From NCBI GenBank assembly GCA_031400935.1, contig JANNQV010000015.1:1-64000 (forward strand): a stretch of DNA of 64,000 bases. Direction: 5' to 3'. Of the stretch, positions 1 through 64,000 are shown piece by piece. Source of the stretch: Armatimonadota bacterium (GTDB taxonomy: Bacteria; Armatimonadota; Fimbriimonadia; Fimbriimonadales; Fimbriimonadaceae). Position numbers and translations under genes: made by a program. Numbering within the stretch: the stretch's first letter is position 1; each line of letters begins with the position of its first letter. Below the pieces are notes generated by a model. The model had not been told where the DNA came from. It saw only the letters and a list, made by a program, of their open reading frames with translations, and searched no databases.

Positions 1-423
1 CGCCGGAATTTCAATTAGTGCCAACAAGGCGGGGAGGTATCCCTCGTAAGTAATGCCGGCACTTCCCAGCATTGCGAGAGTCGCCATAAACGTTACCGCC
101 GAAACAGAACCATAGTGGGCAGCGAGAGCGGCTGCGTCTTCACGGCTAAATCGAAAGAGAAAGAATGCGAAGAGAAAAGCTACCAACGGAGTAATAATTC
201 CAAGGCCAAGGGTGAACGATGCAGGGACAAGAATCTCAGCAAAGGTAGTCTCGGCGAGAGCGGCGCCACCTTTGAGGCCGATTGCATAGAGCAGATAGAT
301 TGATATCCCGATGTAGAGGACCTTCGGAATTCTCAGATCACTCTTGATACGTACTGCCAGAACGCCAAGGAAGAAACTGAGTACCGGAGCTGATAGAATA
401 TTGTGAAGAAAAAGTTCGGTCAT
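1..423 (-). CDS. Sodium-dependent bicarbonate transport family permease (SbtA/DUF897), 3' end outside window
   Basis: Manual translation from ATG at 423: MTELFLHNILSAPVLSFFLGVLAVRIKSDLRIPKVLYIGISIYLLYAIGLKGG, matching the SbtA-family KSDL..P...SIYLL.AIGLKGG N-terminus; absent from the ORF track because it is truncated. Confidence 0.85.
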   Translation of the reverse strand, partial: MTELFLHNILSAPVLSFFLGVLAVRIKSDLRIPKVLYIGISIYLLYAIGLKGGAALAETTFAEILVPASFTLGLGIITPLVAFLFAFFLFRFSREDAAALAAHYGSVSAVTFMATLAMLGSAGITYEGYLPALLALIEIPA

Positions 424-473
424 ACCATCTCAAGCTACAGAGAGTATTGTGACTGAGCAATTCTCAAGAATAC

Positions 474-546
474 TACCCCCGGTAGGACTCGAACCTACGA
501 CCCTCTGCTTAGAAGGCAGATGCTCTATCCGCTGAGCTATCAGGGC
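474..546 (-). tRNA. tRNA-Arg (anticodon UCU), CCA not encoded, imperfect acceptor stem
   Basis: Reverse complement GCCCTGA TAGCTCAGCGGATAGAGCA TCTGC CTTCTAA GCAGA GGGTC GTAGG TTCGAGT CCTAC CGGGGGT A; canonical D, anticodon and T arms. Confidence 0.9.
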
Positions 547-588
547 ACTTTGTAATTATGGCGGATTTGAGTGTGTTCGCAACCGGTT

Positions 589-619
589 CCCCTCTCCTTG
601 CTTGCAGGGGGAGTGGGTT
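589..619. repeat. REP-like palindrome (CCCCTCTCC...GGGGGAGTGGG)
   Basis: Imperfect inverted repeat resembling copies at about 11619, 14813, 25594 and 61030. Confidence 0.5.
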
Positions 620-623
620 CTTA

Positions 624-1430
624 TCATACGAGTTCCAAAACACTCACAGTCGGCGGGCAGAACAGCCTTGAAGGTGGGCCCGTCGTCCCAACCCCACGGC
701 TTACAAATAGCGGCGTGGGAGCATCAGGATAGAAGCCGTCAGGGTATTTCCTGCCGTTCACGGTGTATTTTGGTGCCCAGCGGTTCGGAAGCCGAAATTG
801 CCCTCCGTGCGAATGTCCACTGATCTGCAAAGATGCTCCCTCGGGGAGCCATTCCAGTAGATCGGGTTCATGCCAAATTGCAATGATCGGGTCCTCGTCA
901 ATGTCTGCTAGCGACATGGTTTGAAATGGATCGGCTTGATGGGCATTTACCGAATCCACGCCCGCCCACTGGATTCCTTTATGCCGCCAAACTTCGTTTC
1001 GAAGATATTTGATATTCAATTCTTCAAGAATCGGTACGAGGAGATTTGGCGAACCGCTCCAATACTCGTGGTTGCCGGGCACTGCAACTACGTTTCCATT
1101 CATCAGCAAGAGCGGCTCAAAAACTTCGGCAATCATGGCTTCTGATTCGGGTTTCCAATAGCCGACGATGTCGCCAGGAATCACAATCATGTCAGGCTCA
1201 ACCTCTAATGCCATTTGGACCGCGCGTTTGCCGAGTTCAACAGAATATTTGTCTCTCAAGTGGAAATCTGCGAGGACTGCAATTTGAAATCCATCGAGCC
1301 GCTTGGGCCAATGCTTGAGCCTGAGCTTTCGACGTTCCAATACGAGTTTGTTGCTTTCGTAGAGAGCACCGTAGGCGAGCAACGCGGCGCTTGCGGTCGT
1401 TAGGCCAAACAAAAAGTGGGAAAATCGCAT
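624..1430 (-). CDS. Calcineurin-like metallophosphoesterase (YkuE/YaeI-like)
   Basis: Motifs DFH, GD, GNHE, HEPD, GHSHGGQ and SRGVG; hydrophobic N-terminus. Confidence 0.9.
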   Translation of the reverse strand: MRFSHFLFGLTTASAALLAYGALYESNKLVLERRKLRLKHWPKRLDGFQIAVLADFHLRDKYSVELGKRAVQMALEVEPDMIVIPGDIVGYWKPESEAMIAEVFEPLLLMNGNVVAVPGNHEYWSGSPNLLVPILEELNIKYLRNEVWRHKGIQWAGVDSVNAHQADPFQTMSLADIDEDPIIAIWHEPDLLEWLPEGASLQISGHSHGGQFRLPNRWAPKYTVNGRKYPDGFYPDAPTPLFVSRGVGTTGPPSRLFCPPTVSVLELV

Positions 1431-1448
1431 TGGGATACTTGTTATCGG

Positions 1449-1495
1449 TTGTTGGTTGTTGGTTGTTGGTTGTTGGTTTGCGGTTAGCGGTTGGC
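1449..1495. repeat. Heptamer tandem repeat (GTTGGTT)n, degenerating to GCGGTTA
   Basis: Intergenic ggttgttggttgttggttgttggttgttggtttgcggttagcggttgg. Confidence 0.8.
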
Positions 1496-1607
1496 TCGCT
1501 CAAAACACATAGCACAGGAAACTCTTGGTACCGTATACCCTTAACCCCATACCCCACACCCTTTGGAGACAAAAGCCCGAACACTTGAGCGAGACGCCCA
1601 AGCCACA

Positions 1608-3443
1608 CTACCCCTTCGCAGCTTCCATAACCCGAATCGCAGCGGCGTGACTGTTCGCAGGCGGCATGATATAAAGTCCTGCTGCCCCGATTTTCCGAAT
1701 GAATCGCGCCAGTTTCATGCAAGCGTCCATGCCAATTTCGAGAGCGGTGGCATCATCTGGGGCATCTGCCATCGCCTGACGGAGCCAATCTGGAATTCGG
1801 ATTCCAGGGACTTCGTTGTGCATGAATTCGGCGTGTCGGGACGACCGTAAAGGCATGACTCCAATGAAAACTGGCAACCCGACTCTTTCGCAAGCCTCCA
1901 TCGCAACGTCGGCATCGAGTTCCTTAAAAACGGGCTGTGTATAAACCAAATGCGCCCCAGCATCTGCCTTTCTTTTCAATCTGTCCAACTCGACGTCGTT
2001 GTCGATTGAGATCGGATTGAACGCGCAGGCAATCGTAAATCCGCACTTCACGCCCACCGAATACCCTGCCAAATCAATTCCTTCGTTTAGCCGCGAGAGA
2101 ATTCTAACCATTCCAATTGCATCCACATCGAAAACACTTGTCGCGCTTGGGTAATCGCCGATGTTTGCGGGGTCGCCAGTGACTGCCAAAATGTTTCGAA
2201 CCCCCATAGCATGGCAACCCAGAAGGTCAGCTTGAATTGCGAGCAAGTTTCTGTCCCGACACGAAAAGTGCATGGTCGTCTCGATGCCAACGCGGCTTGT
2301 AATCTGCTGGCAAACAGCAGTTGGGTTCATTCTCAGCCTAGCTCTGGCTCCGTCTGAAATGTTGATGACGTCAACGCCTTCAATTTTCAGCGTTCTGCAA
2401 CTATGGATCAGCTTGTCGAGAATGAGTCCGCGAGGAACGTCCATCTCCACGGAAGTAAGGAATTTTCTTCCAAGTTTTTGCCGTAGTTCTGTTGGTTCAA
2501 CTGTAGGAAGTACAACGTTTTCCGATTCCTTTACCTTTGCTGCGCCACGCTTCCGAACCTTCAATTTTGTGGAGTCCGCAAGTAAACGAAGTGCGCGAAT
2601 GTGTTCAGGGGTCGTGCCGCAACATCCGCCAATGATTCGCGCTCCTTCTTCGAGCAACCGTAAACACGCCTTTGCAAAGTAGTCGGGCGACGTGTCATAA
2701 GCGATCTCGCCTTTCACAAGTTGCGGCATCCCAGGGGTGGGGAATGCGACAATGGGTAATTCTGTTGATTCGGCAATCATACGAACAAGGTCGAGCATTC
2801 GCTGGGGGCCGACGACGCAATTCGCACCAACAGCAGCAACACCGGCGGCGGCAATCGTTTGCGTGCATCGAATCGGGAGCCCTTCGGCGAGCATTTCGCC
2901 GTCTTCGATATAGGCTTTGCAGGCAACGATTGGCAGATCGCTGGCTTGCCGAACGCCTTCAATCACAGCCAGAAGCTCGTCAACATCCACGAAGGTTTCG
3001 AGCATAAACCCGTCCACGCCGCCTTCGGCGAGCGCAGCGGCCTGCTCTTTTGCGGAAGCCACGACTTCTTCGCGGGAAATGTGACCGATGGGTTCCATCG
3101 GCTTTCCCGCTGGGCCGATTGCTCCCAAAACTAATTTCTCAGACCCAGCAGCTTCCCGAGCCAGAATCGCGCCTGCCCGATTGAGTTCAGAAACGTCAAT
3201 ATCAAGTCCGCTGAGCCGAAAACGGTTTGCTGAGTACGTGTTGGTTTCAACGAAATCTGAACCCGCTTCGAAGTATTCAGCATGAACCTGACGTACAAGG
3301 TCAGGCGCGGCGAGGTTTGCAAGATCATATGGGCGTTGAGAAAAGCCTCGCGCGGCTATGCAAGTTCCATTCGCGCCATCGCCAAGTAGGAATGGGCGTT
3401 GTAACGCTTCATCGAGTCGCACGAGGCAGGTTATACCCTTCAA
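1608..3443 (-). CDS. Bifunctional homocysteine S-methyltransferase / methylenetetrahydrofolate reductase (YitJ-like); true start may be about 3422
   Basis: N-terminal HMT motifs DGANGT, GANC and GGCCGTTPEHI; C-terminal MTHFR motifs CRDRN, TGDP and TQPVF. Confidence 0.9.
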   Translation of the reverse strand: MKGITCLVRLDEALQRPFLLGDGANGTCIAARGFSQRPYDLANLAAPDLVRQVHAEYFEAGSDFVETNTYSANRFRLSGLDIDVSELNRAGAILAREAAGSEKLVLGAIGPAGKPMEPIGHISREEVVASAKEQAAALAEGGVDGFMLETFVDVDELLAVIEGVRQASDLPIVACKAYIEDGEMLAEGLPIRCTQTIAAAGVAAVGANCVVGPQRMLDLVRMIAESTELPIVAFPTPGMPQLVKGEIAYDTSPDYFAKACLRLLEEGARIIGGCCGTTPEHIRALRLLADSTKLKVRKRGAAKVKESENVVLPTVEPTELRQKLGRKFLTSVEMDVPRGLILDKLIHSCRTLKIEGVDVINISDGARARLRMNPTAVCQQITSRVGIETTMHFSCRDRNLLAIQADLLGCHAMGVRNILAVTGDPANIGDYPSATSVFDVDAIGMVRILSRLNEGIDLAGYSVGVKCGFTIACAFNPISIDNDVELDRLKRKADAGAHLVYTQPVFKELDADVAMEACERVGLPVFIGVMPLRSSRHAEFMHNEVPGIRIPDWLRQAMADAPDDATALEIGMDACMKLARFIRKIGAAGLYIMPPANSHAAAIRVMEAAKG

Positions 3444-4149
3444 GCTCTTCCAATGAGGAGAGCAAGCACGCCTTGCGCATCTGCAAAGCTTGGTTTCGAA
3501 TCGTTGTGATCGCCTGAGTTTCGTTTATCGCTAACTTCTTTGCCGGCCTTCTAAGGTCAAGCGGCCCCATGACTTCGCCGACTACTTTGCTGTCGTTAAG
3601 ACCCAAAATGTGGCCAAGCTCATGGGCAATCACGTGCCTTAAGTGTTCCGGCTTCATTGGCTTGCCGTCCGGCTGACTTGTCCGCACCCATATCGTCGCC
3701 GTCAACTTTGGAACGAACTCTCCAGCAGAATTTGCCGCCACGCTTCGACTCCATTGAACGTGTCCGCCGATTTCTCGATTTGCAGATTTCACTTCTTTTT
3801 CAAATCGAAATTGGATATTGGGCTGAGAAGATTCTGTAAATTGAACTTGGTGATCAAGCGCACTTTCCCACATTGAAACGGCTTGCCCCACCGCATTACG
3901 GCATTTCGTTTCGTCGTTCTTTGAACTTGAATCAAACTGGACGGAATAATTTGTTGAACCAAGAAGCAGCACCGAGTCGGCATAAGCAATGGATTCGTTC
4001 CACTTTTGCTCTCGAAAGCAATTGGACGCTAACTGGACATGACGGCGCATTTCGGGCATAACCCGGAGTTCGAGTTCTGCCGTTGAGCTCAGCGAAGCTG
4101 ATGGTGCCGCATTTAGTCCAGTCAAAATCGCAACAAAGTTTGCGATCAT
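3409..4149 (-). CDS. Matrixin-like (metzincin) zinc metalloprotease
   Basis: HELGHILGLND zinc motif followed by a Met-turn (VMGP); ATG at 4149 preceded by GGAGGG. Confidence 0.75.
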   Translation of the reverse strand: MIANFVAILTGLNAAPSASLSSTAELELRVMPEMRRHVQLASNCFREQKWNESIAYADSVLLLGSTNYSVQFDSSSKNDETKCRNAVGQAVSMWESALDHQVQFTESSQPNIQFRFEKEVKSANREIGGHVQWSRSVAANSAGEFVPKLTATIWVRTSQPDGKPMKPEHLRHVIAHELGHILGLNDSKVVGEVMGPLDLRRPAKKLAINETQAITTIRNQALQMRKACLLSSLEELEGYNLPRATR

Positions 4150-4410
4150 AGGAAGCCCTCCAATGTCCGATTCAGGAAGTAAGCAATGCAGCGTTCGTTC
4201 GCTAAGCAGCCGAGCCATTGATGATTCGGCGTGTGTTGCTCAATCCTAATAGGATTATTGGAGTCGCTATATAAAATACATATGCTTGAAAATTCACACC
4301 TGGCAAAGTTGCTAGATTTGGAATTCAAATTGGACAGGTTGGACAGGTGAAACTAATTTGACTCGAACTTCCCCCACCTACAACTCTTCCAATCGGTTTT
4401 TCAACTTCAA

Positions 4411-4450
4411 ACCCGAAAAATTCCGAACAAATCCGGAAAAAACCGAACAA
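4411..4450. repeat. Four phased 10-bp repeats NNCCGAAMAA
   Basis: acccgaaaaa ttccgaacaa atccggaaaa aaccgaacaa; a similar array lies at 13541-13570. Confidence 0.65.
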
Positions 4451-4540
4451 AGAACAGGACTAATGGCGATTTGGGAATCCTGCGACTCTCGCGCTTAGTA
4501 GTACTATTCAATTCGCATTTATGCGAAACAAGAGGGTGAA

Positions 4541-5209
4541 ATGATTATTCGAATGGCAATTTTGGGAGCATTGGTTTGCTCTTCTTTCGGGTGCAAAGTG
4601 CTGCACGAACTCCACATTGACGGGGATGGAATTCAGGGCTCCGGCAAAGCAAAGAGCGAGTCTCGTACCGTCGGCAGCTTTAGCAAAATAGCGGTTGAAG
4701 GCTCAGCGGATGTGAATTGGACCCGCAGCGACAAGCAATCGCTAATGGTGAAAACTGATGACAATCTGCTCAGCAATCTTGAAACTGTGATAAAGGGCGA
4801 CACGCTTTACATCAAGTTCAAGGAAAGCTGCTCATCAAAGGTTGAGTCTGTCGTAACTATTTCATCGCCGACACTAGATGGTTTAGCCATTTCGGGTTCG
4901 AGCGATGCCAATCTATCGGGGATTTCGGCTCAAAATTTCGCAGTTTCTATTTCCGGGTCTGGTGATATGGTCGCGAAAGGGACGGCAAAAACAGCTAGTA
5001 TTTCAATCTCCGGTTCAGGCGATATTGATGCATTTGGTTTGGAATTGGATTCTGCAGATGTCTCGATTGCAGGTTCTGGAGATATGAAGCTATCGGTTAA
5101 GAACGTGCTTGATGCAAGCATTGCCGGAAGTGGTGATATTTCTTATCGTGGGAATCCGAAAGTGCAGAAAAGCGTGATGGGCTCCGGCGACGTAGTTCGG
5201 GCTAACTAG
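4541..5209 (+). CDS. Head GIN domain / DUF2807 putative auto-transporter adhesin-like lipoprotein
   Basis: Signal peptide with Cys; repeated xSISGSGDI beta-helix units; ends ISYRGNP. Confidence 0.85.
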   Translation: MIIRMAILGALVCSSFGCKVLHELHIDGDGIQGSGKAKSESRTVGSFSKIAVEGSADVNWTRSDKQSLMVKTDDNLLSNLETVIKGDTLYIKFKESCSSKVESVVTISSPTLDGLAISGSSDANLSGISAQNFAVSISGSGDMVAKGTAKTASISISGSGDIDAFGLELDSADVSIAGSGDMKLSVKNVLDASIAGSGDISYRGNPKVQKSVMGSGDVVRAN

Positions 5210-5223
5210 TCAATTGGTGATAA

Positions 5224-5259
5224 AATAGCCCCTTCCTCCCAAGGGCGGAAGGGGCTATT
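5224..5259. terminator. Stem-loop (terminator or REP-like) after the GIN gene
   Basis: AATAGCCCCTTCC...GGAAGGGGCTATT inverted repeat; no clear U-tract. Confidence 0.45.
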
Positions 5260-5267
5260 CAAACATA

Positions 5268-6008
5268 ATGCCTTTGACCATCCTCCAAACAAACGACTTC
5301 CACGGTTGCCTGACTCTTGAAATGGCAGAGCAGATTCGTGATTTGGTGGACGAGTCGCAAGGTATTTATTTTGATTCTGGGGATTGCATCAAAACGGGAA
5401 ATCTCGGAATTCCGTTAAAAGCAGACCCCGTTTGGGAGCTCTTGGAAATTGCAGATTGCAGAGCGGGGGTGCCAGGGAATCGGGAATCTCACATTTTGAA
5501 GTCGGCCTTTGAAGCTAAGATTGCTGGTTGTCGTCATCCGCTACTTTGCGCGAATATGCGGTACCGAAACGGTGCTTATGTACTTCCAAGAAGCAACCAA
5601 ACCTGGTATGGAGAGAATGATATCGGAGTCTTTGGCGTCATGGTCCCAATGGTAACCGCCAAAATGAAGACCCAAGCCGCTTCTGCTTTCCTTTGGGACC
5701 CGCCGATAGAAGCGGCTATTGAAGTCGCCAAAGAGCTTCGGCCTAAATGCGATTTGCTCATTGCCTTGACTCACATCGGAATTGCCCAAGACCGTGAGTT
5801 AGCGGCAAAGTGCCCCGAAATTGACATCATTCTTGGCGGGCACTCGCATACGGTTTTGGAACAGCCCGAACGCATCGGAAACACCTGGATTTGCCAGGGA
5901 GGCTCGCATGGACGATATGTCGGTCGATACGTTTGGGAAAAGGGTGAGGGAATCATTGAGGCATCGTTGATTCCATTGAAGCCGGCTACCGCAAAATCAG
6001 CCAAGTAA
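5268..6008 (+). CDS. Metallophosphoesterase, 5'-nucleotidase N-terminal domain-like
   Basis: TNDFHG, DSGD, GNRE, LTHIG and GGHSH motifs; lacks the 5'-nucleotidase C-terminal domain. Confidence 0.85.
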   Translation: MPLTILQTNDFHGCLTLEMAEQIRDLVDESQGIYFDSGDCIKTGNLGIPLKADPVWELLEIADCRAGVPGNRESHILKSAFEAKIAGCRHPLLCANMRYRNGAYVLPRSNQTWYGENDIGVFGVMVPMVTAKMKTQAASAFLWDPPIEAAIEVAKELRPKCDLLIALTHIGIAQDRELAAKCPEIDIILGGHSHTVLEQPERIGNTWICQGGSHGRYVGRYVWEKGEGIIEASLIPLKPATAKSAK

Positions 6009-6588
6009 TCAGAGCGCCAATAACGCCGCCACCTGCAACGAAGGCAACCCTGTAAAGCCATGTTTCGGTATCTTTGCGAACTGAAGCAGCTTGGGAAACA
6101 GGCTTTATGCGAATGTCGGCGACGGCGAAATTCTGTTCTGATCCCCAGCGGTCGCTCAGTCGCACTCTCAGGTTTTCGCGATCATAACTGAGAACACTAC
6201 AATTCCATGCTCCCCAGCCAGCCCATGGTGCGTTCACTATAGTGCCTGGCAACAGGCTAAACGGTTGAATATCACGCTTCATCAGACTGTGCTCGGAACC
6301 GTTTAGAAAAGTCACTTCGATCAATTCGCCTTCAATCGAACGAATTCGGGCTGGGTAGCAATATCCGTCCGCGGACAGAGCAAAAACCAAGTCTCCGACT
6401 TTGCGCGAAACCGTTGCAAGCGACATTCTCTCTTGAATAGCTTGGGTGATCGCTTCGCGAGACAATCCAGCTTCCATTGCTGCGGAAATGATTTGATTCT
6501 CTGTCGAAATGTTTTCAAGTGAAAAGGATCGTTGGACCTCAATTTCCTCAGCTCTTTGCAAAACCTCGCGAATCTCGTGTAGTTCCAT
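5986..6588 (-). CDS. Hypothetical membrane-anchored protein with two SH3/Tudor-like segments
   Basis: 200 aa ORF; GDLVFALSADGYCYPARI and PGTIVNAPWAGWGAW beta-barrel-like segments; C-terminal TM helix. Confidence 0.6.
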   Translation of the reverse strand: MELHEIREVLQRAEEIEVQRSFSLENISTENQIISAAMEAGLSREAITQAIQERMSLATVSRKVGDLVFALSADGYCYPARIRSIEGELIEVTFLNGSEHSLMKRDIQPFSLLPGTIVNAPWAGWGAWNCSVLSYDRENLRVRLSDRWGSEQNFAVADIRIKPVSQAASVRKDTETWLYRVAFVAGGGVIGALITWLILR

Positions 6589-6612
6589 TCTAGTAAGAGA
6601 TACGAAACTGGG

Positions 6613-6885
6613 TTACGCTTCTTCTTCTGCAAGCGCTTTCAAGCACCTCGATTCTAGATCTGCAGGAACCGACATTTTGCAAAATCCGCCTTTCATATAG
6701 CGAAGCACAGAGGTTTCAAATCTGTACTCGACAGCGCAAGGAGGGCATAAACTAATGTGAATTTCAACTTCGCGAATCTCTTGTTCAGAAAGCTCTTTGT
6801 CAATAAAGTCCTGCAATTTCGCAAAGACCATATCGCAATCGTGGCTTCCGTTCGCGTCGCCGCAACTACTGTGGTTATGCTCCAT
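6613..6885 (-). CDS. Zinc-binding anti-sigma factor (zf-HC2, RsrA/RshA-like)
   Basis: HxxxCxxC (HISLCPPC); ATG at 6885 overlaps the sigma factor 3' end. Confidence 0.85.
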   Translation of the reverse strand: MEHNHSSCGDANGSHDCDMVFAKLQDFIDKELSEQEIREVEIHISLCPPCAVEYRFETSVLRYMKGGFCKMSVPADLESRCLKALAEEEA

Positions 6886-7534
6886 TGCTTTCCCCCTCGA
6901 CCCAACCTCGGTCCACGGCCAATTCCCAAAGGGCGGCTTGCAAATGCTTTCTCGCTCGGTGCAATCGGGAGCGAACGGTGCCAATTGGAATCTCCAAAGT
7001 CTCCGAAATCTCTTCGTAGCTCATGTCGGAGATGAAATAAAGCATCGCCGCTTCTCGGTAGTCGTCTGGCAAATGCTCCAGCGCATCGCCGATCTGATCC
7101 ATGTCCACCTTACTGAAAAACCATGCAGCGGGATCGTCGCCCGAAAGGTCGGCTCCCGTTCGCTTTGCATGCTCATACAGAATGAGATCAGGCGCACTGT
7201 CAATGTCGGTAGTTTCAATGCGTTTCTTTTGGCGTTGCGCGTAATGAAGGTTTGTCAATATCTTCATAAACCAGGCTTTGAAATTCGTGCCAGTCTGAAA
7301 AGTGTGCCGAGCGCGAAACGCTTGAACACTTGCATCTTGTACAAGGTCCATCGCCTCGTCTGATTTGCCAAGCAAGCGAGCGGCATACCGGTACGCCATG
7401 CTCAAAATGGGTTTGAGCAAGTTCTCAAAATCAGATCGGGAAAGTACTGATTCGACCCTTTGGCTCAAAAGCACTCCGTCATGCTTGTATTTTGGCACGA
7501 AGGAAGAGGTTGGCACCATCGTTGAGACAGACAT
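6875..7534 (-). CDS. ECF RNA polymerase sigma factor (SigH/SigR-like)
   Basis: Region 2 DLVQD...GTNFKAW; region 4 SYEEISETLEIPIGTVRSRLHRAR. Confidence 0.92.
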   Translation of the reverse strand: MSVSTMVPTSSFVPKYKHDGVLLSQRVESVLSRSDFENLLKPILSMAYRYAARLLGKSDEAMDLVQDASVQAFRARHTFQTGTNFKAWFMKILTNLHYAQRQKKRIETTDIDSAPDLILYEHAKRTGADLSGDDPAAWFFSKVDMDQIGDALEHLPDDYREAAMLYFISDMSYEEISETLEIPIGTVRSRLHRARKHLQAALWELAVDRGWVEGESNGA

Positions 7535-7643
7535 CGTTTGTTTGAAGTGTCAATTGGCGACTTTGGTTCCAATTCAATGAGAGTTCTGGAGTGCAATTTT
7601 CATGTCAGCATCCCAAAATTCCAACATCCAGGAACTTTCATTT

Positions 7644-8660
7644 CTACGGCAAGTCAATATTCACAGTTCTCTGCAAATCGTTGCAGAACAGCTTCAATTT
7701 CTTCGGTTTTTGACCCTTGACGCCACGAAAAACCATCATTGCTTTTTTGATCTGGCCGCCTTCCAATTCTTCGTCAATGGTTTGATTTCCGGTCAATGTA
7801 AGCATATCTGAGCACCATTCAATGGTGTCGCCGTTTTCGTCGGTCAATTTGGGTTCAAAAGTCCCCCATGCCAATCTGTGAGGCCGATTTAGCATATTCG
7901 TGAATGAAACATTGACAACAAAAATGGTTTGGCCTTCGGCAGGTTCGTATTGTCCGACTGCACCTGGCGCAGCCTCTACCTTTTCGACATTGATGTCAAA
8001 CGCTCCGAAATCAAATGGCTTTGCAAACGGCGCAGGAACGGTTTGCAGCACGTTCATTCCATCAGGAGCGAAAACGGAAGTCATGGCCTTGACCTTGTCT
8101 TTAAGATCGAAACGAAGGATCGGACGATTTGATCCGCGTTCAACCATGAGCTTAGTGATCGGCCCTGTTCCATGCACTTTGAAGGCTACAAATGCCTTGA
8201 CTTTTTGAGCGGGTTTCAACGAAACGTTGAAATGGGTTCGCCTTTCAGCATGGTACGTATAGCTGTCCGACTCCCGATTTTCATCGTCGGGAGAAACGCA
8301 AGTGAACTTAAATGAGCCGTAGTCGAAGGAGACTTCGCGCTTGTTTGGATTCTGAACCGTGTAGTTCAAGATTAGCAATTTATCTGGGTGCGACGCGAGG
8401 ATGTTGTCTTCAACCGTTTTGCATCGCAAAGCAACTTCTGCGCTGTCTAGCGTGAAATGGAGTTCGTCGCCGACGTTGCCGATTTGGTATGTGATTCCTA
8501 GTTTGCCCTTGTCACCAGCAAGCTGGACGGTGCCCTTAATTGGAGCCGTAGTTTGTTTCTTCGCGGGCGGTTTGGGTTTTTGTTTTGCTTTGGTTTGATT
8601 GCCAGCTCCAACAATTAGGAACGGAACGACAACAAGTGACAACAACATGATTCGTTTCAT
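7644..8660 (-). CDS. Secreted protein with two DUF4352-like Ig-fold domains
   Basis: Signal peptide; two similar domains (..YTVQNPNK.. / ..VSFTNMLN..; LKPAQK / LEGGQI). Confidence 0.55.
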
Positions 8661-8714
8661 AGATTCACCGTTAGAAATAAGTTACCTCGAACAACAGAAT
8701 GTACAATAGAGAAT

Positions 8715-10355
8715 ATGTCGGTTTCAACGCCAATTCGCGCCCCGCGAGGAACAACTCTTTCCTGCAAAGGCTGGCTTCAGGAAGCCGCTATGCGGATGCT
8801 CATGAATAACCTTGACCCTGAGGTTGCTGAGGATCCGGACAATCTAATCGTCTACGGTGGAACCGGAAAGGCAGCCCGAAATTGGGACTGCTTTCATGCG
8901 ATCGTTCGATCTCTAAAGGAACTGGAAAACGACGAAACGCTGCTCGTGCAATCTGGAAAACCAGTGGCGATTTTCAAGTCACATCTGGATGCGCCAAGGG
9001 TGCTTATTGCTAATTCGAATCTGGTCGGCGAATGGTCGAATTGGGCACATTTTCGCGAACTCGAAGCCAAAGGGCTGATGATGTACGGCCAAATGACCGC
9101 AGGATCATGGATATACATCGGCTCGCAAGGGATTGTTCAAGGAACTTATGAGACTTTCGCGGCTTGTGCCGATCAGCACTTTGGCGGCTCGCTGAAAGGC
9201 AAATTGGTCGTGAGCGGCGGAATGGGGGGAATGGGAGGTGCTCAGCCACTCGCGGCAACCATGTGCGACGCGACCTACATCGGGATTGACGTTGACCCAT
9301 CGCGAATCGAGAAACGACTGAAAAACGGATATTGCGACAAGATTGCCTGGTCACTGGATGAAGCCCTTCAAATGGCGGAATCTCGCGAAGCAATCAGCAT
9401 AGGATTGGTCGGAAATTGCGCTGAAATCTTGCCAGAAATGGTTCGAAGAGGATTTGTTCCAGACGTTCTTACTGACCAAACGAGCGCCCATGATCCGCTC
9501 AATGGATACGTTCCCGCTGGAATGACGCTTGCCGATCATGCCGAACTAATCCGCACCAACCCGAACGAAACCGAACGCAGAGCCAAAGCAAGCATGGCGG
9601 TGCATGTGAACGCGATGCTTGACCTGAAGCGAATGGGCGCAATCACATTTGATTACGGCAACAATATTCGAGCCTTTGCCCAAGAGGCAGGCTGTCCCAA
9701 CGCATTTGACATCAAAGGATTCGTTCCTGAGTACATTCGACCATTGTTCTGCGAAGGAAAGGGCCCATTCCGCTGGGCGGCACTGAGCGGGAATCCGGAA
9801 GACATTTGGAAGACCGACAAGCTTGCTTTGGAGCTCTTTCCAGAAAACACATCGCTGCACCGATGGATCAAAAAAGCATCGGAGAGGATTCAATTTCAAG
9901 GTTTACCTGCCCGAATCTGTTGGCTTGGCTATGGGGAAAGGGCAAAGATGGGGCTGGCTATCAATGAACTTGTCAGGACGGGCGAAATTGAAGCCCCCAT
10001 CGTCATCGGGCGCGACCACCTAGATTGCGGTTCCGTAGCCTCGCCGAATCGGGAAACGGAAGGGATGCTCGATGGCAGCGACGCGGTTGCTGACTGGGCA
10101 TTTTTGAACGCGATGATCAATGTTGCTGGTGGCGCTAGCTGGGTTTCGGTTCACAATGGCGGCGGAGTGGGTATTGGCTATTCGCAACATGCGGGAATGG
10201 TGATCGTCGCTGATGGAACCGATGCTGCAGCAAAGCGATTAGAGCGGGTTTTAACCACCGATCCAGGAATGGGGATTGTCCGGCATATGGATGCTGGATA
10301 TGAGGATGCTCGTCAAAGTGCCCAACTTCACTCATTGAAGACCCCATTGGTCTAG
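8715..10355 (+). CDS. hutU: Urocanate hydratase
   Basis: [35 protein letters not shown] and HNGGGVG. Confidence 0.97.
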
Positions 10356-10477
10356 GTAGTCGAATTGAACTTACTTTGACCTATTGAACCGAATTCCCGC
10401 ACTCTTACCGTGAAGAAATAGTCTCATTTGACCGACCGAATATCAATTCAACACCGTCAAACAGATTGAGACGAACA

Positions 10478-11029
10478 ATGAATCACAACATTGACCCCGA
10501 ACATCCGCTCCATTTGTACTTCCAGGAGCTAGTCCATGAGTCGCTGACTCATCGAGTCGGGCTGCGCGACAGCGAGGATGTTGAGTCGTACTTGTCTGCT
10601 TTGCTGGTTTCTTTTGTTCATAACGAAAGAATTTTTGCGCTAAAGGACCCGTTTGGAAACCGAATCGAGTCAATTTCTGAAATGCTCGCCGAAGGCGACA
10701 TTCTGATGAACGCTGATTCTTTTGAACGAGAAAGAGAGGTCCACCGCCATGTCGGAGATTTTCTGCTGTTTTGGTCTGGCCTGTTTCCTGAAATGCTGCC
10801 GAAACTTCCTGGATTTTCAAGCTGCGAACCTGAAATTGAAGCGATGATTCAAGGAAGCGAAAGCTACGAGATTGTTTCGTCGTTCGACCACTCGCCTTTT
10901 GATACCGAAGCTCCGCTTTTCAAGAAGCTAAGCGAAGAATTCCCGGCATGCCAATACGGTTTGAAGCTGATGCGAGCGTCGTTTGACGGCTTCCGCCGCC
11001 AGGGCTGGGTTGACGGGTTTGAGGCGTAA
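10478..11029 (+). CDS. Conserved hypothetical protein
   Basis: ORF with an RHVGDFLLFWSGLFPE motif; ATG at 10478. Confidence 0.65.
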   Translation: MNHNIDPEHPLHLYFQELVHESLTHRVGLRDSEDVESYLSALLVSFVHNERIFALKDPFGNRIESISEMLAEGDILMNADSFEREREVHRHVGDFLLFWSGLFPEMLPKLPGFSSCEPEIEAMIQGSESYEIVSSFDHSPFDTEAPLFKKLSEEFPACQYGLKLMRASFDGFRRQGWVDGFEA

Positions 11030-11117
11030 AAGTTAGCGGTTGGCTGTTGGCGGTAAGCGGTTTCGTCAATGACTCCTTCAATTCTGGACCCCATGCCCTT
11101 CACCCTAAACCCATTTT

Positions 11118-11149
11118 CACAATATTTCTACATTTATAGAAATATTGTG
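11118..11149. promoter_or_regulatory. Perfect 13-6-13 inverted repeat, probable ArsR/SmtB operator adjacent to a -10 box (TATAGT, 11151-11156)
   Basis: CACAATATTTCTA-cattta-TAGAAATATTGTG immediately upstream of the ArsR gene. Confidence 0.8.
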
Positions 11150-11162
11150 GTATAGTACTGTT

Positions 11163-11513
11163 GTGAGTATCGCACAGCAAGCCAAAGCCCTTAAAGCTCT
11201 AGGGGACCCCACTCGATTAAAGATCTTTCAATTCCTCAGCGCCTGTTGCTGTTCCGTAGCAATTGACGATGAAGGAGGCGTGCGCATTTCGGATGGGAAA
11301 ACCGTGGGCCAAGTCTGCTGCCACGTTACGGGCCAAGACAAGATTCCTTCGTCCATCAGCTTCCACTTAAAGGAGCTGTCTAACGCTGGATTGATTGTCA
11401 TGGAAAAGCGTGGCAAGCATGTGCTTTGCGCCGTCAACCGCGGGACGGTAGAAGGCCTTGTGCAGTTTTTTGGGCAGGTTTGCTGCTGCGAGCCACAGGA
11501 GAAAACAAAATGA
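11163..11513 (+). CDS. Cys-rich ArsR/SmtB family transcriptional regulator
   Basis: KALGDPTRLKI, SISFHLKELSNAGLI and EKRGK; CCC, CC and CCC clusters; GTG start 6 nt after TATAGT. Confidence 0.88.
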   Translation: MSIAQQAKALKALGDPTRLKIFQFLSACCCSVAIDDEGGVRISDGKTVGQVCCHVTGQDKIPSSISFHLKELSNAGLIVMEKRGKHVLCAVNRGTVEGLVQFFGQVCCCEPQEKTK

Positions 11514-11593
11514 AACATCAAAACGACCCAGACAAGCCTTGTTGCGGCGGATGCTGCGAACCTGGTTCTGGCTGTTGCGGCTGCGGATGCTAG
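11510..11593 (+). CDS. Unannotated 27-aa Cys-rich metallothionein-like peptide MKHQNDPDKPCCGGCCEPGSGCCGCGC
   Basis: ATGA overlap with the ArsR stop; CAGGAG SD at 11496-11501; 8 Cys; ends TAG. Confidence 0.7.
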   Translation: MKHQNDPDKPCCGGCCEPGSGCCGCGC

Positions 11594-11618
11594 TCGCCTG
11601 ACAATTAACTGCTTCTAG

Positions 11619-11667
11619 CCCCCTCCTTTTCCGAGGTACGAGGAAGAGGAGGGGGTTGGGGGCGGAG
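11619..11667. repeat. REP-like palindrome between convergent genes
   Basis: CCCCCTCCTTTTCC...GGAAGAGGAGGGGG followed by TTGGGGGCGGAG. Confidence 0.6.
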
Positions 11668-12528
11668 TTAAACTTCTAGTTCCCCAACAATCCTTTTCAC
11701 ATCGTCCCAATGCCCTTTCATATCGGAAAGCAGCGGTGTGTTTTGTCGTGCAATTTGGATGAGATCGAGATCGCAGTCCACGACCAACAAATGGTCTTCT
11801 TGAACCGGGCTTTGCCCGATCTGGTTTCCAAACGGATCGTAAACCGAGCTACCTCCGACCAATCCCTTGCCGCCTTCGAAGCCAGTCAATTGACAATTGA
11901 CTGCAAAGATTCCGTGCTCTTCAGCGCATGATTTGAGCATCCTTCCATATCGTGCCAGATTCCCAATTTCAGGAGTATCAAACCCTCGTGCGGGGCTTGC
12001 GCTTGGGACGATCAAGATTTGGGCTCCCGCCAAAGCTAGAAGAGTGGGCATCATCGAATGCCAAACATCTTCACAAATGAGAATTCCAAGCTTTCCAAAC
12101 CGGGTTTCAATGAGCCCCAGTTCCCTACCTCTAGCTACGAAACGGTCTTCATCGAATACGCCATAAGTTGCCAAAAAGAACTTTCTGTAAACCGATAAAA
12201 CCGTCGCTGTTCCTCCGGAGAATTCGATGTAAGCCGCGCTATTGTGAACCTGTCCCGAATGAATCTCATAAAAGCCAACAACGGCATCAATTGGCTTTTT
12301 CAGCTGCCCGAGACGTTCGCTTAGCTGTGATGCAAGGGTTTCGGCATCGAGAGCACATTCTAAAACGCCACCTTCCAATATGTATCCGCTGACCGCAGTT
12401 TCAGCAAAAGTTACGATGTCGCAACCTTGCTCAGCGCATTGAGTAATCGCATCGGCTATACGTCCAATGTTGCCGGAAATGTCTCCCTTTTCGGGCGTCA
12501 CTTGGGCGCAGCCAACTCGAACGGTCAT
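11668..12528 (-). CDS. Nitrilase-related carbon-nitrogen hydrolase (similar to the NAD synthetase glutaminase domain)
   Basis: E-K-C triad: FAET, YRKFFLATYGVFDE and ICEDVWH. Confidence 0.88.
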   Translation of the reverse strand: MTVRVGCAQVTPEKGDISGNIGRIADAITQCAEQGCDIVTFAETAVSGYILEGGVLECALDAETLASQLSERLGQLKKPIDAVVGFYEIHSGQVHNSAAYIEFSGGTATVLSVYRKFFLATYGVFDEDRFVARGRELGLIETRFGKLGILICEDVWHSMMPTLLALAGAQILIVPSASPARGFDTPEIGNLARYGRMLKSCAEEHGIFAVNCQLTGFEGGKGLVGGSSVYDPFGNQIGQSPVQEDHLLVVDCDLDLIQIARQNTPLLSDMKGHWDDVKRIVGELEV

Positions 12529-12613
12529 GGACTAAGTGTACCGGTGGAATAATTTGCGGGACTTTCCCCCAAAATTCTGTTCAATGAGGCTAGAAAGAAG
12601 TTATACTAGAGGA

Positions 12614-13465
12614 ATGATACAGCTACTCGTTTTGGGTGTTCTTGTTTCGTCGCAGTCTGCAATTGACCTTTCGTCGCCAACGGCAACTGTGCTTACTTTC
12701 GTGAAATCCTTTGAGTCTATGGATTTTGCCAACTGCGCCAAGTGTGTTCAAGGTGGAAAATTGGCAAATTTTGAGCCTATGCTCAAGTCCATGCCTAAAG
12801 GATACAAATTTAAGATGGACTTGCGCGATCTTGAAGCCAAGGAAGATGGCATTTCCGCAACCGTTACCGGCAACCTGTGGATGAAGAACTCAATGCCAGG
12901 CCAAGAAGAAAGCGAGAATACAGCTTTTGAAAAGTTTACAATGGTAAAGGTGGGTCGAAACTGGCTAATTCAGCCAAAACAGATCAAGAGTCACTTAGAC
13001 AAAGTAACGCCACTTTGTGGAATGGCTTCGATGTTTGCATTTGGAAAGCCCGATCAAGCCATGATTGCTAATTCGGCAGGAGCAAACAGCACCGAGCCAG
13101 GAACAATCACAATTTCAAACCTAAAACAAATGGCGATTGGAAGCATGATATATGCCGCTGATTGGGACGATAAGTTACCAACCGCCGATTGGCAAAAGCA
13201 ACTCGGACCTTACACGAAGAATCGCCATCTATTCGTCTCTCCAATGAGCACTAAAGCGAAGCCTTCGCCCTATACATTCAACCCAGCCTTGTTTGGAAAG
13301 AACCTACGTTCCGTTAAGAAGCCATCCGAGACTGTGCTGATCTATGAGGGGTCAAAAGGAATCATTGCTTTTCTCTACAACTCCCGTGGAGCAGTTGCAT
13401 TTGTTGACGGGCACGTGAAACTTGTTACTAAAATTGAAGCGGCAAAGTTGCTCTGGAAGCCTTGA
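12614..13465 (+). CDS. Secreted protein: NTF2-like N-terminal domain fused to an H-X9-DG/DUF1559-type C-terminal domain
   Basis: SNLKQMAIGSMIYAADWDDKLP and AVAFVDGHVK motifs; signal peptide from ATG 12614. Confidence 0.6.
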   Translation: MIQLLVLGVLVSSQSAIDLSSPTATVLTFVKSFESMDFANCAKCVQGGKLANFEPMLKSMPKGYKFKMDLRDLEAKEDGISATVTGNLWMKNSMPGQEESENTAFEKFTMVKVGRNWLIQPKQIKSHLDKVTPLCGMASMFAFGKPDQAMIANSAGANSTEPGTITISNLKQMAIGSMIYAADWDDKLPTADWQKQLGPYTKNRHLFVSPMSTKAKPSPYTFNPALFGKNLRSVKKPSETVLIYEGSKGIIAFLYNSRGAVAFVDGHVKLVTKIEAAKLLWKP

Positions 13466-13540
13466 TTTTGGTTCGGAATTGTGTGAAGTGAATGGTGGTT
13501 GCGGAACAGAGTTGAAGGCGGAGAGCGGAGAACGGAACCA

Positions 13541-13570
13541 AACCGAAAAACACCGAACAAATCCGAACAA
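13541..13570. repeat. Three phased 10-bp repeats NNCCGAAMAA
   Basis: aaccgaaaaa caccgaacaa atccgaacaa. Confidence 0.65.
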
Positions 13571-13635
13571 AAAACTCAGCTAAACTGAAAACGATTCTCG
13601 CCATACGATTCGTATAGCCAGAAGGAGGTGAATCC

Positions 13636-14766
13636 ATGAAATGCAAAATCGGGATAGCGGCGCTACTGTTGGGAGTTGTTTTGGGCGGTGCCCAGGCTCA
13701 AACTGCCGCTGCAGCCCCGCCCAAACCCGCCGACCCTTTACAAGCTGAGTTTGCGAATCTCCAAAAGGAGTATTTCGCGGCCCTTAACGAGTATTACAAA
13801 CCCTACGAAGCGGCAAAAACTGAAGAAGAATCTTTAAAGATCAAGCTCGATCCAGAAAAGAATCCTGCGAAACAGTTTTTGCCTAAGTTCCAGGCGCTTG
13901 CCAAAAAAGCTGAATCGAATCCGGCCGTTGGAGTTCAAGCTGAAGCCATGGTTTTCGACATGGCAATTTCGAACAACGACAGAAAGGCTGCCGATGCGAG
14001 TTTGAAAACGCTTTTTGGAAAGTATGCCAATGAGACAGGGGTGGTGCGAGCCTTGTATGGATTGCAGCAATACAACAACACATTCTTGATGGGTAAGGGT
14101 GGTGTGCCCGAAACGGAATGGATCCTTGGAAAGCTCAAAGACTTCCAAGCCAAGACTACCAATCGTGAAAACCAAGCGAGCGCACTCATGATGCAAGCCG
14201 AAGTCTTTGCGCCAGCTTATGGGCCGATGGTCGATGCCAAGAAGGGCGAAGCGATCCTACATGAGCTCAAAAACAAATATGGAGATACGCGAGCCGGAAA
14301 GCGGGCAGATGGAAGGCTGTTTGTAATCGCAAACCTCAATGTGGGGCAAGTTGCTCCAGATTTTGAGGTAACCGATGAGAATGGTAAGTCGTTCAAGCTG
14401 AGCGATTATCGCGGACAAGTGGTTGTGCTCGATTTTTGGGGATTTTGGTGAGGACCGTGCGTAGCGATGCTGCCCCATGAGAAAGAAATGGTAGTTCGAT
14501 TGAAAGACAAACCATTTGCACTCATCGGGATCAACAGCGATGGCGACCGGTCGGTTGTCAACAGTATTCTCAAGAAACAAGGCATTACATGGAGACAAGC
14601 TATTGATGGTTCCACAAGCGGCCCATTGGCCACAAAGTGGGGAATTCAAGGCTGGCCAACGATATTCATTCTGGATGCGAAGGGCGTGATTCGTTACAAA
14701 GACCTTCGCGATCAGGCGATGGAAGATGCAGTGAACACGCTTTTGAAGGAGATGCAACCAAAATAA
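13636..14766 (+). CDS. Exported TlpA/redoxin family selenoprotein with a UxxC active site (in-frame TGA at 14449-14451)
   Basis: ORFs 13636-14451 and 14467-14766 share a frame; junction reads LDFWGFW-TGA-GPCVAMLPHE; AAGGAGGT SD; signal peptide; cis-Pro motif GWPT downstream. Confidence 0.85.
14461..14473 (+). promoter_or_regulatory. Candidate bacterial SECIS hairpin for the 14449 UGA
   Basis: GTAGC-GAT-GCTGC stem-loop beginning 9 nt after the UGA; the stem is short. Confidence 0.4.
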
Positions 14767-14812
14767 ATGTGTCTTGGCCGTCTCGGCCAAGCCTGTTTGG
14801 ATTTTCCAATAT

Positions 14813-14843
14813 CCCCCTCTCTCTAGACCGAAGGGAGAGGGGG
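14813..14843. repeat. REP-like palindrome / bidirectional stem-loop
   Basis: CCCCCTCTCTCT...AGGGAGAGGGGG. Confidence 0.6.
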
Positions 14844-14887
14844 TTACTATTTCTCCACGTTTGAAGTGGAAGACAAACTACTTTAGA

Positions 14888-15763
14888 CTATTGAGCCGCT
14901 GTGGGTTTCGGTTTCGAGCCTTTTATCAGTCTTGCAAAGAGATACACAGCCGGACCCCAAATTGGCGAAAAGACCACCATCATGATCCCCAGCGAACCGA
15001 GAACTCGAACTACTCCACCCAGCATGGAAGTAGAGAAGTTCCAGCTTTCTTGCATCCAATTTGCATCGCTTGCCAATCCGCCTGCCTTGGCCTCTTGAAC
15101 CAATGTGAGTTCAATGTTCGAAAGCTGCGCCAGTCCGGAAAGCTCCTTTCGCTGCGAAGAGAGGCTTTCGATCTGCCCGCGCAGCTCCATCAATTCGCTT
15201 CTTAGGTTGATTGAATCTTCGATGCGCAATGATTGGAGCGATCGAATCATCTGCTCTTCTTGCACCTTCATCACGCGCAATCGAGCAGCGTAGTCCACGA
15301 GCTTTGCCGTCACGTCTTCGGTGCTGATCGCCTTTTCAAGCCTTCTGCCTTTCGATTCCATCCATCGAAGCGCCTCGTCGAATTTGTTCGAAGGAACTTG
15401 CAGCTTCATGGCAATTGTGGGAATGGTTGATTCCAAGTTGCTCGTTTGAGTCGAGGAGACATAGCCCCCAATTTTGGCAACGTAGTCGGCGATTTCGCGT
15501 TCAGCAGACTCGATTTCTGTAACTTTTAGGCTCAGTTTGCCATTTCTAATGACTGCTCGTTGGATCGAAAGATGTGCCTTGGGCGTCCCGCCCAAGGAAG
15601 CGGTTTTTCCTTGCGGGGCTTGACCGTCCCGGTCAAGATTCTCAGATTTGAGGGTTAAATTTTGCGAAGGGCTTGCTTGCGCCTCCATTTCTTGGCTTCC
15701 ACATCCTGCCAGCGCCATTGCTGCCACGATGATAGAAGCGATCCAGATTGTTGATTTGTGCAT
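14888..15763 (-). CDS. DUF4349 domain lipoprotein
   Basis: Lipobox LAGC; VIRNGKLSL and TEDVT motifs; coiled coil; C-terminal TM; GGAGGT SD before ATG 15763. Confidence 0.85.
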   Translation of the reverse strand: MHKSTIWIASIIVAAMALAGCGSQEMEAQASPSQNLTLKSENLDRDGQAPQGKTASLGGTPKAHLSIQRAVIRNGKLSLKVTEIESAEREIADYVAKIGGYVSSTQTSNLESTIPTIAMKLQVPSNKFDEALRWMESKGRRLEKAISTEDVTAKLVDYAARLRVMKVQEEQMIRSLQSLRIEDSINLRSELMELRGQIESLSSQRKELSGLAQLSNIELTLVQEAKAGGLASDANWMQESWNFSTSMLGGVVRVLGSLGIMMVVFSPIWGPAVYLFARLIKGSKPKPTAAQ

Positions 15764-15851
15764 TTTGTTGCACCTCCGAAGATTTGCAACAATGGTTTTT
15801 TGCCAAGTCGGTAAGGTGCTAGGACTTTTGGCCATCTCCCTACTGAACCAA

Positions 15852-17684
15852 CTACACCACCACTTCGCTCCGACGCTCGGAAACTCTTCGCTCGCTATGA
15901 TCCAAAATCTTCTTCCTAAACCGCAACTGCTTCGGCGTGACTTCCAAAAGCTCGTCATCCCGGAGCCAGCTAAGGGCCTGCTCCAAAGAAAACTCTTTGT
16001 GAGGATCAAGGGCGACCGTTGAGTCTGCTGTCGCACTTCGCATGTTGTTCGCGGCCTTTTCCTTAGTTGCGTTGACGGTCATGTCTTCATCGCGCGAACA
16101 CGCCCCGATGATCATCCCTGCGTAAACGTTTGTGCCAACCGGGTAGAACAGGGTTCCTCTAACCATGACGTCTTCATAGGCGTAACGAGTAAGTCTGCCA
16201 ATGTCCTTATTGATTAGGGAACCTACGCTTCTTGATACCACTTCACCACGGTAGGGCTGATAGCCTTCAAAGATCGAGGACATGATTCCAAGTCCTCTTG
16301 TTAGGGTCAAAAAGTTTGAACGGAAGCCGATTAACCCGCGAGTCGGAATGGAATAAACCATCTTGCTCGTATGGTTTTCGGTGATCATGTCCTTCAGTTC
16401 GCCTTTTCGGCGAGACAATTCTTCCATGACGTCGCCCATGCCATCGTCAGGAATTTCGAGCGTGATCGTCTCGTAAGGTTCCAAAATCTGGCCGGATGCG
16501 TCACGAGTGAAAATAACCTGAGGGCGGCTGATCTGAGTTTCGTAGCCCTCGCGGCGCATTGTTTCGATAAGAATGGCAAGCTGAAGTTCGCCCCTCGCCA
16601 AAACCTTTACTGTATCCGCGGGGGCTTCCTTATCAATCTTAATGGAAACGCTGACTGCCTCTTCTCGCTCTACCCTTTCTCGGATCTTATGGATCGTGAG
16701 GAATTTCCCGCCATCTTTCCCTGCAAAGGGCGAATTGTTGGCAAAAAAGCTCATGCTGAGCGTGCTTGGCTCGATCTGGATCGCCGCCATTGGTTCCGTA
16801 ATGCTGGGAACAGCAATGGTATCAAAAAGTGCCACGTTATCTAGCCCTGCGAGCATGACGATATCGCCTGGCTCGCCTCTTTCGATATCCTTTAGCTGAA
16901 TTCCGTCATACGTCCAGAGTTTGGTGATGTTGAAGCCGACGGTCTTTGAGCCGTCCGATGCCATGTGGCTCAATCTGTCGCCTAATTTCACTTCGCCTTG
17001 AAGAATCTTCCCGCCAAACATTCGCCCGACATAATCGTTGTAGTCCAGATTGTTGATCTGCATCAAAAACGGCTCGTCGGAATGGCCTGTTGGGGGCGGA
17101 ACGGCATTCACGATCATCTCGAAAAGCTCGCGCATATCTGTCTCGTGCCCTTCTGGAGTCAGCTTTGCAAATCCGCTTACTCCGCTCGTGTAAAGGTGCG
17201 GAAAAAAGATGTCGTCGTCATTGGCTCCAAGGTCAATAAAGAGGTCAATCGTCTTGTCATAAGCCCAGTGGGGCCGTGCACCTTCGCGGTCAATCTTGTT
17301 GATGCACACAATCGGTTTTAGCCCGTTTTGAAACGCCTTTTTGAGAACGAATCGGGTTTGCGGCATCGGCCCTTCGAAGGCGTCAATAATGAGCAAAACG
17401 CCATCTACCATACTCAGAACTCGCTCAACTTCGCCGCCAAAATCGGCATGGCCGGGGGTGTCTACGATGTTGATTTTGTAGTCTTGATAGTGGACGCTGG
17501 CGACCTTGGAAAGGATGGTAATGCCCTTCTCTCTCTCGAGGTCGTTGGAGTCCATGATCCGCTCCTTCATGTGCTGGTTTTCACGGAAAGTTCCAGCCTG
17601 TTTGAAGATGGCGTCAACGATGGTCGTTTTGCCATGGTCAACGTGGGCAATGATGCCTATATTGCGGATTCGGGGTTCGAGCAC
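15852..17684 (-). CDS. typA: Translational GTPase TypA/BipA
   Basis: [45 protein letters not shown] and EVTP. Confidence 0.96.
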
Positions 17685-17776
17685 ATACTATTGTACCTGG
17701 GGACGGGCTCAGAGCCCCTCATCAGTCGTTTCGAGACCGCTGGGTGACTTTAAAATCAGCATTCTGAATGCGCTGA

Positions 17777-19375
17777 TTATTTCTTCAGGGTCGAATAATA
17801 TTCCGAACGGTTTTGAACCGTCACAGCATTGATTGGCGTATCTAACGAGTCTTTCAAAACAACAACCTTTTCACCGCTTGAAAACAGAACGACGCCCGAA
17901 ATTCGGTATTTCTTCTCCTTTCGCTTATAGCTGTCCCCTTGGTCGTATTCCGTGTAATTCAGCACCAAAATGTCAGTATCAATAACCCATTTCCCTTTCC
18001 CTTTCGCGCTACGGAATGTCGTTGCCCCGACAAAACCGCTTGCGCTCGAATACGTATCAGAAAACGTTCCGTCTGCCCTTAGGTGCAGAGTCCCGCCATA
18101 GGAAATGATGTTCATCGCAGTCGCGCCTGTATACACGTTTTCAAAATTGAGGGCAGAAGAGCTTCCGTAATTGTAATCGCCTACCATGGTGGCCTTATCC
18201 ACAATTGGCTTCGACTTGATGCCAGTGCATGTCAAAGTGCGAAGAAAAACCTCGGCAAGATCGGCAGTTGTGCCGAAAGACAATGACGCCGACATGCTTC
18301 CACCTGCAGGAAATTTGGTTGTGAAATCATCCCAGGTTTGAGCCACGACTACCGGTTGCCACATGGTTCCGCAATCAATTAGGAAAACGGTGAACATAGT
18401 GTCCCAAGCCTTGCCTTTTTCGGGTCCGGAGCCACAGACAAACTGTGCGAAGAGTCCGTTGCCGATGTATCGCCGAAACACCATTCCCCCTGCCTTGTTC
18501 TGCATTTCTTCAGGCACATATTTCTGCCATACTGCCCGTAGCGCGTCGCTAAAGGAGCCAGATGCAGGCACAGCAGGCACGATTCGCACCTGCGCCATGA
18601 CCACGGTGTAGTCATAGCGAATCTCGGAAACGTACCATCCCGAATTTTGAGTCCATCCTGTTGGAAGTGTAAATCCAAAACCAGGCGCCGTTCCGCCCGT
18701 TGTGGAGCCTCCAGAAGCTTTTGGAGTTTCAGAAACTGGAGCGGATGCCTTGATCGAAACCTGGGCACCCTTCAATGAAATCTGATCGAGCTTTGCACCC
18801 AATAGGATCACTAGCTGGGCTTCAGCCAATGTCTGAACCTTCTTCTTGGACTCTTCATCCTGCGATACTGCGGCAACCGAAACCACGACTCCAGAGCAGC
18901 AAAGAGCCCATTCATAGAACTCTTGCTTTTGCATATCCGTGGCTTTGACGCTAGATAGGGTCGCCCGAAAACGCCCGGCAAGCGCAAGAAACGCATTGTC
19001 GTCAAGCTCTGATCCGCTTGCCACGCTGTGCAATATGGCAACGCTGAACGCCAAAGCTGTTGCAGGGTCGTTAACCTGCTTGACTTCCTTTGCAGCGCCT
19101 TCGTACTGGCCGATGATCGCATTGATAGCTTCTTCAAAAGCGGCTCTTTCGCTGGCATCGTCACCCAAAGGTTCCACATACTTTTTTACATAGATTCGCG
19201 TGCCAGTTTGTTTGAAAGCCCAGCCTTCCTTGTCGGCAATTGAACTTGAAGTTAGGCCTGCTGTCCCTAGTTTTTGAGAAGCATCAACAAGCGGGTTGTT
19301 GGCTGGAAACTGGGAAAGTGCCGAGATTGGGGCAAGGCAGAAACAAATTGTGACTAGCCAACAAATTTTTTTCAT
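17777..19375 (-). CDS. Secreted hypothetical multi-domain protein
   Basis: Signal peptide MKKICWLV from ATG 19375; helical N-terminal domain, low-complexity linker and beta-rich C-terminal domain. Confidence 0.65.
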
Positions 19376-19534
19376 GTGTTCACTTGATTCTAAGACCTCG
19401 AGACGTTTCAAAACTGTACCTTTGATGGTTCCAGAAACGTAAGCCATAATCAGGTGGACGCAAAGGTTAAGACCGTATTGTAGCTGCGAACCCAGACGCA
19501 AATCTGTTGCGATTGAAGATAAAAAGAGCATACG

Positions 19535-21043
19535 ATGAAACTGACTCGACGTGACTGCATTTATCTAATCGGAGGCGCCATTGCGGGTGCGGGCGGCGTG
19601 CTTGGTGGAAGCCTCCTAAAAGGACGTCTCTCAAGTTCAAAACAACCCGTTGTTTTGAATGTCAACGACATTCATTCTCAACTAAACCCTGCACGTTTGA
19701 AAGCAATTGAAGCACCAGAATCCCTTGAAGAACTTATCGGTGCCATTCGACGCGCCAGTCGGCAAAAGGACAAGATTTGTATTTCGGGCTCTAGGCACGC
19801 CATGGGCGGCCAACAATTTGCAAACGATGCAGTAATGATTGACACCAGAGGGATGAAATCCATAATGGACCTCGATACCAAGAGCGGGCTCGTAATGGTG
19901 GAAGCAGGAATCGAATGGCCTGACCTAGTCACCGAATTGCACGCTAGACAGAAGGGCCTTGAAAACCCATGGACCATACGTTGCAAACAAACTGGTGCCG
20001 ATAAACTGACGCTTGGCGGCGCCATCGCCGCAAACGCTCATGGAAGGACTCTTAGCCATCCGCCAATGAGCGCCGACATTGAAGAGTTTCTCTTGGTGAA
20101 TGCAGATGGTGACGCCCTTCGATGCAGCCGTAGTCGGAACCAAGAGCTATTCAGCTTGGCATTAGGCGGGTATGGGTTGTTTGGCGTTGTGCATTCGGTA
20201 ACGTATCGCTTGGAACGCCGCCACAAACTTGAACGAACGGTCGAAATGGTCCGTGCATCTGACGTCATCAAGAAATTTGACCAGCGAATAAAGGACGGCT
20301 ACACACTAGGCGATTGGCAATACGCCGTTGATGAGGAATCAAATGACTTTCTTGATTTAGGTGTGTTCTCGTGTTACAAACCCGTTGAATTACACACCCC
20401 GATCAAAGATGATCAAGTAACTGTCTCGGACAAGGCTTGGCAGGAGCTTGTGTATCTGGCGCATACCGACAAGACCAAAGCTTTCAAGCTCTATTCGGAC
20501 TTCTATCTTAAGTCTTCTGGCCAGATCTACTGGTCAGACACATCGCAGATTGGCGGATACGACGAGGACTACCACAAGGATACTGATCGGAGAATGGGAG
20601 TCACCGTTCCGAGCACAGAAATGATCACAGAAATTGACGTTCCGAGGGATCGCCTTGCTGACTTTCTGGCAGCGGCATCGGAACGCATTCGAAAGCTTGG
20701 CGCCCAAGTGATCTACGGAACTGTTCGGCTGGTAGAAAAAGACACGGATTCACTCCTTGCATGGGCGAAACAGCCATATGCTTGCGTGATTTTCAACTTG
20801 CACGTGGAACATTCAGACGAGAAAATCAAATCTGCCGCAGAAGCTTTCAAGATGCTGATAGACTTAGCCATCGAACGAGACGGAAGTTATTACCTTACGT
20901 ATCACCGTTGGGCAGATAGGGAGCAGGTGCTGTCGTGTTATCCTCAGTTTCCTGAGTTCCTTAATAAGAAAAAACATTACGACCCCAATGGGCTGTTTCA
21001 AAGCGAATGGCTTCGTCATTACGAGAAGATGTTTGCTTCCTGA
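19535..21043 (+). CDS. FAD-binding oxidoreductase (VAO/PCMH family) with a Tat-like signal
   Basis: TRRD N-terminus; GSRHAMGGQ, TLGGAIAANAHGR, GGYGLFG and YDPNGLFQS. Confidence 0.85.
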   Translation: MKLTRRDCIYLIGGAIAGAGGVLGGSLLKGRLSSSKQPVVLNVNDIHSQLNPARLKAIEAPESLEELIGAIRRASRQKDKICISGSRHAMGGQQFANDAVMIDTRGMKSIMDLDTKSGLVMVEAGIEWPDLVTELHARQKGLENPWTIRCKQTGADKLTLGGAIAANAHGRTLSHPPMSADIEEFLLVNADGDALRCSRSRNQELFSLALGGYGLFGVVHSVTYRLERRHKLERTVEMVRASDVIKKFDQRIKDGYTLGDWQYAVDEESNDFLDLGVFSCYKPVELHTPIKDDQVTVSDKAWQELVYLAHTDKTKAFKLYSDFYLKSSGQIYWSDTSQIGGYDEDYHKDTDRRMGVTVPSTEMITEIDVPRDRLADFLAAASERIRKLGAQVIYGTVRLVEKDTDSLLAWAKQPYACVIFNLHVEHSDEKIKSAAEAFKMLIDLAIERDGSYYLTYHRWADREQVLSCYPQFPEFLNKKKHYDPNGLFQSEWLRHYEKMFAS

Positions 21044-21066
21044 GCACGACGTTCGGCGGTCAATCG

Positions 21067-22425
21067 TTAGTCAAAAAAACCTATCGCTTCTCGCTCCTGC
21101 TTGAGCTTCACAAGCTCCTTCACATGCTTTTGATACACCGTCGAGATTTTTGCAATTGCCTTCAAATCAGCATCAGCAAGTTTTGAGTACTGATTCACCC
21201 TCGCTTTAGCAGTGGCATAGCTTAAGCCCGTGTACATCAGGTTCGAATAGACTTCGAAATTCGTAATCGCCAACTTCAGCACGGGCGTTTGAACGAACAC
21301 GCCTAAACAAGCGGTCAAAGCTTCCCAGTACTGCTGCTTCGTGGTGGAATCGTACGCCGCTGCCATGTCTCGGAGCAGGCTCAGCTGTTCGAGCATTTCC
21401 TTTGTGCGCTTGATGGATGGCACGGAATTCGGAGCGTCGAACCAGCCTTTCAACACTTTTTTTGCGTCGGCAGGGCGAACTCCGTGCTTAATCAATAGCG
21501 CCTTCACCGTTTTCAACTGGCTTCTTGCCGCCAATTCTCGTGCGCCGACTTTTGAAATCGCCCCATCGAGGCAAAGTCCAATCGCCTTGTCAATCGCCGC
21601 CATTCGGCCGTCTTCTCGGGCTTGGTCGGCGTCTTTAGCCATCGCTTCGACATCAGCATGAAGGCCGGGCACTTTGTCTTTGTAATATTCGAGCGCTTTG
21701 CGATCTCGCTTAATCTGCTCCTGCATATCAGCGATCTTCTTGTCAAATTCAGCGCGTTTGAGAGCGGGTTCCGCCTTGGCAACATATGACGAACAATCTC
21801 CCTTCCAGTCGAGGTATGCAGTTTGCATCGAATTTGTAAGAGAAGTTCTGATCTCTTTCAACGCTTCAGTTTCGGCGATGTATCTTCCCCTCCATTCCTC
21901 AATCCTTGCATGCCACGCCATTAACCTTGCGTGCCACGCCTTTAGCATCGCTAATTTCGGATCGTCCTCTTTATATGTGCCCCCTCCACCTGCCGCAATA
22001 TATGCAGCGCTATCGTCTTTGTAGCGTTGTAGCTCAGGATCGTAATCAGAACGGTCTTTGTTGTGCTTGTCTTGGCGCTCTTGATAAACAGCGATTGGAA
22101 CAGAGTACTGATGATTTCCTGATGAAAAAGAGTTCTTAGTGGATTCCAATCTACTGAAAAGAAAAGTAAGTGTTGGCTTTTCAGTGTTTGTCTGAGGCAA
22201 CAAATCTACCTTTGGTGCCAGAGACTTCGCCAAAGTCCATTCTTGGGGATCGGCTCCTTTGAACGGAATTTCGATTTGGGCAATCAAAAGCGAATGCGCC
22301 AATGCAAGCAATGCAACGACTGCAATGAACTTATGTGCAACCACAGCGTGGCGAGCCATTAATGATGATGCGATGGCATAAATAAGAGACAAAAGTCGGG
22401 AGGCATTTCGAATTACCATATTCAT
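21067..22425 (-). CDS. Secreted coiled-coil hypothetical protein (start uncertain)
   Basis: 452 aa ORF, hydrophobic N-terminus and extended helical heptads. Confidence 0.6.
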   Translation of the reverse strand: MNMVIRNASRLLSLIYAIASSLMARHAVVAHKFIAVVALLALAHSLLIAQIEIPFKGADPQEWTLAKSLAPKVDLLPQTNTEKPTLTFLFSRLESTKNSFSSGNHQYSVPIAVYQERQDKHNKDRSDYDPELQRYKDDSAAYIAAGGGGTYKEDDPKLAMLKAWHARLMAWHARIEEWRGRYIAETEALKEIRTSLTNSMQTAYLDWKGDCSSYVAKAEPALKRAEFDKKIADMQEQIKRDRKALEYYKDKVPGLHADVEAMAKDADQAREDGRMAAIDKAIGLCLDGAISKVGARELAARSQLKTVKALLIKHGVRPADAKKVLKGWFDAPNSVPSIKRTKEMLEQLSLLRDMAAAYDSTTKQQYWEALTACLGVFVQTPVLKLAITNFEVYSNLMYTGLSYATAKARVNQYSKLADADLKAIAKISTVYQKHVKELVKLKQEREAIGFFD

Positions 22426-22532
22426 ATTATATGTTAGCTTTGGTCAAACAGGAGACTTTGGTCAATCTGGGACAGGTATGTAACTCGAAATTTTTGAATC
22501 GAAGCCGATGTTCGACCGAGTAAGCTCAAACC

Positions 22533-23474
22533 GTGCGGTCACTCTGCTCGCGAGAGCAAATTCTGATAGCAGGTTTTTACGCTGCCACAAGCCTAAGCAC
22601 GGTTGCCTGGTGGATTTGGCTTTTCGCAAACCCGGACGACATCAAGACTTTCTTCGGCAATCAAGCACCGCAGCTCCTCATTCGCAGTTTTCTCCTTCCC
22701 GACCTGTTTTCGGCCATGATCGTTTCTAGCTTGCTGGCGATCGCAATTTTGAAGCAAAGGGAAGCGCTTTTCAAGTTATCTTGGGTGCATTTCGGGGCGC
22801 AAGCCTATGCGTTTTTGCTTACGCTAGGAATCGCCGTTCAAGACCCGACTGCTTACTGGGGAATGGCGCTTATGTTCTTCTCCGCAGCGTTGGCTTTTGG
22901 AGTGGCTTTGCGCCTAACCGTGCCAACCAGCTTGTGGGGGCCGTTTCGGTTTTTCACGGCAAGCGATACGGAATCACGCTCACTTTGGCTCCAAACTCTA
23001 AAACAGATCGCCTCTATGTGGACGGTTTTCTTGGTCTTGATTCCTACTGCAATTGCCATGATCGAGGCATACAGCGGGTGGAATTCATTTCACTTTCAAT
23101 TTGAATATCAGGTCGCAATTGGGCTTGCAATGGCTCTCGGATTTGGGAGCATTGGCATTTGGGCTGGGCGTCTTATGGTTGTGTCTGGCGAGGGAACACC
23201 TTTGCCAGCCCAATGCACCAGAAAATTGGTGGTTGCTGGACCGTACAAAATCTTGCGAAACCCAATGGCGGCCTGCGGAATTTCGCAGGGAATTTGCGTG
23301 GGAATCGTGTTTGGTTCGCCGTTGATCGTCATCTATTCTGTGATCGGAGGGTTCTTTTGGGAGTTGTTGGCTCGCGGCGAGGAGGAGCAATATTTGGAGT
23401 CACAGTTTGGCGAAGACTTTGTTAGTTACCGGGAGAGTGTGAGATGCTGGCTTCCATTCCGAAAAGGAGAATGA
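22533..23474 (+). CDS. Isoprenylcysteine carboxyl methyltransferase/PEMT family membrane protein
   Basis: GEGTPLP, LVVAGPYKILRNPM and EEQYLESQFGEDFVSY; multiple TM helices. Confidence 0.85.
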   Translation: MRSLCSREQILIAGFYAATSLSTVAWWIWLFANPDDIKTFFGNQAPQLLIRSFLLPDLFSAMIVSSLLAIAILKQREALFKLSWVHFGAQAYAFLLTLGIAVQDPTAYWGMALMFFSAALAFGVALRLTVPTSLWGPFRFFTASDTESRSLWLQTLKQIASMWTVFLVLIPTAIAMIEAYSGWNSFHFQFEYQVAIGLAMALGFGSIGIWAGRLMVVSGEGTPLPAQCTRKLVVAGPYKILRNPMAACGISQGICVGIVFGSPLIVIYSVIGGFFWELLARGEEEQYLESQFGEDFVSYRESVRCWLPFRKGE

Positions 23475-23521
23475 GGACACTCCATTCACCCATTTCACAG
23501 TCCCCTGGGTAATCTCGCCAC

Positions 23522-24001
23522 ATGAAACTTGCTTTAGCTTTTCTTTTTGCGTTCACAGTGGTTTCGTCCGTTGCTATGGCTCAGGGCACCGCAACCACGC
23601 CCGCCCAAGCTGAGCACGCAAAATTCGATCCTAAGCGCGACGCGGCAAAGGACATTTCAGACGCAGTCAAAGCCGCTAAAAAGAAGAACAAGCGAATCTT
23701 GTTAGACGTTGGAGGCGAATGGTGCGGGTGGTGCCACAAGCTGGATAAGTTCTTCCTCGAAAATGCCGATGCAGCGAAGATTCTAAAGGAAAGATACATC
23801 GTTGTGAAGATCAACTTCAGCCCGGAAAACAAGAACGAGGCATTGCTTTCCAAATATCCAAAGATCGTTGGATATCCCCACCTATTCGTTCTAGACAAGA
23901 ATGGAAAATTGTTGCACTCACAAGATACAGGACTGCTGGAAACGGGCGATCACCACGACCCTGCAAAGGTCATTCCGTTCCTTCAAAAGTGGGCAGGGTA
24001 G
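23522..24001 (+). CDS. Exported thioredoxin family protein
   Basis: Signal peptide; WCGWC; GYP cis-Pro motif. Confidence 0.9.
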   Translation: MKLALAFLFAFTVVSSVAMAQGTATTPAQAEHAKFDPKRDAAKDISDAVKAAKKKNKRILLDVGGEWCGWCHKLDKFFLENADAAKILKERYIVVKINFSPENKNEALLSKYPKIVGYPHLFVLDKNGKLLHSQDTGLLETGDHHDPAKVIPFLQKWAG

Positions 24002-24029
24002 TCTGCTTTCCGCTCTCCGCACACCATTC

Positions 24030-25544
24030 TTACTCAACCCTCTCCCGATATTGAACCGCTTCGCTCAAATGCACTTTCGCCACCTCATCGTGCCCAGCCA
24101 TATCGGCGATGGTCCGGCCGACCTTCAATATCCGGTCAAAAACCCTTGCCGAAATGTTCATCCGGTTCATCACCAGCCGCATGAACTCCTTACATTCGTC
24201 AGTCAGGGGAATAAGTTCTCGAATCTCTCGTGGGCTCATTTTTGAATTCAATTTGCCATTTCCAAGCCGAGCATATTGCGCCTCGCGAGTTTTGCAAACC
24301 CGTTCCCGAATGGTCTCGCTAGATTCTCCATCCGCCGCTGCCAGAAGCTCTTCCGGCTTCAATCTGGGCACTTCGATATGCAGGTCAATTCGGTCTAAAA
24401 GCGGGCCGCTGATCTTGCCCGCATAGCGCGCGCAAAGCGTCGGATTGCTGATGCACCGCTGTTCAGGCAAACCCTTGAATCCGCATGGGCAAGGGTTCAT
24501 CGCGCCGACCAGCATGAATTCCGCCGGAAAGCACATGGAAGAATGAACCCGCGAAACGGTCACAACATTGTCCTCTAGCGGTTGCCTCAATGCCTCCAAA
24601 ACCGAGCGGTCGAACTCAGGCATTTCATCGAAAAACAGAACGCCCTTGTGCGCCAAGCTCACTTCGCCGGGCTTGGGAACTTTGCCTCCGCCAACCACTG
24701 CTGCATGGCTCGCGGAATGGTGCGGAGGACGAAACGGCCGTTCCCAAATCAGGCCTTGGCGATTACCCATTTGCCCCGAGCTTGAATAGATTCGCGTGAC
24801 TTCGATACTCTCCTGTAAGGTCAGTTGCGGCATGATCGTTGGCAGCCTTCGGGCAAGCATGGTTTTGCCTGAACCAGGCGGGCCGACCATGAGAATGTTG
24901 TGCCCACCTCCAGCCGAAATCTCTAAAGCGCGAACCGCGTGGCGCTGCCCTTTCACGTCGGAATAGTCGAACTCGTAGTGCGGAAGCATCGAAGCCTCGT
25001 CCAGCGATAACCTAACTGGCTGAATGCTCGGATCGCCGTTCAACAGGTGGACTACATCGAGCAGAGAATCCATTCCATAGACGTCGATATCCGGCGCAAC
25101 TGCGGCTTCCGAAGCGTTCGCTTTTGGGAGAATGAGCCGCTTGAATCCCATTTCTGCCGCCATAAGCGCAACGCTCACTGCGCCGTTGATCGGTCGCAGG
25201 TTTCCATCGAGTCCAAGTTCGCCGAGCAAGAGTGTGTTTTCGAGTTCGCTTGCGACCACTTGCCCAGTTGCTGCAAGCACTGCAACGGCGATAGGTAAAT
25301 CGAGAAATGGCCCTTCCTTTCGAACGTCGCCAGGTGCCAAATTGCAAATGAACATCATGCATGGCAAGTTGAAATCGCAATTCTGAATCGCGCTGCGAAC
25401 GCGGACGTTCGATTCGTTCACTGCTTGGTCGGGCAAACCTACGATGATAAACTTGGACTCGGAAGCACCCTTGACATGTAGTTCAACAACGACGGGCACA
25501 GCCTCAATTCCAGATAGGGTGGCTGCATGCGCCTTGGCGACCAT
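24030..25544 (-). CDS. comM: YifB/ComM family Mg-chelatase-like AAA+ ATPase
   Basis: IVGLPD, GPPGSGKTMLA, PGEVSLAH, AMNPCPCG and SGPLLDRID; start MVAK at 25544. Confidence 0.92.
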   Translation of the reverse strand: MVAKAHAATLSGIEAVPVVVELHVKGASESKFIIVGLPDQAVNESNVRVRSAIQNCDFNLPCMMFICNLAPGDVRKEGPFLDLPIAVAVLAATGQVVASELENTLLLGELGLDGNLRPINGAVSVALMAAEMGFKRLILPKANASEAAVAPDIDVYGMDSLLDVVHLLNGDPSIQPVRLSLDEASMLPHYEFDYSDVKGQRHAVRALEISAGGGHNILMVGPPGSGKTMLARRLPTIMPQLTLQESIEVTRIYSSSGQMGNRQGLIWERPFRPPHHSASHAAVVGGGKVPKPGEVSLAHKGVLFFDEMPEFDRSVLEALRQPLEDNVVTVSRVHSSMCFPAEFMLVGAMNPCPCGFKGLPEQRCISNPTLCARYAGKISGPLLDRIDLHIEVPRLKPEELLAAADGESSETIRERVCKTREAQYARLGNGKLNSKMSPREIRELIPLTDECKEFMRLVMNRMNISARVFDRILKVGRTIADMAGHDEVAKVHLSEAVQYRERVE

Positions 25545-25593
25545 TCTATTGGGATTCGGGGTGGCGGTTCGTTTATCCTGCTGGAAGTCCCAA

Positions 25594-25673
25594 TCCCCCT
25601 CCTTTTTGCGAACATGCTGAAGCTGCCGCCTCTCAGGTTTGGAAAGCAAAGAGGAGGAGGTCAGGAGGTGGAG
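25594..25673. repeat. REP-like palindrome with a long spacer
   Basis: CCCCCTCCTTTTTGC...GCAAAGAGGAGGAGG followed by TCAGGAGGTGGAG; same layout as the 11619 copy. Confidence 0.55.
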
Positions 25674-26528
25674 TTATTTTTGTAGCAATTCTTGATGGCT
25701 TCCGAGCCACGTGATAAAAGCAGAGCAAGCCACCAACATAAACGCAGCATCATCTACTGTTGCATTGACCTCCGGCTCTCCATTTAAATCTAGAATTCCC
25801 TCTTCGTCGCTTGAGTAGACAAAGAGTTTCTCAAGAGCTGACTTCAGGTTAGGATTTAGATTTCTCTTTTTCGTTAGCGCAACCAAGGCTGCAGGAAGAG
25901 AAGCTTTCTCATTTCCGGACATACCTTGACATTGCTTCTCGACAGCACTAACGGCTTCAAGAATGACCTGTTCTGGCGAGTAGTCTTTGAGGTGTCGAAA
26001 CTTCAAAATGGCGTCAACAATGTGGTCTCTTGCACCCTCAGTCGTACTGCTTGCAGTGGCGGCTTGTTCAATCGCATCCATTTGATCAATTTCAAAAGAC
26101 GGAATAAGTCCGATTCCTTGCCGAACTCGCCATGCCACGCCTTCTTCCTCTAGTACGGTGTTGACGTTGCGGCAAATCGTCTTAGCCGAGAGCGATCCCC
26201 CGCCTTGCACGTACACCCTTTCGTCGCTCTCTAAGTACTTAAATCGCAAATCAATCAGGTCGAACACCGCACTTGTTTGCAATGTTGGCCAATTCTTTTG
26301 AATCCATTCACGAGCTTCGAAGTCTTTTTTCGGCCACTGTTCCTTAGGCATCTTCAAGACTCGATCAAAGAAACGGAAATAGGTTTGAGAAAGGCTTTCC
26401 ATCTTTGCCGGAAGGCAAACGCCAAACCAAGTCCAAAGCCGGTTCTTCGTTCCATCTTCAAGCGAAGTACGTTGCAATGACTCTCGCGCACTTTGAAGCC
26501 CATGTTTCTCAGAGAATAGTTCGCTCAT
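25674..26528 (-). CDS. AbiJ-NTD4-like protein with a degenerate HEPN-type C-terminus
   Basis: N-terminal FSEKHG...Q...L...KNRLW; C-terminal KLFVYSSDEEGILD...AAFMLVACSAFITWL. Confidence 0.6.
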   Translation of the reverse strand: MSELFSEKHGLQSARESLQRTSLEDGTKNRLWTWFGVCLPAKMESLSQTYFRFFDRVLKMPKEQWPKKDFEAREWIQKNWPTLQTSAVFDLIDLRFKYLESDERVYVQGGGSLSAKTICRNVNTVLEEEGVAWRVRQGIGLIPSFEIDQMDAIEQAATASSTTEGARDHIVDAILKFRHLKDYSPEQVILEAVSAVEKQCQGMSGNEKASLPAALVALTKKRNLNPNLKSALEKLFVYSSDEEGILDLNGEPEVNATVDDAAFMLVACSAFITWLGSHQELLQK

Positions 26529-26614
26529 CTAAACTAATTGTACTAGCGGACGAATGAAAACGCCTAGCCAATCCCCAAGTATTCCCAGCAACTTGTCAAA
26601 AACTCTCTAGCAAC

Positions 26615-26634
26615 CGTTCCAAATAGTTGGAACG
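26615..26634. promoter_or_regulatory. Palindrome upstream of acr3, possible operator
   Basis: CGTTCCAA-atag-TTGGAACG. Confidence 0.45.
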
Positions 26635-26712
26635 TCGGATCAGACATACAAATCCTTAACAGAAATCAGTTAGCATGTACTTTGTTGGAGTCGGTATTCT
26701 CAGTTACGAGCT

Positions 26713-27789
26713 ATGAGTGTTTTCGAGCGATTTCTAACCATCTGGGTCTTCTTGTGCATTGCAGTTGGAGTTGTGCTTGGGCACCTGATTCCTGCCCCGT
26801 TTCAGGCGATTGGCGGACTTGAAATTGCCAAAGTCAATATTCCAGTAGCAGTTCTCATTTGGCTGATGATCGTTCCCATGCTGTTGAGAATTGATTTTGC
26901 ATCCCTGAAAAAGGTCGGGCGATTCTACAAAGGAACGGGGGTCACACTCTTTGTGAACTGGCTCGTGAAACCGTTCTCCATGGCACTTTTTGGATGGCTA
27001 TTCATCTCGGTGCTGTTTCGGCAATGGCTTCCAGCCGATCAAATTGACTCCTATCGCGCTGGGCTGATTTTGCTGGCGGCAGCACCTTGCACCGCCATGG
27101 TATTCGTTTGGAGCAATCTTTCACGTGGTGAACCGACCTTCACACTAACGCAAGTCGCTTTGAACGACATAGTCATGATTTTTGCCTTTGGCCCAATCGT
27201 TGGGCTGCTTTTGGGTCTTTCCTCAATTACAGTTCCGTGGGCAACGCTTTTCTTTTCGGTAGTTATCTTTATCGTTTTTCCTGTCTTAGTTTCGCAGATT
27301 TGGCGGACAATTCAACTTCGATCAAGTGGGGAGGCGAGCCTGTTGCGAACGATCGGCAGCCTGAATAAGGTATCGCTGATCGCGCTACTGACCACTCTAG
27401 TTTTGCTCTTTGGATTCCAGGGCGAAATGATCCTTTCTCAGCCACTTGTGATCGCCCTGCTTGCGGTTCCGATTTTGATCCAAGTTCTTATGAATTCCGG
27501 CCTTGCTTATCTGCTGAACAGGGCAGTAGGGTCGCCTCATTGCGTAGCAGGTCCGAGTTGCCGCATCGGTGCGAGCAATTTCTTTGAACTTGCTGTTGCA
27601 ACGGCAATTTCCCTTTTTGGATTTCGATCGGGTGCGGCTCTTGCTACAGTTGTCGGGGTGCTGATCGAAGTCCCAGTGATGCTCCTTGTTGTTCGCTACG
27701 TGAACCGGACTCAATTTTGGTATGAAAAGCGGAAAGGCATCCAGAGCTACGGTGAATGCTGCCCTGAGATGGAAGCCTTGGTAGCCTAG
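26713..27789 (+). CDS. acr3: ACR3 family arsenite efflux transporter
   Basis: FERFLTIWV, NWLVKPFSM, AAPCTAMVFVW, GASNFFELAVA and GVLIEVPVM. Confidence 0.95.
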   Translation: MSVFERFLTIWVFLCIAVGVVLGHLIPAPFQAIGGLEIAKVNIPVAVLIWLMIVPMLLRIDFASLKKVGRFYKGTGVTLFVNWLVKPFSMALFGWLFISVLFRQWLPADQIDSYRAGLILLAAAPCTAMVFVWSNLSRGEPTFTLTQVALNDIVMIFAFGPIVGLLLGLSSITVPWATLFFSVVIFIVFPVLVSQIWRTIQLRSSGEASLLRTIGSLNKVSLIALLTTLVLLFGFQGEMILSQPLVIALLAVPILIQVLMNSGLAYLLNRAVGSPHCVAGPSCRIGASNFFELAVATAISLFGFRSGAALATVVGVLIEVPVMLLVVRYVNRTQFWYEKRKGIQSYGECCPEMEALVA

Positions 27790-28193
27790 GACAATCGCGA
27801 CAGCAAGTCGTCCACGCGCCCTTTTATTTCATCGCGAATGTCGCGAAATGCACTCAGAACTTCAGCTTCTGTGCCAGAAGCGGCGGCGGGATCAGGCAAG
27901 TTCCAGGCTTCCGTTTTAGCTCCAGGAACGCTCGGACATTCTTTAGCCGCCGAACCGCAAACCGCCACGATAAGATTGATGGAATTGGGAACCTCTGCAA
28001 GGTGCTTTGGATCTGCCGAGGAAATATCAATACCGAGCTCTTTCATTGCCAAAACTGCCATTGGATGGACGGAACTTGCAGGTCGTGTTCCTGCGCTCCA
28101 GATCTCAATTTCTGAAGATGCGATGGCTTTTGCGAAGCCTTCAGCCATCTGGCTCCGGGCAGAATTCGCAGTACAAAGGAAGACAATGAGCAT
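27786..28193 (-). CDS. arsC: Arsenate reductase, thioredoxin-coupled LMW-PTP family
   Basis: CTANSARSQMAEG, second pair C..(6)..CP, and DP motif. Confidence 0.9.
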   Translation of the reverse strand: MLIVFLCTANSARSQMAEGFAKAIASSEIEIWSAGTRPASSVHPMAVLAMKELGIDISSADPKHLAEVPNSINLIVAVCGSAAKECPSVPGAKTEAWNLPDPAAASGTEAEVLSAFRDIRDEIKGRVDDLLSRLS

Positions 28194-28365
28194 GTGTCCA
28201 ATGTACCGGACGAATGAGGAAAGTGGGTACCAATCCTCGTCCTGAAGTCTGGTTCAAACTGGTTTTGGTAAGAGTTTCGTTGCTGACTCTCTCGCACATG
28301 GTTCCAGTTTTTCGCTCCTAAGTTGTAGCGCAACTCGTCTTTGCCGATACGAGAAGGAGCACACA

Positions 28366-29025
28366 ATGAAGGTTCTTGCAGAGTTTTTGGGTTCGTTTTT
28401 ATTTATGAGCGTGATCGCCCTAATGGCGCCATCGGGCAGCCCGTTCACCCCGATTGTGGTGGGACTGGGGCTGATGTGCGCGGTGTATTTTGGCGGGCAT
28501 GTATCAGGCGCGCACTTCAACCCCGCCGTTTCTTTGGCGGTATGGATGCAGAAGAAGATGGAGTTCAAAGACTTCCTCGCCTATGTGGTCGCGCAGATTT
28601 TGGGGGCTTGCGCTGCGTTTGGCTTTGGCGGATGGATAACTGGCGCTTCGGGCGGAATCAAGCCCGGTTTGAACCCGGTTACTGCTGCCGACTTTACGAC
28701 AACGCAGGCTTTGGCAGTCGAAATCTTCTTTACGATGTTCCTTGCACTGGTCGTTTTGCATACGGCAGTGAACAAGAAAGTGGCGGGCAACAGTTATTAC
28801 GGACTGGCGATTGGAAGCACGATTGCCGTTGCGGCTTCGGCTGGCGGATGGATTTCGGGCGGGGCATTTAACCCTGCCGTAGGAGTCGGCGCGACTGCGA
28901 TGGGCGTGATCTTTGAAAGCCGAAGTTGGGATCATGTGTTGATCTACATCCTTGGGCCGCTGCTTGGGGGAGCGTTGGCTTCAACGATTTATGGGATTCA
29001 AACTGTGGGGGATGAGGGGACATAG
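28366..29025 (+). CDS. MIP family aquaporin
   Basis: SGAHFNPAVS and SGGAFNPAVG NPA boxes; AEFLG. Confidence 0.92.
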   Translation: MKVLAEFLGSFLFMSVIALMAPSGSPFTPIVVGLGLMCAVYFGGHVSGAHFNPAVSLAVWMQKKMEFKDFLAYVVAQILGACAAFGFGGWITGASGGIKPGLNPVTAADFTTTQALAVEIFFTMFLALVVLHTAVNKKVAGNSYYGLAIGSTIAVAASAGGWISGGAFNPAVGVGATAMGVIFESRSWDHVLIYILGPLLGGALASTIYGIQTVGDEGT

Positions 29026-29087
29026 GGTTCAGGGTGCGGGGTATGGGGTATGGGAAATCGTTACACTAAACCCTAATCCCTAAACCC
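29022..29087. repeat. Degenerate heptamer repeats (GGGGTAT / AAACCCT types)
   Basis: agggttcagggtgcggggtatggggtatggg...taaaccctaatccctaaaccc. Confidence 0.6.
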
Positions 29088-30148
29088 TACCGCCGAATCG
29101 AAATCACGCCGGGCTGGCCTTCGTGCCCTTTGACGGTGAGTCGTATCGGCAATAGCTGCTTGATCACCCAAACGGTAGTGATCAGCCTCATTGTCAGGCT
29201 CTGAACTGAAAAAGTCGTGTCGCCTTCTGCCAGAGCGGCGGCAACCACAATTTGGTCTGCCAAAAAAGGGTCAACTGAAGTATTCGATTCGATGAATTGA
29301 AGACATTGATCAAAAGCGGCTTGGACGATTGATTCGATTCTTACCCCTTTTTTGCCCATTGCCGAAGCACTCCCGAATCCGTTTTCGAACTCTGCCAAAA
29401 CGGTGACATGCGCTCCGATTTCCCGGCTTTTAGGCGTTACGGAAGTTGTTGAAAGTTTGAGATTCCCGTTCTTTGACAAGTTTTCAAGATGAGAAATTCC
29501 ACGCTTTGCGACCGCAGATGGAAGTTCGCTTGTTGCCACAATGGCGTTCAATTGGACTAGTTCGCCCCTGTTCGACCAATCCACTCCATTAAGTGCGCTG
29601 GGCTCTACTTCAATCTCAATTTTGCCCTTCGATCCTCGCCCGAAGCCGGCCTCAATTTGTTCTGAAAACCCATGGAGTCCAAATCTCTTTAAGGCTCCTA
29701 GAGTTACATTTTGAAAAGAATCAAAAGAGAGAATTCCGCTCCCATACGTTTCACCATTTAGACTCAGTGTCGAATACCCTCCACTGCGAGCCAAAAGAGG
29801 CAATATCGAGCCCAAAATGATGGCTGGGCATTGAGATTCGCCGTTTTTCACGTCATAGTCTTCAGCTTGAATTTTTTGAAGGGGGCGAGGGTGCCGGGTT
29901 GGCAAGAAGCTCAGTTCCGAAGAACCCATATTTAGCCCGAGAGTTTCCGCCGAACAGCTCTTCGCGACGAGCTGAATGACAGTCAAATCCTCACGATTGA
30001 GCCCAGGATATTTGGTTGCTCCTCGAATGTCGGAAATTCGGAGTGGCTGCTGAGTAAGAGCGGATAACACGATTGAAGTTCGTAAGAGTGCACCCCCGCC
30101 TTCACCATAACTTCCATCAATGAGAATTGGGGCGCTCAAGGCGGCCAT
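29087..30148 (-). CDS. RNA 3'-terminal phosphate cyclase family protein (divergent active site)
   Basis: IDGSYGEGGGALLR, PGL and VDPFLADQ; the catalytic-His region reads LTMRLITT. Confidence 0.85.
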   Translation of the reverse strand: MAALSAPILIDGSYGEGGGALLRTSIVLSALTQQPLRISDIRGATKYPGLNREDLTVIQLVAKSCSAETLGLNMGSSELSFLPTRHPRPLQKIQAEDYDVKNGESQCPAIILGSILPLLARSGGYSTLSLNGETYGSGILSFDSFQNVTLGALKRFGLHGFSEQIEAGFGRGSKGKIEIEVEPSALNGVDWSNRGELVQLNAIVATSELPSAVAKRGISHLENLSKNGNLKLSTTSVTPKSREIGAHVTVLAEFENGFGSASAMGKKGVRIESIVQAAFDQCLQFIESNTSVDPFLADQIVVAAALAEGDTTFSVQSLTMRLITTVWVIKQLLPIRLTVKGHEGQPGVISIRR

Positions 30149-31236
30149 TAGATCTTGGCCTTGAAAATTAAGTACTCAAGTAATTTGAGCATATAGGCAA
30201 AAACGATCAGCATGATGCAGGCAAGAGCGATTTCGTGGAATGGAATGCTTGATTGTTTGATCGTGCTTGCAACATCGCCGCTAGCGCCAAACGTGACCTT
30301 GCCCATCATTTGGTCAAGATTGCGAATTCCATTGTCCACGACGTACATTAAATTCGCTCGGATGAGAAGCCATGCACCGACAAATGCTGCCATCGTAACA
30401 GGAAGCGCCAATTTGTACTTTTGCTTTTGATGCTCGTTGTAGATGACGCACGACTTGCATCGTTCAAATTTTTGTGCGGATGTTAGCTTGTTGTTGATCG
30501 GAATCATTTTTGCAGCAGCGACCGCATCCTTGGGAATCACCTTGCCTTCCATCGCATTGCGAATAACCGATTCTTCGCACATGCATCCAACTTGCTCTTT
30601 CCAACATGTTCGTTTGGAATGGTAAATAGGGCACTTTTCTCGAACGAATTTGCGGCAAAAAGGAAGTTGCCAGCAATTGCCCATGAATACGTTGTTGATT
30701 TCCTTTTCTTCTTTTAAGCCCTTGCCAAACTTGAGCTGATCCGCACGGGCACCTTGGCGCATTCGTTCCTTTGCTTTAAGATAGAGGTCAACAGCCAAGC
30801 TGCAAATGGAAAACAGGCCAAAGATCAGTCCACCGGTTTGAATTGCACCAAGAGCAGCTTGCCCAGCAGGAGTGGGTTGGGCGCCACCCATTGCACCAGG
30901 CAGAAATGGAGGGCCAAAGAAGAATAATGCAGAACCAAGTATCTGGATAGCTGCAAGTATTTCTTCGCCCCAAAACATGTAGGTTGTGCCAACAAAAAGC
31001 GCAAAAACACCAGCGATCATGGTTTTGCCGAAAAGTGCAGTGTTTGCTGTCGCTTGAGCTTCGTTGAAGCCGCCTGATAAATTGATAGAAGCCTGAAATT
31101 GGAAAAAAAGTATCGCTGTGCTCAGTACAGTGCATGCGATTCCGGCCCAGAACAAAAAGCGCGCAACGACGTCCAGGAGCCCAGCAAATGCTTCTCCTAC
31201 TGTATCTGTCGGTCTATAACTTGGTTGCTTAGACAT
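30148..31236 (-). CDS. Membrane protein with a cytoplasmic Cys-rich CW...CW domain
   Basis: 4 N-terminal and 2 C-terminal TM segments; CWQLPFC...CP...CW...GCMC...CKSC..Y. Confidence 0.7.
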   Translation of the reverse strand: MSKQPSYRPTDTVGEAFAGLLDVVARFLFWAGIACTVLSTAILFFQFQASINLSGGFNEAQATANTALFGKTMIAGVFALFVGTTYMFWGEEILAAIQILGSALFFFGPPFLPGAMGGAQPTPAGQAALGAIQTGGLIFGLFSICSLAVDLYLKAKERMRQGARADQLKFGKGLKEEKEINNVFMGNCWQLPFCRKFVREKCPIYHSKRTCWKEQVGCMCEESVIRNAMEGKVIPKDAVAAAKMIPINNKLTSAQKFERCKSCVIYNEHQKQKYKLALPVTMAAFVGAWLLIRANLMYVVDNGIRNLDQMMGKVTFGASGDVASTIKQSSIPFHEIALACIMLIVFAYMLKLLEYLIFKAKI

Positions 31237-31255
31237 TTTCTAATTACGAACGTAT

Positions 31256-31825
31256 TTAACGCTTCACACGTTCAAGGTATTCGTCGGTTCGAGTGTCAAC
31301 TTTGATCCAATCGCCTTCGTTTAGGTGATATGGAACTTGAACCATGGCACCAGTTTCAAGTGTGGCTGGCTTTGTGCTTCCTCCGCTGACCGTGTTGCCC
31401 TTGAACCCAGGATCAGTCTGCGATATCTCTAATTCGACAAAATTTGGAATTTCGTACCCAAGCACTTCGCCACCCGCGACCAAAGCGATCACTTCCATTT
31501 CTTCCTTCAGATATTTTCCTTGGGAACCAAGCGAAGCAGCGGCAACCGGTTCTTGTTCGAAGGAATCCATGTCCATGAGTACAAGTTCTTCGCCTTGCTT
31601 GTACAAGAACTGCATGATTCGTTTTTCGACGTGCGCAGGTTCTACTTTTTCACCTGATCGAAATGTCTTCTCGACCACCTGGCCAGATTTCACTTTTCGG
31701 AGCCGAGTGCGGACAAAAGCCCCTCCCTTTCCGGGCTTGACATGTTGAAATTCTATGATCGTCCAAACATCGCTATCCATGTAAAAATGCAGGCCGTTTC
31801 GAAAATCGCTGGTGTCAATTGCCAT
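31256..31825 (-). CDS. efp: Translation elongation factor P
   Basis: HVKPGKGGAFVR, PGFKGNT, KPATLETG and VDTR. Confidence 0.97.
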   Translation of the reverse strand: MAIDTSDFRNGLHFYMDSDVWTIIEFQHVKPGKGGAFVRTRLRKVKSGQVVEKTFRSGEKVEPAHVEKRIMQFLYKQGEELVLMDMDSFEQEPVAAASLGSQGKYLKEEMEVIALVAGGEVLGYEIPNFVELEISQTDPGFKGNTVSGGSTKPATLETGAMVQVPYHLNEGDWIKVDTRTDEYLERVKR

Positions 31826-31979
31826 AAGTACTATCTCGCTTCGAAATGGATGTTACCCGGCGAGGCGGAAATTGGCAATTTTTAACTAGAAATGAAGTAC
31901 CTGGAACGTTTGCCTGGCTTCAGTCGTTATCAAGAACTAGGTTGACGGAACAAGAGCCGCTCGACCAGGAGGCAACTCA

Positions 31980-32258
31980 ATGAAAAAATATATGACATTT
32001 CTCGTACTAGCTGTTTTCGCTTCGGCGATTCTCGTCGGCTGTGGCCAAACTGAAGGCGATCCTACAGTTTCGACACCAGCGACGACCGATTCTTCGGCAG
32101 GCACAATGGGAACTAAGCCAGGACTTGTCGGCGAAGCAGGCGAACCAACTGCAGCACCGACTACCCCAGCAACCAGTGATTCCGCTCCAGCTACCAGTGA
32201 CTCGGCTGCTACTAGCGATTCAGCTGCTCCTAGCACAACAACTCCCGGCGGCAACTAG
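31980..32258 (+). CDS. Small low-complexity lipoprotein
   Basis: GGAGG SD; lipobox LVGC; ATSDSA repeats. Confidence 0.75.
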   Translation: MKKYMTFLVLAVFASAILVGCGQTEGDPTVSTPATTDSSAGTMGTKPGLVGEAGEPTAAPTTPATSDSAPATSDSAATSDSAAPSTTTPGGN

Positions 32259-32274
32259 TTTGCCGTAATTTGAG

Positions 32275-32313
32275 ATCGCCGCCCTAAATTGAATTTGGGG
32301 CGGTGATTTTTTT
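32275..32313 (+). terminator. Rho-independent terminator
   Basis: ATCGCCGCCCTAAATT-g-AATTTGGGGCGGTGAT followed by a T-tract. Confidence 0.75.
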
Positions 32314-32364
32314 GTGGTTCCTTCCCCGTTTTCATTCAACGATAACCGATCTAATCCATATGGC

Positions 32365-34791
32365 CTAAAGCAACGAATATGCATCCACATCAATCACAAC
32401 ATTCACGCCCTTTGCCCGATCAACTTTCAAAAGTTCGGCGACCCGAGCTACAATAAAATTCGGAGGCAATTTGAGAAGAACATGCCAGCGCCATTGCTTG
32501 TTGATGCGGTCAATCGCGCAGTCCACCGGCCCCAGAATGTGAACGCCTTCTGATTCAAGCGGCCTCAGAAAATCGGCAGTTTGGTTTGCCGCTTCTTGAA
32601 CCTCGCGCAAATTCATTCCCAGATGCAAAATGTTCACGAGCCGACAAAACGGAGGATAATTGGTGTCGCGCCGCTCCTGCAAAAGCGATTCGTACATCAC
32701 ATAAAATTTGTGCTCGGCCGCGGATTGGATCGCTACATTGTCAGGGTTAAATGTTTGCAAAACGACCTCGCCAAGCCGACTTCCTCTGCCCGCCCTTCCA
32801 GCAACTTGATTGAGTAGTTGAAACGTGCGTTCAGCCGCCCGGAAGTCGGGCATGTTTAGGCTGAGGTCTGCGGCAAGAATCCCCACCAAGGTTACACCCG
32901 GAAAATTGAGCCCTTTGGCAACCATTTGCGTGCCAACCAAAATGTCCGTTTCTCCCGCACCAAACGAACCTAAAACGGCTTCCAATGCGCCTCGCTTTTG
33001 GGTCACGTCTCTGTCTAATCGAGCTACGCGAGCTGTTGGAAAGTGCTCTCGTACCGCTTCTTCGACCTTTTCAGTGCCAACTCCAAAAGTCCTCACTCGC
33101 GATCCTAGGCATTTCGGGCATTGCTCTGGAGGAATCTCAGAATGCCCGCAATGATGGCATCGCAACCTGCGAATCTTTTGGCTGAATGATAGCGAAACGG
33201 AGCAGTTTGGGCAAAGAAATCTTTCTCCGCAATCTCGACAGATCAAGAATGGAGCATACGATCTTCGGTTCAAAAACAAGATGATTTGCTCTTTGCGCTC
33301 CAGAACTTCGCTCATTTTTTGAACTAATAAATCGGTGAAAAGCACAGGAGCCCCATTTCGAAATCCCTCGCCTAGATCAACAATTGTTGTGACTGGCAAT
33401 TGCGCTGAAGCAGCCCGGCGAGGCAGCGAAAGCTGCACGAGCTTCTCTTGTTCGGCCTCGAAATTGCTTTCAATGCTTGGCGTCGCCGAACCGAATACCA
33501 CCGGGCATTTGTGCCGATCTGCCAAAAACTGTGCAAGCCGCTTTGCATGATATCGAGGAGCGGATTCCTGCTTGTAGCTGCCCTCATGCTCTTCGTCCAC
33601 GATTATGAAACCGATATTGCCAAGCGGTGCAAAAAGTGCGCTCCTTGCGCCCAGAACAACAACGGATTTGCCCTGCTTAACCGACATCCAGTTTTCTAGT
33701 CTCTCGCGTGGAGGGAGTTCGCTGTGAAGAATGGCGACCGACCTTCCAAACCGCTCTCGCAGCAAGTGAACGGCTTGGGACGCAAGTGCGATTTCTGGAA
33801 CCAAATATAGAACTTGCCGCCCCATCTTTATGGCCTCGGCGGCGGCTCGCATATAGACTTCGGTCTTGCCGCTCCCCGTAACGCCAAATAGCAAGAATTT
33901 TGTTGGTTGTCTTTGTTCAATGGCTTCGATCAAGGCATCCACAGCAATTTTTTGATCGGAGTTCAGTTGCGGAGCGGATTGCCCTTTCATGGATTCGGAG
34001 GTTTCAAGTTCTAACAGCCCTGCTTCGATCAGCGATTTGATGGTGGCATCCGTGACTCCGCAAAGTCCCTTGATGTCGGAAGTTGTCAAGCGGGCAGATT
34101 CGATCTCTCGCAATCTCACAAGGGTCAGGGCTTGTGCGGGTTTCTTTTTTGCTTGGGTTGAAAGGAACTTGTCAATGGCGGTTCCGTCATGAGTCAAGCG
34201 GTAGAAGGCGGTCGGTTTTACTGCGCTTGCATCTGCGATTTCGACACTCTTTTCAAGAATCCCTTTGGCTTGCAAAAGTTTCAGCGCCTTTACCATTGCC
34301 GATTCCAATTTGCGCGAAGGGGCAACGACAAATGTCCCGCCCTTCGCCTTCACCATGCTGACGATTTCTTGCTGAATCGGGCTTAATTCGGCTATTGTGT
34401 GGTCTTTTTCAGTCAGCTTCCAAGTAGTTTGCATTCTGTCCAAAACGCCCGGCGGCAGGGCTGGCGAAAGCGCAACCGAAAGCGGGCAAAGGTACTCGTC
34501 TGCGGTGTATCGAACGAGGTCAACAATTTCTTCGGGGATCGAGACTTCGGGAAGAACAGATTGGACTGCCCTCAGTTTTTCGATGCTGTAACCGAGGTCG
34601 GTGCCATCTGTCTTCCGGCATGAAATGACGTAGCCAAGGGCGGTCCGGTTTCCGAGCGGGGCGAGTACAGCAGTGCCAGGTACGGCTTCATTTTCAAGCT
34701 GGTAGGTGTAGGTGGAATCAAGCCCAGCAGTTCGCGAGTCGAACACGACGTCGGCCACCCAAAACTTTATGGCAATCTCTGTCGCGCTCAC
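32365..34791 (-). CDS. priA: Primosomal protein N' (replication restart helicase)
   Basis: GVTGSGKTEVY, DEEH, four CxxC pairs and QVAGRAGR; likely start GTG at 34791 (6 nt after TATACT). Confidence 0.95.
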   Translation of the reverse strand: MSATEIAIKFWVADVVFDSRTAGLDSTYTYQLENEAVPGTAVLAPLGNRTALGYVISCRKTDGTDLGYSIEKLRAVQSVLPEVSIPEEIVDLVRYTADEYLCPLSVALSPALPPGVLDRMQTTWKLTEKDHTIAELSPIQQEIVSMVKAKGGTFVVAPSRKLESAMVKALKLLQAKGILEKSVEIADASAVKPTAFYRLTHDGTAIDKFLSTQAKKKPAQALTLVRLREIESARLTTSDIKGLCGVTDATIKSLIEAGLLELETSESMKGQSAPQLNSDQKIAVDALIEAIEQRQPTKFLLFGVTGSGKTEVYMRAAAEAIKMGRQVLYLVPEIALASQAVHLLRERFGRSVAILHSELPPRERLENWMSVKQGKSVVVLGARSALFAPLGNIGFIIVDEEHEGSYKQESAPRYHAKRLAQFLADRHKCPVVFGSATPSIESNFEAEQEKLVQLSLPRRAASAQLPVTTIVDLGEGFRNGAPVLFTDLLVQKMSEVLERKEQIILFLNRRSYAPFLICRDCGERFLCPNCSVSLSFSQKIRRLRCHHCGHSEIPPEQCPKCLGSRVRTFGVGTEKVEEAVREHFPTARVARLDRDVTQKRGALEAVLGSFGAGETDILVGTQMVAKGLNFPGVTLVGILAADLSLNMPDFRAAERTFQLLNQVAGRAGRGSRLGEVVLQTFNPDNVAIQSAAEHKFYVMYESLLQERRDTNYPPFCRLVNILHLGMNLREVQEAANQTADFLRPLESEGVHILGPVDCAIDRINKQWRWHVLLKLPPNFIVARVAELLKVDRAKGVNVVIDVDAYSLL

Positions 34792-34807
34792 AGGAAGAGT
34801 ATACGAT

Positions 34808-34861
34808 TGTAGGACAGGATTCATCCTGTTAGCATATTGTAGGATAGGACTCGTCCTGTCT
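34808..34861. repeat. Tandem pair of GTAG-type REP elements
   Basis: TGTAGGACAGGATTCATCCTGTT and TGTAGGATAGGACTCGTCCTGTC, 30 nt apart. Confidence 0.65.
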
Positions 34862-34962
34862 GCATTTCGCAGTGAAGGACTCATCGTGTTGCTTGATTGT
34901 GGTGAAAGGAATGAGATTTGAAATCGGGCATTTCTTTGCAACCCCTTGTGAGAGTGTTTAGA

Positions 34963-35070
34963 CATGATCCTGACAGGATCAAAGCCTAATAGCCCGGTGT
35001 CGAACCTGAGAGACTACGGGTTCAGACCGTCCCCAAACCTGCACCCCGGAGGTGGTGCCAGAATCCAAAA
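34963..35070 (-). repeat. About 105-bp multi-hairpin dispersed repeat, copy 1
   Basis: Reverse complement aligns with 58294-58400 (TTCTGGCACC...GGGTGC...ACCCG.AGTC.CTCA.GTTCGAC.CCGGGCTATT). Confidence 0.75.
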
Positions 35071-35231
35071 ATCCAATTTTCCAAAAGCCTCTTATCTGAT
35101 TTTTAGAGGAAATTGGACTTTTCGAGCTATTTGTTTGAAAGCTTAGGCTTTCAGACACTACCTAACTTAGGTTCAAAATGACGTGAATTGACATGAAACT
35201 GGACTTTTTTTGAAAAAGGTCTTGAAAGTAC

Positions 35232-35260
35232 TTGTATTTCTTGCAGTCATCGCATACAAT
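35232..35260 (+). promoter_or_regulatory. Sigma70-type promoter
   Basis: TTGTAT-17 nt-TACAAT, followed by GGAG and ATG at 35287. Confidence 0.6.
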
Positions 35261-35380
35261 GAATTTATTGGAGTGAAGACAACAATATGAGTACCACGCC
35301 ACGCCACGCCACTAGGTGATTGTGCTGCAAAGAGTAAGAGAATAATTTCTGCTTTCAAACTCGTTTCGCCATTATTCTTC

Positions 35381-36655
35381 TTGGTCGTTTGCGCCTTGCC
35401 GTGTCACGCCCAAGACCCGCCTCCTCCTTTTACCGAGTATAAGACCATCGCCGGCCCTGGGTACAACGCGACCCTAAAAATCGTTGTGATTCCTTCCGCT
35501 CATGCCAAAGCAAAAGATGGCAACTTGCTTGTAACTGGGACAAATATCAACATAATTGTGACTTCGTCGTTTGTCAATTCGGTACCTATCCCACTCGTGC
35601 CAGAATTCAACTGGGTTGAACTTAAGATCGGTGACGAAATTGTCAAGACATGGGATGACGTGCAAACGAGCCCTGTTTCTCATGAAGTTCGTTTCGCTTC
35701 GACCCATTTTGCCGATGGAACGACAAAGAACATTACACTAAGGGGCGAGTTTCACGGCTGGAAGAACACCAATCCTCTTGAAGAGTTTACCGAGATATTT
35801 ACCGCCACATTGCCAGCAACAATCTACAACAAAGTGCTCGCTCTCACCACGGTGGAGCAGTTCATTCCTGAATCGGCTGACTCCGAACCTCCGATTCCTG
35901 CGCACTATTCCAAACCGGGTGACGCCGATTATCCAAATCCGCCACACGTGGCAAATGCAGCGAAACGAATTGTAGACGACGCGATCATAAAACTGACGGG
36001 AACCGCGATGAATCATTCACTAGTGCCTGGCAATGGTGATGGAACCAATTGGCGAGAATTTACTGGCACTGCCATTCTTTCTGAAAAAATGTGCCTTGCA
36101 ACGCTATTCTTCACTTGCACCCACGGTGAGGTTTCACTTTGGAGGGCGTCGCACACGGACGAGCTTACTTACTCTCCATTTCTTAGCAACGATGTCAAAA
36201 CTTATGTGACTAGCAAGCCGGACTTGTCGCTTAGAGATGTGCCTGACTACACGCTCGCAATCTTCTATTCCTGTGAAACGCTGGTGAACTCGAACAACAA
36301 CCCTAGGGCTTTTCAGCTCAGTCCAGATGTACTGTATCCGAACAAAGCATACGTTGGATCGGGAGCTCATTTACACTATCAATTGTGGACGCCAGTACCA
36401 GAGGAGCTTGACGAGCATTCAAAGCGACTCACAAGCTTCCTGGCGGCTGGCGATCCTCTTGAAATCGCTCTGTATAAGACACAATCACCATTAGTCAAAG
36501 GATTTAAGAAGGCAAAGACTACAGCTGGTGGGCCAGTAGACTTGACAGTCAGGGGCGATCCCTATGCACGAATTGTAAACGTATATCTGAGCCAAAGTGA
36601 ATTTGCTGCGGCTCCTGCAGAGGTGCGAAACTCATGGTTCTGGGTCAAATATTAG
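35381..36655 (+). CDS. Secreted hypothetical protein; 5' end possibly frameshifted at a CCACG repeat
   Basis: Frame open from 35291; a complete signal peptide is encoded upstream of TTG 35381. Confidence 0.65.
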   Translation: MVVCALPCHAQDPPPPFTEYKTIAGPGYNATLKIVVIPSAHAKAKDGNLLVTGTNINIIVTSSFVNSVPIPLVPEFNWVELKIGDEIVKTWDDVQTSPVSHEVRFASTHFADGTTKNITLRGEFHGWKNTNPLEEFTEIFTATLPATIYNKVLALTTVEQFIPESADSEPPIPAHYSKPGDADYPNPPHVANAAKRIVDDAIIKLTGTAMNHSLVPGNGDGTNWREFTGTAILSEKMCLATLFFTCTHGEVSLWRASHTDELTYSPFLSNDVKTYVTSKPDLSLRDVPDYTLAIFYSCETLVNSNNNPRAFQLSPDVLYPNKAYVGSGAHLHYQLWTPVPEELDEHSKRLTSFLAAGDPLEIALYKTQSPLVKGFKKAKTTAGGPVDLTVRGDPYARIVNVYLSQSEFAAAPAEVRNSWFWVKY

Positions 36656-37872
36656 TCATTACTCTTGCCTTGACAGGGGTGAAGGGAAGTCCCCAACTTT
36701 TGTCGGAGCAACAAGCACTAGAGCGCGCAAGACAATATTGCCGTATGGTTGAATTCGGTCCTTTTGAACCAGCTGGCAATCTGCAACACCGATTAGATGT
36801 GGATGAGGTTATGCGGTCTCCAATTCCGAACGATCCAAACGCGATCGTGTTCCAGTTTAGGACTGCCCTTGTAGGTGTCAACCTCCAATCTGGCCGAATT
36901 GTTGGATACGCAGATTTTCGAACTGTTCCCTGGGCTTCTGTCGAATCGGTTCCCCTTCTTTCCCAAGCTCAATTACTCGAATTCACATTAAGATACCACG
37001 AGCTAGCGGGGCAGACCGATCCGCTAGAAGTACTCGCTATTGGACGCCAAGTCTCGGAACAGTCAGACGAAAGGGACAACCCGTTCAAAGTGCACTTGTT
37101 GCGCAAGGTGCTTGGATTACCTTACACCGACGAGCTTGGGATATTTATGACGATTGAAGAGCGAAGCGGGAGGCTCAAAGCATATGAGATTTTCGAACCA
37201 AGCCTTCCTGTGCCTCCATCAACGATAGTGCCGCAGACGAACGCACAAAATGCTAGGGCACAGATGGCCGCTTCGCTCTTTTCGAGGTATCCACGCCTTA
37301 CTGAGCTTTGCGTTACGATGCCTGCGCGACTCGCCATTTGGAAGCCCAACTTGCAGGGTTTGAGTGGTGGCGCGTTTGCCTTCCATGATATCGCACCAGC
37401 TCAAATGCAGCTATTCCAGGCGAACAGAGGTGTACTCACCTATTGGGGGAGATTCTGTAACAATTCCGATCCGCAAAGGGCTACCGCAGGGTTCCAGATT
37501 TACGTTGATGGCATGACTGGTCGCGTTCTGGCCTCGCAAGATACCTTTAGTACTGGCCGACTTGGTGGCGACCCCAGAAGTGGTTCCAAAGGGCGCGAAC
37601 CGTTCGGATGGGACGTTTCTCAGTCAAGCATCGAAGTCAGTTCGGGTTCCAAGCGAACATTAGTCGAAAAAGCTCAAATTGATTTGGCAAAAACGCCATT
37701 CAAAGCAGAAAAGGGAAAGGAAGTAATTGTTCATTTTGGAAAAGTGTATCTCCGTTGTCAGTTCTTTGTGAAATCCGGGCTCCTAGCAACAGAGCGAGAT
37801 GGCATCCGGTCGTTTGGTAAGCCAAATATGGCATTGTTGAAGTCATTGAAAGGCCTAGTAAAAAAGAATTAG
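36634..37872 (+). CDS. Secreted hypothetical protein (PepSY/YcdB-like elements possible)
   Basis: Signal peptide; LSEQQALERA, VNLQSGRIV and VDGMTGRVL motifs; overlaps the upstream gene. Confidence 0.6.
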   Translation: MVLGQILVITLALTGVKGSPQLLSEQQALERARQYCRMVEFGPFEPAGNLQHRLDVDEVMRSPIPNDPNAIVFQFRTALVGVNLQSGRIVGYADFRTVPWASVESVPLLSQAQLLEFTLRYHELAGQTDPLEVLAIGRQVSEQSDERDNPFKVHLLRKVLGLPYTDELGIFMTIEERSGRLKAYEIFEPSLPVPPSTIVPQTNAQNARAQMAASLFSRYPRLTELCVTMPARLAIWKPNLQGLSGGAFAFHDIAPAQMQLFQANRGVLTYWGRFCNNSDPQRATAGFQIYVDGMTGRVLASQDTFSTGRLGGDPRSGSKGREPFGWDVSQSSIEVSSGSKRTLVEKAQIDLAKTPFKAEKGKEVIVHFGKVYLRCQFFVKSGLLATERDGIRSFGKPNMALLKSLKGLVKKN

Positions 37873-37908
37873 AGTTTTGTGATCTCGTGGCTATTGCCGT
37901 TAACGGAT

Positions 37909-38439
37909 CTACGGCTTAATCACAACACTTGCAAACGTCTTCTCAGCCACCGCCTGATTCTGCGGGGTTGCCTCATACGTTGCCACGCACTGCCACATTC
38001 GCTTGCCTTTGGCCGCCATCAGTGCCGAGTAAACAACTTTGGTTCCATCTGAATCGTAAACCGCATGAATCTTCAGCCCAATTAGGCCCGAAATCGTCAT
38101 CCCTTTTCGATTCCGAGAGATCAGCTTTAGTCCCTTTGATGCTTCGAGGCCCCTGATCGCTCCCTCTTCGGCATTTGATAAATTCACGTCCCCTGCTTTG
38201 TTTTCAGAATAGCCGTACAGAATTGCAATTGAACCCGAATCCCATTTAAGCCAACGATTCACTTTCAGATTCTCTCCGCCTTCGCGAACGCTAAACGGAA
38301 TTGCAACCGGTTTTGTTTGGCAAATGGCCGACATGAACAGAGGTTTCATTTCCCAGCGCTTCCAAGTGGAGGCTGATATTGCTTTCGTTTGTGGAAATCC
38401 GATTGCTAAAACGGCCAAGGCAATGGTGGAGATCATCAT
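37909..38439 (-). CDS. Secreted hypothetical protein (PsbP/DcrB-like)
   Basis: Signal peptide; C-terminal AEKTFASV pattern. Confidence 0.55.
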   Translation of the reverse strand: MMISTIALAVLAIGFPQTKAISASTWKRWEMKPLFMSAICQTKPVAIPFSVREGGENLKVNRWLKWDSGSIAILYGYSENKAGDVNLSNAEEGAIRGLEASKGLKLISRNRKGMTISGLIGLKIHAVYDSDGTKVVYSALMAAKGKRMWQCVATYEATPQNQAVAEKTFASVVIKP

Positions 38440-38477
38440 TGGAATTTTAGACGTTTCTGTTTTGGGAGTGCGCGGGC

Positions 38478-39848
38478 TTATCGCCTATTTGTCGCAATCA
38501 CAGTCCCGGTAAGCGTTACCGTTCGATCAGGAACATCAGGATCGTTAGAATGAAGAGTAATCGTCGCTGACTTTCGCCCGGCAGTGCGCGTATCAAGCCA
38601 AACTTCGTGGGAGTTAAATCCAGAAGCAGAGCCTTCTAAAAACGCTCCCGTTTGAACTAAAAATCCATTTCCTATAACGGAAACCGTGTATTCCAGGTCA
38701 GAAACTCCAGCCAAGTTCCATAGCGCAACGTCAGCCGAATTCATGACAGAAAACGTTCGCTTAACCGGCTTTGAACTTTGAAAAACCTTTCCAAAAGAAA
38801 TCTCAGTTTGTGAAACTGCCATTTTTGGGGGAACTCTCATATCTAGAAATACCGGCAAATGCCCGCTTGAGTCTGCCGCGGCGATCAAGGCTTGGGCGAT
38901 TGTTGGCCCGACGTTCTGGTTTCCGGTAATCGTGAGAGGCAAATTGAAGCTCGTACCATCGTTCCCCCAGCATCGGTACGAGTGGATCGGGTCGTTCCAA
39001 GTCGTATTGCTAAACGGAATCGAGGCGTCGCCAATGTATTCAAACCCTTGCCCATCAATAAGCCCAGAAGACAATAGAATTTGGTCAAAGCGATCATCTA
39101 CGCCGCCGCCTCCAGCGGCAGGGTCTTGGGTATGAATGAACCGGAAATTGCCATTGTTCACCCAGCTTCCAGGGCGATTAATCGGGTCGAAAAGCCGACC
39201 AGAATCGTTTACCGCCGATTCGACCAAATGGACGTAAGCCGTTTCGGTTGAGGATTGGATATTAAAGTCGCCGCCTAACATAAACGCTCTGCCGCTCGGC
39301 AGTCCTTCTGCGTTGGTTCTAATCCGCTGACTTTCGATAAGCCGCCTTGCTTTATCGTTTTCAAAGGATCCAGCCTTCATGTGGCTTGAGTAGTACGAAA
39401 ACTTTGCAGATTCGCTTGTGTAGTTTTTGAGCGCAAAATCGTATCGGAGAATGTTGCGTGGATGGTTCGACGTTGAACTTGAACCAACCGAAACAACCAC
39501 AAATCCTAAGAAATCAACTTTGGAAGTTCGAAAACAGCAAACGGATTCTGTATCGGCTCCGTCAACAAATGGCGCGGCGGCCCAGTCACCTGGACTTCCG
39601 GGAGCACTATTCAAAAGCCCGATGAATGTCGTTAGCGAAGGTCCCGTTAGGAATTCCTGACACACAATCACATCCGGCGCGAACTGCCTACTTTGGAAAG
39701 TGCCATAAAAAACGGATTTGAGTTCGACGGTTCTGTCGGAGCCATCGTAATTCGATATGTTATAGGTTGCGACCCGAAGTTGTGCAAATGCAGAACAGGA
39801 TAGTCCGACAAGTGTTGCAATTCCGCACCAAAATCGCCTCAAATGCAT
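38478..39848 (-). CDS. Secreted endonuclease/exonuclease/phosphatase family protein with a C-terminal Ig-like domain
   Basis: ATYNI, CQE, HMKAG, GGDFN, RFDQIL and SGHLPV; C-terminal SNDPD...VTLTG. Confidence 0.85.
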   Translation of the reverse strand: MHLRRFWCGIATLVGLSCSAFAQLRVATYNISNYDGSDRTVELKSVFYGTFQSRQFAPDVIVCQEFLTGPSLTTFIGLLNSAPGSPGDWAAAPFVDGADTESVCCFRTSKVDFLGFVVVSVGSSSTSNHPRNILRYDFALKNYTSESAKFSYYSSHMKAGSFENDKARRLIESQRIRTNAEGLPSGRAFMLGGDFNIQSSTETAYVHLVESAVNDSGRLFDPINRPGSWVNNGNFRFIHTQDPAAGGGGVDDRFDQILLSSGLIDGQGFEYIGDASIPFSNTTWNDPIHSYRCWGNDGTSFNLPLTITGNQNVGPTIAQALIAAADSSGHLPVFLDMRVPPKMAVSQTEISFGKVFQSSKPVKRTFSVMNSADVALWNLAGVSDLEYTVSVIGNGFLVQTGAFLEGSASGFNSHEVWLDTRTAGRKSATITLHSNDPDVPDRTVTLTGTVIATNRR

Positions 39849-39916
39849 ATTCCCCAGTTTACTCTCATGCTAAAACGAATAGGCTCAGTTTTGGCTTCAA
39901 ATGCTACAATCCTGGT

Positions 39917-40810
39917 ATGACTCAGCGTTTGCCGGAATGGCTGACGATCCGCCTCCCCCGCCCCGACACCATCAAAGAAGTCGAGGGCATGATGCGGGCA
40001 AAAAACCTTCATACGGTGTGCGAAAGTGCCCGTTGTCCTAACTTGCCCGAATGTTGGAGCAAAAAAACAGCGACGTTCATGATCTTAGGAGACACTTGCA
40101 CGCGGTCGTGCGGCTTCTGTGCGATCAAAGTTGGAAGAGGGCTTGACGTTGATGCTTTTGAACCCGCAAACGTTGCCAAGGTGACCAAAGATTTGGGTCT
40201 GAAGCATGTTGTTGTTACCTCGGTTGCAAGGGATGACCTCAAGGATGAAGGAGCCGGACAGTTTGCGCAAACCATTCGTGCCTTGCACCACCAAAACCCG
40301 AATACGATTGTAGAAGTCTTAACGCCCGATTTCAAAGCAAAGCGCGACCTTATTCAAATCGTTTGCGAAGCGCACCCTGAAATCTACAATCACAATGTCG
40401 AAACCGTCGAGCGGCTAAGCACTATCGTCCGCCCTCAAGCAAAATACAAGCGGTCGCTAGAAGTGCTCCGACTGGTAAAGGAAATTGACCCCACGATTTA
40501 CACGAAATCGGGAATCATGCTTGGACTAGGCGAGACGAAAGACGAGATTCTGAAAACGCTTCGCGACCTACGCGAAGTTGGTTGCGATGCGGTAACGATC
40601 GGTCAATATCTTCGACCCACTATGAAGCACCTGCCAGTTGTCGAATACATCCATCCGACACAATTTGCCGAATATGAAAAAATTGGCGAAGAGATGGGCT
40701 TTGCGTTTGTGGCAAGCGGTCCATTTATTCGAAGCTCCTACAATGCAATCGAATTCAGCAAAAAAGTAATGTCAGAAAAATTGGCTCGATGGGAAGCGGC
40801 GGCGGTTTAG
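39917..40810 (+). CDS. lipA: Lipoyl synthase
   Basis: CESARCPNLPECW, CTRSCGFC and RSSY; ATG 39917. Confidence 0.96.
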   Translation: MTQRLPEWLTIRLPRPDTIKEVEGMMRAKNLHTVCESARCPNLPECWSKKTATFMILGDTCTRSCGFCAIKVGRGLDVDAFEPANVAKVTKDLGLKHVVVTSVARDDLKDEGAGQFAQTIRALHHQNPNTIVEVLTPDFKAKRDLIQIVCEAHPEIYNHNVETVERLSTIVRPQAKYKRSLEVLRLVKEIDPTIYTKSGIMLGLGETKDEILKTLRDLREVGCDAVTIGQYLRPTMKHLPVVEYIHPTQFAEYEKIGEEMGFAFVASGPFIRSSYNAIEFSKKVMSEKLARWEAAAV

Positions 40811-40822
40811 AGGCGTCCTAAG

Positions 40823-40878
40823 ATTAGGTTTTAGGTTTTAGGTTTTAGGTTTTAGGTTTTGGGTTTTGGGTTTTAGGT
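40823..40878. repeat. Heptamer tandem repeat (TTTTAGG/TTTTGGG)n, about 8 units
   Basis: ttaggttttaggttttaggttttaggttttaggttttgggttttgggttttagg. Confidence 0.9.
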
Positions 40879-41005
40879 GTCTGATTTTGAATTGTAGATT
40901 TTGGATTGTGGAATTGAGCGGAAAGCGTAGAGCCGTCCACATGAGAACTTGTCGAATATCTGCTACCGAAAACCTAAACCCCCAAACCCAATACCCTGGC
41001 GCACT

Positions 41006-44000
41006 ATGAAACTCCTCTGGCGATTGATGGGCCTCGCAGTGGCGCTTGCGCCGATGGCCGTACTTGCATTTTGGGGCGCCAACTACTTCATGGGATGCTT
41101 GCTTGTTTTGTCAGCGCCCGGCAAAAATGTATCACTGCCGCTCTCAACGCCAGGTGGAACGCTAGCAATTTTTGCGGAGACTTATGCAGTTGATCCGATT
41201 CGAGGCGAAGCAAAACTCTCTAGAATTTCTGTTAAGGAACCTAACGGGAACATCCTTTTCTCCGCTTCAAATGCAACTATTTTCGCTCCTCATGTACTTC
41301 GGTTAAGCGACAGTTTCATACGCATTCGACTGCGTGGCGTCACCGGGAGCATTGAACGGGATAAGAACGGCCAGTTCACTTTTCTTCGCTATTTTCCGGA
41401 GCAGACTTCAAAGGAAAAACCAACGCCGATCGAACTTGATTTCGACAGGCTGGAACTACATGTCATTGACCGAGTGCCATTAGTAGTCAGAACATACGAT
41501 GTCGTTGGGCGCGATATTCGGTTTTCGTCAGCCTCTTTTGCTTGGAGGGCTTCAGGAGAATTGCAGCTAGAATCCGGTCTAATCAATGCCGACGCAATCT
41601 GGACTCCAGACTCAGAGATTCGAGTTTCTGGGGTGCTTCATGATGTTGAAGCCTCTCGAATCTGGAAACATTTGAACGCCTTGCCAGATTCGGCAGCTTG
41701 GGGATCATCTCGCGACATTGACTTTGATTCTGCAAGAGTTTCCGGAGCTTTTGATGTTAGTTTGAGAGTTGGCTCCGCACCAATTATTCGCGTCCGACCA
41801 ATCATAAACTATGTTGGCCTCGCAACTCCCTTTTGGCCAAAGCCCACTCTAGGCCGATTTGACGGCTGGATTACGGAAAACGGGTCAGGAGGAATGTTTA
41901 GCGCATTTGATGGCGTCACTTTCGGCGAAATCAAGGGACAGATGGCTTGGACGGGAGGTTTTTCGCTACTTGGCGAAACCAAACTTGAGATTGCATCGCT
42001 CCATGACATTCCATCCGAATTTCTCCCAAATGTTCCAAAAGAGCTAGGGGTAACGCATTCCAAAATCAACGCTCGGTTGCATGTCGTCAATGAAAAATTT
42101 GAATGGAATGGGATTGCGTCCGCGCGTTCGGCAGACTTTGAAAAAGAGAGATTATCAACTCCAATTGTGTCCTTTTCGATCTCAGAACGAGGTGGTAGCG
42201 CTAAGCTTGATGCCGGGAACTGGAGAAATCTGACTCCATCGGCAAGCGCTTCATGGTCGTTCTTGAACGGTGAATTAAAGGGCTTCGCGGAAGCATCAAG
42301 CATTGCTCTTTCGCCGATTGCAAAGGATTACTTGAATGAGCCAATAGAGGGAACGGCATCGGCTAAACTTCACTTGTCAGGCACTCTCGATCACCCTTTG
42401 GCGACCCTAAGATCTACAGGCAATGCATCATTTCGATTTAAAAACCAAGAGGCGCCGCAGTCAGGCGTTTTTGACTTGTCGGCAAATTGGAACGGAGATC
42501 AAATTTCAATTGATCGGTTACTGGCAACTTCGCGACAAGCTATTGCCACCGCGACAGGGACAATTTCCTGGCCTTCTAAGAATTTGCATCTTGAAGCAAA
42601 AATTGTAGGCGCTGACGTATCCGATTGGTATTCGGAGGTCGGTGGGTTTGCGACTGCTAAGGTCAGTATTCGCGGCACGATGGACAAGCCTGAAGCTATG
42701 GGGCGTGCTGAGATTCTAACTGGAAACTTTCGCGAGGAACCCGTCCCGATCTTAGTCGGCGATGTTCAAATTGATAAAAACAAGATTATTGTGTCTGACC
42801 TCAGTGCAGTGAGAGGCGCTTCAAGAGTTGATGGACAAGTGTCTTACAACTTCAATACAGAAGCAATTGAAGGACGCTTGCAAGGCAACGGAATTCAGCT
42901 CGCCGATCTATTGGGCAAGGAATATGGGGGAACGATTTCGCTTAAGGAAACCGATTTTTCTGGAACTCTGAAGAACCCAATTGTAAATTCAAAAATCGAA
43001 GGAGTTGGACTAGTCGTGCACGGAGTTCGCATAGATTCACTAAACGCTACGTTGAGTTTGGTGGATGAAGTCGCAGCAATTGATGGAGTCGAGCTTAGGT
43101 CTGGGAAGAGTGAATGGACTGGGTCGAGCTGGTTCAATTTGGAGCAACGGAGCGGAGGAGTAACGGGGACTGCCTCCAATCTCAACCTTGCAGATTTCGC
43201 CCCAATTATCGCAAAGGAATTCGTCGTAAGCGGAACCGTCAGTGCCAAAACTACTGCAAACTGGCATGGCGGCACTCTTTCCGGCGCGCTCTTGGACGGC
43301 ACAATTGACGACCTTCTTATGAACGATATCCGTATCGGAAGCGGAACAATTGTGACGCGGACAGACGGCAATCTTTGGTCAGGCAATCTGGATATTGGGT
43401 TTGCGGAGCGGTTTATTCAAATTCCTGAATTTCGATATTCTGTTTCCGACCAAACGATTGAAACGCAGATTCTAGTACTCAGCCTTCCATTTCGAGAAGT
43501 GTTTCGCGGGATAAAAGGCAACTTCATCAGTTCATCGCTCGAACCCCAACCTAACGCGATTGCGGTACCAGAATCGGTATTGACGAATTTAGAACGGATA
43601 CAAGGCGACATTAATCTTGATATTTCACTAACCGGATCAATTGAAGACCCAAGAATGGAATTAGGCTCAGCTTCCATATCAAATCTGAAGATTGCTGACG
43701 AAAATTCGGGGGAAGTGTCCGTTAAGGCCGTTCGTGAGCCACAGGGAAAGTGGAACGTCCAACAGTTTGCCTGGACAGGCGGCCCAGGCACTCTATCGGC
43801 TTCGGGCACGTTTGAAGAAAAGGGAATTATAGCATTTCAAGGCGATATCAATAACTTTGCACTGCCTTGGTTATCCTTATTCGATTCTCGTATAGCAAAT
43901 CTTCCTGGTAATATCAACGCTTCATTTGACGCTTCTGGTCTCACAAAATCTCCCCAAATCACGGCAACGATTGATGCTTCGCTTTTTCCTCAGCCTATTC

Positions 44001-45625
44001 AGAAAGGTGATTCGGGACCGCCCGTTTACAATTTGACAGCTGCAATTGGCCCCATTCAAATTCAAGAAGGCGTTATTACGGTCGAAGGGGACTTTAACAT
44101 ACGTGGAATTCGAGGCGGAATTGATGGCACGATCCCGTTCGCCTATCCGCTAACAATCCCCTCTAATCAGCCTCTTGAGCTCGCCGTTAGTATTCCAAAG
44201 AGGCATAGAACAGCGCAAGGAATGACGCAGGAAGCTCTGGACTTGAGCCAATTTGCAGCGGATTTCCCAGGTGTCGTTTTGGGCGGCAAAACACATACGC
44301 TTCAGGCGAATGTCCAAATTGGCGGTACTACAGAGCATCTCCTTTATGCTGGATCAATTTCAGGAAAGATAGACGAATTTGGATGGAAAGGTCTGGAAAC
44401 TGGACTGAAAAACTTCAACTTTGAAGCCAAATTGCAAGGAGAGCAAATTCGCGTCGAAGCATCAGCAGTTTCCAATACAAAGAACTCAGAGGGTCAAGTC
44501 GGAAAAGCAACATCTGTCCTAACGATGGCGATTCCAGAACTTTTGAACCGCCTAGACACAGACCAGAAAACAATCATGAGAACACCAGTTAAGGGGCGGA
44601 TTGAGCTTGAGGAGTTTCGAATTCGAGAATTGTTTGCTGGAAATGGTGCGTTAGACGTTGTAGCAAATGCCGATTTAAGAATCAGCGGAACTCTGAAGGA
44701 ACCGACGATTTCAACAATTCTTCCGGCAGCATTCAAGCAACTATCAGCTACCATGCCCAGCGAATTCCCTGAAGTAAGTGAAGTTGCCAAACTCACAATT
44801 GATCCAAGGTTCTCAATCTCCTACGTAGTTGCACAAAAAGTTGAGCCAGCCAGATTTCGAGCAGCCACAGCTTCGTTCGGTGTGTATGGAGCCGGCTCGA
44901 TTCAAGGAACTCTTTCGGCACCTATTGTGACCACAGGGCTTACGATAGATTCGGGAAATATCCGGTTGCCAAATGCAAGAGTCGCTATCGAGGAGGGCGG
45001 CAAAGCTCGTTTCTCCTACCGTAGTTCAGCATCAGGCCCCGGCGATCTTCGCCTAGACGTTGACATCAAAGGAAGAACAGGTCTGAGTTCGGTAAGCCTT
45101 GGAGGCACGGTTCAAAGATACGACATTAATTTGGCAATTCGGGGAAATATTCTTGAAGAATCATCGCAGTCCATCACGGCTCGAAGTGATCCGCCTGACC
45201 TAGATCAGGTGCAGATTTTGAATCTGCTTGGACAAAGAGAGCTATTCGAAGGGCTAGCCGGTCAGTTTTTTGGCCAACAATCTGGACGTCAGCTAGCCGG
45301 AACGTTGGCAGGTGTGGCTCTCCCAGCAATTTTCGACCCAGTAACTGCAAGACTTGCCCAAGAACTCGGACTCGAATATCTCAGCCTTGAATACAACGCA
45401 TTTGAAGGAGCAACGCTTACAGGTGCAAAATCGCTCGGCAGAGGAATCCTGATGCAAGGACGACGACAATTGGCGGAAACTCTTCAAGAGAGAATTCAAT
45501 ACGATTTTCGGCTTACCTGGAGGCCAAATTCTAGGTTTGACCAAATCCGAAATCTCATCTTTTCTGTTGGAACTGACCAGGATCGCCCGTGGAAAATTTC
45601 AGTTGAATATGGCATTCGGTTTTAA
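41006..45625 (+). CDS. TamB/AsmA-like translocation and assembly module protein
   Basis: About 1540 aa beta-rich protein with repeated GTLxxP motifs, an N-terminal TM, and SDPPDL...ILNLLG near the C-terminus; adjacent to Omp85. Confidence 0.8.
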   Translation: MKLLWRLMGLAVALAPMAVLAFWGANYFMGCLLVLSAPGKNVSLPLSTPGGTLAIFAETYAVDPIRGEAKLSRISVKEPNGNILFSASNATIFAPHVLRLSDSFIRIRLRGVTGSIERDKNGQFTFLRYFPEQTSKEKPTPIELDFDRLELHVIDRVPLVVRTYDVVGRDIRFSSASFAWRASGELQLESGLINADAIWTPDSEIRVSGVLHDVEASRIWKHLNALPDSAAWGSSRDIDFDSARVSGAFDVSLRVGSAPIIRVRPIINYVGLATPFWPKPTLGRFDGWITENGSGGMFSAFDGVTFGEIKGQMAWTGGFSLLGETKLEIASLHDIPSEFLPNVPKELGVTHSKINARLHVVNEKFEWNGIASARSADFEKERLSTPIVSFSISERGGSAKLDAGNWRNLTPSASASWSFLNGELKGFAEASSIALSPIAKDYLNEPIEGTASAKLHLSGTLDHPLATLRSTGNASFRFKNQEAPQSGVFDLSANWNGDQISIDRLLATSRQAIATATGTISWPSKNLHLEAKIVGADVSDWYSEVGGFATAKVSIRGTMDKPEAMGRAEILTGNFREEPVPILVGDVQIDKNKIIVSDLSAVRGASRVDGQVSYNFNTEAIEGRLQGNGIQLADLLGKEYGGTISLKETDFSGTLKNPIVNSKIEGVGLVVHGVRIDSLNATLSLVDEVAAIDGVELRSGKSEWTGSSWFNLEQRSGGVTGTASNLNLADFAPIIAKEFVVSGTVSAKTTANWHGGTLSGALLDGTIDDLLMNDIRIGSGTIVTRTDGNLWSGNLDIGFAERFIQIPEFRYSVSDQTIETQILVLSLPFREVFRGIKGNFISSSLEPQPNAIAVPESVLTNLERIQGDINLDISLTGSIEDPRMELGSASISNLKIADENSGEVSVKAVREPQGKWNVQQFAWTGGPGTLSASGTFEEKGIIAFQGDINNFALPWLSLFDSRIANLPGNINASFDASGLTKSPQITATIDASLFPQPIQKGDSGPPVYNLTAAIGPIQIQEGVITVEGDFNIRGIRGGIDGTIPFAYPLTIPSNQPLELAVSIPKRHRTAQGMTQEALDLSQFAADFPGVVLGGKTHTLQANVQIGGTTEHLLYAGSISGKIDEFGWKGLETGLKNFNFEAKLQGEQIRVEASAVSNTKNSEGQVGKATSVLTMAIPELLNRLDTDQKTIMRTPVKGRIELEEFRIRELFAGNGALDVVANADLRISGTLKEPTISTILPAAFKQLSATMPSEFPEVSEVAKLTIDPRFSISYVVAQKVEPARFRAATASFGVYGAGSIQGTLSAPIVTTGLTIDSGNIRLPNARVAIEEGGKARFSYRSSASGPGDLRLDVDIKGRTGLSSVSLGGTVQRYDINLAIRGNILEESSQSITARSDPPDLDQVQILNLLGQRELFEGLAGQFFGQQSGRQLAGTLAGVALPAIFDPVTARLAQELGLEYLSLEYNAFEGATLTGAKSLGRGILMQGRRQLAETLQERIQYDFRLTWRPNSRFDQIRNLIFSVGTDQDRPWKISVEYGIRF

Positions 45626-45865
45626 GGGACCTGTGGAGCGCGGAGCCACTTGGTCGTCCGACCCAAATTATCTACTCGCTTAGCTAAGCGTCCTTTTTCC
45701 CGTTTGGCGCAAATCCGAGCGAAACGAAACCTCCCTTCAATAGTCTAAGAAATCAATGCATGCAAAGTTGCGAGATTCGGATAACGTAACTGGTGCAGTC
45801 AGAGATCGAAAAGGCGTACACTAAGTAACTCTTCAGGGTTCCCGCCGTAAGTTCTCGCGACAACA

Positions 45866-47728
45866 ATGGAGTGGAAGGAGTCTACTTTGGCCATACGGAT
45901 TTGGTTTATCACCTTGCTTTTATCGCTAACAGCAATGTTGCACGCACAAACAGCCAGCTTAATTTCAGAAATTGAAATTCGGGGCGTTGTAAATGTAAAT
46001 AAGGAAGGGGTTATGGCAGTCATGCGAACCAAGGTTGGCCAGCCCTATATTCAGGCTCAATTAGACCAAGATAAAAGAGCAATCGAAGACATGGGCTTTT
46101 TTCAAGCTGTTGATGTTCGAGCTACTGAAACTGGCAATCAAAGCTGGAAAGTGACAGTCGAGGTCGTCGAATTTCTAAAGATCAAAGAGATTCGGGTCGT
46201 TGGCAACACCGTTATTCCAACCGCAGATATTGTTAAGGCAATGGAAACCGCTCCATCGTTTCCAATTGCGCCAGGCTACGTGTATAACCTCAAGTCTGTA
46301 AAAGCGGTTGATGACGCGATACGAAAGCTGTACAGCGATAAACGATATTTTGCTCAGGTGAACGCTTTCGGACCAATGGAGGGATCTCCGGAAACCGTAA
46401 ATGTAGAAATTGTAGAGTTGACTGTAAACTCAGTTACTGTTCAGGGCGCCACGCGAACGAAGAAATCTGTTCTTGATAAGATCATTCGCACTCGGCCCGG
46501 AAAGGCATTCAATGTCGGAGATTGGGAAAGCGACCTTCGAAGACTGTATTCGACGCAATGGTTTGAAAAGATTGACAGTATCGAGCGCCCGAGCGGGGAT
46601 GATATTGGAAAACTTGACCTAATTGCTGATGTAAAGGAAACGCAAACAGGAACGCTGAATGTTGGAATTCAGCTCGACCCACGAAGCTCTATAGCTGGAT
46701 TGGTACGATACGGTGACACGAACTTCAAAGGAACAGGACAATCTGTTGGGATTGACCTTGTTCAAGGCTCCAAAGGCGGACTGTCACTCGATCTCGACTA
46801 TGGAAATCCTTTCTTGGATGATAAAGACACTTCGTTCAACGCATCTATCTATTCCAAGCTCGTGTACCGTTTTGCGGGCAACTTGTTTGGTGGCGGTGGA
46901 GGAGGCGGTTCGGAGACGCCAACGGATCAAACTTTCTATGAGCGCAGAACAGGTGCTTCAATATCTCTGGGCAGAAGAATCCAACAATCGCTCTTTGGGA
47001 GTATCGGGGGCAAGTTTGAGACAATCAAAACATCAGAACTCGATCCGAAAACTACCGAAGGTTTCATTCAGCAAGATGGCGACGTTGGAACCATAAACTT
47101 TGGTCTGACCAGCAACCGCAGGGACGTTGACGTGGAACCAGCTCGAGGCTCGTGGTACAGATTTTCACTTGAGCCAGGATATAGCAACATCAAAACAATT
47201 GGCGGTGAAGTTGGGCGGCCTAGCGACGGTTTTATTGAAGGTGCCGATATTCTGGGCCCAAACACGTTTTTCCGAACTCAGTTTGAATACCGGGCTTATT
47301 TCTCGCCTGGTCAGCCACCGAGGGGCCGAAAATTAGATGATCCTCGCCGAACGTTTGCACTGAGGGCTAAGATCGGCGCAATCATGGGCAAAGTCCCGTT
47401 TTTTGAGCAGTTCTTTGTGGGAGGATCTGACACGCTAAGGGGATATTCTGAGGACAGATTCTGGGGTAGAAACCAAGCCGGAATTACAGTTGAATATCGT
47501 CATCCTGTTCAGAAGTCATTCAACGCAATTGTGTTTATTGACTATGCAGGTGCGTGGGATGGATATGGAACTGTGAACGAATATGTGCAGTCGAAATCCG
47601 CTCAGTTTCAGTTAGGTTACGGTCTTGGATTTTCTTTCCGAACTCCCCTTGGCCCAATTCGACTTGATTTTGGTTTCAATCAAGATGGACAGACTCGCAC
47701 ACATTTTCTAATTGGAACGTCTTTCTGA
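45866..47728 (+). CDS. BamA/TamA (Omp85) outer membrane assembly protein with POTRA domains
   Basis: POTRA repeats; GGSDTLRGY; TPLGPIRLDFG; terminal F. Confidence 0.9.
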   Translation: MEWKESTLAIRIWFITLLLSLTAMLHAQTASLISEIEIRGVVNVNKEGVMAVMRTKVGQPYIQAQLDQDKRAIEDMGFFQAVDVRATETGNQSWKVTVEVVEFLKIKEIRVVGNTVIPTADIVKAMETAPSFPIAPGYVYNLKSVKAVDDAIRKLYSDKRYFAQVNAFGPMEGSPETVNVEIVELTVNSVTVQGATRTKKSVLDKIIRTRPGKAFNVGDWESDLRRLYSTQWFEKIDSIERPSGDDIGKLDLIADVKETQTGTLNVGIQLDPRSSIAGLVRYGDTNFKGTGQSVGIDLVQGSKGGLSLDLDYGNPFLDDKDTSFNASIYSKLVYRFAGNLFGGGGGGGSETPTDQTFYERRTGASISLGRRIQQSLFGSIGGKFETIKTSELDPKTTEGFIQQDGDVGTINFGLTSNRRDVDVEPARGSWYRFSLEPGYSNIKTIGGEVGRPSDGFIEGADILGPNTFFRTQFEYRAYFSPGQPPRGRKLDDPRRTFALRAKIGAIMGKVPFFEQFFVGGSDTLRGYSEDRFWGRNQAGITVEYRHPVQKSFNAIVFIDYAGAWDGYGTVNEYVQSKSAQFQLGYGLGFSFRTPLGPIRLDFGFNQDGQTRTHFLIGTSF

Positions 47729-47784
47729 GAAGACCGAAAACAAAAAATCATTTTGAGAAGTAAGGAACAAAGGAATCTAGATTT

Positions 47785-48420
47785 ATGCGCAAAACAAATG
47801 GATTGATGGGATGGATCGTGGCAACAGCCCTTTTTGGGGTCATTGTTGGATCAGGATTTCAGACGGCTGACATAAAAATTGGCGTAGTTGATATTGCGTC
47901 GGTAGTGGAAAAGAGCGTCCTTGGCAAGAAGAACCAAAGCGACTTTAAAGCTATGAAAGAAGCTCGTGAAGGGGTTTTGGAATTTATTGACTCACATCGT
48001 GTGCTCACAAACGAGCAAGCGATCAGCTTTAGGGATTTGAGCATTAAGGTCAATCGAACTGTAGCTGAAACTGCTGAATTGGAAAAGTTGAAAGCTGACA
48101 TCATTGCTTCAGACAAAAATGCAAAGGCTCTAAGCGTCAAGCCGAATTTGACTCCAGAAGAGCGCACACTGATGCAAGAATATGCCCAGCGTTCGCAAAA
48201 CATGGAGCAGATCGCACAGCGTTGGTTCCGAGAGTTCACACAATTTATGCAGAATTGGGCCGACAAGCAAAAATCCGACAGCTTGGACAAGGCTCGAAAG
48301 GCTGTCCAGGATATTGGAAAAGCTCAAGGTTTTACGATCATTTTTGAATCGGGAGTTGCTCCCTATGGCTCCAATGATATTTCGGACGCAGCACTTAAAT
48401 CGCTCGATAGCCAAAAGTAG
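47785..48420 (+). CDS. OmpH/Skp family periplasmic chaperone
   Basis: KIGVVD N-terminus, coiled coil and GFTIIF...DIS. Confidence 0.8.
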   Translation: MRKTNGLMGWIVATALFGVIVGSGFQTADIKIGVVDIASVVEKSVLGKKNQSDFKAMKEAREGVLEFIDSHRVLTNEQAISFRDLSIKVNRTVAETAELEKLKADIIASDKNAKALSVKPNLTPEERTLMQEYAQRSQNMEQIAQRWFREFTQFMQNWADKQKSDSLDKARKAVQDIGKAQGFTIIFESGVAPYGSNDISDAALKSLDSQK

Positions 48421-49417
48421 CCTTGTAGTTCTTGCGGTGTCGGTTTGCTTCGCTTGCGATGCGCCAAAAAAACTGGCGTATATTGATGTTGATCGTGCGC
48501 TTGCGGCTTCCTACAATACATGTTTAGCTATCGAGACGGTCTCAGTTCCCGGTGGAAATCAGCTCGCGGGCACATCAAGCAAGATGGTTGCAAAGCCGAT
48601 CATTTCGTTGAGCGGTTCTGGTGCCGAAAAGAGGCTGGCAGATGCACGGGCGGAAATCGAAAAGCAAAGGGCGGATGCGCTTGAATTGCTTTCAAAGCAA
48701 GTTTTCGAGAGCTTTTTGCGCGATGTCGAGAGGTTTCGCCTCAAGTCAAATAGCGAAATTGAAAACAGTTTGCGAGGAAGTCTTCATTCTTCAACGGATC
48801 AGATAAGCATACTGCTCAAAGAATATGCAGAGAAGAGGTGGCCTGCAGCTAATCGGCTTGCATTGCTTGTTCGCTTTCCATTTCCCGTCGTTGACGACGT
48901 CATGTTGGAAGGAAATTCCAAGATCATCCAAAACCGCAACAATGAAGTCAGGACACTCTACAAAAAACTGGATGAAGTTAGCAATGAATACCAAATGAAG
49001 GTACAGGAAGTCTTCAATCAGCTTTTTTCAGCAGCTGCACAGAGTCGCTTGGGACTTGGGCTTCGAGTGGTAGAAATGCTTGATGAAGCAGACCGAAAGG
49101 CTCGCGGGCAGGCGAACACGGCAATTTCCGGCGTAAACGAGGATGTGCTTGTCTTGCTTGCATCTCAAAATCTTGTCCAGTTGCCAATCCTTCCTGAATC
49201 GGCAGTTTCAATCCAATCAAACTCGCAAAATCGTTTGACGCCACTTGGTGCAAAGCCGGATTCACCAGCCATAATCACCAAACGCGAAGAAGTAGAAGCT
49301 GACCTAAAAATTTGGCTAGGAATTCATGCGCGACAATTAGTTACGAAACCGGGAAATGCACCCGACGAAACGGAGAACTTCATCGAGTGGCGAAATCAAT
49401 CAAGACGTGGACGCTAA
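48365..49417 (+). CDS. Hypothetical Skp-like coiled-coil (lipo)protein; start uncertain
   Basis: Hydrophobic segment ending FAC, LAYIDVD, C-terminal PDETE; lies within the skp-lpxD operon. Confidence 0.55.
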
Positions 49418-50424
49418 ACGAGCTTGCCGAAAAAATCGGCGGCACTCTTGTCGGTAATCCGCATCTTCTAATTTCGCGACCCGTACCCGCTGGATTTGCC
49501 GCTGAAGACGGTATCACATTCGCGACCAATTCGAGCTTTCTTGAGAAGGCGCTATCGGTAGATGTGGGAGCCATTGTTGCACCACTCGATTCAGACTTGG
49601 GCGAGCGATCTGGGATTTTAGTCGAAAATCCACGAGCCAGTTTTGCAGGAATTTTGCAACTCTTTGCTCCCGTCCTGGAAATCGAAAATGGAATTCATCC
49701 ATCAGCTTCCATACACCTAGACGCGAGTGTGGCTTCATCTGCAAAAATTGGGGCAAACGTAATCATTTGCGCCGATGTACTTATTGGCGAGAATGTTACG
49801 ATTCATCCTGGATGCTTTGTCGGTCCAAATTGTGTTGTTGGAGACGGCACAACTCTCATGCCAAATGCGACTCTTGTTGTAAACGTGAGGCTTGGAACCC
49901 ACTGCTTTATCCATTCTGGAGCAGTAATTGGCGCCGACGGTTTTGGCTTTGAATGGGATGGTACGAAGCACGTGAAAATTCCACAAATTGGCGGCGTTTT
50001 GATTGGCGATAATGTTGAGGTCGGTGCAAATTCGTGTATTGACCGAGGAGCCTTGGAAGACACCGTAATTGGCAGTGGGACAAAAATTGACAACCTAGTA
50101 CAAGTTGGGCACAATGTTGTAATTGGTACGAATTCAATTTTGGCTGGCATGGTCGGCATCGGCGGAAGCGCTAAAATCGGCAACCAATTCATCGCTGGCG
50201 CCAATGTTGGAGTAAAGGATAATGTTGCCATTGTGGACAATGTAGTTTTGGGAGGCAGATCCGGAGTGTCCGGCGACATAAAGGAATCGGGCGTCTATTT
50301 TGGCACTCCGCCAATTCCCATAAAGGAAGGACTTCGTGTTTTCGCACTCACTAACAAACTTCCCGAAATTTGGAAGCGGCTTAGAGACTTGGAGGAGAAA
50401 TTCAAGGACGGAAACAAGTTGTGA
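49387..50424 (+). CDS. lpxD: UDP-3-O-(3-hydroxymyristoyl)glucosamine N-acyltransferase
   Basis: Hexapeptide repeats; GADGFG, KIPQIG, IDRG and [11 protein letters not shown]. Confidence 0.93.
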
Positions 50425-51224
50425 TCTTTGAGCGCAAAACCGTTTCCAATCTTGTTCAGATGGAGGGTCTTGGACTGCACTCTGGCGTTCCCGTTCATGT
50501 AAGGATTCATCCGTCTGAGAGCGGCATCTGGTTCAGGCACGGCGCTGATCGCGTGCAAGCCATGCCTGATAACGTTACTGATACCAGTCGTTGCACTAAG
50601 CTTGGTTCTATCGCCACGATTGAGCACATCATGAGCGCGTTGGCGGGTTGCGAAGTCACGGATGCCGAAATTGAACTTTCTGCGCCCGAACTTCCTGCGA
50701 TGGATGGGAGTGCCCACTCGTTTGTCGAAAAGCTTGCTTCCGTCGGATTTTTTTCAATCGGCGAAATCGAATTGCCCGGTTTGTTTTCAAGAGTATTCGA
50801 ACACGAATCTGAGGCCAAAATCGCGATCGGCGCTGGAACCGGGCATTGGCGATATGAATTTCACTCGCAGAACCGTTATCCGTACGATCAGGTCTTCGAG
50901 ACTCAAAACGTGGTTGCCGATTACAGTTCGCAAATCGCCAAAGCGCGAACCTTCGGATGGGAAGACCAGCAAGATGAAATCGCAGAATTGGGGCTTGCGA
51001 AGGGGCTTTCTATGGAAACCTGCCTGCTATTGGGACCCGATGGCCCAATAAATGAGGCTCGCTTCCCCAATGAACCGACTCGCCACAAACTGCTCGATGC
51101 GATTGGAGATATCTATCTTTCCGGCATTCCGATCCGGTTTCTCAATGTTGTGGGCTCAGGTTCTGGGCATAAGATGAACGTTCAGGCAGCTCATAAACTG
51201 ATGCTGCAATGCGCTGCACCATAA
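50421..51224 (+). CDS. lpxC: UDP-3-O-acyl-N-acetylglucosamine deacetylase
   Basis: [33 protein letters not shown] and SGH. Confidence 0.93.
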
Positions 51225-51316
51225 GGACCATAAAGGAGCGCCGACCCCTTCCGTACTCAACACTCAACACTCCGCTCTCCGCGTTCCACTCTCCTACATC
51301 CCCCATTCCGTATACC

Positions 51317-51362
51317 CAAAAGAAAAAAATCCCCTGCGGCCAAGGAGGCGGTCGCAGGGGAA
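51317..51362 (-). terminator. Rho-independent terminator with CCTCCTT in the loop
   Basis: Minus strand CCCCTGCGACC-gcctcctt-GGCCGCAGGGG-ATTTTTTTCTTTT. Confidence 0.7.
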
Positions 51363-51508
51363 ATATTCTTGCTTGCTTTTATCGTGGCAACTCTCGCTAA
51401 ATGGGGTCGCCCTCTTCCAATATTGTTATTGGCAAGTAACTAGAATTCTTAATATTTGACAGAGAGAATTATTTGAAAACATGCCTTACAAAATTTCTAA
51501 AGAAGGGC

Positions 51509-52399
51509 CTACCTCACTACCCTCACCCGAAAAACCAAACTCCCCAAACGAATCTCATCATCGCCCGTAATCAGAGTGCGCATATTAGGAGTGAGCTTCG
51601 CATCGTTAAGCAAAGTACCATTGGACGAGCCAACATCCGTAAGAAAAATCCCGTCTTCGGCGAGTTCGATAACCCCATGCTTACCCGATACATACGGATC
51701 AGAAATCGTCACATCGTTATCCGCCTTTCTGCCAAAGCTATTGGTGCCCTTTTTCAGAGGAAAGGACATTTCCGAGCCTTCCAAGGTGCCGGGTGCAACT
51801 TCGACAACGGGTGGGCCGGAAATCGCGGCGGTTTTGTTGGAATGCAAAACTTGGGTTGAATTCGATGCTCCTGGCAGAGAGAGCTTCGCTTGAAATTCGC
51901 CAAAACTGATCGTGTCGCCTTCAGAAAGAGTAACCGAACTGCCTGACGCAATTCGCTTGCTATTCAAGAGCGTTCCATTCGAACTGCCTAAATCCGAAAG
52001 AGCAAGGATTGCGCCATCTAGCGAGATACAGGCGTGACGCCGGGAGACTCCGGAATCTGAGATGAGAATATCGCCCTCTCGCCCAACGACGTTCTCGCCA
52101 GGGCGTATCGGATATTCGCGTCCCGATTCATCCACAAGGACTGGAAGCTGAACTGCAGGAGCGCCAAAAGCATCCCCCGGCAAAGCTCGATCAAAAATGA
52201 GGCCGCATTCGTTGCAGAAAATAACGCCAGCAGGGTTGCGCGATTTACAGGTTGGACATTGCACCGGCTTAATCGTTTGGGTGGCGTTGAGCGTCATCGG
52301 AGAACCCATAACGGTCTTGTTCGGATCCATATTCGGCGAACCCAATTGGGTTCGATTAGGATCGCTGGTTAGCATTTGCGTTCGGTTTGGGTCGCTCAT
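51509..52399 (-). CDS. Double-FHA domain protein with a zinc ribbon and N-terminal DPNxT repeats
   Basis: CPTC...CNECG; two FHA domains (GR..VSRRH..SSNGT; GR..VSGKH..SSNGT); ATG 52399. Confidence 0.88.
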   Translation of the reverse strand: MSDPNRTQMLTSDPNRTQLGSPNMDPNKTVMGSPMTLNATQTIKPVQCPTCKSRNPAGVIFCNECGLIFDRALPGDAFGAPAVQLPVLVDESGREYPIRPGENVVGREGDILISDSGVSRRHACISLDGAILALSDLGSSNGTLLNSKRIASGSSVTLSEGDTISFGEFQAKLSLPGASNSTQVLHSNKTAAISGPPVVEVAPGTLEGSEMSFPLKKGTNSFGRKADNDVTISDPYVSGKHGVIELAEDGIFLTDVGSSNGTLLNDAKLTPNMRTLITGDDEIRLGSLVFRVRVVR

Positions 52400-52416
52400 T
52401 TTGTTGTTAGACGAGA

Positions 52417-52695
52417 TTAGTGGACTCCCTCGTGCGCTTCCTCCCAAGTGATACCTTCTATTCGAAGGCGTTTGGAACGCGATGTATCGCCCTTGATGAT
52501 AGAAATATCGCGTTTGGGTACTTTCATTGCTTTTGCCAGGTAGGAAATGATGGCTTCGTTTGCTTCTCCGTCAACAGGTGGGCTATTCACCCAAATTTTC
52601 AATGTCTCGTTGTCTAGCCATTCGGCTTTGGATTGCGAGCTTCGAGGCATCGCCCGCACTTTTAGTTCAATTTGGTTGGTTGGCTTCGGTTTCAC
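52417..52695 (-). CDS. DUF167 / YggU family protein
   Basis: PPVDGEAN and GDTSRSK. Confidence 0.88.
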   Translation of the reverse strand: MKPKPTNQIELKVRAMPRSSQSKAEWLDNETLKIWVNSPPVDGEANEAIISYLAKAMKVPKRDISIIKGDTSRSKRLRIEGITWEEAHEGVH

Positions 52696-53167
52696 TCGCT
52701 ACTTGAGACGGTTGTGGTGACATTTCAGACTTTCTTGTGGTTGATGTCACCGGAAAACGGGCGTCGAGTTCTGATGTGTATCCATTCAGCAATGACCGAA
52801 AATCATCTGCAAACTTCTGTTTCATCAGGCTCAATTTTTCGAGGTCATCCTCGATTCCTTTGATCGCCGCAAAGTTTTCTTCTAGCAACAAGTGGCACTT
52901 GGTTCTTGTGTCTTCTAGCTTTTGTTCGGCTTTTATATTGGCATTTGCCATTATGCTGTCAGCTGCCGCCTGAGCGGCAATCATTGCATCATTTATCGAA
53001 CTTCGTTCACTTTCGTAGCGAGCAATTTTATCTTCCAAGTCTTGAAGAGTTTTTGCGCCCTCATCAACCAGCGATTGCACCAAATCGGGGTCAATTCCGC
53101 GTCGAACGCGGGCCAATTTGGCAACGTCGCAATCAAATGGTGGCGAATTCGGCGTCATCAGAATCAA
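52667..53167 (-). CDS. DivIVA-like coiled-coil protein
   Basis: RRGIDPDLV (cf. RGY...EV), followed by coiled coil AMIAAQAAAD...A...AE; next to yggU. Confidence 0.6.
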   Translation of the reverse strand: MILMTPNSPPFDCDVAKLARVRRGIDPDLVQSLVDEGAKTLQDLEDKIARYESERSSINDAMIAAQAAADSIMANANIKAEQKLEDTRTKCHLLLEENFAAIKGIEDDLEKLSLMKQKFADDFRSLLNGYTSELDARFPVTSTTRKSEMSPQPSQVASETEANQPN

Positions 53168-53203
53168 TTATCGGGGACGACCCGCAAAACTTAGAGTACT
53201 TTG

Positions 53204-53785
53204 TTACTTTTGGGGCGGCCTAAGTTTGTTTGTCACTTTGGTTAGGTTCACTTTTGCGGCTCCATCGTCTGGAAAGCGCTTTAAGTAAGATTCCCAAATG
53301 CGTTTGGCATCGGCATACATATTCATTTTGTCGTATGAATGCGCCAAGGTTCGGTACGCATTGGGCTGCGGATTCATAGGGATTGATGTTTCTAAAAGGG
53401 GGGGGACTTTTGCATAAGCTTTCTTTGCGAAATAGAAATTGGCTTCAGGAAATGCCGAATCCGGGTCGTTTGGGTTTTGCTTCCGGAATCGAACATAGAC
53501 GGAAAGCGCTTCGTCCCATTGCTCAATGTTTTCTAGCATCCAGCCCAGATTAGTGGCGACTTCATAATCACTTGGCTCGCACAGATTTTGAACTCGAAGC
53601 AGTTGAACAACTTTGGGAAATTCGCCCTTCTCGAACCAAATATCAATTTGGGTTTCAAGTTGAGAATGAACCGAATCCCAAATGAGCTTGGTCCGATCTT
53701 GCGACGGCACCTGCTTTGGCTGCTCGCCAAAAACGGTGCTTTGCACAGCCAACGCCGACATAACGCAAACTAAAACCTTATTCAT
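53204..53785 (-). CDS. Secreted tetratricopeptide repeat protein
   Basis: Signal peptide and TPR-like helical repeats. Confidence 0.75.
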
Positions 53786-55223
53786 CTAGTAACGCCCTCA
53801 GAATACTTTGCACTGCCTCGGGGTTTGCCCTTCCCTGAGAAGCTTTCATTACTTGTCCGACGAGAAAACCAATCACATTCGTTTGTCCTGACTTGTACTT
53901 TTCGACAATCTTCTCGTTTTCTCTAATCGTATTCTCGCAGAATTGACGAATCTCCGACTCGTTCGTTATCTGCGTTTTACCACTTTGCTCGATGATCTGT
54001 GAAGCTGTCTTCCCGAAGGCAAACATTTCTTCAAACACTTCTTTGCCCGTTTTGCTGCTGATTGTCCCTTCTGCGAGTAGTTTTGTCAATTCGACCAACT
54101 TAGCAGCACCTATGTTGCTTTGACGAAAAGAGATGCCTTCTGCGTTGCACTTTGCCGAAAAATCGGAGCTCATCCAGTTGAAAATCGCTTTCGGATCGCC
54201 GCCTTTAGCAATGGCTTCTTCGAAATACTCAGCATTTGCAATTTCAGCCACGAGCCAATTGGCATCATAGTCAGAAAGGGAATAGTCAGTTTGGTACCGA
54301 ACCACTTTTGCAAGTGGAAGTTCGGGCAATGCCTTTCGCAAGCCTTCGATGTAAGAATCTTCAAAGACCATTGGAACCAGATCGGGACATGGAAAATAGC
54401 GGTAATCGTTCTCAGATTCTTTGACCCGCATCAGGTAACTGGCTTCCTTTTGCTCGTTCCAGCCGCGAGTTTCCTGATGGACGATTTCGCCTTTTTCGAT
54501 GACGGCGACTTGCCGCTTAACTTCATATTGAACTCCAAGCTGAACCGAGCGAAAAGAGTTCAAGTTCTTCAGTTCGGTCTTGGTTCCAAACTGCTCTGAG
54601 CCATCGGGCCGAACGGAAATGTTCGGCTCGCATCGGAGCGAACCTTCCTCCATTTTTCCATCGCAAACTCCCAGATACAAAAGCAGTTGCCGAAGCTGGA
54701 CCAGATACTCTTTTGCTTCTTCAGGATTCGTGATGTCCGGTGGAAAATCGGTCACGATCTCCATGAGCGGAACGCCAGAACGGTTGTAATCAACGCCCGA
54801 CCCGCCGCTAGGAAGGTTCATTAGTTTGCCCGTGTCCTCTTCCAAATGCACTCTTCGAATCTTCACGCACTTGATTCCACCCGATGCAGACGGCACTTCT
54901 AGATAGCCGTTATATCCAAGCGGGTTCGTCTCGCCATACTGCGAAATCTGGTAGCCCTTAGCAAGGTCGGGATAGAAGTAGTTCTTTCGGTGGAAAATGC
55001 TGCTCATCGCAATCGTACAATTGAGCGCTAGGGCCGTCTTGAGAACCATCTCGATAGCTGCATGATTTGGAACTGGCAGTGCTCCCGGAAGACCCAGGCA
55101 GGTCGGGCAGGTTCGGGTGTTCGGCTCTCCGCCAAATGCAACAGCGCACCGGCAGAACATCTTTGATTTTGTGTTCAGCTCGGCGTGAACCTCCATTCCA
55201 ACGCTGGGCAGGTATTCGGGCAT
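53778..55223 (-). CDS. gatB: Asp-tRNA(Asn)/Glu-tRNA(Gln) amidotransferase subunit B
   Basis: [32 protein letters not shown] and GQVMK. Confidence 0.97.
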
Positions 55224-55358
55224 TGGGGGATTTTACTGCTTGGCTTGGGCGTCCCGCCCAAGTTGAGTGGAATCAATTACTCTTCCAAGAGGTGAAATTC
55301 CAACCAATTCTGAGCATTTGCTTTACTTTTTTCGGCAATCTCGTTACAATCTTGGATT

Positions 55359-56231
55359 ATGGTAACCCTTGCAATACTTGCCGCGGCTGCTTGCTCGCAA
55401 ACTAGCTACAAACCCGCTACAAACCTCTACGGGTTCCTTTGTATGAGGTTTTACGAGCCATCAGGAGCTAGCATGCTCGAAAACCTTCAAGTACTCTTCC
55501 CGCCAAAAACGGCAGATGGTATGAAGATCGTACTACGAAGCAAAGATGGCAAATTCAGGGAAGAAAAACCAGCAGGAATTGGATTCTGGCCAGAATATCC
55601 GGCATTTGCAAATGTTGGCATCATCAACGGACCCCCAACATTCCAAGGCGGTCAGCCAGGCGACTTTGTAGTTGAACTCACGATTGGCGGCGAAGTCGTA
55701 GGTGCGATGGAGTATTCCGTTCTAATGAAGGAATCGGGCGATGCATTCAATCCTGTCAAAAAATTCACGCGCAAAGGGCTTTGGAACAAGCTTGGATTCT
55801 TTGCATCCTCATCAAAGGATCCGAAATCCGGACTAAATTTCTTTCATTGGACATCTCTTGACGAGTTAGGGGCAACAGGTCGTGCGGACGTAACTTTGCA
55901 TGTAATGAACGGTGCAAAAGAAGTCGCAAAAACCAGCTATGTCGTTGGCAATCCCGGTTGGAATCATTTCTCTGGGGTACCCGCAAAGGAGCGAAACTAC
56001 CCGTTCACTCTCGATGATTTTAAGACAGCAGGAAGTTGGTCTGTCGTACTCAAGCACAAAGGCGCAGCATTCCGAACCTACGCTTTTGAAGTCAAAGGTG
56101 GCAAACCCGTCCTGCCAAAGGAAAGCGCCCCGGATTATGAGCCTCGTACGGGTTTTCTTGCTCCGCGAATGATTCTAGTTCGCGGGAGCAACCCGAGCAT
56201 GGAAGACACTTTTTGGGTGAAGGCAAAGTAG
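55359..56231 (+). CDS. Secreted hypothetical protein
   Basis: 290 aa ORF with a short signal peptide, preceded by TACAAT. Confidence 0.65.
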   Translation: MVTLAILAAAACSQTSYKPATNLYGFLCMRFYEPSGASMLENLQVLFPPKTADGMKIVLRSKDGKFREEKPAGIGFWPEYPAFANVGIINGPPTFQGGQPGDFVVELTIGGEVVGAMEYSVLMKESGDAFNPVKKFTRKGLWNKLGFFASSSKDPKSGLNFFHWTSLDELGATGRADVTLHVMNGAKEVAKTSYVVGNPGWNHFSGVPAKERNYPFTLDDFKTAGSWSVVLKHKGAAFRTYAFEVKGGKPVLPKESAPDYEPRTGFLAPRMILVRGSNPSMEDTFWVKAK

Positions 56232-56240
56232 ATTATTGAG

Positions 56241-58202
56241 CTACCCCTCCGCCAAATAGTCCTTCAACCTCTTTGCCAAACTCATGGTCATCGTGGGAGT
56301 GGAGGAAAGTTCTTCCACTGTTGCCGCCCGCATGGCGTCAATCGAGCCAAAAGTTCTGAGCAGCAGCCGTCGTCTCCTCGGCCCAATCCCCGGAATCTCT
56401 TCCAATACTGAGCCCGACATTCGCTTGTCCCGGACCTTTCGGTGGTACGAAAGCGCGAATCGGTGCGCCTCATCGCGAAGCCTCCTTAAGAGCACCAGCC
56501 CTGCTGAGGCCAAAGGAAGTTCGATGTCTGAAAACGTGTATTGTTTGATTCCGTGACGAGGGTATTTGTACTCCTCATCGCGAAGTTTCTTGGCTTTTTG
56601 GTGAAGATCTTCTGAAGTTGTGTCCGGAATCTTGTATCCAGGATCGTCAGGGCTCATCTCGTGCGGAATGATGATCAGTTCCATCCTCTTTGCAAGTCCG
56701 ACCATTGGAATATCAAGCCCCAGTTCATCTCGAGCCTTCATCGCTGCCGAGAGCTGCCCTTTTCCACCATCTATCATGATTAGATCTGGCCGCTTGTTGA
56801 ATTTCGGATCGTCGTCTACAAGTGCCCGAAGCCGCCTGGTGAGCACCTCGTGCATCATTGCGAAGTCGTTTGGACTTTCGGGGTGATAGCGAACCTTGAA
56901 CCTGCGATATTCCGCTTTTGCAGCTTCCCCATTTTCGGTAACGACCATTGAGCCAACTGGCGCCGTGCCTTGAATATTAGAAATATCGTAACCCTCTATT
57001 CGAATGGGCGGGGAGTCCAAATCAATCGCCTCCTGAAGCTGGGCAAGTGCCGCAGCAACCCAATTCTCCTTCTGTTCCAATTCTTGAGTGAATGTCTGAA
57101 GGGCATATTCGGCGTTCTGTGCGGCAAGGTCAATTAGCCTCATCTTTTCGCCTGTTTGTGGAACACCGACTGTAACTGCGGAACCCCGTTTCTGCCTAAG
57201 CCATTGTTGAACAATGGCGCGCTCGGCAATCTCCACGGGCAGTAGAATCTCGCGTGGAACATCGGGAGCATCGGAGTAATATTGCTTCACAAACTCCTGT
57301 ACGGCCTCCCCTGGCGACGCCGATCCCGAACCATCCAAAAAGAACTGCCGCTGACCGATAAGTTTCCCATTTCGAACATAGAGCATCTGGATCGCCGAGC
57401 CGCGTTCATCTTTCACAACGGCCACCACGTCTTGGTCGAGCCCGTCGCTCGAAAGTACCTTTTGCCGTTGCAAAACGCTTTCCAAAGAGGAAATGGAATC
57501 TCGAATTCGCGCGGCTTCTTCAAAATCGAGCCGTTCTGCCGCAGCATCCATCTTGCCTTTCAAATGAACCAGAAGAGTTTCTTCCTTGCCTTTGAGAAAC
57601 ATTGTTACTTCCGACAAGATTTCGCGGTACTGCTTCGCATCTGCGAGCCCGGCGCAAGGAGCCAGGCACTGCCCCAAATGATAATAGAGGCACGGCCGCT
57701 GAACCTCTTTGCCGCTAAAGCTCTTTTGGCAAGGAATCAGGGGAAATGCCTTATGAAGGGTCTGCAAAGTCTCCCGAACTTGCCATGCGCTGGTGTACGG
57801 TCCGAAGTGCGTTCCGCCGTCTTTCTTCGGCCTTCGAGTGAACATAACGCGGGGAAATGACTCGTTAGTGATTGTGATGTACGGGTAGCTCTTGTCGTCT
57901 CTTAGCCGAACGTTATACGGCGGGCGGTGCTGCTTGATGAGGTTGCATTCTAAGACCAAGGCTTCCAGTTCGCTGTCCACCACAATCCATTCAACGTCGC
58001 GAACTTTGGCGACCATTCTGGCAATTCGGTTTCCGTGCCGAGTCGAGCTTTGGAAGTAAGATCGAACCCTGCTCTTAAGCGAAATCGCCTTGCCAACGTA
58101 AAGAACTTCGCCCTTTTCGTCGCGATAAATGTAGCAACCCGGCTTGGCAGGAAGCCCTTTTAGTTTCTCGGCGACGTGTTCGGTGGGATGGTTGGGAGGC
58201 AT
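56241..58202 (-). CDS. uvrC: Excinuclease ABC subunit C
   Basis: GIY-YIG (GCY..YVGKA), Cys cluster, UVR domain, DGGKGQ, RDEAHRFA and HhH. Confidence 0.96.
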   Translation of the reverse strand: MPPNHPTEHVAEKLKGLPAKPGCYIYRDEKGEVLYVGKAISLKSRVRSYFQSSTRHGNRIARMVAKVRDVEWIVVDSELEALVLECNLIKQHRPPYNVRLRDDKSYPYITITNESFPRVMFTRRPKKDGGTHFGPYTSAWQVRETLQTLHKAFPLIPCQKSFSGKEVQRPCLYYHLGQCLAPCAGLADAKQYREILSEVTMFLKGKEETLLVHLKGKMDAAAERLDFEEAARIRDSISSLESVLQRQKVLSSDGLDQDVVAVVKDERGSAIQMLYVRNGKLIGQRQFFLDGSGSASPGEAVQEFVKQYYSDAPDVPREILLPVEIAERAIVQQWLRQKRGSAVTVGVPQTGEKMRLIDLAAQNAEYALQTFTQELEQKENWVAAALAQLQEAIDLDSPPIRIEGYDISNIQGTAPVGSMVVTENGEAAKAEYRRFKVRYHPESPNDFAMMHEVLTRRLRALVDDDPKFNKRPDLIMIDGGKGQLSAAMKARDELGLDIPMVGLAKRMELIIIPHEMSPDDPGYKIPDTTSEDLHQKAKKLRDEEYKYPRHGIKQYTFSDIELPLASAGLVLLRRLRDEAHRFALSYHRKVRDKRMSGSVLEEIPGIGPRRRRLLLRTFGSIDAMRAATVEELSSTPTMTMSLAKRLKDYLAEG

Positions 58203-58293
58203 GGGTTCGTTTCTGAGAGTCAGTTTTAGATTCTGGCATCCAATTAGGTTACGGATGAAAATCTATCCTGACGAGGACTGGTGAGAAATCGGC

Positions 58294-58400
58294 TTTTTGG
58301 GTTCTGGCACCCCTTCAGGGTGCTGGGTTTATTTGATCATCTAACCCGGAGTCACTCAAGTTCGACTCCGGGCTATTGGACTGACATTCCTCCGGGATGA
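58294..58400 (+). repeat. About 105-bp multi-hairpin dispersed repeat, copy 2
   Basis: GCACCC-cttca-GGGTGC and CCCGGAGTC...GACTCCGGG hairpins; matches the reverse complement of 34963-35070. Confidence 0.75.
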
Positions 58401-58518
58401 CCATGCAAATGCGTAGGAAACAAACTTTTTTCTCAACAATCCCCGATTTTCACTCAATCTCTACAAGAATCGCAAGATTCGGTGATCTTATCGGCGTTTC
58501 GAGCGTATAATCTTATTG

Positions 58519-59091
58519 ATGAGAACCAACACTCTTAAACTTGTTGGCGTGGCGATTGGCGCTGCGGTGGTTTTTGCGGGAGCTTCTAAAGCGATCGCAA
58601 TTTATGGCACGTTGAAACCGGGAGATAAAGCACCAGGATTCAGCGCTCAAGGCACCGACGGCAAAACGCACACGCTTACGAGTCTTTCAAAGGACGCACC
58701 AGTGTTCCTTTACTTTATCAAAGAGGGTTGTCCGGTTAACCATCGCGCTGCACCTCACGTGACAGCAATGGATGGCAAGTACGAAGGAAAGCCGAATATC
58801 GTTGGAGTTTACAACGGTAGCGTGGAAGCAGCGAAAAGCTGGCAGAAGCGATATGGCGCCAAGTATTTGATCTTAGCGGACCCCGATATGAAAGTCATTC
58901 AAGGCTACGGCGTGCCGTACAGCCCGTTTGTCATGTCCGTCGGAACCGACGGCAAAATTGGAAACGTTCTAGAAGGCCTTTCGCCTAAGGAACTGACCAA
59001 GATGAACGCAGGACTAGCCAAGGCATTGAACCGAACTGCTATTGCGATGGAATTCCCAGGAGCTCCTAGCGGTGGCGGCTGAGCGTTCTAG
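58519..59091 (+). CDS. Exported AhpC/TSA-type redoxin, probable C-terminal selenocysteine (...PSGGG-U-AF)
   Basis: LKPGDKAPGFS and single-Cys GCPVN; TGA at 59080-59082 followed by GCG TTC TAG and a strong hairpin. The redoxin call is secure; the Sec extension is inferred. Confidence 0.75.
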
Positions 59092-59121
59092 ACCTTCATT
59101 CCCGTTGGGAATGAACCGAAC
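59085..59121 (+). promoter_or_regulatory. Candidate bacterial SECIS element
   Basis: Perfect 9-bp stem TTCATTCCC-GTT-GGGAATGAA (59095-59115) starting 12 nt after the UGA, plus a lower GTTC/GAAC stem. Confidence 0.55.
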
Positions 59122-59123
59122 TT

Positions 59124-59162
59124 AAAGCCCAGTCGAGCAAGTTTTGCGAAGCTGGGTTTTTT
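59124..59162. terminator. Rho-independent (possibly bidirectional) terminator
   Basis: AAAGCCCAG...CTGGGTTTTTT between convergent genes. Confidence 0.65.
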
Positions 59163-59166
59163 AACG

Positions 59167-59877
59167 CTAAGCGGTCTGTCTTTTGACTCTGCGTCGAACT
59201 GCTGTTGCCAATCCAAGCCCCAAAATTGCCATGGTCGCAGGCTCAGGAACTGCTGAGAGTTGCCCCTCGACCCTAAGCGCCATCCATTCTTCCATTGGCC
59301 CCTCGTTTCCGCCCATTGTGCTCGCCGAGCCGACGAGGTACGAAACCTCATTCCAACCTGCGACAAATCCGCTTGTAATGTTGAACTCTTTGGTCGCCTG
59401 CCAGCTATAGCCTTGAATGGGTTCGTAGTAAGGCAGCCCTGTAATCAAAATATCGTTCAAGTACATTTCTGAAGCGTTGTCGCTCGAGAATTTTCCAGAA
59501 AGGCGATAGTTTAGACCGCCACTTGGATTTGTTTCGTTTTCAGTGTCACTTGGATCAAGCCAAAATCGTTGAGTGAACTTGAAAATGTCGTCGCTGTTGC
59601 AATATCCGTCGGTAGTAAAGGAAATCCACTTGGAAATCGTGTAGCCAACATGCTCGTAAGCTCCTACGACAGGAAAAACGCCGTCGTTCATCACGTAGCC
59701 ATTGCCGGGAGAAATAAATGATGTGGAGCCTTGAATCTTTTCGACCGTCCAATGCGGGTCCACTTGGCCACTTGAAAGTCCTTTTCCCGTACTCCAGAAA
59801 ATTGGCGTTGCCGATGCCATAGCCGCGAAAGCAACCGCCGAAAGCCCAAAGGCTCCTTTGCAAATTGTGCGATTCAT
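59167..59877 (-). CDS. PEP-CTERM sorting domain protein
   Basis: Signal peptide from ATG 59877; C-terminal VPEPATMAILGLGLATAVRRR. Confidence 0.92.
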   Translation of the reverse strand: MNRTICKGAFGLSAVAFAAMASATPIFWSTGKGLSSGQVDPHWTVEKIQGSTSFISPGNGYVMNDGVFPVVGAYEHVGYTISKWISFTTDGYCNSDDIFKFTQRFWLDPSDTENETNPSGGLNYRLSGKFSSDNASEMYLNDILITGLPYYEPIQGYSWQATKEFNITSGFVAGWNEVSYLVGSASTMGGNEGPMEEWMALRVEGQLSAVPEPATMAILGLGLATAVRRRVKRQTA

Positions 59878-60019
59878 GCTTACATCTAATCGCGTGTTTG
59901 AGTTCAAATCCAAGAAAAGCGGCAAAACCTCGCACTTTCGCTATTGCAAACCTCGGCACTCTCTCAGGTAGCCGGTAAGGTTGCTTTTGGCATCTTTGCC
60001 TGGACATAAATCACGCTAA

Positions 60020-60041
60020 TATGTTATGATTGGGTAACATA
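60020..60041. promoter_or_regulatory. Palindromic operator overlapping the -10 box of the ArsR-SRPBCC operon
   Basis: TATGTTA-N8-TAACATA; GTG start 6 nt after TAACAT. Confidence 0.6.
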
Positions 60042-60046
60042 AAACA

Positions 60047-60367
60047 GTGTCAGAAAAAATCTGGAAGGCACTCTCGGATTCGAGCAGAAGGCAGATATTG
60101 ACCATGCTTGCCAATGGCCCGAAAACGACTGGTGAGCTTTGCGATCAGATGAACAATCTAGATCGGTGTACCGTGATGATGCATCTAGGTTTGCTAGTGC
60201 ATGCCAATCTCGTGATTGTCCAAAGAGAAGGTCGCACCAGGTGGAACTACCTAAATGCAGTTCCGCTAGTGGGAATTCTGGAGGGATGGACAAATCCACG
60301 AGCCACCAAGCTTTCTAAAAAGCTGATCGAATTCAAAGGCACAATCGAATCAAAGGAGAATGAATGA
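60047..60367 (+). CDS. ArsR family transcriptional regulator
   Basis: WKALSDSSRRQIL, TTGELC, HLGLL and REGRTRWN. Confidence 0.88.
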   Translation: MSEKIWKALSDSSRRQILTMLANGPKTTGELCDQMNNLDRCTVMMHLGLLVHANLVIVQREGRTRWNYLNAVPLVGILEGWTNPRATKLSKKLIEFKGTIESKENE

Positions 60368-60819
60368 ACCAACAATCTACAGCCCAAGTCAAGCGACTCG
60401 TCGTCGAAATCGAATTATTGGCCTCAGTTCCCAAAGTATGGGAAGCACTTTTAAATGAAGCAAGTTTATGGTGGACAGAGGAATTTCTTGGAATTCCAGG
60501 TTCAAAGTGCATCAAACTTGAGCCTTGGGCAGGCGGAAGGCTTTATGAAGAATCCGAAAACGGTTCAATCCTGTGGGCAAATATCCTGTCCATCGTTCCT
60601 CAAAAAGGCATTGACTTTCTCGGATGGATGTCTCCAGCCTATGGGGGCCCGTGCTTTACGATGATCTGCATCACTTTGGCTGCAACCGAAAATGGAACAA
60701 AGTTCACCTTGAATGATTCTCTGGTTGGGGATGTTTCGGAAGGAACTGAGGCGAACTTGGACGAAGGTTGGAAAATGCTGTTTGGAACGATGTTCAAGAA
60801 TTATGTTGAAGGGAAGTAG
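60364..60819 (+). CDS. SRPBCC/AHSA1 domain protein
   Basis: VWEAL..WW, GGRLYE and EGW; coupled to ArsR. Confidence 0.8.
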   Translation: MNQQSTAQVKRLVVEIELLASVPKVWEALLNEASLWWTEEFLGIPGSKCIKLEPWAGGRLYEESENGSILWANILSIVPQKGIDFLGWMSPAYGGPCFTMICITLAATENGTKFTLNDSLVGDVSEGTEANLDEGWKMLFGTMFKNYVEGK

Positions 60820-61029
60820 CTGAAATGAGGTTCCGGAAGTCCCTTTCTCCCTGTCCCATTGCTTGAAATCATTTCGAACAGGAAGAAAGTCGAAGATCCC
60901 GCCGAAGGGAAATGCAATCGGGAGGATTTAGGGATAGAGGATCGCTATCTCTAATTTGCCAATCCAGGAATTCTCATAGATAGTGTCCATAAGTTCCTAT
61001 TCAAGTTGCAGAACTGAATTCCAGAAAAC

Positions 61030-61078
61030 CCTCACCCCCTGCCCCCTCTCCCTCTCGTTCCTCCAGGGAGAGGGGGGT
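61030..61078. repeat. REP-like palindrome CCTCACCCCCTGCCCCCTCTCCC...GGGAGAGGGGG
   Basis: Inverted repeat upstream of hutH. Confidence 0.65.
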
Positions 61079-61099
61079 CTACGCGGTATCCTCTAGACG

Positions 61100-62605
61100 A
61101 TGCTTTGGCTCAATGGCGCACCGTTATCATTGGAAGAGATCGTAAGGGTTTCAGAAGGCAAAGTGGAAGTCAAGCTTTCTGATTCAGCGCGAGAAAGAAT
61201 GGCGGATTCTCGGCGAGTTGTCGAGAATATTGTCGCGGCAGGCGAAACAGTGTATGGGATCAACACTGGATTCGGCAAGCTCAGCGACGTTACTGTACCC
61301 CCCGACCGGCTAAATCAGCTTCAGCTAAACCTAGTTCGAAGTCATGCCTGCGGTGTTGGAAAGCCCATGAGTCCAGAAGAGACCCGGGTGCTCATGCTGC
61401 TTCGCGCGAACGTTTTGGCAGCCGGATTTTCTGGTGCCCGGTCAGTAGTCGCTGACCAAATCCTTGCGTTGCTCAATGCTGATGTATTGCCGCAAATACC
61501 AAGCCGAGGATCGGTAGGAGCCAGCGGTGATCTCGCTCCATTGGCGCACCTTGCTCTCGGACTCATCGGCGAGGGCGAATCGCTGGTGAACAGCGAATGG
61601 AAATCGTCAAAACAGGCCCTGATAGATGCTGGAATCGAGCCGCTTGAATTGCTTGCCAAAGAAGGATTGGCTCTTATTAACGGGACTCAGGCTATGGGAG
61701 CCGTCGGCCTCCTTGCCGTTGCTAGAGCCAAGACCGCATTGCAATCGGCTACATTGGCGGGTGCAATTAGTCTCGAAGCGCTTTTAGGAACTCCGGCTGC
61801 TTTCGATGCCCGGATTTCCCAGGCTCGCCGCCACGAGGGCCAGATTCGAATAGCCGCAATGCTTTCCGTATTGCTTCAGGGAAGCGAGATTCGAGAATCC
61901 CATCGAAAGGGCGATCCAAGAGTTCAGGACGCGTATTGCCTCAGGTGTATGCCTCAAGTTCACGGTGCTGTGTGGACCGTACTTAATCACGTGGCAGATA
62001 TCTTGACCGCAGAAACCGGGGCAGCCACAGATAACCCGCTAGTGTTCGCCGAATCGGGCGATGTCATTTCGGGCGGCAATTTTCATGGCGCACCACTTGC
62101 TTACGCTCTTGACTATGCAGCCATCGCGCTTACAGACCTGGCAAGCATTTGCGAAAGGCGGGTAGACCGCCTCGTCAATCCTGACTTGAACGAAGGCCTG
62201 CCATCTTTTCTCACGGCTCATTCCGGAGAATCAAGCGGATTCATGATCGCTCACGTTACGGCGGCGGCATTGCTAAGCGAGTGCAAAGTGCTTGCTCATC
62301 CCGCTTCGGTTGATAGTGTGCCTACCAGCGGTGGAAAGGAGGACCATGTATCAATGGGAATGACGTCTGCCAACAAGCTGCTCCAAGTCGTAACAAACTT
62401 GGAGCGAATCGTCGCCATCGAGTTAGTTGCGGCCGTTCAAGCGGTTGAATTCCGCCGCCCTTTGAAAAGTAGCACTGGAATTGAGAAAGCCATTGCCGTT
62501 GTTCGAAGCTTAGTTCCAAAACTCGAAGAGGACCGTTCAATGTCTTCTGAAATCCAACTGGTTGCAAACTCTGTTCGCAATGGAGAATTTCTCCTTTCAG
62601 TCTAA
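61100..62605 (+). CDS. hutH: Histidine ammonia-lyase
   Basis: YGINTGFG, RSHACG, GASGDL (MIO), QDAYCLRC, GGNFH and EDHVSMG. Confidence 0.96.
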   Translation: MLWLNGAPLSLEEIVRVSEGKVEVKLSDSARERMADSRRVVENIVAAGETVYGINTGFGKLSDVTVPPDRLNQLQLNLVRSHACGVGKPMSPEETRVLMLLRANVLAAGFSGARSVVADQILALLNADVLPQIPSRGSVGASGDLAPLAHLALGLIGEGESLVNSEWKSSKQALIDAGIEPLELLAKEGLALINGTQAMGAVGLLAVARAKTALQSATLAGAISLEALLGTPAAFDARISQARRHEGQIRIAAMLSVLLQGSEIRESHRKGDPRVQDAYCLRCMPQVHGAVWTVLNHVADILTAETGAATDNPLVFAESGDVISGGNFHGAPLAYALDYAAIALTDLASICERRVDRLVNPDLNEGLPSFLTAHSGESSGFMIAHVTAAALLSECKVLAHPASVDSVPTSGGKEDHVSMGMTSANKLLQVVTNLERIVAIELVAAVQAVEFRRPLKSSTGIEKAIAVVRSLVPKLEEDRSMSSEIQLVANSVRNGEFLLSV

Positions 62606-62621
62606 ACCTTAGTAGGTTCTC

Positions 62622-63194
62622 ATGATCAAACTTGGAATCTTGATCGGACCAAAAGGCAGAGGGTCAAATATGCTGGCGATTGCAAATGCTTGTCAGTCTA
62701 AGAGAATTGAAGCCTCGATTAAAGTTGTTGTTTCGCCGGTGTCCGAGTCCGATGCTGTGGCCAAGGCAACCGAAATGGGCCTGAGGATCAAGTTTGTGTC
62801 ACCAACAAGTGCGAATTATGCGATTGGACTCTTGGCAAGTCTGGAAGGATGCGATCTTGTTTGTCTCGCAGGATTTATGAGACTTCTGCCAGCCGAGGTT
62901 CTCAGCGCATTTCCAAACCGAATTCTGAACATTCACCCAGCACTTCTTCCCAAATTCGGCGGAAAAGGAATGTACGGGAATCACGTCCACGAGGCAGTTA
63001 TTGCGGCTGGCGAAACTGAGTCCGGTTGCACCGTTCATTTCGTCTCTGACAGATATGACGAAGGCGAAGTAATTTTGCAAAGGCGCTGCGCGGTCTTGCC
63101 GAGCGACACGATCGAAACCCTTGCAGCAAGAGTGCTAACTGAAGAGCATTTGGCTTATCCTGAGGCGATTCGAAAGGTGATTGAAAATCTGTGA
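62622..63194 (+). CDS. purN: Phosphoribosylglycinamide formyltransferase
   Basis: GRGSN, LAGFMR, NIHPALLP and GCTVHFV...D.G. Confidence 0.95.
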   Translation: MIKLGILIGPKGRGSNMLAIANACQSKRIEASIKVVVSPVSESDAVAKATEMGLRIKFVSPTSANYAIGLLASLEGCDLVCLAGFMRLLPAEVLSAFPNRILNIHPALLPKFGGKGMYGNHVHEAVIAAGETESGCTVHFVSDRYDEGEVILQRRCAVLPSDTIETLAARVLTEEHLAYPEAIRKVIENL

Positions 63195-63811
63195 GCATTA
63201 ATCTTGAATTCCAAAAACCGTGGGTAACTAGGCTCCTATTGCCAATTTGCCGAGTGTTTGGATTTCTGCTTTTTCTCATCCTTGGACCGATACGGGCAAC
63301 TGGAAAATACAGAGTTCCAAAATCCGGCGGACTACTGATTCTTGCCAACCACCGTGCCGACATTGATCCTATAGTCATGCAGTTTGTTTGCCCGCGCGAA
63401 ATCTACTTTATGGCAAAGAGCGAACTGTTTGATATGAAGATTCTCGGTGAAGGAATTCGGTGGTTTTGCGCTTTTCCTGTCAAGAGAGGTGAGCCTGACC
63501 GCGATGCAATCAAGAAAGCTGTTGCATATCTTCAGGCTGGAAAGGTCGTTTGCGTATTCCCCGAAGGCCAGCTGAGCGAGACGGGCGAGCTTCAGGAATT
63601 AAAAGCAGGTGTTGCCCTGATCGCTCGAATGGCAGATTGTCCCGTGCTTTGTTGTAGATTGCAAAATACGGATTTGGTCATGCCGTATGGAGCGGTCATT
63701 CCTAGACCGTCACTTCATTTCGTTCGCGCTGGTTGGGGAGAGTGTCGCAAGTTCGACAAGCACGTTAAGGTAGAAGAATTTCTGGCATGGGTCACAGCGG
63801 AGTTGAGCTGA
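63191..63811 (+). CDS. 1-acyl-sn-glycerol-3-phosphate acyltransferase (PlsC family)
   Basis: NHRADID, FMAKSELF and FPEG. Confidence 0.9.
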   Translation: MSINLEFQKPWVTRLLLPICRVFGFLLFLILGPIRATGKYRVPKSGGLLILANHRADIDPIVMQFVCPREIYFMAKSELFDMKILGEGIRWFCAFPVKRGEPDRDAIKKAVAYLQAGKVVCVFPEGQLSETGELQELKAGVALIARMADCPVLCCRLQNTDLVMPYGAVIPRPSLHFVRAGWGECRKFDKHVKVEEFLAWVTAELS

Positions 63812-63813
63812 CT

Positions 63814-64000
63814 TCAGCCCCGAAACTTGAACGGCTTTCCTAAAGCATCGTTGAAAATCTTGGTTTGTGCTTCGTCCAGAATTTTCAGTAAGTTCTGACC
63901 GTCTTCTATCCTCTTTTTTGCCATATTCTTCATAGTACTGTTCGAAACTTTACCACTAGTCATGGACTCCATCATGGCTTCCTGGGCAGCCTTTGTGCCT
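63814..64000 (-). CDS. C-terminal part of a hypothetical helical (Spy/CpxP-like) protein, 5' end outside window
   Basis: Manual translation ends ...LLKILDEAQTKIFNDALGKPFKFRG*. Confidence 0.55.
   Translation of the reverse strand, partial: GTKAAQEAMMESMTSGKVSNSTMKNMAKKRIEDGQNLLKILDEAQTKIFNDALGKPFKFRG

Follow-up and report, generated by a model that had tools for sequence, protein, structure and literature searches.

The window, by which we mean the whole 64,000-nucleotide stretch of Armatimonadota DNA analyzed here, carries a compact two-gene unit on its forward strand. The first gene, arsR (11163 to 11513, GTG start), encodes a 116-aa repressor of the ArsR/SmtB family with nine cysteines and a beta-hairpin insertion before the helix-turn-helix (HTH). 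The second (11510 to 11593) is a 27-codon cysteine-rich micro-gene whose product, with eight cysteines, is a putative metallothionein-like binder of As(III) or soft metals. It is joined to arsR by an ATGA overlap (11510 to 11513) and preceded by a Shine-Dalgarno (SD) element, AGGAG (11497 to 11501, plus strand), which lies within the 3' end of arsR, 8 nt before the ATG. The peptide is 30% cysteine, lacks aromatic residues and shows CC, CxC and CxxC spacings. Upstream of arsR lies a palindrome (11118 to 11149), the predicted ArsR operator, together with an extended -10 element, TG-N-TATAGT (11148 to 11156, plus strand). Downstream, a GC-rich hairpin of 24 bp (11609 to 11665; -47.8 kcal/mol, z -6.1) is followed by a convergent carbon-nitrogen hydrolase gene, which closes the unit.

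Much of this had been listed in an initial annotation made from the DNA letters: the perfect 13-bp-arm palindrome adjoining the -10 box, the ATGA overlap with the micro-gene's own SD, the eight cysteines among the last 17 residues of the peptide, the CCC, CC and C-terminal CCC clusters of an ArsR with an insertion before the HTH, and the absence of a transporter from the unit. We found all of these as described, with the peptide sequence as it was quoted and with the hairpin and the convergent gene coming next; one near-invariant cysteine of the repressor, C89, had been missed. The hairpin has 23 BLAST matches in the genome, 14 of them of at least 41 nt including itself (13 others). As a dispersed REP-like repeat with neither a U-tract nor a terminator call, it was rejected as a dedicated terminator; it may end or stabilize the transcript.

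The predicted operator and the repressor

The two arms of the palindrome (11118 to 11130 and 11137 to 11149) are 13 nt each, 100% complementary and separated by a 6-nt spacer. Perfect repeats with arms of at least 13 nt number 61 in the 2.97-Mb genome, so that such a structure is not rare per se. Its core (11124 to 11143) matches the family consensus ATTTCGA-N6-TCGAAAT, a motif that is conserved upstream of orthologous arsR genes, and an operator site of at least 15 bits was present at 204 of 237 ArsR loci. In a genome scan for the operator, which the initial annotation had proposed as a check, we used a matrix built from the promoters of 23 relatives, with this locus and that of its congener left out. 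The palindrome at 11118 to 11149 was the top site at 30.7 bits (training sites, 15 to 35 bits), and the next best reached 18.1 bits. A -35-like hexamer lies inside the left arm, and the operator core covers the -35 region. The -10 element, from which we place the putative transcription start, ends 6 nt before the arsR GTG, and the same layout of operator, -10 element, 5 to 7 nt and in-frame start recurs at 97 of the 204 operator-bearing loci, which makes it probable that the arsR transcript is leaderless.

The repressor matches the Pfam families HTH_20 and HTH_5 just under their curated cut-offs because of its insertion, which in a structure model (pLDDT 81.8) forms a beta-hairpin lying between helix 1 and helix 2. 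A winged HTH fold and an autoregulatory palindrome place it among the ArsR/SmtB repressors. Sequence and fold comparisons with the PDB agree on the same best match, the As(III)-responsive ArsR 6J05, to which the repressor is closer than to SmtB, CzrA, CadC or CmtR, with SmtB at rank 22 or lower. Its cysteines form the clusters CCC (28 to 30), CC (52 and 53) and CCC (107 to 109), in addition to C89. Among 239 orthologues, C52 is kept in 238, C53 in 234 and C89 in 233; for the two C-terminal cysteines, the counts are 185 and 216. The C-terminal CC of 6J05 aligns with residues 107 to 109; of the AfArsR-type site (C95/C96/C102), the CC is thus aligned, whereas the cysteine at +6 is absent and a CCC triplet is found instead. 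The ArArsR-type site (C41/C80/C82) has one cysteine by the HTH and a CxC in the beta-wing; the repressor instead has a CC by the HTH and C89 as its only wing cysteine, and an analogous site geometry is possible. This cysteine set has no exact counterpart among the four As(III) site types described in the accessible part of PMC11868830 and no match among those listed in the accessible part of PMC13236881. The ligand site is most likely, as we infer, C52/C53/C89 and/or C107 to C109.

Two lines of evidence lead us to class this repressor as arsenic-type: its orthologues head arsM, arsD, arsI, arsC and acr3 operons, and its nearest structure is the As(III)-sensing 6J05. The operator core, TCG-N8-CGA, has the spacing of the site footprinted for ArArsR, an As(III) sensor, as given in the accessible part of PMC11868830. 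The subfamily as a whole (the window's copy and 239 orthologous loci) looks uncharacterized and is a candidate for a further As(III)-site type. Besides the beta-hairpin insertion, it is marked by the near-invariant C52-C53-C89, by a CC(C) behind helix 1 that varies between members and by a CC at the C-terminus.

The cysteine-rich micro-gene and its recurrence behind arsR

A loose filter (12 to 70 aa, at least 5 Cys and at least 18% Cys) passes 73 ORFs in the genome of 2.97 Mb, and a stricter one (at least 7 Cys and at least 25% Cys) passes two, of which only the 27-codon ORF is led by an SD. The same peptide is encoded in a congener (G001) and on a metagenome contig (L055). Between the window and L055, 80 of 84 nt are identical in the peptide ORF, 322 of 351 in arsR and 43 of 50 in the promoter, compared with 23 of 90 upstream and 13 of 30 downstream in ungapped comparison of the noncoding flanks. 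The pN/pS ratio of the window's peptide type (type A below) is 0.14, based on few changes, and that of six 22-aa relatives is 0.15, from pairwise counts that are non-independent. In these six, differences outside the arsR overlap fall at codon positions 1, 2 and 3 in 29, 25 and 96 cases, respectively. Since the micro-ORF is the sole SD-led ORF this rich in cysteine and is kept where the flanks diverge, we regard it as a real, selected gene coupled to arsR; the unannotated 27-aa micro-gene claimed at the outset is thereby borne out by conservation and selection (pN/pS, ∼0.15).

Two RNA-labelled runs from two studies, one of them only guessed to be RNA, each yielded a single contig of low depth on a 2.2-kb stretch around the unit (11473 to 11702 and 11171 to 11601), and both contigs cover the peptide. 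The runs contained 7 to 8% of the words, so that uncovered flanks are uninformative; such contigs cannot show transcription, and we take them as a weak hint. The 14 peptides (of 16) compared with Pfam matched no family at E values up to 10, and the five compared with NCBIfam likewise matched none, HMM searches being weak on queries of 22 to 29 aa. The ESM Atlas gave no match, and the PDB gave no metallothionein, its sole match being a chance-level cysteine pattern (E 0.3).

ArsR orthologues (E 1e-25 or better) were found in 102 of 175 genomes of the family and in 144 of 401 genomes of the phylum. Of the 135 loci in our first set, 129 (the window's among them) belong to the family, five to other families of the order and one to a metagenome contig. 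We applied the filter to a span that reaches from 60 nt upstream of the arsR stop to 150 nt downstream of it, and a cysteine-rich micro-ORF passed at 16 of these 135 loci (15 of 134 without the window), distributed over five genera and L055, against a chance expectation of 0.0026 per searched span, or ∼0.35 for 135 loci. Control spans were positive in 2 of 380 cases on the same strand and in 0 of 133 on the opposite strand, and both positives were internal starts in frame with the cysteine-rich tail of an ArsI-like gene. All 16 intact peptide ORFs have a GGAG/GAGG-type element upstream and encode 22 to 29 aa with 7 to 10 Cys. Inspection of the DNA downstream of ArsR orthologues for a small ORF had been suggested initially as a way to challenge the gene, and at the sequence level the gene passed. 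The micro-ORF is dispensable: in the first set, 118 of 135 loci do without it, and it is missing from 104 of 104 further ArsR loci (100 of them from other families of the phylum) and from 69 of 69 distant ArsR loci.

The peptide loci fall into three types. Type A (three loci, including the window) is a stand-alone unit. In type B (L041, L045, L136, L137 and L138, from four genera), the peptide gene separates arsR from arsC, and in four of the loci an aquaporin gene follows. Type C, with nine loci in one genus, one of which is out of frame, is again stand-alone; its ORFs start 23 to 26 nt inside arsR and end at a hairpin. Peptide alignments were scored against composition-matched shuffles, 1,000 each. 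For type A against the other types, the best result was 21/1,000 (L136), and the other nine comparisons gave 85 to 456/1,000; L138 connects type B with type C. Type A aligns with the others no better than composition-matched shuffles, so that a single homologous peptide family that includes it is not supported. Of the new family of tiny CC-rich chelators that had been proposed, recurrence behind arsR stands, common descent of type A with the others is not supported, and what we see the types share is position and composition. On a quick ArsR tree, the peptide label needs ∼7 changes, two of them forced, with 68 of 131 branches open.

A peptide-profile search of the 175 family genomes recovered three of its own training members and thus cannot show absence. 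The DNA pattern CCGGCC-x5-CCGC had 58 matches in a species-representative genome collection, one of them beside arsR (L258); this locus, whose unit is nearly that of the window, has the same peptide as L002 and is thus non-independent, and most other matches look like off-frame readings of GC-rich repeats. A metagenome scan with ArsR gave one close locus among the 80 matches listed. One of the pattern matches, in a Gemmatimonadota contig (L250, ∼1468 to 1557, plus strand), is a stand-alone candidate, an SD-led ORF of 29 aa with nine Cys and the spacing CCGGCC-x5-CC, with no arsR nearby and -9.4 bits against the ArsR operator matrix. Fused cysteine-rich, metallothionein-like tails occur at the C-terminus of ArsR itself in L028 (11 Cys in the last 36 aa), L213 and L157.

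Arsenic context and possible roles of the peptide

The first gene after arsR in the 135 loci encodes ArsM in 60 cases, ArsD in 21, ArsC in 8, an ArsI-like protein in 7, Acr3 in 6, an aquaporin in 4 and the peptide in 17 (one out of frame), and in 12 cases none was recognized; these names were confirmed on one example each, with the ArsC and MIP examples falling below cut-off. An ars gene lies directly downstream of the orthologous arsR at 106 of 135 loci, and the window copy is followed by the peptide only. A true ArsM was found in 0 of 16 peptide genomes (best E 5e-12, partial) versus 56 of 86 other ArsR-bearing family genomes, a comparison in which kin are non-independent and six peptide genomes do not reach the standard of 90% completeness and 5% contamination. 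This exclusion is partly built in because both genes use the slot behind arsR, and it fits either sequestration replacing methylation or a peptide born from arsM DNA.

Other occupants of this slot were also recorded. Cysteine-poor arsM stubs stand behind arsR in L049 and L153, and with the out-of-frame type C copy (L050) they illustrate turnover of the slot. Several genomes have read-through fusions of ArsR to an ArsM-like protein (∼400 aa) or to an ArsC-like protein (fusion loci L007, L204, L338, L344, L359, L365, L368 and L369; L018 and L342), which we judged by length and C-terminal sequence and some of which may be assembly artifacts. In other families (L273, L279, L281 and L282), the slot often holds a protein of 160 to 190 aa with a cysteine-rich C-terminal tail.

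Our best reading, to which we give a probability of roughly 55%, is that the peptide acts as a metallothionein-like thiol sink induced by As(III) or Sb(III). The arsR-peptide pair would then be an autoregulated two-gene arsenic-response unit. To judge from the layout, ArsR would bind the palindrome over the -35 region and repress the leaderless arsR-peptide transcript; binding of As(III), Sb(III) or MAs(III) to the ArsR cysteines would release it, and the micro-ORF would be translated through its own SD and the ATGA overlap, presumably in a coupled manner. By analogy with three-cysteine As(III) chemistry, the unstructured eight-thiol peptide could bind ∼2 to 3 As(III) as AsS3 centers. It would thus be a ribosomally made sink, phytochelatin- or metallothionein-like, that lowers free arsenite in lineages without ArsM methylation, and in the arsR-peptide-arsC-aquaporin relatives it would catch the As(III) made by ArsC. 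In this genome, the peptide gene would be the only predicted ArsR target. The peptide had initially been described as a chelator for As(III), Cd, Cu or Hg; the context favors As(III)/Sb(III) and speaks against giving Cd, Cu and Hg equal weight. Since cysteine-rich peptides are no worse at binding Cu(I), Cd, Hg and Zn than at binding As, the arsenic assignment of the peptide rests on gene context.

A storage role is not the only way in which such a peptide could serve an ars operon. It might instead be a shuttle or tuner, either a mini-metallochaperone that carries As(III) from ArsC to an exporter in the manner of ArsD or AntC, a thiol partner of ArsC, or a buffer that sets the threshold or shut-off of ArsR induction. 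Four of the five type B operons are translationally coupled to arsC (TGATG, TAGATG, TAAATG or a 6-nt gap), cysteine runs fused to the ArsR C-terminus (L028, L213 and L157) tie such a segment to the sensor, and the accessible part of PMC12641948 describes AntC, which an ArsR-family repressor controls, as a sequestering chaperone. We nevertheless find this role rather unlikely, as 12 of the 17 loci (types A and C) have no ars effector gene downstream within the fetched DNA, and the peptides, at 36% C, 15% G and 12% N, have no conserved non-cysteine surface and would be poor at specific protein contacts. The ArsD profile NF033727 matches none of the peptides, although a true ArsD scored above cut-off in the same test. 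Alternatively, the metal might not be arsenic: in the stand-alone units, from which ars genes are missing, the nine-cysteine repressor could have been retuned to soft metals, and the peptide would be a thionein for Cu(I), Cd, Hg or Zn and the pair a true SmtB-SmtA analogue. The CC, CxC and CxxC spacings are general metallothionein motifs (PMC13578184, accessible part), and the cysteine clusters of the repressor exceed what As sensing needs. This seems unlikely to us, given that the same repressor subfamily, with the same cysteine set and operator, drives ars operons throughout the phylum, that type B peptides lie inside ars operons and that the repressor is more akin to 6J05 than to SmtB, CzrA, CadC or CmtR.

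Two further explanations are less likely still. The peptide could be a relic with little or no function, either the stub of a deleted arsM, whose N-terminal linker is cysteine-rich, or a split-off ArsR tail. The peptide gene sits in the slot of arsM and the two were never found together, type B peptides begin like the local ArsM (MTNEN in L136 versus MANEL in the sister locus L049), and decayed copies of both kinds exist (arsM stubs in L049 and L153; an out-of-frame type C copy in L050). A functionless relic is quite improbable: pN/pS is ∼0.15, the start, stop and SD are conserved, lengths change by whole codons, and the peptides have 7 to 10 Cys in 22 to 29 aa. Moreover, the true arsM stubs have 0 or 1 Cys and no ArsM-like continuation, and the frame relative to arsR varies between types, which speaks against a conserved frameshift. 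The peptide may have originated from arsM DNA, with its product under selection. Finally, a short cysteine-rich ORF whose cysteine-free N-terminal stretch could pass for a leader before a core might encode the precursor of a posttranslationally modified cysteine peptide (RiPP). We consider this barely credible: in type C there is almost no leader, and no modifying enzyme gene was recognized beside any of the 17 loci, whose neighbors were read by eye.

Related systems and other elements of the genome

The SmtB-SmtA pair of Synechococcus resembles the unit in having a small cysteine-rich gene under an adjacent ArsR/SmtB-family repressor with its operator in the promoter. There, the zinc-responsive SmtB is divergently transcribed (PMC7387436, accessible part), whereas our unit has an arsenic-type repressor whose gene runs in the same direction as the peptide gene and is translationally coupled to it. 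SmtA is reportedly ∼56 aa long, about twice the length of the peptide, which has no His in its cysteine region. With no match in Pfam, NCBIfam or the PDB and with genes that are not divergent, the peptide does not join the BmtA/SmtA family. The pairing logic of SmtB/SmtA that had been invoked for the locus thus applies, whereas membership of the peptide in the SmtA family does not. As(III)-responsive ArsR systems (AfArsR 6J05, ArArsR, R773 ArsR and CgArsR) share with ours an autoregulated winged-helix repressor whose operator lies over the -35 region and, for AfArsR 6J05 and ArArsR, an aligned C-terminal vicinal CC (6J05) and footprint-like operator spacing (ArArsR). They differ in that the cargo here is a micro-peptide and not a pump, reductase or methylase, and in the near-invariant C52-C53-C89 with the beta-hairpin insertion, which has no exact match in the accessible part of PMC11868830. 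By description, AntC, in the AntR-AntC-AntA system of the Comamonas ant operon, would be the nearest metalloid precedent: like ArsD, it is a trivalent-metalloid-sequestering protein under ArsR-family control (PMC12641948, accessible part). Both are chaperones serving an ATPase pump, in contrast to the peptide unit, which has no pump; AntC was compared by description only.

Phytochelatins, small fungal and algal metallothioneins and MymT of Mycobacterium are likewise short Cys/Gly-rich thiol chelators. Our peptide differs in being gene-encoded, bacterial and apparently arsenic-regulated, MymT being copper-regulated; it has no sequence match to them. Fungal Cu-thioneins of ∼25 aa exist, as do fungal metallothioneins below 3.5 kDa. 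The motif profile of the metallothionein superfamily is present (8 Cys among 27 residues, CC/CxC/CxxC and no aromatic residues). By hand calculation, the peptide has a mass of ∼2.7 kDa, below the metallothionein range of ∼3.5 to 14 kDa (PMC13578184, accessible part), which is a soft criterion. Chelation of As(III) is established for eukaryotes and listed as a eukaryotic route (PMC11868830, accessible part), and an algal metallothionein has been used in E. coli for As(III) removal (PMC6215804, accessible part). Bacterial metallothioneins, for their part, are described as few (PMC13578184 and PMC11672702, accessible parts).

According to the accessible part of a 2025 paper, a gene for intracellular sequestration is so far unknown in ars operons (PMC12093948). 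A selected, ArsR-coupled micro-gene with eight thiols is a direct candidate for this missing function. The logic of an ArsR/SmtB repressor paired with a cysteine-rich chelator is already known, and the micro-gene itself is uncharacterized: the open-access titles and abstracts searched contain no description of an ArsR-coupled micro-metallothionein. The product is most likely a tiny arsenite-trapping peptide. More tentatively, we suggest that gene-encoded "arsenothioneins" of 20 to 30 residues, which escape gene callers by their small size, have originated several times behind arsR as As(III)-sequestering ribosomal equivalents of phytochelatins and as stand-ins for ArsM, forming an overlooked arm of bacterial arsenic resistance in which the ars operon is reduced here to a sensor with an undescribed C52/C53/C89 site and a sponge; taken whole, this is a proposal that we are slightly inclined to doubt. 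As an arsenic binder, the micro-gene product would extend the few known bacterial metallothioneins to arsenic and to a smaller size, and it could find use as a compact component for capturing or sensing arsenic.

No ars effector gene adjoins the unit in the window; acr3 (26713 to 27789), a profile match above cut-off, and an arsC-like gene (27786 to 28193, minus strand) are unlinked to it. The initial annotation had suggested that ArsR may also control this acr3/arsC locus, a suggestion that the sequence does not support: neither gene has an operator, with best scores of 0.1 bits for acr3 and -7.7 bits for arsC (training sites, 15 to 35 bits) and of 9.0 bits at most at the congener's acr3 locus. 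A mismatch scan of the genome with the full palindrome arms found nothing under seven mismatches. The next five matrix matches (15.4 to 18.1 bits) are not credible as ArsR targets; they fall within coding sequence or ahead of genes that have no obvious link to arsenic. The genome is 95.6% complete, so that an unassembled ArsR target is possible; tblastn gave no match to ArsA or ArsD in it. Between 25674 and 29025, the window also has a gene with an AbiJ N-terminal domain divergent from acr3, the convergent arsC-like gene and a MIP channel gene; the neighbors of acr3 are rearranged in the congener, and this segment is therefore not a conserved operon. At 60077 to 60819, the window has another ArsR-family gene with an AHSA1-domain gene behind it, unrelated to the arsR-peptide unit.

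Follow-up and report, generated by a model that had tools for sequence, protein, structure and literature searches.

A predicted redoxin selenoprotein of an Armatimonadota bacterium with a probable SECIS element displaced to 97 nucleotides after its UGA codon

The stretch of DNA analysed here (the window, 64,000 nt) carries a single reading frame of 376 codons, from an ATG at 13636 to a TAA at 14764-14766, with only one internal stop, the TGA of codon 272 in the context DFWGFW-stop-GPC (Table 1). The first-pass annotation, made from the letters alone, had seen two open reading frames split by one TGA at the first Cys of a WCGPC motif, and this is what we find. It had also named a sequencing error as a possible cause. 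The region 13500-14900 is covered without a single difference by contigs of two DNA runs that may be the source sample (depths 28 and 36). The TGA codon is also crossed, again without differences, by a 214-nt contig of a third run in that study; the TGA does not come from a sequencing error. Two strong hairpins lie 3' of the stop codon, between convergent genes, at 14773-14791 and 14813-14843. The type of the latter is also found after several orthologues and resembles a repeat or terminator.

Table 1. Features of the locus, in positions of the window
Feature	Position	Strand	Basis
Shine-Dalgarno-like AAGGAGGT, 6 nt 5' of the ATG	13622..13629	+	sequence
Predicted selenoprotein gene, 376 aa (signal peptide, helical domain and TlpA/ResA-type redoxin, U272-G-P-C275)	13636..14766	+	frame, Pfam, conservation, model
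Predicted cleavable signal peptide, residues 1-21, ending A-Q-A	13636..13698	+	hydropathy; cleavage site by inspection
All-helical N-terminal domain, residues ~34-233, presumed substrate-binding	13735..14334	+	structure model
Thioredoxin-fold redoxin domain (ResA/TlpA/DsbE-like)	14335..14763	+	profile and fold matches
In-frame TGA, predicted selenocysteine 272 (attacking position)	14449..14451	+	frame, conservation, contig agreement
Cys275, presumed resolving cysteine	14458..14460	+	invariant in 74 aligned proteins
Small hairpin of the first-pass annotation, judged not to be a SECIS	14461..14473	+	predicted fold, loop GAU 14 nt after UGA
P1, long spacer stem in the mRNA between UGA and P2	14469..14538	+	folding comparisons
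P2, candidate for a displaced SECIS: stem of 8 bp, loop GGUC (14549-14552) at 97 nt from UGA	14541..14560	+	folding, covariation, held-out genomes

By hydropathy, the sole hydrophobic stretch of the protein covers residues 3-20 and is followed by A-Q-A. The read-through C-terminal part passes the Pfam cut-offs of AhpC-TSA (PF00578, 79.9 bits against 26) and Redoxin (PF08534, 75.4 against 26.6), in agreement with the earlier proposal that the fold continues intact past the TGA. An AlphaFold2 model, built from 74 sequences with Cys in place of Sec at 272, reaches a pLDDT of 90.3 and consists of the helical domain (~34-233) and a ResA-like fold. Fold searches used the whole model, and their matches are filled by the redoxin domain: residues 236-373 match Bacillus subtilis ResA (2f9s) with Z 20.6 and an rmsd of 1.8 Å over 135 residues, and 1jfu with Z 15.7. 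Model and searches together place the W-x-x-W-C/U-x-x-C motif and the conserved cis-Pro position in a thioredoxin fold, and in 74 aligned proteins C275 and P341 are invariant while column 272 is at least 90% Cys. The helical domain matches nothing in Pfam or NCBIfam. The protein misses the curated NCBIfam cut-offs for ResA (PRK03147, 82.8/170), TlpA (NF047696, 43.3/230) and DsbE, as well as those for the selenoprotein families WAxxUGC_long (NF041054, 35.7/300) and redoxin_TUGYCR (NF053656, 26/100).

The protein resembles B. subtilis ResA, B. japonicum TlpA and E. coli CcmG/DsbE in its redoxin fold (residues 236-373) and extracytoplasmic CxxC-type layout, and differs from them in having a cleavable signal instead of a membrane anchor, an extra helical domain and Sec at the attacking position. 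By analogy with the chemistry of those proteins, it would be an exported thiol/selenol-disulfide reductase in which U272 is the nucleophile towards a disulfide or an oxidised thiol of a periplasmic substrate, C275 serves as the resolving thiol and a DsbD-type membrane carrier re-reduces the enzyme; the helical domain may pick the substrate. A DsbD-like gene with a TGA of its own lies in the same genome (G000, C45:91476 +). Conservation of the neighbouring genes ends at the genus level in the 17 loci inspected and gives no clue to the substrate, and no conserved link to cytochrome c genes was seen at these loci. UxxC selenoproteins with PF00578, PF08534 and cd02966 are already catalogued in the accessible part of PMC13188914 (its Table 1). 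They share the Pfam domains, the UxxC motif, UxxU variants and the alternation of Sec with Cys, and the protein is therefore of a known kind, although the catalogue's representatives are likened to it by domains and motif and it has, unlike them, a 200-residue helical N-terminal domain and a signal peptide. No paper on the family of this protein was found in the literature searched.

Among 61 related genomes, 13 have a match at E <= 1e-20, and all seven near-full-length matches (own genome included) have one TGA; the seven genomes concerned all have selA and selB. Close relatives thus keep the TGA, which is retained across families at 38-81% identity, and this speaks against the recent nonsense mutation that the first-pass annotation had considered. 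selA occurs in 41 of the 61 genomes, and none of the 20 without it has a full-length match, these genomes being kin rather than independent observations. Ten more matches, all with TGA, come from eight other genomes of a 401-genome phylum sample (G014 had already been counted); selB is found in five of the seven new genomes, selA and tRNA-Sec in a sixth, and tRNA-Sec only in the seventh (G309, 72% complete). In the best 80 of 518 metagenome loci, the motif is present in 77 and TGA stands at 83 of 87 sites, a count that leans towards TGA since the query was built from TGA-truncated proteins.

Four of 101 TGA sites read U-x-x-U (metagenome loci L094, L097, L110 and L115), with two UGAs three codons apart and one proximal hairpin for both. 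At L059:1128 + and L075:143 + are adjacent paralogues that have V-R-G-Y in place of the active site and look like redox-dead neighbours of a Sec copy. Planctomycete homologues have TGC or TGT in the motif WGFW-C-GPC, which gives the Cys/TGA alternation that had been suggested as a check. Singulisphaera acidiphila has eight matches, none with a stop; selA and selB were not found there, and RF01852 gives two borderline hits (47.4 bits, cut-off 47). The TGA column is precisely where 11 of the 120 database proteins listed come to an end, so annotation routinely splits the family.

Recoding implies Sec machinery, and the genome of this bacterium (2.97 Mb, 95.6% complete) has all four of the genes that the first-pass annotation had proposed to look for, each over its cut-off: selA (E 2e-115), selB (360 bits against 242), selD and tRNA-Sec (66.1 bits). 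selD carries its own TGA, in the context C-S-G-U-A-S-K. SelB is 614-615 aa long, and its C-terminus matches the SECIS-binding winged-helix domain (1wsu, E 2e-10). TGA is an ordinary stop for 883 of 2668 called genes. tRNA-ReC, or selC*, is a SelB-type tRNA with Cys identity and a U discriminator. The sole credible UCA tRNA of this genome has instead a G discriminator, a 6-bp D stem and a long variable arm, the layout of tRNA-Sec, which makes the earlier alternative of UGA-to-Cys decoding unlikely. Further UCA hits need relaxed thresholds and are flagged as possible pseudogenes; there is one ordinary tRNA-Cys(GCA), and a second SelB-type tRNA with Cys identity was not found in the 95.6% of the genome at hand. 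With the machinery complete, the TGA conserved, TGC/TGT alternating with it and U-x-x-U present in some members, there is good support for a single exported protein of two domains that depends on UGA recoding, and codon 272 is almost certainly Sec.

The gene has company. In at least eight other genes of the genome a TGA occupies a redox-motif position, with three candidates besides. A scan for read-through genes listed 245 candidates, of which 120 were inspected; an earlier dicodon scan was too weak and missed the gene described here. Likely selenoproteins are two thioredoxin-like proteins, an Rdx/SelW-like, a DsbD-like and a deiodinase-like protein, a BCP-type peroxiredoxin and SelD (G000 C25:65960 +, C27:218915 -, C39:27287 +, C45:91476 +, C35:36596 -, C51:77890 + and C15:156586 -), named by motif except for SelD and the peroxiredoxin, and each with a G-loop hairpin 17-37 nt after UGA. 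The three further candidates (C28:4435 +, C18:104959 + and C31:2369 -; contexts C-P-L-U, G-C-T-U and D-C-G-U) have good proximal hairpins with GGU, GUU or GUC loops. At C26:11198 + a strong coding signal stands on both sides of a TGA (Q-Q-S-Y-stop-L-K-A-G) with no Cys-like context, a possible pseudogene or other read-through. Separately, a tRNA-like gene with a UUA (ochre-reading) anticodon lies at C54:48148-48242 (L017:1500-1595), among transposase-like, NYN-like and unknown ORFs (names by eye). It has an 8-bp acceptor stem, a short T stem, a long variable arm, a G discriminator and a CCA end, and ARAGORN flags it as a possible pseudogene; TAA terminates 812 of the 2668 called genes. It resembles the allo-tRNAs, for which an ochre anticodon is on record in the accessible part of PMC7609411.

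A bacterial SECIS, as modelled in the accessible part of PMC13188914, has an apical loop of 3-9 nt, a stem of 4-16 bp, a G in the first two loop positions, an energy of -7.5 kcal/mol or lower and 16-37 nt between UGA and apical loop, and a subset of genes fails this model. We found no convincing element of this kind in our gene. The small hairpin that the first-pass annotation had noted 9 nt past the UGA exists as a predicted fold, but its stability does not exceed that of synonymous-codon resamplings (over 36 nt, z -0.17, p 0.42), and an orthologue from the same genus (L020) lacks three of the five pairs; we rejected it as a SECIS, the likely one lying at +97. The best element in the 16-37 nt range, a CCAU/AUGG hairpin at +27 with a 4-bp stem and a 9-nt G-first loop, has only -2.6 kcal/mol and was rejected as well. 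Ten of the 11 other candidate genes of the genome have an element at -7.5 kcal/mol or better in this range, but the energy limit is a weak filter: of 150 Cys codons 43% pass it under free folding, as do 30% of 100 true stops. A structure signal upstream (-60 to -12) was dropped, being present in Cys genes also. Inspection of 19 genes by eye showed no 3'-UTR element common to them, Rfam has no match at 14400-14900, and the sequencing runs listed include none of RNA.

Most members of the family do have a proximal SECIS, a hairpin whose loop is C-GGUC-G or GUG and lies at +31 or +38 to +39. The common form lies in H-E-R-S-L-V codons (stem CACGAG-C, loop GGUC, +31) and a second register at +38/39. 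The codons of the common form are near-fixed: CGG 89%, TCG 98% and CTC 95%, against backgrounds of 19%, 26% and 45%. Default consensus folding of 72 proximal genes returned an empty structure, and we therefore counted pairs directly. Over the 72 genes with Leu at codon +13, the mean folding z is about -1.9 relative to synonymous resampling; over the 20 with Met at this codon, ours included, z is 0.0 at +0 to +60, and the structure signal of this group lies at +72 to +135.

At this distance our gene has a hairpin, P2, which spans +90 to +109, has a stem closed by C-GGUC-G and folds with -9.7 kcal/mol. P2 agrees with the bSECIS model in loop, stem, G position and energy, and with the loop pattern N1-G[G/U]-N-N2, and departs from it in spacing (97 nt against 16-37 nt). 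The consensus element of that model is the top of the stem that follows UGA, whereas P2 is a separate hairpin behind a long spacer stem. It is the only hairpin with a G[G/U] loop between +8 and +150 here (background 0.3% per 9-nt window). Taken by itself, P2 has no more than modest stability in this gene (z -1.4), so the argument for it is comparative. A strict hairpin filter at P2 is passed by 20 of 24 genes, where synonymous resampling predicts 2.6, and the loop departs from C-GGUC-G in five of the 24 distal genes. Both sides have changed in six of the eight P2 pairs, with a covariation score that none of 500 shuffles reached and that falls far lower in slid registers. The P2 codons are near-fixed (Arg33 CGG in 30/32, Ser34 TCG in 27/28, Asp32 GAC in 25/25), while over 32 genes the mean identity at third positions of codons 1-29 is no more than 48%.

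Of 91 UGA genes, 67 have the proximal hairpin only, 19 the distal only, five both and none neither; by the filter applied, the distal hairpin occurs in none of 16 non-UGA genes, eight of which pass the permissive, bulge-tolerant proximal filter. In a quick tree, from which rows with fewer than 85 downstream residues were left out, the distal carriers cluster in a single 22-row group whose sister is the +39 group (SH-aLRT 93, below the tool's mark of 95). As the distal group is one clade, the exclusion between proximal and distal hairpins is one evolutionary event and Fisher p-values overstate it. To judge from sequence comparison, the SECIS was probably relocated once: a subclade would have swapped the family's proximal element (in H-E-R-S-L-V or E-L-V-E-R codons) for one in G-D-R-S-V-V codons.

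A class-wide search matched 18 of 228 genomes, and ten new published genomes among them were kept as a held-out test; the unpublished genome G447 enters none of the counts or claims. All ten have the TGA and the P2 loop motif in the same codons, in one case shifted by 3 nt through a codon insertion; in two of the genes a single mismatch or bulge is enough to miss the strict filter. selB is present in nine and selA in eight of these genomes, while selA, selB and selD were not found in G446 (73% complete) despite its TGA gene. Within the 64-kb window, the covariance model R1 finds only its training site. Taken together, these results make P2 the likely working SECIS.

The spacer is itself folded. 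P1 covers +18 to +87 in this gene, and consensus folding pairs +17 to +41 with +60 to +82. The register of its base is all but universal in the distal group (31 of 32) and rare or absent elsewhere (3 of 72 proximal genes, none of 11 Cys genes), and its consensus energy is -18.9 against -6.4 +/- 1.1 in synonymous nulls (0/100). Gly26 is GGA or GGG in 31 of 32 distal genes (background 34%), and pair 21:78 alternates between U-A (16) and C-G (7); clear covariation is confined to 21:78 and 24:75. Several P1 pairs follow from the protein sequence, with 22:77 and 23:76 paired in 72/72 proximal genes too, and the spacer folds beyond the null in Cys genes also (z -1.7). With the first 11 nt (+1 to +11) masked, as under a ribosome at UGA, the mRNA folds into P1, two bases and then P2 (z -2.8), and both form in 28 of 32 genes, this one included. 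In the unmasked minimum-energy fold of this mRNA, +2 to +6 pair with the 3' strand of P2 and P2 is destroyed. Consensus P1 spans 66 nt, and 97 - 66 = 31, the family's common proximal spacing; the exact agreement is suggestive only.

As far as comparison of sequences reaches, the frame, the conservation of its TGA, the Sec machinery and selection on two mRNA helices are established. Our model for their interplay is as follows. With a ribosome at UGA, +18 to +87 would be folded as P1 just outside the mRNA entry channel, and P2, at the base of P1, would have its loop about 27-31 nt of unpaired path from UGA rather than 97. SelB domain 4 would bind the loop and deliver Sec-tRNA; P1 may also hold the ribosome at UGA until P2 is transcribed and loaded, after which the ribosome would unwind both helices and complete the protein. 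We think P1 is probably needed to bring P2 close.

A second family has the same layout. The short exported TlpA selenoprotein at G000 C62:57621 + (L139/L198; further loci L199-L212) fails the proximal spacing rule. Counted over 16 parsed sites in 20 loci, a stem at about +12 to +49 is followed in eight of ten TGA members by a hairpin with a GG loop at +60/61, three TGA members have such a hairpin at +17 (one has both positions), and none of the six Cys members reaches -5 kcal/mol. The same design is thus found in two families.

As a whole, a selenoprotein gene with P2 as its SECIS and P1 folding the spacer away is the explanation we favour, with some reserve, and parts of it can be read otherwise. 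P2 could be the SECIS and P1 incidental, coded by the protein or serving to slow the ribosome, with SelB reaching the A site from 97 nt away by a flexible mRNA tether. The core pairs of P1, dictated by Pro and Gly codons and present in proximal genes too, the scarcity of covarying pairs and the excess spacer folding in Cys genes would fit this account, but the restriction of the register to the distal clade, the third-base bias at Gly26, the switch at 21:78 and the stem-plus-hairpin layout of the short TlpA family speak against it, and we judge it unlikely. We give a low probability to Sec insertion by a weak proximal element or without a SECIS, P1 and P2 being kept for mRNA stability or for pausing (export, folding). 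A hairpin can indeed be drawn at +27, and in the accessible part of PMC13188914 some bacterial candidates do not fit the consensus, and engineered systems can insert Sec without a SECIS. Yet the energy of the +27 element is poor, the group has no structure signal from +0 to +60, and P2 is absent from the non-UGA genes, has the loop of the family's proximal SECIS and appears exactly where the proximal one was lost.

UGA might be read as Cys by a tRNA of the tRNA-ReC/selC* type, or as Trp or Cys by near-cognate readthrough: the accessible part of PMC13582414 describes tRNA-ReC-like genes in some Armatimonadota genomes, and Cys is functional at column 272 in homologues. Against this stand the tRNA-Sec layout of the only credible UCA tRNA, the single ordinary tRNA-Cys, the many genes that end in TGA, and intact selA and selD, which make it very improbable. 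It is scarcely credible that the locus is a pseudogene, a sequencing error or a pair of proteins (271 aa, and 99 aa from the ATG at 14467), although gene callers divide it, database proteins end at the TGA column and a Met lies six codons past UGA in 27 of 32 genes. Several members lack this Met, no active site is contained in either half, the TGA is kept between families and the contigs agree. Moreover, G-P-C between UGA and Met is conserved with free third bases, so this stretch is translated.

SECIS elements outside their usual setting have reportedly been described. Su, Li and Gladyshev (2005) are reported to have placed one in the 3'-UTR in E. coli; that construct was reportedly engineered and still depended on closeness to UGA, whereas P2 is natural, in frame and distant. 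A 3'-UTR SECIS has also been said to occur in Cloacimonetes, a report that we did not find in the literature searched. Nor did a natural distant bacterial SECIS turn up in this literature, which included passages of PMC6267555, PMC8124441, PMC1794560, PMC2398784, PMC2792357, PMC10945757 and PMC7609411 and covered only part of the key papers; the novelty of the displaced element is therefore probable rather than established. According to the accessible part of PMC8659212, a bacterial SECIS must directly follow UGA so as to be already transcribed, which counts against P2. The survey in PMC13582414, in its accessible part, covered only 40-60 nt downstream of UGA.

The protein itself is almost certainly a real selenoprotein, an ordinary addition to a known class that is split by gene callers; its SECIS architecture is probably a new variant. 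More generally, we lean slightly towards the view that bacteria have a second, tandem-hairpin class of SECIS, in which the SelB hairpin lies in the coding region 60-100 nt past UGA and a conserved spacer stem folds the gap; redoxin genes in this lineage would have acquired it two or more times, moving the SECIS to tolerant codons and hiding such genes from prediction tools. A short, fixed distance between UGA and SECIS is a textbook difference between bacterial and eukaryotic or archaeal Sec decoding, and it constrains how selenoproteins can be predicted and engineered, since the codons next to Sec are taken up by the SECIS. An element at +97 would relax this rule. If our reading is right, such selenoproteins escape tools confined to 16-37 nt (or 40-60 nt) after UGA; part of the subset that fails the bSECIS model in the accessible part of PMC13188914 would gain a concrete structure; and there would be a design for placing Sec without altering the next ten residues. 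The family, with SECIS positions at +31, +38/39 and +97, makes relocation of the element traceable and testable by simple reporters.
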